In this document: piece after piece, positions 1 to 32,000 of the stretch | Position numbering within the stretch: position 1 is the stretch's first letter | Layout: each line of letters opens with the position of its first letter | Source of the DNA: an uncultured archaeon | GTDB lineage: Archaea; Asgardarchaeota; Thorarchaeia; Thorarchaeales; Thorarchaeaceae | DNA length: 32,000 nt | Direction of reading: 5' to 3' | Assembly: GCA_964354495.1 (NCBI GenBank) | Contig: CAYHAA010000014.1 | Location: 39,361 to 71,360, forward strand | Made by a program: the position numbers and the translations under genes | Notes under the pieces: model-generated | Database searches by the model: none | What the model was told of the DNA's origin: nothing | What the model saw: the letters and a program-made list of their open reading frames with translations, nothing else

Positions 1-2
1 GC

Positions 3-1001
3 CATGCGATTCACTTCTATGCTCTTGCTGCTCCCGACTTCGTCTTTGGTCCCTTTGCTGATCCAGCAGTAAGAAATGTTGCAGCTGTCTTGAAGTATTT
101 GCCTAATGTAGCAGTACAAGCCATCAAGCTAATGGAGTTCGGTCAAGAACTCATTAAGACTGTTGGAGCCAAGGCAATCCACCCAACAACAGCCATCCCC
201 GGTGGTCAACTGACTCCTATGAAGGAGGAGGACCGTGATTACTGGCTTGGCAAAGTTCCTGAGATGCTTGAGAATGTCAATAAGACAGTAGAACTGGCAA
301 AGACTGTTGTCAACGCCTACATTGACGTTGTGACCAAGATCGCTGTTGTCCCGACATACTACATTGGACTGGCGAACAAAGGCGCTCTGGACATCTATGA
401 TGGAACAGTTCGTGTCATGGACCCGAAGGGCAAGATTGTCGCTGACTTCGAGCCCAAAGACTACACCAAGTACTACGGAGAGCACGTATCAGAGCATAGC
501 TATGCAACTCATATCTACTACAAGCCTGCAGGATACCCTGAAGGCATCTGGAGAGCCAACACTCTTGCACGATGCAATGTCGCAGACAAGATGGCAACTC
601 CCCTTGCTGATACGGCACTGAAGGAGATGAGAGGACTTATCGGAAGACCTTCGCACCACACCTTTGCGTATCACTATGCGCGAATAGTGGAGCTGGTGCA
701 AGCTGCTGAGTCGATCAAGAAGCTATTGGAAGACCCAGAGATTGTGAGCACCGATGTGAAGCTCTCAGATGTTGAACCGAAGGCCGGTGATGGTGTTGGC
801 ATTGTAGAGGCTCCACGAGGGACTCTTCTGCATAACTATGTGAGTGATGACAAGGGTATGCTTGTGAAGGCGAACCTTATCGTAGCTACAAACAACAACA
901 TCGCAGGTATTGAGAAGAGCCTCATGGTGGCTGCAAAGCAGATCTTTGAGGACAAGGCTCACGAGAGTCTGAAACTACCTGACCCAATGGTGAAGACCTA
1001 G
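3..1001 (+). CDS. vhuA: Group 3c [NiFe] hydrogenase large subunit (MvhA/VhuA type), 5'-truncated by the window edge; lacks the C-terminal DPCxxC motif
   Basis: The frame is open from base 3 (HAIHFYALAAPDFVFGPFADPAVRNV), upstream of the track start at 90. It carries typical large-subunit motifs (GAKAIHP, YHYARIVE, GVGIVEAPRGTLLHNY, ANLIVATNNN) and ends at TAG 999-1001 with no CxxC. Confidence 0.9.
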   Translation, partial: HAIHFYALAAPDFVFGPFADPAVRNVAAVLKYLPNVAVQAIKLMEFGQELIKTVGAKAIHPTTAIPGGQLTPMKEEDRDYWLGKVPEMLENVNKTVELAKTVVNAYIDVVTKIAVVPTYYIGLANKGALDIYDGTVRVMDPKGKIVADFEPKDYTKYYGEHVSEHSYATHIYYKPAGYPEGIWRANTLARCNVADKMATPLADTALKEMRGLIGRPSHHTFAYHYARIVELVQAAESIKKLLEDPEIVSTDVKLSDVEPKAGDGVGIVEAPRGTLLHNYVSDDKGMLVKANLIVATNNNIAGIEKSLMVAAKQIFEDKAHESLKLPDPMVKT

Positions 1002-1052
1002 AAAATGACCATACCTCAGGATTATAAAGCGGAGAAGGAAATGTGAAATATA

Positions 1053-1205
1053 GTGTCAGAAGAAATCCCTGAAGGAGTACTGAACCTCCTGGAAATGGTG
1101 GTTCGGTGCTATGACTGCTGACTATCATGCGGCGCTCATCTGGTCGTCGTCGACGATGAGGGTCGCGAGATAGTCAGGAAGGAGCTTGTGACCGGCGGCG
1201 GATGA
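1053..1205 (+). CDS. vhuU: VhuU-type selenocysteine-containing small hydrogenase subunit, 50 aa, UGA=Sec at 1119-1121
   Basis: Manual translation from GTG 1053: MSEEIPEGVLNLLEMVVRCYDC(U)LSCGAHLVVVDDEGREIVRKELVTGGG*. It supplies the LNLLEMxxRxYDxULSCxxH segment missing from the upstream large subunit. The UGA falls exactly on the first Ni-ligating Cys position. A GTGA SD-like element lies 6 nt upstream. Confidence 0.88.
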
Positions 1206-1290
1206 AGGCACGGCCCCAAAATCATGGGCCGAGTCTAACACACCCTGCAAAGGTGCGCTGGTCGCACTCCTTCCATCCTTTGTCCTTTTC
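1143..1290 (+). repeat. Copy 1 of a degenerate direct repeat (vhuU 3' end plus 3' UTR)
   Basis: cttgtgaccggcggcggatgaag (1185-1207) and tccttccatcct (1268-1279) recur 1168 nt downstream. Confidence 0.8.
1198..1248 (+). promoter_or_regulatory. Candidate SECIS hairpin overlapping the vhuU stop codon
   Basis: ATGA (1202-1205) is followed by an 11-position helix, AGGCACGGCCC (1206-1216) / GGGCCGAGTCT (1226-1236), with 10 pairs and one A.A mismatch. The loop CAAAATCAT contains an A-run 12 nt after the UGA. The 3' core reads AA rather than the canonical GA. Confidence 0.5.
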
Positions 1291-1369
1291 CAGAGAGTTC
1301 TCAGCCATTATCCCCTATTTCCGTCTAGATTAATAGTAAGCTCGCGGCTAGATACCGACAGCATCAAGG

Positions 1370-2272
1370 GTGATAGGATTGGATGCTATCGACAAGCAAC
1401 TCTGGATAGAACTAGGTCGGAATTGCCGGCACTCCTACAGGTATCTAGCTGACAAGATTGGGATTAGTTCAAATGCAGTCATGCAACGTGTTGCGAAGTT
1501 GCTGGAAACCGGTGTCATTCGGAAGTGGTATCTGGCATTCCGTCCTGCAATGATTGATGCCCAGTTCGCCTTCATCGAAGTGAAAACGGATGGAAGCCAA
1601 GACGAAGACGGGCTCCTCAAGACCCTTGGCACCAATCCAATGATCTTTTGTCTTCTTCCCTTAACGACTGGAGACTTTGCCCTGCATGCGTTCTACATAG
1701 GCGCCGCCTCTTTGCTTGAATTGACGTCTTTCATTCGTTCCGTGGATGGCGTCATTGATGTCAAAGTGCATCCGACAACAGCCAATGCTGGGAGGAAGAT
1801 GAAGTTGGGACCATTGCACCTGCGGATCCTTCCATGGCTAGCAAGAGACCCGAGGGCGAGCATCTCTGATATTGCTAGGGATTCAGGGCTCACAGCTCGG
1901 AGAGTCAAAAGGCTGGTCGATGAGCTTGTCGAGAGTGATGCGTTTGACTTCTCTTTCGTCTGGAATCCAAACGCTGGAGAAGGTATGGCGTTTATTTCTA
2001 GACTGACATACGATTCCAAGGTAACTCAGCCTGAGGCTATTGACAGAGAGATACGAGAAGTATATCCATTGGAGTACTTCTACTCCCATGTCTCTGCTGT
2101 AGAACCGGTGATTTTCAGTGTATTCATGGTGGATCACCTGTTTGCCATCCAGAACATATCGCGACGACTAAGAAGACTCACTGGCGTTTTGGCACTGAAC
2201 ACGATGATTTACTATTCGGCCACTGTCCTTGATGGCCTTACTCGTGTCAGAATGATGGAGCTACTGTCATAG
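1370..2272 (+). CDS. Lrp/AsnC-family transcriptional regulator with two tandem HTH-RAM units
   Basis: Two AsnC-type HTH motifs, LDAIDKQLWIELGRNCRHSYRYLADKIGISSNAVMQRVAKL and LRILPWLARDPRASISDIARDSGLTARRVKRLVDEL, each followed by a ferredoxin-like ligand-binding segment. Confidence 0.85.
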   Translation: MIGLDAIDKQLWIELGRNCRHSYRYLADKIGISSNAVMQRVAKLLETGVIRKWYLAFRPAMIDAQFAFIEVKTDGSQDEDGLLKTLGTNPMIFCLLPLTTGDFALHAFYIGAASLLELTSFIRSVDGVIDVKVHPTTANAGRKMKLGPLHLRILPWLARDPRASISDIARDSGLTARRVKRLVDELVESDAFDFSFVWNPNAGEGMAFISRLTYDSKVTQPEAIDREIREVYPLEYFYSHVSAVEPVIFSVFMVDHLFAIQNISRRLRRLTGVLALNTMIYYSATVLDGLTRVRMMELLS

Positions 2273-2310
2273 CTGTGAGTGCTTCGAGCTTGAGTCTTCC
2301 TGATGAAGCG

Positions 2311-2460
2311 GTCTTTGTCCATGAAGAGGACCCTGTGATGGTTGAGAATTGACTTGTGACTGGCGGCGGATAAAGACCTGCACGGAAATGGACTGACCGG
2401 ACTAGACCATCCTACAAGCGTGCGCCTGTCACAAATCCTTCCATCCTACTCTCTCCTTCT
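2311..2460 (+). repeat. Copy 2 (decayed) of the vhuU 3' end plus UTR repeat
   Basis: cttgtgactggcggcggataaag (2353-2375) matches copy 1 at 21/23 and tccttccatcct (2436-2447) at 12/12. It translates VFVHEEDPVMVEN*LVTGGG*, codon-aligned with VhuU VVVDDEGREIVRKELVTGGG*. Confidence 0.8.
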
Positions 2461-2673
2461 TGAAATGAGCTCTGTCGAGAATAGCTGGTCCCAATCCTGG
2501 GCGGCGCAATGCATAGTGCCTTAAGCAGACTCCCGCATTTCAGAGGCAAGGCATAGCAACTGTACAGCTTTTCTCAGACTGGTCTTATTGAGGACTAGCA
2601 ATCTTCCTGTAGCGCCACATGAGGACTATCCTAGTTTTATTTGCCCTGAATTCGCATAAGCGAGTGATACATA

Positions 2674-3069
2674 ATGAGTGAAAATAAGAGAGAGCCCATT
2701 GAGGCCACAATAGCCGAGCTTAAGCCCGGAATGAAAAGTGTCAACATCACCTTCAAGGTCATGAGCACCAGTGAAGAACGCGAAGTCGAATCCCGTAGGG
2801 ATAACGAGACATACCACGTGGTGGATGCCGTAGTAGGCGACTCAACGGCAACTGTTATGATGCCTGTTTGGAATGAGGCTATCAAATCTGTAAAAGAAGA
2901 CGAGACCTACACGCTTACGAATGGATACACAGGTCTCTTCAAGGGTAGTTTACGACTCCACATGGGGAAATTCGGTACGATCGCTGCGGCTGCAAAGCCA
3001 ATAACCAAAGTCAATGAACAACTTGACATGTCCGCAAAAGATTACAGTGGCGGCCCAAGAAGTCTTTAG
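2674..3069 (+). CDS. Single OB-fold ssDNA-binding protein (Sulfolobus SSB/RPA-like), short-tailed paralogue
   Basis: IAELKPGMKSVNITFKV...DAVVGDSTATVMMPVWN...YTGLFKGSLRLHMGK matches the crenarchaeal SSB OB-fold pattern. It is a close paralogue of 13544-14149. Confidence 0.8.
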   Translation: MSENKREPIEATIAELKPGMKSVNITFKVMSTSEEREVESRRDNETYHVVDAVVGDSTATVMMPVWNEAIKSVKEDETYTLTNGYTGLFKGSLRLHMGKFGTIAAAAKPITKVNEQLDMSAKDYSGGPRSL

Positions 3070-3355
3070 TTCTTTCTGGGTCGACATTCGACGCAACAAT
3101 TACAAGCGGCATCAGAGCTACAATCATGTTCAATCATTGGACATGGATAGGCTGCCCCTGGCGGCCAATCTGTTGCCCGCTCATTCTTTTTTCATATCTC
3201 AGATCCCTACACCTGATCCGACCGCCATGTAGAATGCTATCTATCGAGGATATACAGAGAAGCTGGTGGGTGTCCGATCATTCCGATGGGTGCATGCTTT
3301 GGAGCTGCGGTACCAAGAAGTAAACCCGCCTAATTTGAGAGTGTCTTCCGATTGT

Positions 3356-3937
3356 CTATTCTGATTTGAGAATTCCTCTAAGAATGACATCGGTCATTTC
3401 AGCAAGAGTGCCCCACCGCTTGCAATTGACCTCGCCTATGAACCAATTGAACATGATATTTGCGAAGATAGTACCAATGAGAGCTCTTACAAGAACCGGC
3501 TCTCTGATATTCCGCATACCCGACTTCACTGCAAAAACATGTTTCATGAATCTTGAATCCATGGGAAAGTTAGTTCTAATTGCTGCAGGAATATGTTTTC
3601 CATCCATTTCAACGAGCTCTACGAAAAAAAGGTTGAGCAGCCCGGGGTCCTTCTGAAGTTCCTTGTTGAGCTGAATGATAGCATTTGTGAGGAGCTCCTC
3701 TGGTGTTTCTCCGTTGACTCCATCGAGAATCTCAAGTATTCTGAACATCGGATGCTTCTCGATAAAGACGGCCTCGAAGATCTCTTCCTTTCCGCGAAAA
3801 TGATTGTATATCGATCCCGCCTTGATGCCCGCCTCTGCTGCGATATCTCTCATGGAGGTGCCTCGAAATCCCCTCTCTCTGAATAGCTTGTAGGCAGATT
3901 CGAGAATGCGTTTCTCAGTTGTAGTATCGGTCTCCAA
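3356..3937 (-). CDS. TetR/AcrR-family transcriptional regulator
   Basis: N-terminal ILESAYKLFRERGFRGTSMRDIAAEAGIKAGSIYNHFRGKEEIF is the TetR HTH. Confidence 0.92.
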   Translation of the reverse strand: METDTTTEKRILESAYKLFRERGFRGTSMRDIAAEAGIKAGSIYNHFRGKEEIFEAVFIEKHPMFRILEILDGVNGETPEELLTNAIIQLNKELQKDPGLLNLFFVELVEMDGKHIPAAIRTNFPMDSRFMKHVFAVKSGMRNIREPVLVRALIGTIFANIMFNWFIGEVNCKRWGTLAEMTDVILRGILKSE

Positions 3938-3976
3938 AGAATCACAACCTATTTATGCCCACATTGAATTGCCGTG

Positions 3977-4001
3977 CTAACAAACGTTAGTTCATATAAC
4001 T
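3977..4001. promoter_or_regulatory. Candidate TetR operator (overlapping inverted repeats) in the divergent promoter
   Basis: CTAAC-aaac-GTTAG (3977-3990) and AGTT-catat-AACT (3989-4001) lie between the divergent tetR and methyltransferase starts. The repeats are short and could arise by chance. Confidence 0.3.
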
Positions 4002-4007
4002 CATCCG

Positions 4008-4706
4008 GTGAATGCAATGCTCTTACTCCAGTTCGAACCCAATGACTTCTTGTTTCCGGGAGTACACTGGATGGTTGAGATCTTGCTCCTCTTCTTCTTG
4101 TTTGTTTTCTTATGGGTGTGCGTATGTGTCAGAACAATCCGGTACTTCTGGAAATTCCCTATGCCTGCCATCATGGGAAACGCCATAGCTGCTGGATTCT
4201 ATAGGAATAGGGTGCAGCCTCCTAGTATGATATTAGAAGCCATCAGAGCTAGACCTGGAATGATAGTTGTAGAAATCGGCTGTGGGTCAGGTCTTTACAC
4301 TATAGAAGTAGCTAAAGCCATACAACCTAGTGGATTAGTCTACGCAGTGGATATTCAACAAGGCATGCTAGATAGACTACAAGCCCGAATGGAACAGGAG
4401 AATGTGAATAACATAGTCCCAATTCTGGCAGATGCCGAAGGTCAAATTCCACTCGAGGATAAGATTGCTGATGCCGTCTTTTCAGTCACGGTTCTCCCTG
4501 AGATTCCTAGTCCCGTAAAAGCACTGCTTCAGATCAAACGAATTATGAAAGATGATGCAGTCTTCGCTGATGCGGAGCTCTTCATGGACCCTGACTATCC
4601 GATGCCTCGTACGGTCGCGGCTTGGGCTCAAGAAGCTGGGCTTGCAAGAATGAGAAGGACTGGCAATCGTATTAGATATGTGCTCGTGTTTCGTAAGGCC
4701 GAATGA
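4008..4706 (+). CDS. Class I SAM-dependent methyltransferase with an N-terminal hydrophobic segment (start uncertain, possibly ATG 4069)
   Basis: Motif I VVEIGCGSGLYT, motif II VYAVDIQQGML, then ADAEGQIPLEDKIADAVF. Confidence 0.85.
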   Translation: MNAMLLLQFEPNDFLFPGVHWMVEILLLFFLFVFLWVCVCVRTIRYFWKFPMPAIMGNAIAAGFYRNRVQPPSMILEAIRARPGMIVVEIGCGSGLYTIEVAKAIQPSGLVYAVDIQQGMLDRLQARMEQENVNNIVPILADAEGQIPLEDKIADAVFSVTVLPEIPSPVKALLQIKRIMKDDAVFADAELFMDPDYPMPRTVAAWAQEAGLARMRRTGNRIRYVLVFRKAE

Positions 4707-4862
4707 ACCTGCCCTGCACATCCATATGCACTCACTCAGGCCATGCATAATGGCTCATGTTCTTCTTTCAGGCCTGATTGGGGTATTGAGAAATGGCGTA
4801 GCTCTTAAGAGTGAAAGTGTTGATGAATAGAGGTCTGTCTGTCAGATCAGGAGTGATATCTG

Positions 4863-6326
4863 ATGGTGCTGATGAACGGAAATGACTATGTCGAGAGCCT
4901 GAGGAGACGAGGCCCTCTCAAGATTTACCTCCTTGGTGAGAAGATTGAGAACGCAGTCGACCATCCCATAATTCGAGCTTCGATCAATTCGGTCGCTCTG
5001 ACATACGATCTTGCGCATGATCCCGAACACCGTGACCTGATGACTGCGAAATCGAGACTCACCGGGAAAACGATCAATAGGTTCTGTCACCTGCATAGTA
5101 GCGTTGAAGACCTTCAGAAGAAGGTCAAGATGCAGCGTCTGTTGGGTCAAAGATGCGGAACTTGTTTCCAACGCTGCGTGGGAATGGATGCTTTGAATGC
5201 AGTCTTTCTGACGACATACGAAATCGACAAGAAGACAGGAACAGACTATCATCAAAGATTCATACGGTATGCAAAGGAAGCTGAAGCCAAGGATTGGGTG
5301 ATTGATGGATGTATGACTGACCCAAAGGGAGACCGCAGTAAGCGTCCTTCGGAGCAGAGAGACAAAGATGTGTACGTTCACATAGCAGAAGGAACCGATG
5401 ATGGCGTTGTGATGAGGGGCGCCAAGGTTCATCAGACAGGCGCAGTCAATTCTCACGAACACCTCATCATGCCAACACTAGCAATGCGAAATGACGAGAA
5501 GGACTATGCGATTTGTTGTGCAATACCTGCTGATGCAGAGGGTATCACTTACTTCTATGGAAGGCAGTCCAGCGACCTTCGACGGCTTGATGAAAGCACC
5601 GAAGGTGATATTGACTGCGGCAATCCTGTCTACGGCGGTCAGGAGTGCCTTGTTGTCTTCGACGATGTGTTTGTCCCAAACGAGCGAATCTTCATGAATG
5701 GAGAGAACGAGTTCTGCGGTCGCCTAGTTGATTCTTTTGCTGCCTACCACAGGCAAAGCTATGGTGGCTGCAAAGTCGGCGTCGGGGATGTTCTCATTGG
5801 TGCTGCCGCCACTATTGCTGAATACAACGGTGTATCAAAGGCCTCTCATATACAGGACAAGCTTGTAGAGATGACACACCTCAACGAAACACTATATTCG
5901 TGTGGGATAGCCTGTTCAGCTGCCGGAGCTCAAACACCAGCAGGGAACTACTTGGTTGATATTCTCCTAGCGAACATCTGCAAACAGAACGTGACTAGAT
6001 TCCCCTATGAGATTGCCCGACTCCTACAGGATATTGCAGGAGGCCTTTTTGTCACGTGCCCGAGCGCTAAGGAACTCCGCAATCCCGAAACACGAGAGAT
6101 CATTGAGAAGTACTTGGTCGGGGTTGATGATGTCAGCGCGACAGATCGAATCAAGATGTTGAGGCTGATAGAGAATCTCACACTAGGTAGAGCTGCAGTC
6201 GGCTACCTTGCTGAATCGATGCATGGCGCGGGTTCTCCACAAGCACAGAGAATCATGATTGGTCGCCTAAGTAATATTGAGGAGAAGAAGAAACTGGCCA
6301 GGTCCCTCGCCAATATTCGTTGTTAG
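4863..6326 (+). CDS. abfD: 4-hydroxybutyryl-CoA dehydratase / vinylacetyl-CoA isomerase (FAD, [4Fe-4S])
   Basis: Fe-S ligand motifs TCFQRCVGMD and HRQSYGGCK, plus GCMTDPKGDR and ESMHGAGSPQAQ. A GGAGTGA SD lies upstream. Confidence 0.9.
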   Translation: MVLMNGNDYVESLRRRGPLKIYLLGEKIENAVDHPIIRASINSVALTYDLAHDPEHRDLMTAKSRLTGKTINRFCHLHSSVEDLQKKVKMQRLLGQRCGTCFQRCVGMDALNAVFLTTYEIDKKTGTDYHQRFIRYAKEAEAKDWVIDGCMTDPKGDRSKRPSEQRDKDVYVHIAEGTDDGVVMRGAKVHQTGAVNSHEHLIMPTLAMRNDEKDYAICCAIPADAEGITYFYGRQSSDLRRLDESTEGDIDCGNPVYGGQECLVVFDDVFVPNERIFMNGENEFCGRLVDSFAAYHRQSYGGCKVGVGDVLIGAAATIAEYNGVSKASHIQDKLVEMTHLNETLYSCGIACSAAGAQTPAGNYLVDILLANICKQNVTRFPYEIARLLQDIAGGLFVTCPSAKELRNPETREIIEKYLVGVDDVSATDRIKMLRLIENLTLGRAAVGYLAESMHGAGSPQAQRIMIGRLSNIEEKKKLARSLANIRC

Positions 6327-6367
6327 GGATATTGCATACTCGTAGGGATCTATGTTCAGAAAAAGCC

Positions 6368-6513
6368 ATGAGGAACACCCCGAGGGGTGTTCGACCTGGT
6401 GTGCTATAGCGCTGGACTTATGAGAGCCTAGCGTACCACCATGTTCGCAGTGCGCGTGTAGAGGTACGCATTACCGAACTCCCGAAGCATAGCTTCGGTG
6501 TTCCAAGACTCAT
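6368..6513 (+). ncRNA. Candidate structured RNA: four hairpins closed by ATGAG/CTCAT
   Basis: Hairpins are GAACACCC-cgag-GGGTGTTC (6373-6392), TGGTGTGCTA/TAGCGTACCA (6397-6438), GTGCG..TGT-agag-GTA-CGCAT (6450-6471) and GAAC..CCGAAGC-ata-GCTTCGG..GTTC (6476-6503). G-U wobbles in two stems favour the + strand. No family recognised. Confidence 0.5.
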
Positions 6514-6751
6514 TTGAAATGCGCTTTCTGAATATGTTCATTACCATTTTTGTCACCTTCACGCAACATGCGACTTAGTTTGCTCGTCACATCTGTTACG
6601 TCTGCTAAGTTTAGCAATTACACTTGTTTATAAACTTATCTAAGCGGAAGTGTAACAACACAACCAACATCGGAATAGAAATGCATAATAAGCACCTCGT
6701 CTAATGGACCATATCCAGAGTATGCACTTATTGACTGCTCGAGGTCATTGA

Positions 6752-7630
6752 ATGACTGCTGAAGTGGTACCTGACCTTCCTGACACAAAAATACGTAGTT
6801 ATGTGTCCATTACAGATCCAGAGCTAGTAGAGTCTTTTCTCGATCCAATTCGCCGAGCAATACTTGTCGCCCTTCGTTACGGCACTGAGAGCATAAAGGA
6901 AGCAATCACGACTGATGAAAAGGTCAGGGATGATGGAACTAGAATAAAGACGACAACAGTTGAGGAAAAGAAGGTCAAGCGTTTTTGGATGACTGTGCCT
7001 GAGATTGTGGACACTATTCAGCAGTATATCCCAGAAGTTGAGGTCTCCAAATACAACTGCTATTATCATCTTCCCAAACTTGTCGAACAAGGTCTGGTCG
7101 AGGAATTCTCGACCAAGGAAGACGCCGAGAGCAAGAGTAGGAGAGGTGTATACTACCGTAGAACCGCGAAAGTATTTGTTGTGATCGACGCGAAGATGAG
7201 TGGTGACGTGGTCCAGACCTACATCAAACTCATCAAGCAAGGCCTTGAGATGAACCTGAGCGACAAGAAATGGGAGCGCCTTGAAGATCTATTAGTAAAG
7301 CAGGTCAAGATGGTTGATGATGCAATGGAATATCTCGCCATGCATCTCAAGGAAGTCGATATCGAATCTACGACATTGAGCGACTTGCTTCAGGGACTGG
7401 CCTACATCTTCCTATCTGATAATGAAGACTTCTTGAATACTCAACAGGAGATAAAGAGGATGGTCTTGACGCCATGCTGCGGACCCGCGACTGACATGGA
7501 GACAGTTTGCTCGTTTTGCGGTGATCCGCTGCAACCTGGTTCTACAGTATTTCGTGCCATCGACGGGAAGAATGAATCATTCTGCTCATCTGAATGTGGC
7601 GACAGCTATGTGAAAGTTCAGAAGTCATAG
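6752..7630 (+). CDS. Winged-helix (ArsR-like) regulator with a C-terminal TRASH/YHS-type metal-binding domain
   Basis: DPIRRAILVAL...TVPEI...YYHLPKLVEQGLVE...YYRRTAK is a wHTH pattern. The C-terminal CSFCGDPLQPG...IDGKNESFCSSEC fits TRASH. Confidence 0.72.
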   Translation: MTAEVVPDLPDTKIRSYVSITDPELVESFLDPIRRAILVALRYGTESIKEAITTDEKVRDDGTRIKTTTVEEKKVKRFWMTVPEIVDTIQQYIPEVEVSKYNCYYHLPKLVEQGLVEEFSTKEDAESKSRRGVYYRRTAKVFVVIDAKMSGDVVQTYIKLIKQGLEMNLSDKKWERLEDLLVKQVKMVDDAMEYLAMHLKEVDIESTTLSDLLQGLAYIFLSDNEDFLNTQQEIKRMVLTPCCGPATDMETVCSFCGDPLQPGSTVFRAIDGKNESFCSSECGDSYVKVQKS

Positions 7631-7693
7631 TTCTCGTTGCATCCGGTAACTTCGAATTGCCCCTGCCTTCTCCGTGCCTATTCTGGGCATGTC

Positions 7694-8902
7694 CTATCTG
7701 CCTGCGAGCTTCTGGTCCTTCGCTCCAATCGAGCGATACATTGCTGTGCACAAAGCGTCGCTTCTTGGATCTGTCGGAAATGACGTACCAAATCCATTGA
7801 GGACATATCCATATCCTATCTCATATTGAGGATCAGCAAATCCAAATGAGCCTCCTGTCCCAGGCATTCCATACGAGCTTGGGGAACCAAACGGGTTCTT
7901 CGGAAGGGGTTTCGCGAAACCAAGTGAGTAGCATGTTTCCACCTTCAAGACTTCATCTCGAAATCCGTGCAGAGGTGCCACAGGCGGCCCCCTTAGTTCC
8001 TGAAGCGTTTCCTCTCGCACTCCAAGCTCCCTTCCGCCCGCTGCGAAGACACCGTATGCATGAGCTATTGCACGAGCTGTTCCTACTCCTCCGCCAGAAG
8101 GAACTTCATAATTCCGTGCATAAATGCGACTCTCGTCCAGACAAAACTCGGTTCCCGCTAACGCACGATGAGCCGCAGACCGCGGATTCATTGCCGCGAG
8201 AATGAATCCGATTGGAGCAGAGCGCATTGCTGAAATGCCAAATTTAGGTGATCTGAGAGTAGCAAGTCTAGTATTCGGAATACCTTCAGGAAGTCGAATA
8301 TAGAAGTCAAGACCCAGTGGAGTTGCAATTTCATCTTGGAAATATCGTCCTAGGCTGCGGCCTTTGGGGTCAACGCGGCGCAGAAGTTCGCTCTGGTAGA
8401 AGCCCAAGGTCAGGCCGTGGTATCCATGTCGTGTTCCTGGTTCCCATGCTGGCTTCTGTCTGGCCAAAACCACTGCCAAGCGGTCGAGATCTGCCACGAT
8501 TTCCTTGTTTCCTAGTTCATCAAATGCAAAGAGCCCAGCTTGATGCGCAAACAGCTGCCGGATAGTAATCCTTTCCTTGCCTTGTTGCGCAAACTCCGGC
8601 CAATACTTGGAAACAGGGTCGTCGTAGTCGAATAGTCCCCGCGAATGAGCAAGCGCCATGGCAAGAGCTGACAACCCCTTCGTAGTCGACCACACGAGCA
8701 CCATAGTGTCCTCCTCCCATGGTTCTCCTGTTGCCTCATCTCTGATTCCGCCCCACAGGTCGACTACTTTTTCGCCCTTGTAGTAAATGCAGCATGCGGC
8801 ACCAAGTTCATTACGAAGCTGGAAGTTCTTGACGAAGGCTTCTCGAACAGCTTCAAATCCAGTCTTGACGAAACCTGATATTATACTACTTTCTGTGGTC
8901 AT
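7694..8902 (-). CDS. Serine hydrolase, beta-lactamase class C / esterase family
   Basis: SxxK motif (WSTTK), HGYH motif, LFAHQAGL, and GMPGTGGSFGFADP. Confidence 0.9.
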   Translation of the reverse strand: MTTESSIISGFVKTGFEAVREAFVKNFQLRNELGAACCIYYKGEKVVDLWGGIRDEATGEPWEEDTMVLVWSTTKGLSALAMALAHSRGLFDYDDPVSKYWPEFAQQGKERITIRQLFAHQAGLFAFDELGNKEIVADLDRLAVVLARQKPAWEPGTRHGYHGLTLGFYQSELLRRVDPKGRSLGRYFQDEIATPLGLDFYIRLPEGIPNTRLATLRSPKFGISAMRSAPIGFILAAMNPRSAAHRALAGTEFCLDESRIYARNYEVPSGGGVGTARAIAHAYGVFAAGGRELGVREETLQELRGPPVAPLHGFRDEVLKVETCYSLGFAKPLPKNPFGSPSSYGMPGTGGSFGFADPQYEIGYGYVLNGFGTSFPTDPRSDALCTAMYRSIGAKDQKLAGR

Positions 8903-8914
8903 TTGAGATACACC

Positions 8915-9622
8915 TTACATACTGTCCTGACTTAGAGTTACTGCCAGCGTCGCTTCACTCAGTTGAATACTGCCTTTTTCCAAACGCCAGACGACAACGG
9001 CCACCATAGCTACCCATAGCATATAGCTATAGACCATAGTGCGCTCGACAAGTCCGATCCATGGAATGGGCTGTCCTGCCTCAGCCTGAACTGCGCCTAA
9101 GAAGGGCAGAGCACCCAGCACAAGGTATACCATGATTGTGGCGAAAGAGTAGAAACGGAACTTCTTTCCGAATGCGATTGCTCCGACTCCTATTGATAGC
9201 AGAATGAAGAGCACCGTCGAGCCTGTTGTTATTTGGTGCATAACATTGGAAAAAGCTATCGCGCTTTCACCCGGGCTCATCGGGAAGAATAACCCCACAA
9301 AGCCGACAATCGCATACCCGACAAGGAAGCCTCCCGCGAAATGCAGAGCACGCTTCTGACCAGCAAGTGCCCAGGCGCCTAATCCGAATGCTGTTACAGG
9401 AATATCATGCACGATATAGAGCAACACGACGGGCGGTCCCGAGGGAGCCCCGATGGCGCTCAGTTCACTGATAAACTGAGTGATGGAGTCATAGTCCCCC
9501 AGTAGCATACCCCCGAGTATGTCGGTGGCGACATAAAGCATCGAAGAGAAGATACCGCAGATAAGTAAGCTCCTCAGCAACCTTGCATTCCTTGTTTGAC
9601 TACGGATGATGTCGAGGTTCAT
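8915..9622 (-). CDS. DUF998-like multi-pass membrane protein
   Basis: Start re-placed at MNLDII (9622). YDSITQFISELSAIGAP, a conserved HQI helix and GLVER are typical of DUF998. About six hydrophobic segments. Confidence 0.7.
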   Translation of the reverse strand: MNLDIIRSQTRNARLLRSLLICGIFSSMLYVATDILGGMLLGDYDSITQFISELSAIGAPSGPPVVLLYIVHDIPVTAFGLGAWALAGQKRALHFAGGFLVGYAIVGFVGLFFPMSPGESAIAFSNVMHQITTGSTVLFILLSIGVGAIAFGKKFRFYSFATIMVYLVLGALPFLGAVQAEAGQPIPWIGLVERTMVYSYMLWVAMVAVVVWRLEKGSIQLSEATLAVTLSQDSM

Positions 9623-9853
9623 AGTTGTCCCTTTTGACGTCCTTTTCATGCAGTGTGCGTTAGCTTCGCAAATAGTGCTCCAAGTCTGAATCCAATTCGT
9701 GTGGATGTTGTCGTTTAGAATCAAGTGGACCCACCGCATTTATAAATGATACGGAACCGTGGCTCCCAGCCTAGGAACTTCTGGTATACGGAGAACGAAC
9801 GATGTGCTGGACGCTTGAGGCGTTCTCATGTCTGGAAAGAAGGTTATTCTACT

Positions 9854-10693
9854 ATGACCTCGCAAAGGCATGACTCGGACGCAAAGTCCGAACAGATGGT
9901 AGGCGTTGCTCCCTTCAGCGAAATAACACGCAGATCCACCAGGCCGATTGAACTTCTCAACAACCTCGCGCCGAAACACCGTATCTACGGGCTAGTTGAG
10001 ATAGATGTCACAGAGGCCCGAAAGTTCATCTCAGAGAACGAAGCAAAGACAGGTGTGAAGCTGTCTTTCACTGGCTGGGTGATAAAGTGTGTTGCCCAAG
10101 CTGTCGGCGAGCACAGAGAAGTCCAAGCCATGAAGAAAGGGAAGAATAAGCTAATTGTATTCGATGATGTTGATGTTGGGATGATTATCGAACGGCAGGT
10201 GAAATCTGAGAGATTCGCGACCTCATACTGTGTAAGGAAGGCAAATGAGAAGAGCTTTAGGCAGATTCACGATGAGATTCGCCATGCTCAGAATGGCGAA
10301 GCGAGTGAAGGCGGCGAGTCGGACGAGAGGCCTCCTGCATCAGTCAAAGTCTTCTCCCGCCTGCCAGAACTGCTGAGAAAGTTGTACTGGAGAAAGATAA
10401 GGTCAGATCCCTTTCTGAGGAAACGCCTGATGGGGACAGTAGCCGTCACAGCAGTAGGAATGTTTGGGAAAGGCGGTGGATGGGCCATCCCAATCGGACT
10501 GCACTCTGTTGTGTTCGCTTTGGGGGGCATCTCCACGAAGCCAAGAAACTTCGCCAATCCAATTGACATGGGCGAGTTTCTTAACATGACAGTAATGTTC
10601 GATGAGGAAGTATCACTAGGAGCTCCTGCGACTCGATTCCTCGCCAGGCTTTCAGAGCTCATGCAATCGGGTTTTGGACTCAAAGAAGAATGA
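9854..10693 (+). CDS. Stand-alone 2-oxoacid dehydrogenase E2-like acyltransferase domain, catalytic His absent
   Basis: IYGLVEIDVTEAR, KLSFTGWVIKCVAQA, GTVAVTAVGMFG and LNMTVMFD..GAPATRF give an E2 catalytic-domain pattern. No lipoyl domain. The DHxxxDG position reads DEEVSLG. Confidence 0.8.
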   Translation: MTSQRHDSDAKSEQMVGVAPFSEITRRSTRPIELLNNLAPKHRIYGLVEIDVTEARKFISENEAKTGVKLSFTGWVIKCVAQAVGEHREVQAMKKGKNKLIVFDDVDVGMIIERQVKSERFATSYCVRKANEKSFRQIHDEIRHAQNGEASEGGESDERPPASVKVFSRLPELLRKLYWRKIRSDPFLRKRLMGTVAVTAVGMFGKGGGWAIPIGLHSVVFALGGISTKPRNFANPIDMGEFLNMTVMFDEEVSLGAPATRFLARLSELMQSGFGLKEE

Positions 10694-10720
10694 ATTGAAT
10701 GCGGATGTGAAAATTGAGTA

Positions 10721-11197
10721 ATGATAATGGAGTACTATCACGCTTCGAAATATGGGAATGGTGTTAAGGTCGCTGAAGAATTCAAGAGAATCATGACTGC
10801 CAAGGGCGTAACAGTGAACGTCCATCACGTCAAGAAGGTCAAGCCGAAAGAGGTCCCACCTGCTGATCTGTATGTGTTCAGCTGCTCCGGCCGCTTCGGC
10901 AAGCCAATCGGAGATGTACGCAGCTTCTTGGAGAAGACTCAATTTCCCCCGGGGACGAGATGTGCTGTCCTGACCACAGAAATGGCTCCCCAGCCAGACA
11001 AGAAGACAGGCAAGGTATCCACTGAGGATGGGGCTTGTCAGAAGGTCCTACCGATCATGAGGGAGATCTTGCAGGCCAAGGGGCTCAAGAAGATAGTAGA
11101 GGGGAGAGTCTACGTGCAAGGGATAAAGGGGCCTCTTGAAGATGGCTGGCAGAATAAAGTGCAAGCCTTTGCTGAGCTCATACCTGTGGATGGCTGA
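10721..11197 (+). CDS. Flavodoxin-like protein
   Basis: YYHASKYGNGVKVAE resembles the FMN phosphate loop (S-x-x-G-N), followed by DLYVFSCSGRFG. Confidence 0.7.
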   Translation: MIMEYYHASKYGNGVKVAEEFKRIMTAKGVTVNVHHVKKVKPKEVPPADLYVFSCSGRFGKPIGDVRSFLEKTQFPPGTRCAVLTTEMAPQPDKKTGKVSTEDGACQKVLPIMREILQAKGLKKIVEGRVYVQGIKGPLEDGWQNKVQAFAELIPVDG

Positions 11198-11329
11198 CGG
11201 GAGCTTTTCAGAACTAATGTTACTAGATCAAGCATTCAGTCCAGTTTCAACTATGATCGTTTCTGATGTAGGAAGGTAGTGTGAGTATTCAAAGTAGTAT
11301 GAGGTTATGACTTGAAATTCCTTGAAGAT

Positions 11330-11791
11330 ATGATTATCGAAGACTCAGTGGAAATTGAAGCAGATGTTGAGAAAGTGTGGGACTTCTTTGATAATCTTGA
11401 GGAGAATTATCTATCATGGCACCCCAAGGATCATGTCACTTGCAGATGGATTAGAGGGCGTCCTCATGAAGTTTGATCAGTCGCGTACTTCGAGGAAATT
11501 CTTGATGGAAAACTGGTCAAGATTAAGGCGAAGACAACCAAAGTTGAGAGATTCAAATATTCTGAGAATAGACCGTACTTTCCTCTTTCGATATTTCATC
11601 CCAAAGGAGCTTACATATTTGAAGCAAAAGGGGACAATTGCGTTTTTACTGCAATCAACCACTTTAGAATTCCGAGATTGTTCAGAGAATCGTTCCTGGC
11701 ATATACTAGAATTGAAGCGCTAAGAGTGCACATCAGAGAGGAATGCCTCATTTTGAAGAATCTAATGGAAAAGAAGAGATGCCGCCAATAG
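11330..11791 (+). pseudogene. SRPBCC/START-fold protein interrupted by one in-frame TGA (11474-11476)
   Basis: Manual translation: MIIEDSVEIEADVEKVWDFFDNLEENYLSWHPKDHVTCRWIRGRPHEV*SVAYFEEILDGK...HIREECLILKNLMEKKRCRQ*. The frame is intact on both sides of the stop. It is missing from the track. Confidence 0.8.
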
Positions 11792-11872
11792 GAATATCTC
11801 GTTAATGCTACTCACGCTATATTTGAAAGAAGCAAGATTGACGACATATCAGCCGAGGAGGATCTATTCTGA

Positions 11873-12481
11873 TTGAGAATCAGTCACGATGGCATTCGAC
11901 TATCCAGTGCTAGTGGCATTCTGCTTATCCTGCTGTACTGCGCCTTCACGTTCGTATCTTGGTTCTTCTATCCGCTTCCTTATTCGCCATGGACCAATTA
12001 CCTCAGCAGGCTTGGCAACTTCGAATATAGCCCATTTGGTGCCTGTTTCTACAATCTCGGATGTATTCTTACAGGCATCGTCCTCATTCCATTCTTTGTT
12101 GGACTGGGACAATGGTCTACCAGCAGCAGACTCGGAAATGCCTTGCTTCTAGTAGGCCGGCTCATTGGCCTGTTCTCTGCAACTGCTCTGATCCTCATTG
12201 GAGTCTTCTCTGAAAACCAAGGCACTTCTCATATGACCGCATCGTCAGCTTTCTTTTTGTTGAACTTCTTTGTACTAATCTTGCTCAACATGGCGCTCCT
12301 ATTCCATCGACGATTCATAAGAGCGGTTGGGCTCTACGGTTTGACAATGACTTCCTTGAGCCTGCCACTAGAGGTTCTCTTGGGTGGCCCATTGGTCGAG
12401 TGGTACATCGTCTTTGGATCATTGGTCTTTGTTGGGCTAGTTTCGTACAACACAATGATCCTAGAAAAAGAGCCGCACTGA
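11873..12481 (+). CDS. DUF998-like membrane protein
   Basis: YSPWTNYLSRLGN, FYNLGCILTG, LIGVFSEN and a conserved SHM helix. About six TM segments. Confidence 0.65.
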   Translation: MRISHDGIRLSSASGILLILLYCAFTFVSWFFYPLPYSPWTNYLSRLGNFEYSPFGACFYNLGCILTGIVLIPFFVGLGQWSTSSRLGNALLLVGRLIGLFSATALILIGVFSENQGTSHMTASSAFFLLNFFVLILLNMALLFHRRFIRAVGLYGLTMTSLSLPLEVLLGGPLVEWYIVFGSLVFVGLVSYNTMILEKEPH

Positions 12482-12522
12482 CATGCTAGAAAGCCACCTT
12501 GAGTTGCCTTGCCTAAGGTATT

Positions 12523-13314
12523 CTATTCGCCTGCGAGTCTGAATTGCATGCCATACAGGCTCTTTCGATAGCATGCCTGGATGCATTTCCCACACACCTC
12601 ATCAGTCAGCCCTTGTTTCTGGAGGCTGATCATGTATCTCCTGCAATTCTCTCGATAGTCTTTCAGTGTTGCTCGGTTTCTGATAAATGAGCATGCATCC
12701 TCGCATGCTGTGCAGTCGCCACATTTGGATCGGAGTTGCTTCCCTGCAGAGAGGGGGACCGCGGTCACAATCGATGCAAAACGCAGGGCACAGCTGAATG
12801 TCTTGTTGATAATGAGTCCATTCTTGCCTCTCCACCCGAGACCTGCAATCTCAGCTATAGTCCGGTGCGATACGGTATGTCCGAAATAGTCCGACACGTG
12901 TCCTACCTCTGTCATGATACCCGAGAGTGTAGCCGGAATGGCAATTCCTTCGAACTCCAGTGCGAGGATATGAGCCAGATGATCCAGAGCTCCGTTGATT
13001 CTAGCATATTCTGAAGCGTAGTTGTTCCATCTCTCGATATCAACGCTATTTTCTTTTATCACGTTGATGTCATCGATTGCTCTCTCTCCATATGCGATTC
13101 CTATCGAAATGAACGAACCTGACTCAATGAAGTCCGGAAAGCGACTCCCCGCAATCAGTCTGAGTCTCTCCTGCTGGATAAGGGCAAGCTCCTCATAGAC
13201 GGAACGGAAGTTCGCTACACCTATGACTCCTTTGGCTGCAGTATCAGCCAGTAGTCTCTTGAAACGGAGCTTCACCGACCGAGTGTTCCTCTCTTCTTGC
13301 TGTCTAATATCCAT
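12523..13314 (-). CDS. Epoxyqueuosine reductase (QueG)-like cobalamin/Fe-S protein
   Basis: SHRTIAEIAGLGWRGKNGLII, ALRFASIVT, CGDCTACEDAC and CGKCIQAC. Start re-placed at MDIRQQ (13314). Confidence 0.75.
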   Translation of the reverse strand: MDIRQQEERNTRSVKLRFKRLLADTAAKGVIGVANFRSVYEELALIQQERLRLIAGSRFPDFIESGSFISIGIAYGERAIDDINVIKENSVDIERWNNYASEYARINGALDHLAHILALEFEGIAIPATLSGIMTEVGHVSDYFGHTVSHRTIAEIAGLGWRGKNGLIINKTFSCALRFASIVTAVPLSAGKQLRSKCGDCTACEDACSFIRNRATLKDYRENCRRYMISLQKQGLTDEVCGKCIQACYRKSLYGMQFRLAGE

Positions 13315-13543
13315 ACGCAACAACCACGTCTGTCCGAATGAAATACACTCCGGTTCGACGATAAAAGGCCACTGTGAACAAGTTCTTAAGCACACGTTAT
13401 TCACAAAAACCTGCAGGTACTGCCAAGCGAGGAGCGCTTTCTTACATAGGAATTGTCGACGTCTTTTTTCACGCATCGTACATGCCCAGAAGAACACGCC
13501 AGTTTTGAACTACTTGCATAATCGCATTTGCGAGAGATACAAA

Positions 13544-14149
13544 ATGACATACGAAGAAAGAGAGCCTATTGAGGCTACAGTGGCTGAATTGAAGCCACGA
13601 ATGAAGAATGTTACCATCACTTTCAAGGTGGTAGAAGCAGGTGAGGTTAGAGAGGTTGCCTCCAGAAATGACGGAGAGAACCACAGAGTTGCTGATGTTA
13701 CAGTAGCTGATTCGACAGGATCTGTCCAAGTTCCACTCTGGGACGATGCAATTGAAAACGTTACACCTGGAAACACATACACACTCAAGAACGGTTACAC
13801 TGGTCTATTCAGAGGTAACCTACGACTCAATGTTGGAAAGTACGGTGAGCTCACAGGAGCTGAGACCCCAATCGAAGAAGTCAACCTTGAGAACGATATG
13901 AGTGCCGAAGAGCACGAAGACGATCGCCCACGCAGAAGCTATGGTGGTGGTGGTGGTCGTGGCGGCAGCGGTGGCGGCGGCTATGGCGGAGATCGACGTG
14001 GCGGCAGCGGCGGCGGCTATGAAGGTGGCGGCGGTGGCGGCGGCGGTGGTTACGGTGGAGACCGACGAGGCGGCGGTGGCGGTGGCGGCTATGGTGGTCG
14101 TGACCGACGAGGCGGTAGTGGCGGATACGGCGGGAGCCGAAGACGCTAA
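13544..14149 (+). CDS. Single OB-fold SSB (Sulfolobus type) with a long Gly/Arg/Tyr-rich tail
   Basis: True start ATG 13544 (MTYEEREPIEATVAELKPRMKNVTITFKV), colinear with the paralogue at 2674. OB fold followed by about 70 aa of G/R/Y/D low-complexity tail. Confidence 0.85.
   Translation: MTYEEREPIEATVAELKPRMKNVTITFKVVEAGEVREVASRNDGENHRVADVTVADSTGSVQVPLWDDAIENVTPGNTYTLKNGYTGLFRGNLRLNVGKYGELTGAETPIEEVNLENDMSAEEHEDDRPRRSYGGGGGRGGSGGGGYGGDRRGGSGGGYEGGGGGGGGGYGGDRRGGGGGGGYGGRDRRGGSGGYGGSRRR
13937..14146 (+). repeat. Coding low-complexity repeat (GGYGG-DRRGG units)
   Basis: Three DRRGG units and six Tyr set in poly-Gly, with varied Gly codons (GGC/GGT/GGA/GGG). Confidence 0.9.
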
Positions 14150-14220
14150 TCCATCTTGTACGCAGATTAACACTCTTTACCAACAAATGCACGAGTAGTC
14201 CCTTGGACTGCTCGTTGCAT

Positions 14221-14236
14221 CTTCCCTTTTTTTTCT
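14221..14236 (+). terminator. Possible oligo-T terminator after the SSB gene
   Basis: A pyrimidine tract containing T8 (14227-14234) lies about 80 nt after the stop. Confidence 0.3.
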
Positions 14237-14331
14237 ATCAGCCAACATCTTTTCGAGAGTTGTGTTTTGGTTCACATCGGTACGAACTTAAGATGGTCCA
14301 TCATGGCTTCTGCCAAGGCTGAGAGAAACAG

Positions 14332-15633
14332 ATGGCAATCGACGAAGAATCACCTGAGGGTGACGAAATAGCTCCAGAGCTTGCTACCAAGAAACTTGGA
14401 TTCCTTGGCTTGAGCAACAACCTCTGGAGACTGGCTCTAGTCATTGGAATTGCTCAGCTCTCTCTGGCTCTCTGGAAGTGGGAGTTCAGTATCTTCCTGG
14501 AAGAAGAGATCTTTCTGCAACCTTGGCAGATGGGCATTGTCTTCTCGGCCTCTACATTCGCAGGTCTCATTGCGAGTGTGTTCGCAGGCTACATTGCCGA
14601 TTTCATTGGTCGACGGTGGACTATTGCTCTTGGCTTCTTGCCCATGACCATTGGACTTGTCACAATGTCGTACCTTCCGATATGGCCGTATGTGGCAGTC
14701 CAATTCAGCTTGGTATGGTTCGGAATGAGCACTGCACGACTCATGGCCCGTGCAATCCCAGCTGACGAGATTGCCTCTGATGATGGGCATAATCCAGCGC
14801 GCAGGCTCATGATGGTCACGATGCCTCTCTGGTTCTTTGATGCACTTGGTCCATTTGTTGGATCTATCCTGTTGAATGCTGGATATCAATCCGGCGACTT
14901 ACATCGCCTTGCCGCAGTAGTGTCAATAATCACTTTCCTCTCAGCAGTTCTATTAGTTAAAGAGTCTCTTGGCTCAGATATACGCAAGAAGGCACGCTCG
15001 GGACCCAAGGTACCTGTTCGTAGTCTCGGTCGTGACTACTGGCTTCTTACGTTAGGAATGATTGGATTTGCTTTCTTCTGGGCTGTGTCTATTCAGTATC
15101 TTGGAAATCTCTGCGTCGGGCCTTGGAATGTCGACGCGATAACATACGGCCTGACTTGGAGCTTCTTTTCAGTGACCGCAGCCATCATAATGTATCCCGC
15201 AAGTATCATCGCAGATCGCAACCTCAAGGGTGCACTCCTTTTGGGAGTCTTCGGAAATGCGGCTGTGTACATATGGTGGAGCGTTGGTAGTGGTGCTTTG
15301 ATGATGTATCTCATCAACTTCGCGTGGACATTCCCTCTTGTCCTATGGGTCGGGGCAGAGAGAAGCATCATAGTCCTTGTGGTTTCTGAGGAGACGAAAG
15401 GTCGAGCGCTAGGAACCTATGACCTCCTGATGGGTGTTGTGGGTATGGGAGGACAGTTTTTGGGTGCAATGATTTGGCAAACCACAGATAGCTTGCGGGT
15501 CGTCTGGGGAGTGGCAGGTGCTGGAATGATGGTCAGCTCTCTTGTCTTATTCGCTGTGTTACGGAGCATCAGCAACACCAAACTGGCTGGTTCCCCAAAG
15601 CAGAGAGAACTCATCTTCAAAGCGAAAAGATGA
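14332..15633 (+). CDS. MFS transporter
   Basis: MFS motif A (GYIADFIGRRWTI), a second-half repeat (SIIADRN), KGRALGTY and about 12 TM segments. Confidence 0.88.
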   Translation: MAIDEESPEGDEIAPELATKKLGFLGLSNNLWRLALVIGIAQLSLALWKWEFSIFLEEEIFLQPWQMGIVFSASTFAGLIASVFAGYIADFIGRRWTIALGFLPMTIGLVTMSYLPIWPYVAVQFSLVWFGMSTARLMARAIPADEIASDDGHNPARRLMMVTMPLWFFDALGPFVGSILLNAGYQSGDLHRLAAVVSIITFLSAVLLVKESLGSDIRKKARSGPKVPVRSLGRDYWLLTLGMIGFAFFWAVSIQYLGNLCVGPWNVDAITYGLTWSFFSVTAAIIMYPASIIADRNLKGALLLGVFGNAAVYIWWSVGSGALMMYLINFAWTFPLVLWVGAERSIIVLVVSEETKGRALGTYDLLMGVVGMGGQFLGAMIWQTTDSLRVVWGVAGAGMMVSSLVLFAVLRSISNTKLAGSPKQRELIFKAKR

Positions 15634-15735
15634 GCGACTTCAAGATGCCTGATAGTGACTCTACTGAGGATTCCTCGAGTCGCATTACTCCGTCTACTGG
15701 CACGAATATAATAAAAGTGGCATCTCCTATAGCGA

Positions 15736-17541
15736 ATGAACCTCGAAGAAGACTCGCAACATTTCTTTATCAATAGCCATGCGCATCCATCAGAGCGCGA
15801 GGTGTTGAGGTTGTCCGCCACACTGCAAGACACTGAATGGATACAGAGAGTACTAGACGTTGTCAATGAAGGCATGATAGTCATTCAAGACGAGGACATT
15901 GTGATGGCAAACTCTGCTTTCGCTGATATGCTGGAATATGACAGCAATGAGATCATAGACATCGCCTTCGAGGACCTCGTGGACAAGCTCTCTCGACGAC
16001 ATGACCGTGAGCTTATTGAATCTCTGATTAGTGGTGAGGATTTGTCGAAGTTCTCTACCCGCCTCGCGTCAAAGAACGGTCGCACTCTCCATGTTGAGAT
16101 TACTCCCACACAAGTCACCCTGAAAGGAAATCTGGCGATTCTAGCGAGCATTAGAAACATCTCGAAACAAATAGCATTGGAAGCAGCTGTGACTGAATTG
16201 GAGAACAGATTCGCGTCGCTCTATGATATGTCTCCCGTAGCATATTTCACCTTGAATCGAAATAGCGTGATAGAGCAGGTCAATGCTGCAGCTGAGGAGT
16301 TGCTCAGAACAAATGCTGAAGAGATAATAGGAAAACCTCTTTCTGTCTTCCTCCCAGAGCCAAAGCCTGGTTACAATCCTGGTGCCGACATCACAAGAGA
16401 AGTTCTGCTCGGCAAGAGCGTTAAAGACCTTGAGATGGAGTTTCGTAATAAGGAAGGAAGGAGTCTCTGGGCGAGTGTATCAGCTCGTTCCTTATCGTCC
16501 GACCCAGAGAAGCCAATTGAGATTGCGTTGACTGCTGCAGACATCACCCGTCGGCGAGTCATGGAACAGAATCTTCGCGAGGAGAGAGAAAGGGCGAGTC
16601 TCTACCTGGATGTAATGACAAGCGACCTGAATATGACAAATCAGAACGTTCTCTTCGCCTTGGAGGATCTCAGCATTTCCTTGGACCTTCCTGAGCGACT
16701 GAAGTCGCTCTTGAGCGAGACCGCATGGAGCCTTAGAAATGCTGCACGGATGATAGCCAATATCGGCGTTTTGATATCTCTCGACAAGTCGCCTCCTGAG
16801 AAGACTCAGACACGACTTCTTCCTCATTTCAAGAAGGCTGTAAGTGAGGCGTTAAGAGACTTCGAATGGAAATCTCTTCAGATATCCTCGAACATCGCAG
16901 ACATCGATTTTGATGTAATAGGACATGCATTCATGTGGTACATATTTTTCAACATCATTCACTACTGTGCAAGTTCTGATACAAGTGAAGAAGTCGTTCT
17001 CAACATTCATGCTGAAATGACGGAAGCAGACGACATGGTTAGAATCGAATTTGAAGATAGAGGGCCGGGTACACCGGATGGCGAGAAGGCACACATATTC
17101 AGAAGAGGGGAAGAGTCTAGGGACCAGCTGGCAGGAAAGGGTCTCAGTCTCACGGTTGTTGAACGATATATCTCACAGCTGGGTGGGAGGATCTGGGTTG
17201 AAGACAGAGTACGAGGCGATTATACTCAGGGATCAAGGTTCATCGTTCTAATCCCTGCTTGGAAGGAAGTACTAGCAGTTCCACAGATCATCTTCTATAA
17301 ATCAGACCACTGCGTCTTCTGCGGGCCAGTTCTTGCCAGCTTGACTGCTGTTCTGACCGAAATGGGTATTGCAACTTATGCAATAAAGACCATCAACGTT
17401 GATGATCCCGCCAGTGAGGTTTCTGAGGGTGACCTGCCTGCTCTGCCAACCATCTATATGGGCCCAGAGCTGCTGTCTGGCTATCTCTCAGAAGATGATC
17501 TTCGAGCTGCTGTCACAAAGATGCTATTCACATCAGGTTGA
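15736..17541 (+). CDS. PAS-PAS histidine-kinase-like protein (degenerate H- and N-box) fused to a C-terminal thioredoxin-fold CxxC domain
   Basis: Two PAS domains. The H-box reads YLDVMTSDLN (His replaced by Ser) and the N-box FNIIHYC. G1 EDRGPG and G2 GKGLSL are present. The tail IIFYKSDHCVFCGPV...INVDD...ALPTI fits a thioredoxin fold. Confidence 0.8.
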   Translation: MNLEEDSQHFFINSHAHPSEREVLRLSATLQDTEWIQRVLDVVNEGMIVIQDEDIVMANSAFADMLEYDSNEIIDIAFEDLVDKLSRRHDRELIESLISGEDLSKFSTRLASKNGRTLHVEITPTQVTLKGNLAILASIRNISKQIALEAAVTELENRFASLYDMSPVAYFTLNRNSVIEQVNAAAEELLRTNAEEIIGKPLSVFLPEPKPGYNPGADITREVLLGKSVKDLEMEFRNKEGRSLWASVSARSLSSDPEKPIEIALTAADITRRRVMEQNLREERERASLYLDVMTSDLNMTNQNVLFALEDLSISLDLPERLKSLLSETAWSLRNAARMIANIGVLISLDKSPPEKTQTRLLPHFKKAVSEALRDFEWKSLQISSNIADIDFDVIGHAFMWYIFFNIIHYCASSDTSEEVVLNIHAEMTEADDMVRIEFEDRGPGTPDGEKAHIFRRGEESRDQLAGKGLSLTVVERYISQLGGRIWVEDRVRGDYTQGSRFIVLIPAWKEVLAVPQIIFYKSDHCVFCGPVLASLTAVLTEMGIATYAIKTINVDDPASEVSEGDLPALPTIYMGPELLSGYLSEDDLRAAVTKMLFTSG

Positions 17542-17546
17542 TTGGA

Positions 17547-18662
17547 TTAGACTTTCGAGGGCATTGGAGCAAGGATGTCATCCTCGTCCTTGATTCCCAT
17601 CTCAGAAATACCCATGTTCGGGTAAACGGTTATTTCATCCCGAAGAGCAATCATATAGCCATCGTGTTCAGTCCTGATGATACCGTCACCAACAGGTCTT
17701 CCATGAATATCCGTAATCTTTGCGATTACCTGACCCTTGGTGACCCTCTCACCTGGACCTACAAGCATTCTCACAATTCCTGAATGCATTGCTCGAGGAT
17801 GTTCAATCCTTCTGATTCTGTATTCAGGTACCGGCACTTTGTACTCAGTTATTGCTTCTTTGGGAGAATCCAGCATTCCCGCCCACCTCAGCAGGTTCCT
17901 TGTTGCCTTTACGGCACCTGCAACAATTTCGGGAATGAGGACGCTATTACTCCCCAGCTCGACAGTGAACGCTGGGATTCTCAAAGTATTGAGGACAGCG
18001 CCGGAGAGCGAGCGGTGATATTTCAGGTTCATATACTTCTTCGGTGGAAAGTCCGCAGTCATCATGGCTCCAGCACCGAACGCCTTGACCATACCAAGTT
18101 GTCTTCTTGCCAGTTCTTCGGCTTGTTTCTTCTCGTTCTCACCGTCATAGAAGACTCGGTCTAGGATGGAATAGGGAACGGAACGAAGTGAATGATTGTG
18201 GATATCAAGGTGATAGTCGGCATACCTCTCGAAGTACGAGAAGAGTAGTGTGGCCACTTGTTCGTAGGGTTTTGGATACTTCTTATCCTCGTCATCCTCA
18301 TCCGGTTTGGCGAATCTACCTTCTGGAAACTGGCGGTTTGGGTCCTCATCTTGGTACTCCGGATGGCGACGATTTAATCGTAACGCTGTCGGATTCAGGG
18401 TTGGTATTGAAACGATGGTTCCTTTGAGCTCCGTTACTAAGTCCTCAGTCACTAATTCATGAAGAACAGCAACACCCGTTAGTTCATTTCCATGGATGTT
18501 TGCAGTCAGGAAGAATGTCGGTCCATCTATCTTCCCCTGAGCTATCACGACTGGTATTCTGTCAACGGTGCCCGTAGGCAGAGGCATTACGTCGATGAAT
18601 CCATACTTGATGGTTCCGGGTTCACTTCTGATATTGCCAATTTTGATTTTCTTCATCGGCAT
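17547..18662 (-). CDS. Succinylglutamate desuccinylase/aspartoacylase (M14) family
   Basis: ANIHGNELTG Zn motif, DPNRQFP, HLDIH, FTVELG and a C-terminal biotinyl-like hairpin. Start re-placed at MPMKKI (18662). Confidence 0.88.
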   Translation of the reverse strand: MPMKKIKIGNIRSEPGTIKYGFIDVMPLPTGTVDRIPVVIAQGKIDGPTFFLTANIHGNELTGVAVLHELVTEDLVTELKGTIVSIPTLNPTALRLNRRHPEYQDEDPNRQFPEGRFAKPDEDDEDKKYPKPYEQVATLLFSYFERYADYHLDIHNHSLRSVPYSILDRVFYDGENEKKQAEELARRQLGMVKAFGAGAMMTADFPPKKYMNLKYHRSLSGAVLNTLRIPAFTVELGSNSVLIPEIVAGAVKATRNLLRWAGMLDSPKEAITEYKVPVPEYRIRRIEHPRAMHSGIVRMLVGPGERVTKGQVIAKITDIHGRPVGDGIIRTEHDGYMIALRDEITVYPNMGISEMGIKDEDDILAPMPSKV

Positions 18663-18845
18663 CAGCCTTCCACCAATGCTGGAGCAATTCGGTCCTTTTA
18701 ATGCATCGGGAGATGGATTCGGTTGCCCCGGCGGTCTATTCGATGGTCTAGGAAGAAACGCACTTTGTGCCATACATGCGCGCACTGATTTCTTGGTTGG
18801 TCACTCTTATTAGGCAAGACACGGATAGTTCAGTGGGCAAGCATA

Positions 18846-20060
18846 GTGCGGGTATTGATGCGACTTCCATTATGGTCTAGGCTTCTAATGAAGGCACTAC
18901 TGGTCATGCTTTTCCCACTTCAGTTCGGAATCAGGAGCCCACTAGATGTTCTCAGTCTCCCATTCCAAGGACTGCTCTTCACGTCATGGTATCCAACGTA
19001 CATATTCATTCTAGAGCGAGTACCAGATATCTCAGTCATCACTCACATCGGCCTGAACTTGTTTATTGGTGTAATGCTCGCCCTACCAGCTATCCTCTTC
19101 AACTATCGCCTGGCCAGGAGTCCTGCGAATAGGCGCATGAGAAGACTTGCAGCTGCTGCATTAGTGTTATCCGGATTGATGGTTTTCATGGTTCTGTTGT
19201 TCATTTCAGCGGCCATAATCGGTTCGGCTGGTTACTACAGCCACATGATCTTTCAGAATATTCTGACCTTTCCGACAATTGCAGTCGGTACCTTCATTGT
19301 CCTTCCAATAATACAGCGGCAAGCTATCTTGATTGCATCTCCCAAGGAGGTGCATAGTTGTTCGCCAGATGAACTGCAGAAGCATCCACAGTCCGGCGTT
19401 GGCAGAGAGGTAACTCTGTCTACAATACTTTGGGCAAGCTTGTATTTTCTTCCCTTTCTCTTGTCCCCGGAGTACTCGTTCTACTATGGCCAAGAATTCT
19501 ATGTGTCCTCACTTGCCTGTGGAGTGACCATTTACTTTGGCGGTGGCATTTATCCTCAGGTTGGGCCGGCACTGATCTACGGTTCAATTGTTCCTCTTTT
19601 CACTTTGCCATCATTGTGCATTCTCAGTTCTCTAAGATTCGTCTTTGTTCGGGATATCTATAGGCATCTGAAACACGAAATGACCTATCGAAGGTTGCTG
19701 TACTTGGGGTTTCTTGCAGATTTCTTTCCTGTGATTGCCTACGTAGTGATACCGCGCATTTTGTTTGGTGGGTATATCTTATCGTCGATTGTTTTCCCGC
19801 TACCCTTTCTGGCAGTTGTTGGGCTGCTAGTCACAAGACTCCATAGGTCGGTCCTGCGTCTTCCGAACCGGATATGGGATGATGTTGAAGCGAGGATGTG
19901 GTTTGAGGAAGAAGAGAAACGACAAGACGTAGCACCTGTCCTTGAGAAAGCAGGTCGACCCGAAGATGAGACAATCACAGTGCCCTTGACCTACATAATG
20001 GTCTCTCACATTCGAAGGAGACGGCACAACGAGAATTCGAGAAGGCCCGATAGGGAGTGA
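18846..20060 (+). CDS. Uncharacterised multi-pass membrane protein
   Basis: A 404-aa ORF with about 8-9 hydrophobic segments and a charged C-terminal tail. No motif recognised. Confidence 0.7.
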   Translation: MRVLMRLPLWSRLLMKALLVMLFPLQFGIRSPLDVLSLPFQGLLFTSWYPTYIFILERVPDISVITHIGLNLFIGVMLALPAILFNYRLARSPANRRMRRLAAAALVLSGLMVFMVLLFISAAIIGSAGYYSHMIFQNILTFPTIAVGTFIVLPIIQRQAILIASPKEVHSCSPDELQKHPQSGVGREVTLSTILWASLYFLPFLLSPEYSFYYGQEFYVSSLACGVTIYFGGGIYPQVGPALIYGSIVPLFTLPSLCILSSLRFVFVRDIYRHLKHEMTYRRLLYLGFLADFFPVIAYVVIPRILFGGYILSSIVFPLPFLAVVGLLVTRLHRSVLRLPNRIWDDVEARMWFEEEEKRQDVAPVLEKAGRPEDETITVPLTYIMVSHIRRRRHNENSRRPDRE

Positions 20061-20126
20061 CCTAGGTCACTGCTGAGGTCTCTCAGGCTTCAGGGAGTCG
20101 TCGATATGGGTATCCAAGTTCTGTAG

Positions 20127-21573
20127 TTACTCAGCATTGAATACCAGAGTCTTGACAACAACCGGAACCACAACATCTTCGATTATGGGAGCGCCAATAT
20201 CAATGAAGTCTCCTTCTCTCAAGGCTATCTCATCAATAGATAGTATTTCGTTCGTTATGCCTGTTTCCCGACGCATGATATTGCCAACACTGTTTCCGAT
20301 ATCGGTGTCAAAGCACATCAGTATTGGTAGATTCTTCGATATTGTCGTTGGAAGTGCCGCGACTACGCCCCTTGCGAACTCTGCCAGATTCTCATAAGAG
20401 GGTCTCACAGCGTCATTGAACGATAGGATCATCCTGTCTTCACCCTCACAGAGATCAAATCTTCGAAGGGCACTTGAAACAGCGCCTTTGATATCCGCAG
20501 CAGATGCCTTTCTCTTGGACGTATACGGTACCAACACGGGGACATTTCTGATAGGGTAGTCGAGTCCCGAAGATAGAAATGTCGTGGACCCGCTGACCTG
20601 GAGGCTGAAACTTCCTGCCCCAATGACAGTTGCTCGAATTCTTTGGTCCGGGTTCTCCACGGGCAATCCGAGTGGACGCGCCTTCTTCGCTATTGACTTG
20701 GCGAGGTCAGTGCCCAGGTCGTTAAAGTACTCCTTTTCTGATTTATAGATATATTCAGCAACTCCACCAGAGAACGTAATGGAATCGACGTGTTCATTCA
20801 CTTGCAGTTGAGGCGTCATCATCAAGAGCTGCGTGCTCTTCAGCATGCTCTTTCCCTGCAGTGCTTCAATAAGGGCATCCGCTAATTCGTCCGCAATCTT
20901 GCGTCTATCTGCCGCAGCGAATGCCTGCCCGATTTCGAGATTGATGCCTATTAGCGACGCGAGCTTCCTTCCCATCTCCTCCAGCCGAACAATGATGCCA
21001 GACCCATCAGTGGCAACAAGCCGCCCTCCCACATTTATTGCTGCAGTTGCCAGTACTCTCCCATCTTTGCAGACCGCAATTTTGGAGGAGCCACCTCCTA
21101 CATCAACATTCATGATTGTCTTTCCAGTCGACATCGACCTTGCAACCGCTCCGGATCCATGTGCCGCCAAGACCGCTTCAAAATTGGGACCAGCAGTAGC
21201 AGCAACGAATTTGCCGGACTCTCCTGCCAACGCATTCACGATCCACTCTGCATTGTTCTTCTTTGCAGTTTCGCCGGTAACGATGACTGCTCCAGTGTCA
21301 ATATCAGAGATGGCAATCTTGGCTGCGCGATAATCGTCGAGTAAGAGGTCTCTGAGTTTGGAGTAGTCAACGTTCTGTGCATCCTTGAACGGAGTCAGGT
21401 GGATTGGACCCGAGTGAATTATTTCACGGTCGACAATTTCGAATTTCTCGGTAGTTGATTTCGTATTCTTCTCTAATACAATTCTGCTGAACACGATGTG
21501 TGATGTTGAGGATCCTATGTCAATACCAACACTGGTCAGTTCTTTTCGTTGGGTCCTTAGAATTTCTGTCCAC
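20127..21573 (-). CDS. eutA: EutA-like ethanolamine ammonia-lyase reactivating factor (5' end frameshifted or non-canonical start)
   Basis: ELTSVGIDIGSSTSHIVFSR (upstream of the track start), IDTGAVIVTGETAKK, FVAATAGPNFEAVLAAHGSG, NVDVGGGSS, FSGGVAEY, IRATVIGAG and VVPVVVKTLVF are EutA motifs. Confidence 0.82.
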
Positions 21574-21699
21574 TCCGCAAAAGGTTAGATGGCGCCCGCT
21601 GCTTCGCTGCGCCTTTTAGGTTTGCTATTCGGGCCTTCCGATGGTTTGAAGTACTGCTTTTCTTATCAGTGTTTTACTGCACGAAATTGGTGAACAGCA

Positions 21700-22215
21700 A
21701 TGGATGTCATAAAAGCAATCAGAGAACGAAGGAGTATTCGAAAATACAAGTCGAAAGAGGTTAGCGAAGAGAGTATAGATATCATTCTTCAAGCTGGTAG
21801 ATGGGCACCATCCGCGTCGAACAAGCAGCCTTGGCATTTCATTGTTGTCCGAGATCCCAACCTCCGAAAAAGACTAGCTGATGCTCATGCCTATGGGAGA
21901 TACATGAAGGAATCACCAGTCGTGATTGTCGTGCTTGGAGATCCACAGAAGCACCCGAGGTACTATCTTGCAGACCCTCACCAAGCCGTTCAAAATATGT
22001 TGCTTGCGGCATACAATCTGGGAATCAGTACGTGCTGGATGGGCGTTCGTGATACAGACATAGAGCCTGCATTCAGAGAGATACTCAACATTCCAGATGA
22101 TCTAAGGGTCATCTGCTCAGTTTCCGTAGGGTATGGTGACGAGGAACGCACTAGTTCACGATACCCCCTTGATGAGATTGTTTCGTGGGAGACCTTCGGG
22201 AATAAATCCAAGTGA
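21700..22215 (+). CDS. Nitroreductase family protein
   Basis: IRERRSIRKY, WAPSASNKQPWHFIVV and QNMLLAAYNLGISTCW. GGTGA SD upstream. Confidence 0.92.
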   Translation: MDVIKAIRERRSIRKYKSKEVSEESIDIILQAGRWAPSASNKQPWHFIVVRDPNLRKRLADAHAYGRYMKESPVVIVVLGDPQKHPRYYLADPHQAVQNMLLAAYNLGISTCWMGVRDTDIEPAFREILNIPDDLRVICSVSVGYGDEERTSSRYPLDEIVSWETFGNKSK

Positions 22216-22221
22216 CCTACT

Positions 22222-22629
22222 ATGCCCGCATCTAAGGATCTGGATTTCCTGCTTGCAAATATGACTCCCGAGATTATTCTAGGAGAGTATGTCTTCACAA
22301 CTGTTGATGAACACACTCTTCAAGAGCTCAGTGACAGCCCAGTACTTGTATTCCGTGAGAGCGAGGGTGTCACCGTGATTCTAAGAAAGGAGGTGGCTGA
22401 TGCCAAGGCTCTCCTCTACGAAGAGGTGTGGGGTCTCATAACTCTCTCTGTTCATTCGTCGCTGTCCGCAATAGGATTTCTCGCCGCTGTGACGAGGGAG
22501 CTAGCAAAGGCATCAATCAGTGTGAATGCTGTGTCTGCAGTCTATCATGATCATCTATTCGTTCCCCTGGATCGAGTCCGCGAAGCAATGACCGTACTGC
22601 GCGACTTGTCAAGTACTAGACGGAAATGA
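22222..22629 (+). CDS. Tandem ACT-domain protein (DUF2241/ACT_7, CASTOR-related)
   Basis: FRESEGVTVIL, ITLSVHSSLSAIGFLAAV and ISVNAVSAVYHDHLFVP. Confidence 0.85.
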   Translation: MPASKDLDFLLANMTPEIILGEYVFTTVDEHTLQELSDSPVLVFRESEGVTVILRKEVADAKALLYEEVWGLITLSVHSSLSAIGFLAAVTRELAKASISVNAVSAVYHDHLFVPLDRVREAMTVLRDLSSTRRK

Positions 22630-23107
22630 TGACCTCTTTTGATCTCTTGCCACTCATGTAGTCAATGTCGATTCGTCCAATGTTGATGCGTTTCAGCGAC
22701 TTTGCTGTAATCTGAGTTTCGATTACCTTCTCGGGGTTCGGTTCAAGCTGATGAATCATGACCTGGAGCGCGTGTTTCTTTTCTGCCGCATTCTTGATGA
22801 AGCTTACCGTGCCCCTAAACTGCGTTGTAGCCCAGAGGTGATCACAGGCACCTTCAACGTAGCCCTTGTCATCGATAGCCTGCCCCCATACCGTATTATT
22901 TTGGTTGAGAATGTCAATCTTCTTTCCTTCGTGAGCGCAGTGGAAATAGATGCAATGTTTTTCTCGGTCGAATCCGTGGCTCAGCGTCACTAGATACGGT
23001 TCATTATTTTGGCACATTGCAATAGTCACATATTTTGCTCTTTCAAGAATCGTCATCATTTCCTCGTCGCTTTCAATCGCCTTCTCTTTTCTTCGAATTC
23101 CTCTCAT
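22616..23107 (-). CDS. Pyridoxamine 5'-phosphate oxidase-like flavin-binding protein (NimA-like)
   Basis: MRGIRRKEK, PYLVTLSHG, IYFHCAHEGKKIDIL and GRIDIDYMSGK. Confidence 0.85.
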   Translation of the reverse strand: MRGIRRKEKAIESDEEMMTILERAKYVTIAMCQNNEPYLVTLSHGFDREKHCIYFHCAHEGKKIDILNQNNTVWGQAIDDKGYVEGACDHLWATTQFRGTVSFIKNAAEKKHALQVMIHQLEPNPEKVIETQITAKSLKRINIGRIDIDYMSGKRSKEVIISV

Positions 23108-23142
23108 TGTACCACTCTCCATCAACTCGACAGCATCCTCTG

Positions 23143-23931
23143 TTACGAACTTCTTGAACCCAGGAATGGTGTCAGCTGTATCAATAGTTGACCTAGAGCA
23201 TACGTGATTCCGACATAGGATCCTGCTAGAAATGTATCATCCGTGAAATCGTGATATGCAATTAGCCAATCAGAGAATAGGAATAGGAAGAATCCAAGTA
23301 TCAGAGCTACTCTGAACAGCAGGGGGAAATTGCCGGTCCATTTCGTAATTGCGAATGCAAGCACAGTCACCAATAGAATGCCATAGGCTAACGCTCCAAC
23401 ACTAAGTACGAGCATCGCGGGATTGAAGACTGTGAAGTAGAAGATGACCAGAACTACCGCTACGCAAACGATCCATACTATGAGATTGCGTGCAATTAGC
23501 TTCCTTCCGCCGCTGTCTTTTTTCTGAAGTAGAAGTGGTGATCTGTTTCTTAGACCCATCAGGTAAAACACATGTCCAATGCCAAAGAGCAGGATGCCAT
23601 TGACTAGAGGCTCAGGGGTGATATAGATAATCCCGGCCATCAGGAAATCGCCAATTGCCCCACACACCATGGCAAAGAAAAGCAACAGCGCATAGGTCTT
23701 CCATTCGCTGTTGGCCCCTCTATGAAGAGCCACGTAGTTCAGAAGGGCCAATAGGACGATGGCAATCGATGATGAGAGAAACAAGGGTTGCGAATTATCC
23801 ATCACTACAAATGCAACAATAAGTACCAATATACCAATAACTATGAGGAGTCGCAGAATGTCAATACTTGATCTCAGATACTTCCCGGACATTGCTTCAC
23901 CAGCACGTATTCTTTCATCTTGCATGTCCAA
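23143..23931 (-). CDS. YhhN / lysoplasmalogenase-family membrane protein
   Basis: GAIGDFLM, LFGIGHVFYL, LAYGILL, LFLFSDWLIA and YALGQLLI match YhhN/TMEM86 conserved Asp/His motifs. Confidence 0.75.
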   Translation of the reverse strand: MDMQDERIRAGEAMSGKYLRSSIDILRLLIVIGILVLIVAFVVMDNSQPLFLSSSIAIVLLALLNYVALHRGANSEWKTYALLLFFAMVCGAIGDFLMAGIIYITPEPLVNGILLFGIGHVFYLMGLRNRSPLLLQKKDSGGRKLIARNLIVWIVCVAVVLVIFYFTVFNPAMLVLSVGALAYGILLVTVLAFAITKWTGNFPLLFRVALILGFFLFLFSDWLIAYHDFTDDTFLAGSYVGITYALGQLLIQLTPFLGSRSS

Positions 23932-24008
23932 ACCAAGCGTTAAGCATTTCTGATAGGAGAAACACGTCTGGGATAACCCTTTTCTGTCTCCTTACCCGTG
24001 ACTGAGTC

Positions 24009-24956
24009 ATGGTCACTCTCGCTGATGTCCGTGCAGCAAGTAATAGAATCCAAGGTGCTGTGCTGAAGACCCCTGTTATGACATCAACGACAATTGATAA
24101 GTTGTCAGGAGGCAGCGTCTTCTTCAAGTGCGAAAATTTCCAGCGCGCCGGAGCTTTCAAGTTCAGGGGCGCGTTTAATGCAATCAGCCAGCTGACCCCC
24201 GAGGAACGCCAGAGGGGTGTTATTGCTCATTCCTCCGGCAATCACGCTCAGGCTCTTGCACTGGCAGCATCGATGCTCGGTGTGAAAGCAACGGCCGTCA
24301 TGCCAAAGAACTCCTCGCAGGTGAAAGTCAATGCAACGCGAGGTTATGGTGCCGAGGTTGTCTTTTGCGAGAACACCGTAGAGAGCAGAGCATCTGTGTG
24401 TGATTCTCTCGCCAAACAGCATGGCTACACCCTTATTCATCCCTACAATGACCCTCGAGTTATTGCAGGAGCCGGCACAGCAGCGCTCGAACTCATCGAA
24501 GAGGTTGGCTGCTTGGACTATGTCTTTGCCCCTGTCGGAGGCGGCGGATTCCTGAGTGGCACTTCGATCGCAGCCAAGGGCCTCTCTCCTACCATAGAGG
24601 TGATTGCAGTCGAACCTGCAAATGCAGATGATGCCTATCGTTCCTTCAGGGCAGGGAAGATACTTCCTAGCGTGAATCCTCACACAATAGCTGATGGTCT
24701 GAGGACCCAACTGGGAGATCTCACATTCGCGGTGATTCAGAAGAACGTGAATGATATCATCACCGTGACAGAGGAGGAAATCGTTAGTGCAATGAGATTT
24801 CTCTGGGAACGCATGAAGCTCGTAGTTGAACCATCTGGTGCAGTCTCTCTGGCTGGACTACTAAAGCAGAAGAGCAGAATGAAACACAGACGTGCTGGCG
24901 TGATGATAAGTGGGGGTAATATCGACCTCACAAGTTACTTCGATACGCTTCTATGA
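24009..24956 (+). CDS. PLP-dependent serine/threonine dehydratase (serine racemase-like), catalytic domain only
   Basis: KCENFQRAGAFKFRGA (PLP Lys), SSGNHAQ, PVGGGG, EPSGA and SGGNID. Confidence 0.92.
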   Translation: MVTLADVRAASNRIQGAVLKTPVMTSTTIDKLSGGSVFFKCENFQRAGAFKFRGAFNAISQLTPEERQRGVIAHSSGNHAQALALAASMLGVKATAVMPKNSSQVKVNATRGYGAEVVFCENTVESRASVCDSLAKQHGYTLIHPYNDPRVIAGAGTAALELIEEVGCLDYVFAPVGGGGFLSGTSIAAKGLSPTIEVIAVEPANADDAYRSFRAGKILPSVNPHTIADGLRTQLGDLTFAVIQKNVNDIITVTEEEIVSAMRFLWERMKLVVEPSGAVSLAGLLKQKSRMKHRRAGVMISGGNIDLTSYFDTLL

Positions 24957-27239
24957 CACGATTTCTGGCTTCTTTGTTCTTGGCAGCCATACAGAGAACT
25001 CTGCCCCTTCATAGGGGTGTCCTTGCACTCGGTCTCGAACCTCAATTCGGCCTCCGTACTTGTCACAAATCTGTTTCGATTGCAGGAGACCCACGCCCCC
25101 ATATCGCCTGGATACATCAAAGATAGCGCTCTTCAGTGATTCTGAGATTCCATCGCCATTGTCAGAGATACAGACCTCATAGCCATCCCCATTCCTAAAC
25201 AGCTTGACCCATACCTTTCTCTCTGCTTTTGGATTGTGCTCAATTGCATTCTCGATGAGGTTGGTCAGCAATTGCTCCAGGAATTCGTCTGCGTCGACAA
25301 TGGCATTCTTGTTTCGTATTGAAACCTCGATCTCAGCATCCTTGTTCTGGGTCCGAAGCGATTCGACGATCTCTTCAACTGTGGAATCCAGTCTTCTTGA
25401 ATAGAGCGGCACTGACATGAGAGGTTCAGTTATCTTCACTTTTGATATCATGCTTTGGCAACGCTCCACTGCCGATACTATCTGCCCCAATAGCCTTCGG
25501 TCGTTGGAGTCCTCTAGTCTCGCTTCCATGACCATGGAACTGCCAAGGATTATCTGTAGTTGGTTTCTGAAATCGTGAGACATTAGATCAAGATACATGC
25601 TGGCTCGCTCTTTCTGGCTTTGTATGTGTTTCTCGGCAATGTTGCGCGTAGTAACATTCATCGCAACTAGCTGCAAGGCTGGAGCTCCCTCAAACTCCAC
25701 GCGTCTCCCGAACATCTCAAGGAATTGTGTACTTCCGTCCTTATGGAAGGCCCGCATCACTATCGGGATGCTCGCTGGTGGCTCTCCTGCCATCAGCTTT
25801 TGGAGCCTGTCCATAAGAATGCTCCAGTCCTCAGGATGGATCTTCTTCTGAATCTCTCCTGCTGTCAGAGCAAGTACTTCCTCAACGGTCAAGCCTAGGA
25901 AACCTGCAAAAGCCGGATTGGCAAACTTCACCGCTAGTGGCAATGCTTGAATGATTGCGATTCCCTGAAATGATTGTTCGACCAGTGTTCTGTATTTGAG
26001 CTCTGAGGCAATCAAGGCCTGCTCTGCCCGCTTTCTTTCCTCAATGTTGCGGACCACCCCGAGCACACCTGTCGGTTTGCCGTTTTCATCACGTAAGAAC
26101 GTGCGTGTGGTTTCTACCTGAATCGTTGAGCCATTCATGTGCCTGAGTCTGAGTTCAATAGGCGGTGAGTCACCTCTGGTCAGTGTTTGGTCCGACATCT
26201 TTTCCGCTTCAAGTGCCTCACTCATGGCTTGGATTGCTGTCCATACAGAATCAGGTGTCATAAGTTCAATCATGGATTTGCCAATCAGTTCATCTGCGGT
26301 GTGCCCAGTTAGTAGCTTCACGGATGTGCTAACGTATGTGAGATTCAGTTCCAAGTCTGTAGTGAAAATCACGTCGGTTACATTCTCGGCCAGCAGTTGG
26401 TATCGTTTCTCACTATCCTGAAGAGCTGCTTCTGTGGCTCTGTGCCCTGTCTTCTCTGTGATTTGACTCAAGTATCCCTTGAGTTCGCCATTGTTCTTGG
26501 ATCTTAACGGAATCACCGATGCATCGAGAATCATAGTGCCTGACCGAGAAGTCCTGTAGAGTCCCTTCTCTTTCACCTTGTCAAAATCGAAGACAACTTC
26601 GTACTTCACAGGTTCTCCACGAATCAGTTTTGCCCTGATTTCCGCTGGGATATTCGGGTCGTCAAAAAGACTGAATCCGACAAGCTCCTGTAGGCTTGTT
26701 ATGCCTGCCATTTCTAAAGAGGCGAGGTTAGCTTTGGTAAGTATTCCCTCACTATCGAAGAGCTCAATTGCAACTTGTGACTCTTCGAAGATTCTCCTCA
26801 TTATTTCTGCGTTTTCTTCTAGGGCTTCACGAGATCTCTTTAATTCTGTGATGTCGGTTATGACAGCAAAGGAACCCTTGTGCTGCCCGTTTTCGTCAAC
26901 CAGAGGCGCGCCAGATACGATTGTTGAAATGGTTTCTCCGGAGTTCTTTGTCCAATCGAGTTCATATTGAGTTGCTTTTCCCTTCGCACGTTGACGAATG
27001 ACTTCTCGGAGGATTTTCCTATTTTTCTCATCGAGGAAGTCAGTAATCGCCTTGCCAATCATTTGACTTGCGTTGCATGCAAGCATCTCTGCAAAACGAG
27101 GATTGACATAGGTGAAGATACCCTCATCATTGATGATTCCAAAACCATCATTCATGGACTCGACTAAGACTCTATACTGATAGGCTTCTTCTTGATGTGT
27201 GAGTCCATTTTCGGGACTGCTTCCTGTCTTATCGTCCAT
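24951..27239 (-). CDS. Soluble histidine kinase with four PAS domains
   Basis: Four PAS repeats, H-box YLDLMSHDFRNQLQ, N-box NLIENAIEH, G1 SDNGDGI and G2 GGVGL. Confidence 0.9.
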   Translation of the reverse strand: MDDKTGSSPENGLTHQEEAYQYRVLVESMNDGFGIINDEGIFTYVNPRFAEMLACNASQMIGKAITDFLDEKNRKILREVIRQRAKGKATQYELDWTKNSGETISTIVSGAPLVDENGQHKGSFAVITDITELKRSREALEENAEIMRRIFEESQVAIELFDSEGILTKANLASLEMAGITSLQELVGFSLFDDPNIPAEIRAKLIRGEPVKYEVVFDFDKVKEKGLYRTSRSGTMILDASVIPLRSKNNGELKGYLSQITEKTGHRATEAALQDSEKRYQLLAENVTDVIFTTDLELNLTYVSTSVKLLTGHTADELIGKSMIELMTPDSVWTAIQAMSEALEAEKMSDQTLTRGDSPPIELRLRHMNGSTIQVETTRTFLRDENGKPTGVLGVVRNIEERKRAEQALIASELKYRTLVEQSFQGIAIIQALPLAVKFANPAFAGFLGLTVEEVLALTAGEIQKKIHPEDWSILMDRLQKLMAGEPPASIPIVMRAFHKDGSTQFLEMFGRRVEFEGAPALQLVAMNVTTRNIAEKHIQSQKERASMYLDLMSHDFRNQLQIILGSSMVMEARLEDSNDRRLLGQIVSAVERCQSMISKVKITEPLMSVPLYSRRLDSTVEEIVESLRTQNKDAEIEVSIRNKNAIVDADEFLEQLLTNLIENAIEHNPKAERKVWVKLFRNGDGYEVCISDNGDGISESLKSAIFDVSRRYGGVGLLQSKQICDKYGGRIEVRDRVQGHPYEGAEFSVWLPRTKKPEIVS

Positions 27240-27440
27240 TCTTCTTCGCTCTGAATGCATCGAAAGCCATTCTTTTCTGACGAAAGCAAACCATATAGAA
27301 TTCTCTAGGATGTAGTGGTCTTCCTCAGTAGAACCTGCAATATGTTCGGTTACCTCTCCAAGAGCGAATCATTCAGTTTAGCGAACTGGATGCCTTAGGA
27401 ACTGCTATTGACATGTCTGTCATTGGCGGTGGAGATCCAT

Positions 27441-28541
27441 ATGATTCGCTGGATAATGCACATAGATATGGATGCGTTCTTTGCGAGTGTAGAGCAATAC
27501 AGAAATCATCCAGAGCTCATCGGTCGTCCAGTATGCGTCGGTCACGATCCAAAGGGGGGCTTCGGGCGTGGAGTTGTCCGAACCGCGTCGTACGAAGCCC
27601 GAGCCAAGGGTATCCATGCAGGGATGCCAGTTTCGGAAGCTTATAGGCTATGTCCGGAAGCAGTGTTTGTCGACGGTTCGTTTGAAAGTTATAGCGAAGC
27701 TTCTGATGAGTTCATGGAGATTCTTAGGGAGTTTGCTGACGACGGACGCGTACGAAGAGCGAGTATTGATGAGGCATACATAGAAGTGACTCAAGCATGT
27801 CAGAACTATGGCAGCCCTCGCGAACTAGCTGGAGAAATACAGGATGCAGTTCGAGTGCGTACCTCGCTTCCTTGTTCGATAGGCATTGCACCCAATATGT
27901 CCGTGGCCAAAATAGCTACAGGAATAAACAAACCCCGAGGAATAACCCTCGTCGGCCCTGAGGCAGCTTCTGTCGAGGAGTTCCTGGCGCAGCTTCCAGT
28001 AGAAGCTCTTAATGGAGTTGGCAAGAAGACAGCAGAGTGGTTGCACAAATTCGGAATCGACAACCTCGGTCAAGTCCAGAAGATGACACTTCCCGAACTC
28101 TGGCCCGCTATGGGTCGAGGCTCCATCTGGCTTCATGATAGGGCGATCGGGATTGACGATCTGCCACTAATAGATAATGGCATTCGAATTCGGAAGTCAA
28201 TAAGCAAAGACCACACCTTCATGGAAGATGTCGAACCCGATGCTTCAGAGTATCTGCATGAAGTTCTCAGGAAGATGTGCTTGCGAATAGGGGATAAGAT
28301 AGCAACCAAGAAACTAAGGTTTCGTACTGTCACAGTGAAGATACGTTATGGTGATTATTCGACCATACAAAGAAGTCGAAGTATACCCGTGGAGACTGAT
28401 GATACCAGAATGCTTGAAAGATTGGTCTTGGACATTTTCGACCACAAGAGGAACCCCGTAAGACCAATTAGGCTAGTCGGCGTCAAGGTTTCAGGATTGA
28501 GCGATGTGACCGAGCAGTCCTGCTTGACTGAGTACTTATGA
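27441..28541 (+). CDS. dinB: Y-family DNA polymerase IV (DinB/Dpo4)
   Basis: HIDMDAFFASVEQ, TASYEARAKGI, ASIDEAY, SIGIAPN, KPRG and a little-finger domain ending RLVGVKVS. Confidence 0.95.
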   Translation: MIRWIMHIDMDAFFASVEQYRNHPELIGRPVCVGHDPKGGFGRGVVRTASYEARAKGIHAGMPVSEAYRLCPEAVFVDGSFESYSEASDEFMEILREFADDGRVRRASIDEAYIEVTQACQNYGSPRELAGEIQDAVRVRTSLPCSIGIAPNMSVAKIATGINKPRGITLVGPEAASVEEFLAQLPVEALNGVGKKTAEWLHKFGIDNLGQVQKMTLPELWPAMGRGSIWLHDRAIGIDDLPLIDNGIRIRKSISKDHTFMEDVEPDASEYLHEVLRKMCLRIGDKIATKKLRFRTVTVKIRYGDYSTIQRSRSIPVETDDTRMLERLVLDIFDHKRNPVRPIRLVGVKVSGLSDVTEQSCLTEYL

Positions 28542-28546
28542 TTCTC

Positions 28547-29170
28547 TCATTTCTGAATCAGGATTCCGCTGTCAACATCTGATACTGCTTGCTTCATGCG
28601 TTCGGCAAGCTTTGCTGCGAGTCGCGTAATGCCCTCGATGTAGGCTTTGTCGAATTCGTCCTCTAGAAGTGTGGCATAGCCCATGATGTTATGCAATACT
28701 CCAGTGACATCATGGGACAGTCCATGGATGAACTCGCTGGCGACTTCGACCGGTATCCCTTTTGGAGAGCCTTCGGTTGATACTTGATGTCTGGAGTCAA
28801 TCACCTTTCGTATGATATCGCGAATAGATATCAGCTGTTCTTTGACGTCTGTTCCTTTAAGCACATAGAAGTCAGCGCCTAGATTCAGGGCTCTAATCAC
28901 AACATCCTCTCTAGAATGCGCTGTCCACATAACGAAGCCAATAGTATCGCTGTCACAACGAAGCGCCTCCAAGAGGTCCAAGCCTGTGGCATTTGGCATC
29001 AGATAATCCGCTACTACAACATCGATCTCTTCACTGTCCAAGATCGCAAGGGCCTCTTTCACAGATTTCGCAACCACAAGTTCGATACCCGGATCTGTCT
29101 GTTTGAAGAGTATACTGGCGATGTCAAGCAGTTCCGCATCATCATCGACAAGTAACAATCGAGTATTCAC
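28547..29170 (-). CDS. Response regulator receiver domain with a C-terminal HisKA-like helical pair, no ATPase domain
   Basis: LLLVDDD, VVADYLMP (phospho-Asp), WTAHS and YVLKG, then FIHGLSHDVTGVLHNIMGYATLL. Confidence 0.85.
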   Translation of the reverse strand: MNTRLLLVDDDAELLDIASILFKQTDPGIELVVAKSVKEALAILDSEEIDVVVADYLMPNATGLDLLEALRCDSDTIGFVMWTAHSREDVVIRALNLGADFYVLKGTDVKEQLISIRDIIRKVIDSRHQVSTEGSPKGIPVEVASEFIHGLSHDVTGVLHNIMGYATLLEDEFDKAYIEGITRLAAKLAERMKQAVSDVDSGILIQK

Positions 29171-29437
29171 TTGGCTTTCACTCCATTGGAGTTTGTGTCA
29201 ATTATTCAGCAAGACACATAGGCTTTCGCTTTGCGAGAGTCGCGAGAAAACGGCGGATAATATTTGCCAAGCGAAGGCACACAGTTGAGTGGAAGCAAGA
29301 TTCCCATGTCCTAAGTTCTTGTTCTATTAGAATTCAGCAATGACCAACATATGTGTACGTTAACCACTGACTTATTATTGTTTGAAATACACCTCACAAT
29401 TAGGCTGTTAGATTGAACGGCGGGAGCGGACCACTAC

Positions 29438-30349
29438 TTGATTGAACGTGCAGACGTGGATCGATTGAAGGGTGATGAGCTACTCCGTCTAGCAAGGGCG
29501 CTAGCGATACCCCTTGCCAAGAGAGTCGTCAAGCGAAGTTGGCTCTTGGACGAGATAATGGATGAGTTCGACCGTCGTGAAACAGGAAAGGAACCAGTCG
29601 CGAAGCTTCAATCGCCTGCAATTCAAATCCAAGGACTTGAGAAACGATTTGGCTCAAAAGTCGCAGTGAAGAATCTTGATCTAGACGTTGATCCTGGTGA
29701 AATCGTTGGTCTTGTCGGTCCAAACGGAGCAGGCAAGACTACAACTCTCAGAATTCTCACGGGTATAATCAAGCCCTCAAAGGGCATTGTCAAAGTCAAT
29801 GGTTACGACATGTCCTCAGAGGCCATTAGGGCAAAGAGATGTGTAGGCTATATTCCTGAGAAGCCCACGTGTTATCCGAGTCTTACTGCTCGAGAGTATA
29901 TCATGTTCATGGCACGAATCTACCATGTGCCTGCCGAGATTGCGCTGATTCGAATGCGAGAATTCGTTGATATGTTTCAACTAGATGAGTTACTGGATAC
30001 ATATGTCGGAACGCTTTCTAAGGGGAATCTTCAGCGCGTCTTACTTGTGGGCATCTTTGTGAGACCTCCCCCGTATGTTCTTGCTTTTGATGAACCCATC
30101 TATGGTCTGGATCCTAGAGGCGCATGGAATCTCAAGGCCCTCATGAAGAAGCTACGAAATGAAGGCTCCGCAATACTCATGTCCACACACATCCTGGAAG
30201 TGGCATCGGAACTATGTAGTCGATTTGTCATCATGAACGAGGGTGAAGTCGTCGGACGTGGAACCCTCGAGACTCTATTGGAATACCACAAGGATGCACG
30301 CAACCTTGAGGAAGTGTTTCTTGGTCTGACAGGCGGAATACCCCAGTAG
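29438..30349 (+). CDS. ABC transporter ATP-binding protein with an N-terminal helix-extension-helix-like extension
   Basis: Walker A GPNGAGKTT, Q-region GYIPE, signature LSKGN, Walker B AFDEP and H-loop STH. The extra roughly 60-aa N-terminus includes LKGDELLRLARALAIP...KRSWLLDEI. Confidence 0.92.
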   Translation: MIERADVDRLKGDELLRLARALAIPLAKRVVKRSWLLDEIMDEFDRRETGKEPVAKLQSPAIQIQGLEKRFGSKVAVKNLDLDVDPGEIVGLVGPNGAGKTTTLRILTGIIKPSKGIVKVNGYDMSSEAIRAKRCVGYIPEKPTCYPSLTAREYIMFMARIYHVPAEIALIRMREFVDMFQLDELLDTYVGTLSKGNLQRVLLVGIFVRPPPYVLAFDEPIYGLDPRGAWNLKALMKKLRNEGSAILMSTHILEVASELCSRFVIMNEGEVVGRGTLETLLEYHKDARNLEEVFLGLTGGIPQ

Positions 30350-31942
30350 GTGAATCCCTTGAAGTCAAGCATGTACGTGCTGTCCAAGAATGAAGTTCGA
30401 ATGCTCTACAACCAGTTCAAGCAGACAATCCGAACTCCTTCCATGCTACTCTTCTACTGCATCACATTGTTTGGTGTCTTCTTCGTGAGCTTGGTCGTTT
30501 CATCAATGCTGGCGCTCTCGCCGCTGATTATGGAGATGGGTTCGCTTCTGGAGAGTACTATTGATAGAAACACGCTCTTTGCTGCATTTGCTTTCCTTAG
30601 TGCTACCTCTGTCGTCGGCGGCTACTTTGGTATAGGCATCGCATCCGGCCTCACCGCCGTCCAAGAAGTTGTGTTACTTCCCGCACCGGTATTGCCATAC
30701 AAAGTATTCCTGAGTAACTATCTCCGACGTATCTTCAGGAAGACTGCATTCACGTTGATAGGTCTCATGGCTATCCTTCCCCTGCTCACAAACGCTAGTC
30801 TCCTATTCTACTCAACCTCACTTATGATAGTGTGTCTGATCATTTTTCTGGAAACCAATTACTTCCTCGGAGCCATTAGCTCCTACATTCGGTTTGTAGT
30901 CGAGCAAAAAACTAGGAGTCGGTTTCGCCATCTTGCTGCAGTTCTCCTAGGTATTCTTCTACTTCTTCCAGCACTACCGGAATTCACATCGACTTTCACA
31001 CTTGCCTATCTCGTTCCTTCAAATGCCTTTGTATTTGCATTCACTGAGATGACAGGACTCTTTTCGCTGGACGTCAGTTACTTGATTGGATTTGGACTGC
31101 AAATCATCGTTTTTGCCATAGCTCTCCTGCTCACTGCAAATCTATGCTCCTATGAGTATTACGAGCTCCTCTCAATCGTCAAGGGTCGGGAGACAACAGA
31201 GGGCAATTTCAGTAGATTCATTCGAGGCGAGGTTGACTTCTCGAAAACCAGATTTCAGGATCCAATGGTATGGATGATGCTCAAAGACTTCTATAGCAAG
31301 CTGCGCACGCCGATGCAGATATGGAAGTATGTCTATGCAGTAGTTGGAACAATTACGGTGCTATACCTAAATCTGTTTCACCCGGCATGGTTCAGACCAA
31401 TTCAAGTGCCAGGAGGTCTTGCATTCGCGATTGTTCCTGCATTCCTGCTCATGATGATACTTCTCGTTCAGATATCAAGCGTTACCTCGATGCTGAGCTT
31501 TGTTGACGAGAAAGAGAATGTCTATCTTCTCAAGGCAAGCCCTTTCAGTTCCGGAGATATTGTTCTCGCCAAGTTCTTGCTGAGTCTATTCGAAGTAAGT
31601 ATTGCTGTTATCCCTGCATGTGGATTCTTAATCTATATTCTGAGAATCGAAGGATATCTCGCTCTGGTCGCGTTGGCAGCTCCCATGACTATACTGTTCA
31701 CTGCTGTTGGTGTAGCAATCGGAGCATACGTACCTGTATTGACAAACGACCCTCGAACTCTGCCAGTGCCACTTGCATTTTCATACCCTATCATTGATCT
31801 GTCTCTCGGTGCGCTAATGGTCTTCATTGTGGCAATCCTTGCAGGCAGTCAAGTTGTTCTTTTTGCATTGCCGCTCTACTGCGTTGGATTTACTCTTCTT
31901 TTCCTCTGGATTGGGGCGACGGCACTGAATACATACAGATAG
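30350..31942 (+). CDS. ABC exporter permease subunit (duplicated ABC-2-like membrane domain)
   Basis: GTG starts immediately after the ATPase stop. About 12 TM segments, with ENVYLLKASPFSSGDIVLAKFL resembling the ABC-2 motif. Confidence 0.75.
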   Translation: MNPLKSSMYVLSKNEVRMLYNQFKQTIRTPSMLLFYCITLFGVFFVSLVVSSMLALSPLIMEMGSLLESTIDRNTLFAAFAFLSATSVVGGYFGIGIASGLTAVQEVVLLPAPVLPYKVFLSNYLRRIFRKTAFTLIGLMAILPLLTNASLLFYSTSLMIVCLIIFLETNYFLGAISSYIRFVVEQKTRSRFRHLAAVLLGILLLLPALPEFTSTFTLAYLVPSNAFVFAFTEMTGLFSLDVSYLIGFGLQIIVFAIALLLTANLCSYEYYELLSIVKGRETTEGNFSRFIRGEVDFSKTRFQDPMVWMMLKDFYSKLRTPMQIWKYVYAVVGTITVLYLNLFHPAWFRPIQVPGGLAFAIVPAFLLMMILLVQISSVTSMLSFVDEKENVYLLKASPFSSGDIVLAKFLLSLFEVSIAVIPACGFLIYILRIEGYLALVALAAPMTILFTAVGVAIGAYVPVLTNDPRTLPVPLAFSYPIIDLSLGALMVFIVAILAGSQVVLFALPLYCVGFTLLFLWIGATALNTYR

Positions 31943-31944
31943 GT

Positions 31945-31998
31945 TCAACCTCTTCCTGCCAGTCTGAGTGCGTTTGCGATGACCAAGAAGGTAAGACC
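31945..31998 (-). CDS. 3' end of a gene entering from beyond the window, possibly a P1B-type ATPase
   Basis: The minus strand reads GLTFLVIANALRLAGRG*. NALRL is the usual last-helix motif of heavy-metal P-type ATPases, but only 17 residues are visible. Confidence 0.45.
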   Translation of the reverse strand, partial: GLTFLVIANALRLAGRG

Positions 31999-32000
31999 CA

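Follow-up and report, generated by a model that had tools for sequence, protein, structure and literature searches.

We confirm that a truncated hydrogenase gene, and the 50-codon vhuU gene behind it that supplies the missing Ni-binding end, are real in the genome of an uncultured Thorarchaeota archaeon. With high confidence we read the locus as the 3'-terminal part of an hdrCBA-mvhD-vhuG-vhuA-vhuU operon in which the large subunit is naturally split, an in-frame UGA would stand for selenocysteine (Sec) and the product would be a [NiFeSe] enzyme. Observed at the locus are its anatomy, its conservation, a coding signature, covariation in the RNA and the presence of the machinery, and comparison of sequences supports the reading of UGA as Sec and a [NiFeSe] enzyme for this Thorarchaeota genome. 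The split-subunit vhuU is ordinary for Asgard archaea and already published: the split subunit, Sec as Ni ligand and the eukaryote-like SECIS overlapping the stop were described in 2016 and 2024. The value of the finding lies mainly in annotation. Without vhuU, the Hdr-linked hydrogenase of the genome appears broken; with vhuU, the [NiFeSe] enzyme would be complete and the retention of a whole Sec pathway would make sense. The features of the vhuA-vhuU locus are on the forward (+) strand, and positions are those of the window, by which we mean the whole 32,000-nt stretch of DNA analysed.

A large subunit in two genes

The 3' part of vhuA (3..1001; the final 332 codons of 438, ending in TAG 999-1001) lies in a frame that is open from the window edge. 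The gene begins before the window, 316 nt upstream of its edge (G000:C14:39045), and in full it encodes 438 aa, the large subunit of a [NiFe] hydrogenase of the F420-non-reducing (Mvh/Vhu) type. The N-terminal metal-ligand motif RICGICPIPHH (RxCGxCxxxH) is present in the upstream part of vhuA. The first-pass annotation had claimed that the large subunit stops at 1001 without its C-terminal CxxC; the frame bears this out, and so does the full 438-aa VhuA, from which this Ni-ligand motif is absent. The closest solved structure is 9sfi_g, the 418-aa Vhu large subunit (E 1.8e-95, 314 residues aligned) from 9SFI, the cryo-EM structure of an Hdr-Vhu-Fwd assembly with the Vhu of M. maripaludis (PMC13518236). 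The alignment reaches residue 417 of 418 and both proteins end at the same point. The top NCBIfam matches are to VhuA (NF041785, 503.7 bits against a cut-off of 800, model positions 4-417 of 418) and, for the VhuU peptide, to VhuU (NF041786, 54.7 bits against a cut-off of 70), scores that are lowered because the query had Cys for Sec and because the models, judging from their high cut-offs, are taken to be built on Methanococcales.

Directly upstream of vhuA are Hdr-like genes (HdrA/B/C-like ORFs), mvhD and vhuG (PF01058/VhuG, PF02662/VhuD), and VhuA, VhuU, VhuG and VhuD are the best NCBIfam matches at the operon. The next gene after vhuU, starting at 1370, is that of an AsnC-type regulator. 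Neither of two other candidate selenoproteins of the operon was found to be one: MvhD has the Cys form and no Sec, and the two upstream HdrA-like ORFs share a frame with an intervening stop that is not TGA.

The vhuU gene (1053..1205) runs for 50 codons from a GTG start, at a position that is ATG in 46 of 66 orthologues, to a TGA stop (1203-1205), and its product is the large subunit's C-terminal strand. It had been proposed as an unlisted ORF with TGA at the first ligand position, and we find it at exactly these coordinates. With TGA 1119-1121 as readthrough it contains the motif D-C-U-x-x-C-x-x-H, here YD-C-U-LSC-GAH. The predicted selenocysteine (1119..1121, residue 23) stands where the C-terminal Ni-ligand pair has its first Cys, immediately after Cys22 (TGC 1116-1118). 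Among solved structures, the peptide matches the C-terminal ends of Mvh/Frh large subunits and the VhuU chain 9sfi_M (27 residues); its UGA falls opposite the DPCxxC ligand Cys of the solved enzymes and the X of 9sfi_M. Scanning the whole 3.3-Mb genome in six frames for [RK]x[YF]Dx[U/C]xxCxx[H/R] gave two places only, vhuU and the normal fused C-terminus of an unrelated second hydrogenase.

The first-pass annotation had suggested looking for UGA/Cys alternation at this codon and for conservation of what lies beyond it. At the Sec codon after vhuA, all 63 Asgard loci and both Methanothermococcus loci have TGA, and more distant split homologues (P0004 and others) have Cys at the Sec position. 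Beyond the UGA the orthologues remain conserved and show a clear coding signature: the mean entropy of alignment columns at the three codon positions is 0.62/0.38/1.18 after the UGA versus 0.52/0.27/1.22 before, and since this pattern persists, the sequence beyond the UGA evolves as coding. Public database entries of the peptide end at ..RCYDC or have W at the Sec codon, in agreement with the prediction that standard gene callers miss vhuU, so that flagging the gene improves Asgard metabolic reconstructions.

The motif His is residue 29 (CAT 1137-1139), followed, as had been proposed, by a 21-codon C-terminal extension (1140..1202). This extension is conserved in the orthologues and resembles that of FrhA in 3zfs_A; in 9sfi_M the entity sequence extends a single residue past the motif His, and the same genome has a HycI-family protease gene (G000:C6:23858-24181). 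By the general [NiFe] maturation rule, a maturation endopeptidase presumably removes the VhuU tail after His29.

Between the two genes lies a 51-nt spacer (1002..1052) with a purine-rich SD-like stretch (GGAGAAGGAAATGTGA) at 1031-1046. It also includes a TATAAAG at 1023-1029, a possible start of the vhuU message, which might otherwise continue from vhuA. Orthologue spacers measure 11-55 nt, most of them 11-19 nt. Here vhuA and vhuU share one frame, with TAG 999 and TGA 1044 between them, and across loci the relative frames 0, 1 and 2 are seen 22, 14 and 21 times, with vhuA ending in TAA (29) or TAG (28) and never in TGA (0). Because spacer and relative frame vary, vhuA and vhuU are separate genes and not a broken fusion; their common frame is a coincidence of the Thorarchaeota genome studied. 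TGA 1044-1046 is part of a GTGA motif of the spacer, whose position is -10 (12 loci), -9 (5 loci) or -7 (2 loci). As this position varies among orthologues, the TGA of the motif does not keep to one frame, and that TGA 1044-1046 shares the frame of vhuU is chance.

A SECIS element across the vhuU stop, and the Sec machinery

We delineated a eukaryote-like SECIS module at 1192..1261 using an alignment of 48 Thorarchaeial sequences (A1), RNAalifold and pair counts. It comprises a lower helix (1192-1197 with 1256-1261), an AUGA core (1202-1205) that includes the vhuU stop 1203-1205 and is invariant in the 48 sequences, an upper helix of ten positions with one A.A mismatch (1207-1216 with 1226-1235), an apical loop of 9 nt (1217-1225, CAAAAUCAU) with an AAA that is invariant or nearly so in A1, a 3' core AA (1237-1238) and a side hairpin (1242-1254). 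Over the 48 sequences the upper helix is 91 % paired with double changes at 8 of 9 pairs and the lower helix 90 % paired with double changes at 5 of 6 pairs, compared with 21-47 % in slid controls. An alternative third hairpin at 1255-1265 (GCG/CGC) was rejected, being 73 % paired against 90 % for the lower helix. A single-sequence fold of 1203-1372 is not significant alone (z -1.28); support for the structure comes from comparative data only.

The four structural features by which, together with covariation, a lokiSECIS of type I is recognised are AUGA 5' of the helix, a helix of 7-15 bp with at most two mismatches, a loop of 8-20 nt with an A-rich start, and GA or AA 3' of the helix; all four are found in the 1192..1261 element. 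Model R1 gives the vhuU SECIS 54.7 bits (E 1.6e-12). The distance from the UGA to the start of the element is 84 nt in 52 of 66 loci and rises to 96 nt where a 4-codon insertion is present. Its 3' core is AA here and GA in the other 47 of the 48 Thorarchaeial sequences. Published models allow either form, and AA is the one described for VhuU of Lokiarchaeota, but the element here may be a weakened one. The Rfam gathering scan of the window gave no match, and at an E-value threshold the region 950-1450 gave chance matches only (STnc420, mir-200) and no SECIS family.

Further downstream, a pyrimidine-rich tract (CUCCUUCC..UUU) at 1267..1290, conserved in A1 (columns 82-100), is likely the transcript end. 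Metatranscriptome contigs from RNA libraries of three studies, from the same organism or close relatives, cover vhuU and part of the SECIS. They span 1049-1267 at most and none covers vhuA before 910; such contigs carry no strand, end or expression information, and parts left uncovered prove nothing. Their coverage of vhuU is a hint of transcription, a weak one because DNA carry-over is possible. Among sequencing runs, none had half or more of the sampled words.

The first-pass annotation had inferred that this genome decodes UGA as Sec and had pointed to the Sec machinery as the place to look; every component is found. The same genome contains tRNA-Sec with anticodon TCA (54.8 bits), SepSecS (453 bits), SelB (277 bits), a PSTK-like gene (143 bits) and SelD (392 bits). 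SepSecS, SelB and the PSTK-like gene lie within 4.3 kb on contig C7 and share one cluster with tRNA-Sec; the PSTK-like match is below its cut-off, and the gene adjoins tRNA-Sec. The sole selenoprotein gene found in the genome is vhuU, model R1 matching vhuU and a copy at cysS only; because R1 recognises the vhuU type specifically, SECIS elements of other types may have escaped it.

The copy at cysS is a diverged version of the vhuU-type module with compensatory changes. In the studied genome and in seven congeneric ones it follows cysS, a gene devoid of Sec codons, at a distance of 13-44 nt; in three of them cysS ends in UGA. Since copies of the module follow genes that lack a Sec codon, the module alone is no proof of Sec decoding. 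A second use of the module at cysS is a speculation to which we give a low probability, as we do, separately, to a selenenylsulfide formed by the Cys-Sec pair of VhuU. At cysS the module might have a regulatory role, such as coupling CysRS expression to selenium or EF-Sec status, or might serve stop-codon recoding, and would then be more than a remnant of a vhuU duplication. As for the invariant Cys-Sec pair (DCU versus DPU/DPC), its two residues could join in a selenenylsulfide and so protect or gate the [NiFeSe] site.

Alternative readings and a proposed mechanism

With three pieces in one frame, the locus might be regarded as a decayed gene, a once-fused mvhA with nonsense mutations (TAG 999, TGA 1044, TGA 1119) in which the 50-codon ORF would be an untranslated remnant, and decaying vhuU fragments are indeed known in related genomes (L107, L108). 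Such decay would have to be reconciled with an arrangement kept in 63 Asgard loci while spacer and frame vary, with codon-position conservation on both sides of the UGA, a start codon and SD-like motif at the aligned position, a covarying SECIS, an intact Sec machinery and the identical split in the solved Vhu complex, and we give it a probability close to zero. It is also conceivable that translation begins further upstream, at ATG 1005, which sits 3 nt past the vhuA stop and in frame with vhuU; the nearest relatives (L079, L024, L061) have a similar in-frame arrangement. The product would then be either a longer VhuU of 66 residues with two Sec, TGA 1044 being read as well, or a 13-codon regulatory leader ORF from ATG 1005 to TGA 1044. 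Both are very improbable given that spacers of 11-19 nt in most orthologues leave no room, that the homologous GTGA is one base out of frame in L021, so that the TGA is not kept in frame, and that the upstream peptide is not conserved. The longer VhuU, moreover, finds no counterpart in fused MvhA, which lacks an extra segment between its VhuA-like and VhuU-like parts, or in the solved VhuU chain, which begins at the position of residue 4-5.

Alternatively the UGA may not be Sec at all, acting as a stop that yields a 22-residue peptide or encoding some other residue, and the downstream RNA would be a general K-turn 3'-end element. The occurrence of the same RNA module after cysS and other genes lacking a Sec codon is compatible with this, as is the 3' core AA that departs from the GA of close relatives. 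A peptide stopping at residue 22 would, however, be without both metal ligands, and conservation with third-position wobble runs 27 codons past the UGA. A complete Sec pathway is kept in a genome where vhuU is the only user found. UGA also stops vhuU itself and is therefore not a general sense codon, and vhuA, to which the reach of the element extends, has no UGA stop in any locus. Taken together, these points make a UGA that is not Sec highly unlikely.

For the reading that we prefer, a split hydrogenase with Sec at UGA 1119-1121, VhuA (438 aa) carries the N-terminal metal-ligand pair and the separately translated VhuU the C-terminal pair. How Sec is inserted, where VhuU is cleaved and what the VhuA/VhuU enzyme does we infer along the following lines. 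Sec-tRNA(Sec) would be made by PSTK and SepSecS from selenophosphate and brought by the Sec-specific elongation factor, and the eukaryote-like SECIS, starting 84 nt downstream, would direct Sec at UGA 1119-1121; the own UGA stop of vhuU, inside the AUGA core, is presumably too near the SECIS for recoding. After metal insertion, a HycI-type endopeptidase would probably cut off the 21 residues past His29, leaving a 29-residue selenopeptide bound to VhuA as part of the [NiFeSe] site. The enzyme would supply the Hdr-like flavoprotein complex with electrons from H2 by way of VhuG and MvhD.

Comparison with known systems

Statements in the first-pass annotation on vhuA/vhuU of Methanococcales and on VhuU of Lokiarchaeota agree with the literature (Mariotti 2016, PMC4989117), where Loki VhuU is described including the overlap of AUGA with the stop and the AA 3' core. 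The FrhA/MvhA/VhuU family has been listed in Thorarchaeia, and a lower stem of the [U/C]GG_C[C/U][A/G] type reported for this Asgard family (Huang et al. 2024, PMC11227280); the element studied here agrees with the published Thorarchaeial frhA/vhuU features. The VhuU studied here is like Asgard VhuU in its peptide of about 50 residues, its single Sec and its gene placed after vhuA, and the SECIS is alike in AUGA, helix, A-rich loop, GA/AA, position at the gene end and use of AUGA as UGA stop; there is no essential difference. Compared with other Thorarchaeia, the AA 3' core is found only here (1 of 48), vhuU starts with GTG, and the SECIS loop begins with CAAAA instead of the usual G[U/G]AAA.

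The Methanococcales VhuA/VhuU (M. voltae, M. maripaludis) have the same split point, Sec at the first ligand position of the peptide, and the same partner subunits, VhuG, VhuD and Hdr. VhuA identity is about 47 %, with about 17 extra C-terminal residues in the protein studied here, and MvhD and HdrA are here Cys forms. Methanothermococcus has DPU where all Asgard loci have DCU. The methanococcal SECIS is of the GAA_A type, not AUGA/GA.

Fused MvhA of the Mvh-Hdr complex (for example 5ODC of Methanothermococcus thermolithotrophicus, and 7T2R) belongs to the same fold family with collinear sequences, VhuA corresponding to residues ~104-420 and VhuU to ~423-452 of the fused protein, which is one polypeptide with Cys for Sec and needs no SECIS. 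In bacterial periplasmic [NiFeSe] hydrogenases (1CC1, 2WPN), Sec likewise replaces the first Cys of the C-terminal pair, but these enzymes are distant from VhuA (E about 1e-06) and form a different hydrogenase group. Their large subunit is unsplit, and the bacterial SECIS lies inside the coding region.

A hydrogenase large subunit carried by two genes

The large-subunit gene vhuA has 438 codons, the last 332 of which open the window (3-1001) and end in TAG at 999-1001. Its product has the N-terminal RICGIC..H motif and lacks the C-terminal ligand pair. Given read-through of the TGA at 1119-1121, a further gene, vhuU, extends from GTG at 1053 to TGA at 1205 and encodes 50 residues with the motif YD-C-U-LSC-GAH, where His is residue 29 and is followed by 21 residues. 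Searched for the motif in all six frames, the complete genome (3.3 Mb, 51 contigs) yielded just two sites: vhuU and, on contig C40, the ordinary fused C-terminus (DPCISCSAH) of a second hydrogenase with 25 % identity. We therefore consider the vhuU frame correct and not a chance occurrence. The first-pass annotation had placed the missing ligand segment, with TGA at the first ligand position, in a separate ORF, and both the ORF and the scan bear this out.

The best structural match of VhuA is the 418-residue Vhu large subunit of PDB 9SFI (E 1.8e-95), an M. maripaludis Hdr-Vhu-Fwd assembly reported to contain VhuADGU, and the alignment reaches the final residues of this subunit. On fused MvhA proteins (472-475 residues) the VhuA alignment stops at about residue 411-420 and the vhuU peptide aligns to residues about 423-452. 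The peptide also aligns to the 27-residue VhuU chain 9sfi_M, in which X, an unknown residue, lines up with the UGA. The top NCBIfam matches are VhuA, VhuU, VhuG and VhuD, every one under the strict equivalog cut-off. The observation is confirmed and the split VhuA/VhuU interpretation is supported, and we infer cleavage after His29 and Sec insertion at the UGA.

The 8 kb fetched 5' of the window contain HdrC-like, HdrB-like and two HdrA-like ORFs, followed by mvhD (PF02662), an 80-codon ORF and, just before the large-subunit gene, vhuG (PF01058). The two HdrA-like ORFs (433 and 584 codons, L093:3027-6086) are adjacent and in one frame; they are parted by a non-TGA stop and 3 nt and so do not form a Sec site. 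The operon ends 3' of vhuU, and the downstream genes encode, in order, an AsnC-type regulator, an SSB-like OB-fold protein, a TetR regulator, a methyltransferase and an HpaB-family enzyme.

Relatives of VhuA are nearly all from Thorarchaeota MAGs (identity up to 98 %), with farther ones in Jord-, Frey-, Hel- and Lokiarchaeia-type MAGs and the closest non-Asgard ones in Methanothermococcus. Four loci (L059, L069, L070 and L071) hold VhuA paralogues, 67-79 % identical, with no vhuU in the 330 nt downstream; the MAG that contains L070 also contains the vhuU-bearing L043. In some Loki-type loci about 1.5 kb separates vhuU from vhuA (L086).

Probable read-through of the UGA and the boundary between the genes

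Our set of vhuU-like ORFs consists of 66 loci (63 Asgard, two Methanothermococcus and one deposited as Thermoproteota), and the codon at the Sec position is TGA in all of them. Column entropy at codon positions 1, 2 and 3, computed on the 52 loci without length change, is 0.52, 0.27 and 1.22 for the 22 codons before the UGA and 0.62, 0.38 and 1.18 for the 27 codons after it. The sequence 3' of the UGA therefore shows protein-coding evolution in the frame of the preceding codons. The first-pass annotation had made its Sec reading depend on conservation 3' of the UGA in orthologues; the sequence there is conserved, and the entropy pattern is that of coding sequence on both sides.

A library-wide protein search returned three kinds of entry: split peptides with Cys at the Sec position (P0004, with DCC, and P0006 and P0009, with other residues before Cys), read-throughs in which the codon is called W and translation continues past the real stop (P0002, P0003, P0007 and P0008), and fragments that end at ..RCYDC (P0012, P0013 and P0015). 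These entries resolve the question of Cys/UGA alternation at this codon that the first-pass annotation had raised. In public protein collections the vhuU peptide is found only as a TGA=W read-through or an ..RCYDC fragment, which confirms that gene callers mishandle vhuU; the first-pass annotation had expected them to miss it.

In the studied genome vhuA, the spacer and vhuU are all in one frame. Across orthologues the spacer measures 11-55 nt and vhuU lies in frame 0, 1 or 2 relative to vhuA at 22, 14 and 21 loci, respectively. The aligned vhuU start, GTG here, is ATG at 46 of the 66 loci and has a purine-rich GGAG/GGTG/GTGA motif 6-10 nt 5' of it. Among 57 loci the vhuA stop is TAA at 29, TAG at 28 and never TGA, a pattern that would follow from recoding of any UGA that the SECIS element can reach, an argument already published (Mariotti et al. 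2016, PMC4989117). A longer, 66-residue VhuU with two Sec residues, starting from ATG 1005, was considered and rejected: the spacer of most orthologues is too short to hold it, in L021 the homologous GTGA falls outside the frame, fused MvhA proteins lack any additional segment here and the solved VhuU chain starts at residue 4-5.

ATG 1005 also opens a 13-codon ORF that shares the vhuU frame, ends at TGA 1044 (1005-1046) and is present only in relatives with a 45-55-nt spacer. These relatives also have TATAAAG (1023-1029) about 27 nt 5' of the vhuU start, making an internal promoter for vhuU conceivable.

The SECIS element and its copies

The vhuU stop is TGA at 63 of the 66 loci and is preceded by A at every locus. 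Alignment of 48 Thorarchaeial 3' regions, RNAalifold and explicit pair counts define a lower helix (1192-1197 with 1256-1261; 90 % paired, both-side changes in 5 of 6 pairs), an AUGA core invariant in the 48 sequences (1202-1205), an upper helix (1207-1216 with 1226-1235; 91 % paired, both-side changes in 8 of 9 pairs), an A-rich apical loop with AAA invariant or nearly so (1217-1225), a 3' core (1237-1238) and a GNRA-like side hairpin (1242-1254; 98 % paired). In a control, pairing falls to 21-47 % when the 3' partners are shifted by 1-3 columns. This element is the published lokiSECIS, for which the AUGA/stop overlap and an AA variant in VhuU have been noted (Mariotti et al. 2016), and its lower-stem and loop features match those published for this SECIS family in Thorarchaeia (Huang et al. 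2024). No Rfam model detects it. The family forms a three-way junction, in which the GNRA-like hairpin separates the 3' core from the lower helix's 3' strand. The last vhuU codons (T-G-G-G) make up the opposite, 5' strand of that helix, a role that may explain the conservation of the end of the vhuU tail.

The 3' core is AA in the studied genome and GA in the other 47 sequences, including the nearest relative, L079 (98 % VhuA identity). Because AA is the published form of Lokiarchaeal VhuU, it is probably tolerated.

R1, an RNA model built from the 48 elements, matches a second full copy in the studied genome at G000:C1:677394-677443 (-) (L096:1501-1550 (-); 48.3 bits). This copy starts 16 nt past the TAA stop of cysS, a gene without in-frame TGA, and has the lower helix, AUGA, upper helix, UAAAG loop, GA and GCAA side hairpin. 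Run without filters, R1 detects diverged copies 3' of cysS in 8 of the 24 genomes of the genus (L096, L113, L114, L116, L117, L120, L124 and L135), where AUGA, the AAA loop, GAC, the GCAA hairpin and an ACCAGC/GCUGGU lower helix are retained via compensatory changes; cysS ends in TGA in three of the eight. Other vhuU-type copies follow a PEPCK-like C-terminus and an unknown ORF family (..LFQGEQD.RDALGI..) at L099, L107, L108 and L109, in the same-genus genomes G011, G007 and G002. L107 and L108 retain a fragment of the vhuU tail with the rest of the gene missing and are therefore relics of vhuU 3' duplications. The copies after cysS and other genes look like descendants of such duplications. 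In a wetland DNA contig, window 1200-1279 recurs unchanged as a second copy about 4.1 kb away from a vhuU 3' end.

Selenocysteine machinery and comparison with known systems

The Sec machinery sought on the advice of the first-pass annotation is present. Within 4.3 kb of contig C7 lie SelB (277 bits), SepSecS (453 bits), tRNA-Sec (54.8 bits, anticodon TCA) and a convergent PSTK-like gene (143 bits, under its cut-off). SelD, the sole match above cut-off in the genome (392 bits), occupies the C-terminal half of a 743-codon frame at G000:C15:about 36900-39300 (-) and has Cys, not Sec, in its GxGCxCK region (..GLGCACK..); the N-terminal half, judged by eye from the translation, looks like a NifS-type aminotransferase (cysteine desulfurase / Sec lyase). 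The genome has one gene for a HycI-family protease. Contigs from three metatranscriptome libraries cover vhuU of the studied organism or close relatives, and those of one library include the entire SECIS. Because such contigs may also reflect DNA carry-over, they are no more than a hint of vhuU expression.

Cys directly precedes Sec (DCU, 1116-1121) in all 63 Asgard VhuU, whereas Methanothermococcus VhuU and fused MvhA/FrhA have Pro there (DPU/DPC). Since the Cys-type split homologue P0004 retains the extra Cys, we regard it as a lineage trait that is not linked to selenium. A text search of Mariotti et al. 2016 (PMC4989117) found no mention of this Cys-Sec pair. The split selenoprotein itself is already known in Asgard archaea: it was published for Lokiarchaeota in that paper, Thorarchaeia are among the 227 Sec-using Asgard genomes of Huang et al. 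2024 (PMC11227280), and a 2026 review lists MvhA/VhuA/VhuU.

What the first reader, a model, noticed from the sequence alone, without database searches (positions are those of the whole stretch)
1104..1139. Atypical active-site motif R-C-Y-D-C-U-L-S-C-G-A-H instead of R-A-Y-D-P-(C/U)-x-x-C
Seen: CGG TGC TAT GAC TGC TGA CTA TCA TGC. The nearly invariant Pro of the L2 motif DPCxxC is a Cys, creating a vicinal Cys-Sec pair, and the Ala of RAYD is also a Cys. Inference: two extra thiols next to the Ni-binding Sec could form a selenenyl-sulfide or disulfide that protects Se from oxidation, gates maturation, or binds extra metal. This could mark a distinct hydrogenase subtype.
Basis: partly seen in the sequence, partly recalled or inferred. 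Interest (0 to 1): 0.7.

Follow-up and report, generated by a model that had tools for sequence, protein, structure and literature searches.

The report
Cys-Sec pair in Asgard hydrogenase peptide
The odd Asp-Cys-Sec active-site motif is real and marks the split, selenium-containing hydrogenase of Asgard archaea as a whole, but comparison of many relatives argues that the extra cysteine is a lineage-specific second-shell variant rather than a required partner of the selenium.

Summary
Observation confirmed. Window 1104-1139 reads R-C-Y-D-C-U-L-S-C-G-A-H inside vhuU (1053-1205). vhuU is a 50-codon gene that supplies the C-terminal Ni-binding segment of a split, Hdr-linked group 3c [NiFeSe] hydrogenase in a Thorarchaeota-like Asgard genome.

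The Pro-to-Cys change is neither an error nor unique:
- About 72 distinct vhuU-type sequences from many Asgard genera carry it, using both Cys codons (TGC 58, TGT 14).
- Cys isoforms (D-C-C) carry it too.
- All Asgard VhuA form one clade (support 100), sister to Methanococcales VhuA, whose VhuU keeps D-P-U.
- Bacterial and methanogen relatives are D-P-C or D-P-U.
- A profile search of 1.84 billion proteins found non-Pro residues almost only in Asgard-type peptides.

So it marks a subtype. Evidence against a selenium-specific redox or metal role:
- Cys isoforms retain the Cys.
- Some Sec-bearing Asgard lineages have F, N or P at that position.
- Methanococcales FruA has D-I-U.
- No clade-specific partner Cys exists in VhuA or VhuG.
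- The other Cys (R-C-Y-D) is common in bacteria.

I found no paper that mentions the motif. Verdict: a new, undescribed variant of a known enzyme, of moderate interest. The function of the thiol is untested.

The parts
1..1001 (+). 3' two thirds of vhuA. This is the large subunit of a group 3c [NiFe(Se)] hydrogenase that lacks its C-terminal Ni-binding segment. The gene starts 316 nt upstream of the window at G000:C14:39045 and encodes 438 aa.
   Evidence: Pfam NiFeSe_Hases. Best NCBIfam hit is VhuA NF041785 at 503.7 bits. L1 motif R-I-C-G-I-C with C64/C67, plus E16 and R378.
1053..1205 (+). vhuU: 50-codon selenopeptide gene (GTG start, TGA stop) that supplies the L2 motif and a 21-residue C-terminal extension.
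   Evidence: Translation. Best NCBIfam hit is VhuU NF041786. Matches the solved 27-aa methanogen VhuU chain 9sfi_M and the MvhA C-termini. Orthologues in relatives start with ATG at the same place.
1104..1139 (+). L2 active-site motif R-C-Y-D-C-U-L-S-C-G-A-H, the subject of the finding.
   Evidence: Conserved across Asgard vhuU.
1116..1118 (+). Cys22 codon (TGC) at the position that is Pro in canonical D-P-C/U.
   Evidence: Ungapped alignment to R-A-Y-D-P-C. TGC 58 / TGT 14 among 72 distinct sequences.
1119..1121 (+). UGA read as selenocysteine, the terminal Ni ligand.
   Evidence: Aligned to the first L2 Cys, with similarity continuing on both sides. tRNA-Sec is present in the genome. A SECIS-type hairpin lies downstream.
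1202..1238 (+). Asgard-type SECIS hairpin. Its AUGA (1202-1205) contains the vhuU stop codon, the stem-loop spans 1206-1236, and it is followed by AA.
   Evidence: Fold. AUGA-plus-hairpin occurs in 59 of 76 distinct Sec-type vhuU 3' contexts with compensatory changes, and in 0 of 4 Cys-type contexts. Described by Mariotti 2016, PMC4989117.

Best explanation
vhuU encodes the selenocysteine-bearing C-terminal active-site peptide of a split, heterodisulfide-reductase-linked group 3c [NiFeSe] hydrogenase (VhuD-VhuG-VhuA-VhuU behind hdrCBA genes) in a Thorarchaeota-like Asgard archaeon. Sec23 and Cys26 complete the Ni-Fe site together with Cys64 and Cys67 of VhuA. The D-C-U motif is a Pro-to-Cys substitution that arose on the stem of the Asgard Vhu clade, after that clade separated from the Methanococcales VhuA/VhuU lineage (D-P-U). 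Purifying selection keeps it in both Sec and Cys isoforms. Inferred: the residue sits immediately after the C-cap of the helix that carries R-x-Y-D. It most likely acts as a second-shell or packing residue. Losing Pro frees a backbone NH next to the Ni ligand and leaves a small side chain. It is probably not an obligatory redox or metal partner of the selenium. The second Cys (R-C-Y-D) is an ordinary variant of group 3c enzymes.
For: Operon and family. An AF2 model of the read-through VhuA-VhuU has pLDDT 86 and its best fold match is MvhA 5odc_F (TM 0.94).
Sec decoding: tRNA-Sec, and a SECIS hairpin present in Sec-type but not Cys-type genes.
Clade marker: every Asgard split VhuA falls in one clade (100), sister (82) to Methanococcales VhuA. 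Only 5 state changes are needed on a 110-row tree.
Motif counts: RCYDCU 36, RCFDCU 6, RCYDCC 7 and others in 61 loci. About 60 bacterial or methanogen relatives are all D-P-C/U. In a global search, 76 of 80 full motifs are D-P-C, and the non-Pro cases are almost all Asgard-type peptides.
Selection on the amino acid: TGC 58 / TGT 14.
Independence from Se: true Cys-codon D-C-C peptides and a fused R-G-Y-D-C-C enzyme.
Not obligatory: D-F-U, D-N-U and D-P-U Sec lineages are nested in the clade, and FruA has D-I-U.
No clade-specific partner Cys in VhuA or VhuG.
Normal maturation genes are present.
Against: No coordinates could be inspected, so the orientation of the Cys22 side chain relative to Ni, Se or the L1 cysteines is unknown. 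Retention of Cys specifically, rather than Ser or Ala, over deep divergence (VhuA identity down to about 55%) suggests that the thiol itself matters. When position 22 is F, L or N, position 19 is never Cys. This could hint at a C19-x-x-C22 unit in the main lineage. No biochemical data exist for any Asgard hydrogenase.
Confidence: 0.6

Rival explanations
1. Redox switch or protection. On oxidation, or in the free peptide before assembly, Cys22 forms an eight-membered selenenyl-sulfide with Sec23 (a vicinal disulfide in Cys isoforms), as in the Gly-Cys-Sec-Gly end of thioredoxin reductase. This would shield the Ni ligand from irreversible over-oxidation.
For: The vicinal Cys-Sec pair is conserved under purifying selection. 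TrxR chemistry is a precedent (PMC10779653). A Cys-Sec pair in HdrA of the methanogen complex has been proposed as a thiol-selenol relay (PMC13518236). A free 50-aa peptide exposes a reactive selenol before docking (inference).
Against: Sec-bearing lineages exist with F, N or P at this position. In a Sigyn-like genome the Cys isoform has D-C-C while the Sec isoform has D-F-U. Methanococcales VhuU and deltaproteobacterial Sec enzymes work with Pro. U-x-x-C already offers an internal partner. A Ni-bound Se is not free to form the ring.
Confidence: 0.2
2. Extra metal site or maturation aid. C19-x-x-C22 next to U23-x-x-C26 forms a tandem motif that transiently holds Ni or Fe (or Zn), or helps the separate peptide receive the metal from the Hyp machinery.
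For: C-Y-D-C plus U-L-S-C is present in the majority lineage. The split architecture requires the peptide to be recruited during cofactor insertion (inference).
Against: Position 19 is A, N, S, I or G in several D-C-U lineages, and it is Cys in many bacterial D-P-C enzymes, so the two Cys vary independently. Standard HypA, HypD and HycI genes are present. Methanococcales split VhuU lacks both Cys.
Confidence: 0.1
3. Constraint at the RNA level. The codon before UGA is kept for Sec-insertion context or for an mRNA hairpin, not for the protein.
For: Strong codon bias surrounds the UGA: CTA follows it in 53 of 72 sequences. An earlier scan note reports a hairpin that starts at the Sec codon (not tested here).
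Against: Cys is kept in Cys isoforms that have no UGA and no SECIS. Both TGC and TGT are used.
Confidence: 0.04
4. Assembly or base-call artefact, or drift private to this genome.
For: None found.
Against: The same motif appears in dozens of independent assemblies from NCBI, ENA and Logan.
Confidence: 0.01

Closest known systems
Methanococcales VhuA/VhuU, the F420-non-reducing [NiFeSe] hydrogenase. Solved in the M. maripaludis Hdr-Vhu-Fwd super-assembly (PMC13518236); the 27-aa PDB chain 9sfi_M, labelled only 'F420 non-reducing hydrogenase subunit', matches its VhuU, but I did not confirm that this entry belongs to that paper.
   Same: The large subunit is split into VhuA plus a peptide of about 45-50 aa. 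Sec replaces the first L2 cysteine. VhuD and VhuG are partners and the enzyme is Hdr-linked. It is the sister clade in the VhuA tree.
   Different: Methanococcales have R-A-Y-D-P-U and a methanogen-type SECIS. The Asgard enzyme has D-C-U, a eukaryote-like SECIS that overlaps the stop codon, several clade-specific VhuA replacements (R150M, K275T and others) and a 20-aa VhuA tail. Its scores fall below the NCBIfam equivalog cut-offs.
Asgard (Lokiarchaeota) VhuU selenoprotein: Mariotti et al. 2016, PMC4989117; Huang et al. 2024, PMC11227280
   Same: Same gene family, same SECIS type including the stop codon inside AUGA, and the same operon partners.
   Different: Those papers describe the motif only as a Sec or UxxC site. 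I found no mention of the Pro-to-Cys change or of its distribution.
MvhA of the Hdr-Mvh complex (5odc_F) and other fused group 3c/3d large subunits
   Same: Best structural match of the modelled VhuA-VhuU (TM 0.94). Shares the L1 motif, E16 and the catalytic Arg.
   Different: Those are a single polypeptide, all-Cys, with D-P-C.
Thioredoxin reductase C-terminal Gly-Cys-Sec-Gly redox centre
   Same: Adjacent Cys and Sec residues.
   Different: In TrxR the pair lies on a flexible C-terminal tail and cycles as a selenenyl-sulfide. Here the Sec is an internal metal ligand next to a helix cap. There is no evidence of redox cycling.

Membership tests
Group 3c (Mvh/Vhu-type) [NiFe] hydrogenase | Large subunit with N-terminal L1 motif R-x-C-G-x-C-x-x-x-H and the proton-relay Glu | tested here: met
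   R-I-C-G-I-C-P-I-P-H-H with C64/C67, and E16 in R-L-E-G-H.
Group 3c (Mvh/Vhu-type) [NiFe] hydrogenase | C-terminal L2 motif D-P-C-x-x-C-x-x-H | tested here: inconclusive
   D, the two ligand positions (U, C) and H are present, but Pro is replaced by Cys. Pro is not a metal ligand, and other group 3 enzymes also vary here (FruA has D-I-U).
Group 3c (Mvh/Vhu-type) [NiFe] hydrogenase | Encoded with MvhD/VhuD, small subunit MvhG/VhuG and HdrABC | tested here: met
   The upstream genes on the same strand are HdrC-like, HdrB (CCG), two HdrA-like, FlpD/VhuD and Oxidored_q6/VhuG.
Group 3c (Mvh/Vhu-type) [NiFe] hydrogenase | Large-subunit fold | tested here: met
   AF2 model with pLDDT 86. Top PDB matches are 5odc_F (TM 0.94) and 7t2r_D (0.95).
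VhuU selenopeptide (NCBIfam NF041786) | Separate short ORF after vhuA with an in-frame UGA at the first L2 Cys | tested here: met
   ORF at 1053-1205, 52 nt after the vhuA stop, with UGA at 1119-1121.
VhuU selenopeptide (NCBIfam NF041786) | Score above the curated equivalog cut-off | tested here: not met
   VhuU scores 54.5 bits against a cut-off of 70. VhuA scores 503.7 against 800. It is the best-hitting family but a divergent sister clade.
VhuU selenopeptide (NCBIfam NF041786) | Sec-insertion machinery and a SECIS element | tested here: met
   tRNA-Sec on contig C7. AUGA-hairpin at 1202-1238, conserved in Sec-type genes only. It is of the Asgard type, not the methanogen type (PMC4989117).
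VhuU selenopeptide (NCBIfam NF041786) | C-terminal extension removed by a hydrogenase endopeptidase after the His | not testable with these tools
   A 21-residue extension follows His29, and a HycI-family gene is in the genome. Cleavage itself was not observed.
TrxR-like vicinal Cys-Sec redox centre | Cys-Sec on a flexible, Gly-flanked C-terminal end, free to form a selenenyl-sulfide | tested here: not met
   The pair is internal and flanked by Asp and Leu. It follows a helix cap directly, and the Sec aligns with a Ni ligand.

The most novel reading that the evidence does not exclude
The Asgard Vhu-type hydrogenases carry a built-in thiol next to the Ni-bound selenium (or sulfur). On oxidation it reversibly caps that ligand as a Se-S (or S-S) bond. 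This would be an intramolecular self-protection or activation switch that no other [NiFe(Se)] hydrogenase has. It could help explain how Hdr-linked H2 metabolism persists in Asgard archaea living at redox transitions.
Probability: 0.15. Interest if true: 0.75.

Novelty: new variant of a known kind. Interest (0 to 1): 0.42.

Why it matters
H2 metabolism of Asgard archaea is central to syntrophy models of eukaryote origin, yet no Asgard [NiFe] hydrogenase has been characterised. This work shows that their main Hdr-linked enzyme forms its own clade. That clade has a diagnostic active-site signature (D-C-[U/C] instead of D-P-[U/C]) and several replaced residues that are otherwise invariant. The signature is a simple sequence marker for annotating these enzymes, most of which gene callers miss or truncate at the UGA. 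It also defines a precise mutagenesis target. If the thiol proves redox-active, it would be a new way of tuning a NiFeSe site. If not, it shows that the 'invariant' Pro is dispensable.

Tried and rejected
- Looked for a Cys partner that co-occurs with Cys22. VhuA has none that is clade-wide (partial ones at 162, 297 and 393), and VhuG has none that is clade-specific.
- Looked for VhuA residues that revert in the natural P, F and N variants. None did.
- Searched 5.8 billion proteins for longer, fused D-C-C forms using the peptide as query. None scored (weak evidence). One fused R-G-Y-D-C-C enzyme was found by genome search instead.
- Rfam has no model that matches the SECIS.
- Literature searches for any description of the motif found none.
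- The AF2 model gives secondary structure and confidence only. Coordinates are not exposed, so side-chain distances could not be measured.
- Rejected: sequencing error, a private mutation, and an RNA-only constraint (see rivals).

Full report
**1. What is in the sequence**

One search shows CGG TGC TAT GAC TGC TGA CTA TCA TGC GGC GCT CAT at window 1104-1139. The stretch lies in an ORF that runs from GTG 1053 to TGA 1203-1205. With UGA read as Sec, the ORF gives a 50-residue peptide.

The gene directly upstream ends at 1001. It is a [NiFe] hydrogenase large subunit that lacks its C-terminal Ni-binding segment. The full gene is 438 codons and starts 316 nt before the window. It carries the L1 motif R-I-C-G-I-C (C64, C67), the proton-relay Glu16 and the P-R-G arginine.

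The genes upstream on the same strand are HdrC-like, HdrB (CCG domain), two HdrA-like genes, VhuD (FlpD) and VhuG. NCBIfam names VhuA, VhuU, VhuG and VhuD as best hits, but the VhuA and VhuU scores fall below the equivalog cut-offs.

Ungapped alignment to solved structures places Cys22 on the Pro, and Sec23 on the first ligand Cys, of R-A-Y-D-P-C-x-x-C-x-x-H.

**2. The UGA is a Sec codon**

- The genome holds a tRNA-Sec.
- An AUGA-plus-hairpin begins in the vhuU stop codon (1202-1238). This is the arrangement published for Lokiarchaeota VhuU (PMC4989117).
- Among distinct 3' contexts of Asgard vhuU genes, 59 of 76 Sec-type genes have this AUGA-hairpin, with compensatory stem changes. None of 4 Cys-type genes has it.
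- HypA, HypD and a HycI-type endopeptidase are present.

**3. Organism**

The closest named records are Thorarchaeota / 'Promethearchaeota' (Asgard) MAGs, with VhuA at 79-85% identity.

**4. How widespread the motif is**

- Same-genus genomes (VhuA 82-90% identical) all have R-C-Y-D-C-U-L-S-C-G-A-H.
- A scan of about 185,000 species genomes with a VhuA alignment returned 80 loci.
  - Thirteen were Asgard split genes: 11 R-C-[YF]-D-C-U, one R-I-Y-D-C-U and one R-C-Y-D-P-U.
  - Four were deltaproteobacterial fused Sec enzymes with R-A-Y-D-P-U.
  - About 60 were bacterial or methanogen fused enzymes, all with D-P-C.
- A peptide search of 400 Asgard genomes hit 237, nearly all with one in-frame TGA.
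- A sample of 61 loci across families gave RCYDCU 36, RCYDCC 7, RCFDCU 6, RIYDFU 4, RNFDCU 2 and RAYDCU 2. RNYDCU, RSYDCU, RIYDCU, RSYDNU and RCYDPU occurred once each, as did a fused RGYDCC.
- Nine short proteins from public databases read R-C-Y-D-C-C. Two that I checked are encoded by true Cys codons next to a 438-aa VhuA.
- Methanococcales VhuU reads R-A-Y-D-P-U in three genomes and in PDB chain 9sfi_M.
- Methanococcales FruA (Sec) reads R-A-Y-D-I-U, and FrcA (Cys) reads R-A-Y-D-P-C.
- A profile search of 1.84 billion representative proteins gave 91 hits. Of the 80 hits with a full motif, 76 are D-P-C.
- In that search, the non-Pro cases are Asgard-type peptides plus one D-T-C. The Asgard-type peptides appear as D-C-C, D-N-C and D-L-C. 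They also appear as D-C-W, where callers read TGA as Trp, and as ORFs truncated at ...R-C-Y-D-C.

**5. Phylogeny**

The trees used only the VhuA-equivalent part, so the motif itself did not enter. All Asgard split VhuA form one clade, with support 100 in both FastTree and IQ-TREE. This clade is sister (82) to Methanococcales VhuA and separate from the fused D-P-C enzymes.

Five state changes explain the whole distribution. The D-P-U pair (L050, L170) and the D-F-U group are nested among D-C-U lineages. D-N-U is unresolved near the base. The simplest history is Pro-to-Cys on the Asgard stem, with a few later replacements.

**6. Selection and partners**

- Among 72 distinct nucleotide sequences, Cys22 is TGC 58 times and TGT 14 times. 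Cys19 is TGC 31 times and TGT 33 times. So the amino acid is what is conserved.
- No VhuA or VhuG cysteine is both clade-wide and clade-specific.
- Asgard VhuA differs from other 3c enzymes at positions that are otherwise nearly invariant (R150M, K275T, W271H, F276H, G43F, S70P). These do not change in the P, F or N variants.
- R-C-Y-D-P-C is common in bacteria: 12 of 58 in the tree set and many more in the global hits. Cys19 is therefore not special.

**7. Structure**

An AF2 model of the read-through VhuA-VhuU, with 33 aligned homologues, has pLDDT 86 and pTM 0.88. In model numbering, the helix at 463-476 ends at the Tyr of R-C-Y-D. Asp477, Cys478 and Sec479 follow the helix cap. The extension after the His has low confidence.

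The best PDB matches are MvhA 5odc_F (TM 0.94) and 7t2r_D. Coordinates are not exposed, so I could not measure side-chain distances.

**8. Interpretation**

Shown:
- The motif is real.
- It is under purifying selection.
- It is diagnostic of the Asgard Vhu clade.
- It is independent of Sec.

Inferred: because F, N, L, P and (in FruA) I are tolerated at this position in functional-looking Sec or Cys enzymes, and because no partner Cys exists, the thiol is most likely a second-shell or packing residue and not an obligatory redox or metal partner (confidence 0.6).

A redox-protective Se-S/S-S switch (0.2) or a maturation or metal role (0.1) remains possible. Retention of Cys specifically over deep divergence is the main argument for these alternatives.

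**9. Novelty**

Asgard VhuU, its SECIS and its operon are published (PMC4989117, PMC11227280, PMC11291895). The papers I could search describe the site only as Sec or UxxC, and none mentions the Pro-to-Cys change. I rate this a new variant of a known kind, of moderate interest.

The earlier notes of this scan on the split gene, the SECIS and the Sec locus agree with what I re-derived.

Noticed in passing
L019 (G009), L020 (G006), L022 (G036); L119/L120 (Sigynarchaeota GCA_030587545.2): Several Asgard genomes carry a second vhuA paralogue (60-72% identical) with no vhuU after it. One contig has two divergent vhuA genes with a Cys-type U (R-C-Y-D-C-C) and a Sec-type U (R-I-Y-D-F-U). This resembles the Vhu/Vhc selenium-dependent isoform pair of Methanococcus.
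   Followed up: partly
P0006 / L126 (G345:C63) and P0013: Some Cys-type U peptides replace the terminal His of the L2 motif with Phe (S-C-S-A-F). That His is normally the processing and Mg-site residue.
   Followed up: no
window 1122-1124 and orthologues: The codon after the Sec UGA is CTA in 53 of 72 distinct vhuU sequences. This bias is stronger than amino-acid conservation requires and may reflect UGA context or an mRNA hairpin.
   Followed up: no
L184-L187 (Methanocaldococcus / Methanothermococcus genomes): The Sec isoform of the F420-reducing hydrogenase (FruA) has D-I-U, while its Cys isoform (FrcA) has D-P-C. So loss of the Pro also accompanies Sec in another group 3 enzyme.
   Followed up: no
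VhuA (L006 11685-13001), residues 43, 70, 150, 271, 275, 276 and 417-438: Asgard VhuA replaces residues that are nearly invariant in other group 3c large subunits (R150M, K275T, W271H, F276H, G43F, S70P). It also adds a tail of about 20 residues before the split.
   Followed up: partly
L006 8332-10086 and 10047-10529 (upstream of the window): In this operon hdrA and vhuD are Cys-type, with no internal UGA. They are selenoproteins in Lokiarchaeum and Methanococcus. Only vhuU uses Sec here.
   Followed up: partly
window 1370-2272 (+), 3356-3937 (-), 4863-6326 (+): Three genes follow vhuU: a regulator with two AsnC/Lrp-type HTH domains, a TetR-family regulator, and an HpaB / 4-hydroxybutyryl-CoA-dehydratase-like enzyme.
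   Followed up: no

Follow-up and report, generated by a model that had tools for sequence, protein, structure and literature searches.

Histidine kinase relatives that signal without phosphorylation (pseudo-histidine kinases) have been documented (PMC4211667; PMC12963549), and among them DivL binds a phosphorylated regulator and modulates an active kinase (PMC4211667). A 2018 census of archaeal two-component systems mentions neither kinase-thioredoxin fusions nor kinases without the acceptor His. Literature searches found no paper on a PAS-PAS-DHp-CA-thioredoxin fusion, in agreement with the first-pass annotation of this DNA, which had not recognized the architecture as a characterized one. 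To our knowledge, two-component signaling in archaea, and in the Asgard archaea particularly, has been the subject of almost no experimental study. The gene described here (called A below) is the open reading frame at 15736..17541 of the window (the whole 32,000-nucleotide stretch of DNA that was analyzed); its product is the His-less member of a Thorarchaeota kinase-thioredoxin family and would give bacterial pseudokinases such as DivL a counterpart in the archaea. Public records label these proteins merely "PAS domain S-box protein" or "sensor histidine kinase"; for the His-less clade a kinase annotation is unwarranted, and the tail domain merits a family model of its own.

Gene and domain organization

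The features of the A gene, in positions of the window, are as follows.

15706..15717, plus strand: TATA-like A/T-rich element aatataataaaa, read from the sequence, about 20-30 nt 5' of the ATG at 15736
15736..17541, plus strand: A gene, encoding a soluble 601-aa PAS-PAS-DHp-CA-thioredoxin-fold protein (ORF call, Pfam, AF2)
15838..16185, plus strand: PAS domain 1, residues ~35-150 (Pfam PAS_8/PAS_9, TIGR00229)
16207..16560, plus strand: PAS domain 2, residues ~158-275 (Pfam PAS_9 at 167-271, E 6.9e-21)
16561..16791, plus strand: DHp-like helical hairpin, residues 276-352 (AF2 helices 2-40 and 45-76 of the model)
16621..16623, plus strand: Ser296 codon, phospho-acceptor position (gapless alignment to the paralog's His, MTHDLNN versus MTSDLNM)
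16792..17262, plus strand: CA (HATPase_c) domain, residues 353-509 (Pfam HATPase_c 406-508, E 6e-13)
16963..16965, plus strand: Tyr410 codon, position of the Mg-binding Asn of the N-box (aligned to the paralog's Asn, NIIHNS)
17263..17538, plus strand: C-terminal thioredoxin/glutaredoxin-like domain, residues 510-601 (AF2, structure and profile searches)
17311..17322, plus strand: CVFC active-site-type motif, C526 and C529 (invariant in orthologs and paralogs)
17446..17451, plus strand: P571-T572 of LPALPT, the thioredoxin-fold cis-proline position at the start of strand 3 (invariant in 62/62; tail-model strand E63-66)

The two PAS domains and HATPase_c are detected by Pfam in the A protein, and Pfam HisKA is not. 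The AF2 model of the DHp-CA core (pLDDT 83.8) matches histidine kinases in Foldseek, among them HK853 (6rh0_B, E 1.7e-13), WalK and DivL. No membrane segment was found in the A protein, whose hydropathy maximum corresponds to a folded strand and linker; membrane anchoring was rejected, as this sole hydrophobic maximum lies inside folded strands. The TATA-like element would be compatible with a leaderless archaeal start; the contigs of relatives diverge 5' of position 15744.

Catalytic residues lost and kept

The first-pass annotation had noticed that A has Ser in place of the H-box His found in an intact kinase of the same window, and this holds in detail: ERASLYLDVMTSDLNM occupies 16588-16635 with Ser296 at 16621-16623, and the kinase used for that comparison, with ERASMYLDLMSHDFRN and NLIENA, is the 769-aa ORF at 24951..27260 on the minus strand. 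It had also allowed that orthologs might retain His, this copy alone being in decay, and they do not; in an alignment of 62 A orthologs (48-94% identity), position 296 is Ser in 46, Asn in nine, Gln in five, Thr in two and His in none, so the substitution is neither chance nor a sequencing error. Lys and Arg also occur there in other A copies examined. A family-wide phospho-Ser site at position 296 was rejected, since Asn, Gln, Lys and Arg are found at it in other genera. There is no alternative acceptor His in the DHp domain of A (no His among residues 276-352), and the Asn or Thr at His+4 is absent as well.

The second reported change, Mg-binding Asn to Tyr in the N-box, is present in A (NIIHYC at 16951-16968) but is not family-wide, as the deeper-branching orthologs keep the Asn. 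Position 410 is Tyr in 26 orthologs, Asn in 17, Phe in 14 and His in five, and it is Tyr, Phe or His in this genus and its close kin; the Mg-binding Asn was lost later and in a lineage-specific manner, as it was in this genus. The G1 and G2 boxes are kept, as had been stated (D441-x-G-x-G and G467-x-G469-L; D441 in 61 and G469 in all 62 orthologs), and the first N-box Asn (N406), the G1 Asp (D441), the F-box and G2 are all conserved. Deep-branching A orthologs retain the full ATP-binding kit (Asn, G1 and G2), and judging from these residues "dead" is perhaps too strong a word for the A clade overall, since deep-branching members may bind or use ATP; they could, for example, act in trans on a partner subunit and phosphorylate its His.

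These conserved boxes, the deep-branching orthologs with a Mg-binding Asn and the prevalence of Ser at the acceptor position could also be taken to mean that A is still an enzyme, its CA domain phosphorylating a partner's His in trans, a Ser or Thr, or some other acceptor within the protein. This seems distinctly improbable, given that A and its genus have Tyr, Phe or His where the Mg-binding Asn should be, that the acceptor position can also be Asn, Gln, Lys or Arg, which are not phosphorylatable like Ser, and that the DHp domain is without any His.

Conservation and expression

The A open reading frame is intact in more than 120 sequence clusters and across at least 11 genera, and 63 residues are invariant over 62 A sequences. 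The overall dN/dS of A is 0.074 (0.026 for DHp, 0.049 for CA and 0.071 for the thioredoxin domain), equal to the 0.073 of the active paralog described below. Every domain of A, the DHp foremost, is thus under strong purifying selection, and codon and residue conservation together support A as a probable genuine, conserved pseudo-histidine kinase. With two catalytic residues gone and a working paralog present, A might be thought a decaying duplicate, that is, an incipient pseudogene without a function of its own. We give this almost no credence: intact frames across at least 11 genera, a dN/dS of 0.07 that is the same as in the active copy, 63 invariant residues in 62 sequences, and a single ancient loss of the His followed by long retention all speak against it, and the dN/dS, the conservation and the single His loss led us to reject it.

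One 295-nt metatranscriptome contig, 98.6% identical to A, spans 16493-16777 and includes the Ser codon; its library may contain DNA, and the match is a weak hint that A is expressed. In the runs used the remainder of A is without RNA cover, which speaks neither for nor against expression.

The immediate neighbors of A vary between genera. In this genus an MFS-type transporter lies upstream, and in one other genus that position is taken by a 436-aa ORF without a domain match. At three distant ortholog loci and one close one there is neither a common partner nor a response regulator next to the gene. Receiver proteins are encoded in the region of A, for example at 28547-29170. An operon-based function for A was rejected, there being no conserved neighbors.

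The thioredoxin-fold tail

The C-terminal tail was predicted in the first-pass annotation to model as a thioredoxin fold, and it does so (beta-alpha-beta-beta-beta-alpha, AF2 pLDDT 89.8). In a structure search with this model, solved thioredoxins occupy the top 26 rows, their Z reaching 10.0 and their TMq 0.71. C526 and C529 lie directly before a helix (H20-33 of the tail model) and P571 directly before a strand (E63-66); the latter is called the cis-Pro from its position in the tail and not from its conformation. The CVFC and cis-Pro-type motifs that had been pointed out are borne out by the orthologs, where C526, C529, P571 and T572 are invariant (62/62), as are residues flanking the CVFC, namely K522, S523 and H525 before it and P531 after it (62/62). 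The CxxC is likewise conserved in 115/115 paralogs and 9/9 further family representatives, and the CxxC and cis-Pro are invariant across the 186 kinase-thioredoxin family members examined. Thus, of the two features whose conservation was in question, the CxxC is invariant (62/62) and Ser is found at 296 in only 46/62.

Curated family models scarcely see this ~90-aa segment; the best Pfam model, Glrx-like, reaches E 0.099 and scores 13.4 bits, below its cut-off of 26, and NCBIfam gives no match. A profile of the tail finds thioredoxin 6mos (E 9e-4) and MJ0307 (1fo5; E 0.05) in the PDB, and just 90 representatives match it among 1.84 billion proteins. Stand-alone relatives of ~110 aa are encoded in the same genomes. 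The model and these searches support the assignment of the tail as a predicted thioredoxin-fold domain with a redox-type CxxC and cis-Pro.

It had been suggested that the output of the tail might be KaiB-like, and the structure does match the SasA N-terminal domain (1t4z, Z 8.8) and KaiB (4kun, Z 8.4), so that the tail could be an adaptor, a protein-binding module without redox chemistry. However, thioredoxins lead both structure searches: 26 thioredoxin-containing entries rank higher (top Z 10.0, with KaiB and SasA-N within ~1.6 Z of it), and no KaiB appears among the 50 best Foldseek matches. An invariant CxxC and cis-Pro, which KaiB and the SasA N-domain are not known to have, argue for the redox-type subfamily. 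A scan of the window's genes, and of those at the retrieved ortholog and paralog loci, found no KaiC-like family. The KaiB-like reading is thus disfavored, and the adaptor role as a whole looks highly improbable.

An active paralog and the history of the family

A second gene of the same architecture (B) is present in this genome at C14:73865-75583, ~18 kb downstream of A and just beyond the window. Its product is 38% identical to A over the full length, and it has the His, the Asn and the CxxC. In group B as a whole the His, the Mg-binding Asn and the CxxC are each present in 115/115. B has two more Cys, one in an "IC" that follows the cis-Pro and one in a CYPD at the C terminus, and hence four conserved Cys; this second pair is lost in 60/62 A orthologs. 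Groups A and B share 137 alignment columns in which each is conserved and both have the same residue; the DHp accounts for 22 of these, and only four DHp columns are class-specific.

In the family tree the His-less sequences form one clade (support 1.0) that lies within the active, His-containing family, the successive His-containing sisters of that clade being P0126 and then P0330/P0331 (support 0.994 and 0.991). The tree shows a single loss of the phospho-acceptor His in lineage A, from an ancestral, catalytically complete B lineage, and, on the same comparisons, a later loss of the second Cys pair of the thioredoxin domain. Since the same domain is on the complete kinase paralog and the His-less clade is nested within that family, the thioredoxin fusion is older than the loss of the His, and the tail is therefore likelier to provide an input, from thiols or metal, than to be a replacement output. 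The earlier proposal of a thiol-redox output is not supported in the sense of one that took the place of a dead kinase, as the same tail is on the fully equipped B and the fusion precedes the His loss; a regulatory or input module common to A and B is the better reading of the thioredoxin domain.

The fusion is found in 67/76 genomes of one Thorarchaeota family and in 0/224 sampled genomes of other Asgard families. Among 24 high-quality genomes of the class, 14 have both copies, eight have the His copy only, none has the His-less copy only and two have neither (the H-box was read from sequence in every fetched copy except the masked second copy in genome G076). Roughly 60 genomes in all carry both copies. 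The distance between A and B is 17-20 kb, on a single contig, in nine genomes (eight of this genus, one of another) and 24-109 kb elsewhere. In four genera B lies divergently beside, and adjoins, an ArsR/SmtB metalloregulator gene and a heavy-metal P1B-type ATPase gene (TIGR01525, E 4e-167).

There are two further interpretations of the tail. In the first, which is the thiol-redox output of the first-pass annotation, A would be a signal-regulated redoxin, its kinase-like core acting as scaffold or switch, PAS input exposing or hiding the CxxC, and the output being thiol-disulfide exchange on a target. The invariance of the CxxC, the preceding K-S-x-H and the cis-Pro, the match of fold and motif to active small thioredoxins, and the related stand-alone ~110-aa proteins of the same genomes all fit such a protein, but the ancestral lineage carries the same domain on a complete kinase, so it is no substitute output; furthermore, no domain is more constrained than the DHp (dN/dS 0.026), which is unexpected for a mere scaffold, and neither a thioredoxin reductase gene nor an obvious substrate gene is linked in the window and ortholog loci scanned. 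We consider it unlikely.

In the second, the H-C-x-x-C would bind a soft metal (Zn, Cd or Cu) with no disulfide cycling, and the paralog pair would report metal stress. The ArsR/SmtB and P1B-type ATPase genes beside B in four genera, the four conserved Cys of B and the invariant His525 beside the CxxC point in this direction. By itself, however, neighborhood is weak evidence, and A lies away from the metal operon and is without the second Cys pair, like most of its orthologs (60/62). In the usual thioredoxin-fold geometry the CxxC and the second Cys pair should lie at opposite ends of the domain, and such pairs would not make one Cys4 site. A dedicated metal sensor is in our estimate quite unlikely.

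Proposed mechanism

The interpretation that we favor, and would put at slightly better than an even chance, is that A is a cytoplasmic pseudo-histidine kinase that senses through its PAS domains and CxxC and alters the activity of a partner, most likely its paralog B. The A protein should be unable to autophosphorylate, and in this genus probably does not hydrolyze ATP either. It would still sense through the two PAS domains and the thiol state of the CxxC (disulfide or dithiol, or possibly metal occupancy), and the sensed state would be relayed as a conformational change of the DHp/CA core that alters the activity of the partner. The likeliest such partner is the active paralog B, either in a mixed dimer or through competition for the same response regulator, and the action of A would then resemble that of DivL in Caulobacter. 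The co-occurrence of A with B and the DHp surface that they share lend this indirect support, and B is a concrete candidate partner for the heterodimer with active kinases that the first-pass annotation had proposed.

A more elaborate version, conceivable but doubtful, is that A and B form mixed dimers in which the thiol or metal state of the two-Cys tail of A and the four-Cys tail of B sets kinase output; A would then be a redox-gated "brake subunit" invented in one Asgard lineage, and the same module on small GTPases in other Asgard groups would be a general redox plug-in for signaling proteins. The family is in any case a natural experiment, in which active and disabled copies are both conserved and, in this genus, genetically linked. 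If the thioredoxin tail gates the kinase core, thiol or metal stress would be tied directly to phosphorelay signaling.

Comparison with known systems

The canonical HisKA kinases (HK853, WalK and CpxA) have in common with A the DHp hairpin, the CA fold, the G1 and G2 boxes and the F-box; A differs from them in lacking the acceptor His, the Asn or Thr at His+4 and, in this genus, the Mg-binding Asn. The closest relatives of the tail are the small archaeal thioredoxins (MJ0307, 1fo5), the NrdH-redoxins (1h75 and 4hs1) and the Pfam families Thioredoxin_3 and Glrx-like. Like the small thioredoxins it has a minimal fold of ~85 aa, with the CxxC at the start of helix 1, the cis-Pro before strand 3 and a G-[FY] motif before the last helix; its profile matches 1fo5 over the whole length (E 0.05), and its Z to NrdH is 8.4. 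It differs from them in lying below every curated family threshold, in the hydrophobic dipeptide of its CVFC and in being fused to a signaling protein.

The cyanobacterial SasA, like A, combines a thioredoxin-fold domain with a histidine-kinase core (1t4z, Z 8.8), but that domain is N-terminal in SasA and C-terminal in A. The SasA N-domain, which binds KaiC, is not known to have a CxxC, and SasA itself is an active kinase. The B paralogs are nearer, with the same domain order, CxxC, cis-Pro and taxonomic range as A; they differ from it in the His, the Mg-binding Asn, the second Cys pair and the ArsR and heavy-metal ATPase operon alongside.

The best parallel for the kinase-like part is DivL of Caulobacter crescentus (4q20, one of the structures that the DHp-CA core of A matches); both proteins have multiple PAS domains and a DHp-CA core in which the acceptor His is replaced, and both are conserved. 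PsmA of Streptomyces is a further bacterial pseudo-histidine kinase to which A can be likened. The His position is Tyr in DivL and Ser, Asn, Gln, Thr, Lys or Arg in the A clade. DivL is presumably without a thioredoxin domain. Unlike DivL, A is archaeal and shares its genome with an active paralog of identical architecture.

Gene A and its orthologs

Gene A encodes a protein with two PAS domains, a dimerization hairpin (DHp), an ATP-binding kinase domain (CA, HATPase_c) and a C-terminal tail (residues 510-601). Its main features, and the kinase with which a first-pass annotation compared it, are as follows:

15736-17541, + strand: gene A ORF, 601 residues
residues about 35-150: PAS domain 1 (Pfam and NCBIfam)
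residues about 158-275: PAS domain 2 (Pfam and NCBIfam)
residues 406-508: HATPase_c domain (E 6e-13)
16588-16635: H-box-region motif ERASLYLDVMTSDLNM; the Ser296 codon is 16621-16623
16951-16968: NIIHYC motif; the Tyr410 codon is 16963-16965
17311-17322: CVFC motif
24951-27260, − strand: comparison kinase, a 769-aa ORF with PAS, HisKA and HATPase_c

The three motifs that the annotation quoted are all present at these positions. Pfam and NCBIfam scans of the protein found no HisKA domain and no match for the last 90 residues; A lacks membrane segments, and its only cysteines are residues 411, 526 and 529. A TATA-like A/T-rich element lies at 15706-15717, 20-30 nt upstream of the ATG. Many orthologs are annotated about 25 residues shorter, but similarity between the relatives' contigs and the window breaks off upstream of 15744, so the annotated start is plausible. 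Residues 276-601 were modeled (pLDDT 83.8) with a DHp hairpin and a CA domain that resemble those of HK853, WalK, CpxA and the pseudokinase DivL in a structure search.

A protein search found more than 120 clusters of A relatives (49-94% identity, about 576 aa), and nearly all that carry names are "Candidatus Thorarchaeota". In an alignment of 62 of these clusters the phospho-acceptor position is Ser in 46, Asn in nine, Gln in five and Thr in two, and never His; genomic copies from further genera also have Lys or Arg there, and the DHp of the A protein has no His at any other position. The Mg-binding Asn position is occupied by Tyr (26), Asn (17), Phe (14) or His (5), with Asn retained in orthologs less than about 55% identical to A. 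Thus A lacks the acceptor His and, in the window's genus, the Mg-binding Asn as well. The Asn to Tyr change reported by the first-pass annotation is true of the A protein but not general among orthologs, and of the two features whose conservation it proposed to check, CxxC is invariant while Ser296 is only the commonest of several replacements for His. Other ATP-site features are kept: the first N-box Asn in 60 of 62, the G1 Asp in 61 of 62, the G2 glycine G469 in all 62, and also the F-box. Residual trans-kinase activity is improbable overall; it is more plausible in the deep orthologs that retain the Asn than in the A protein.

Between the window genome and a congener the pairwise dN/dS of A is 0.074 (PAS 0.084, DHp 0.026, CA 0.049, thioredoxin domain 0.071), so every domain is strongly constrained, the DHp most of all. 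The active paralog B (below) gives 0.073 for the same genome pair. With His absent from all 62 orthologs and a dN/dS equal to that of an active kinase, A is a pseudokinase as first proposed, and the chance that it is a decaying copy is negligible. A single metatranscriptome contig, 295 nt long and 98.6% identical, spans 16493-16777, including the Ser codon, and hints weakly at expression.

The thioredoxin-fold tail

The proposed thioredoxin fold was upheld by modeling. AlphaFold2 with a family alignment gave a confident beta-alpha-beta-beta-beta-alpha domain (pLDDT 89.8, pTM 0.81). Foldseek matched it to thioredoxins, NrdH and glutaredoxins in the PDB (E 4e-4 to 3e-3, TMq up to 0.71), and an exhaustive structure aligner placed thioredoxins at the top (Z 10.0), against 8.8 for SasA-N (1t4z) and 8.4 each for a KaiB and NrdH. 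The tail sequence profile matches thioredoxin 6mos (E 9e-4) and aligns over its full length to the small archaeal thioredoxin MJ0307 (1fo5, E 0.05); language-model neighbors fall in the Thioredoxin_3 and Glutaredoxin clusters. K522, S523, H525, C526, F528, C529 and P531 are invariant in the 62 orthologs, as is P571-T572, which occupies the cis-Pro position. By its predicted fold, profile matches and invariant CxxC and cis-Pro, the tail is a thioredoxin-fold domain of the redox type and belongs to a divergent subfamily. A signal-gated redoxin, with the tail as the working part, is a minority reading, though the foremost of the alternatives; a KaiB-like adaptor is very unlikely.

The tail profile matches just 90 of 1.84 billion representative proteins, mainly kinases of about 580 aa with the domain C-terminal and stand-alone proteins of about 105-115 aa. 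The window's genome holds five more thioredoxin-like matches (L003-L007) in open frames of 112-138 aa. Stand-alone relatives in our protein set (about 90-115 aa, including P0144, P0145 and P0155) mostly lack a Pfam match where scanned; some have a single Cys of the CxxC, and many have Cys-rich C-terminal tails. P0124 (156 aa) joins an N-terminal 4Fe-4S ferredoxin domain to an A-type tail (DHCIFCGP...DLPALPTIQMG) with no kinase, and may represent a chimeric gene call or else a genuine recombinant. P0174 (660 aa, from a Logan contig) has a different arrangement from A and B: PAS, Thioredoxin/Glutaredoxin (CVYC, residues 187-246), then a C-terminal HATPase_c. Relatives of the module are also attached to small Ras/Arf-type GTPases, C-terminally in P0190 (Heimdallarchaeota, 282 aa) and N-terminally in P0193 (306 aa); the module may have been added repeatedly to signaling proteins in Asgard archaea.

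A His-containing paralog and the proposed order of events

A tail-profile search of the window's own genome found a second fusion gene on the same contig:

C14:73865-75583 (L002:55-1773), + strand: gene B, about 18 kb downstream of A, some 2.5 kb beyond the end of the window

B has the same PAS-PAS-DHp-CA-thioredoxin layout and is 38% identical to A end to end, and its orthologs are as widespread as those of A. It retains His (MTHDLNN), Asn (NIIHNS) and CVFC, and has a second conserved Cys pair, formed by "IC" after the cis-Pro and the Cys of a C-terminal CYPE/CYPD. The His, Mg-binding Asn, G1 Asp, CxxC and the additional Cys five residues past the cis-Pro are each present in 115 of 115 full-length B sequences; with nine further representatives included, the CYPD Cys is found in 123 of 124 His-containing sequences. 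This pair is gone from 60 of 62 A sequences and the other two keep both cysteines, so the pair probably functions as a unit. In 137 conserved alignment columns A and B have the same residue; 22 of these columns fall in the DHp, which has only four class-specific ones.

In a maximum-likelihood tree of the family, rooted on the window's non-thioredoxin kinase, the His-less sequences are monophyletic (62/62, support 1.0) and nested within the His-containing family. Their successive sisters, P0126 (0.994) and then P0330/P0331 (0.991), retain His; deeper nodes are weakly supported. The thioredoxin domain is thus older than the loss of His, and A has kept its redox-type site. We infer that a four-Cys kinase-thioredoxin fusion arose first and was duplicated, after which one copy would have lost His (once), then the second Cys pair, and finally, in a lineage including the window's genus, the Mg-binding Asn.

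Within the window's GTDB family the profile hits 67 of the 76 other genomes, and within the class 77 of 87, but it hits none of 224 genomes sampled across 29 other families of the phylum; the public names "Lokiarchaeota" and "Hodarchaeota" on a few matches are probably loose labels. The H-box was read from DNA in 51 copies (27 genomes, 16 genera; the second copy of G076 is masked there), and elsewhere A and B were called by score rank alone. In every genome with two fusion genes, His is missing from the one that matches the profile better and present in the other, and all single-copy genomes have His. Among 24 high-quality genomes (completeness at least 90%, contamination at most 5%), 14 carry both copies, eight only the His copy, two neither, and none the His-less copy alone: A co-occurs with B. 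They share a contig, at a distance of 17-20 kb, in eight genomes of the window's genus and in G011, of another genus; in other genera the distance is 24-109 kb.

Gene neighborhoods

No conserved immediate partner of A was present at the ortholog loci compared, and no regulator adjoins it at the window and ortholog loci examined. Upstream lies an MFS-type transporter in the window's genus and, in one other genus, a 436-aa ORF without a domain match. The following block keeps its order downstream of A in other family genomes and looks like regional synteny with no evident functional link:

20127-21494, − strand: EutA-like
21700-22215, + strand: nitroreductase
22616-23125, − strand: pyridoxamine-oxidase-like
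24009-24956, + strand: PALP enzyme
24951-27260, − strand: the 769-aa PAS kinase

An Ssb-like OB-fold protein with a long GGYGG/RGG low-complexity tail (Pfam PF21473) is encoded at 13544-14149 (+).

In four genera B is divergent to and adjoins an ArsR/SmtB metalloregulator and a heavy-metal P1B-type ATPase (TIGR01525, E 4e-167), with an ABC transporter pair beyond; in two of these genera DsrE, DUF5400 and TusA follow downstream. That A is a metal sensor is a slimmer possibility than a redoxin. Between A and B, 28547-29170 (−) encodes a 207-aa protein with a receiver domain followed by an H-box-like helix (LSHDVTG), which could be a cognate regulator or relay of B; two genera (g1 and the P0309 genome) also have a receiver gene of about 200 codons in this region, close to B.

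Possible function and relation to known systems

On balance we somewhat favor A as a non-catalytic signaling subunit that combines PAS with thiol or metal sensing and acts on a partner; the identity of A is near-certain, and the partner is about an even bet. Its inputs would come from its own PAS domains and from the CxxC domain, whose thiol (or metal) state it would sense, and it would act through its DHp/CA surface. The most economical partner would be B or B's response regulator, by analogy with DivL, which acts on DivK and CckA (PMC4211667).

Literature searches found no account of a kinase that ends in a CxxC thioredoxin domain, nor of an active/dead paralog pair built this way, and a 2018 census of archaeal two-component systems mentions neither. 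The hosts are uncultured, and the pair provides a neat evolutionary case and an idea that can be tested, but it is tied to no long-standing open question and would not greatly surprise two-component specialists. Pseudo-histidine kinases such as DivL and PsmA are already known. SasA also carries a thioredoxin-fold domain on a kinase, but at the N-terminus, whereas in A and B it is C-terminal; the SasA domain, which to our knowledge has no CxxC, binds KaiC.
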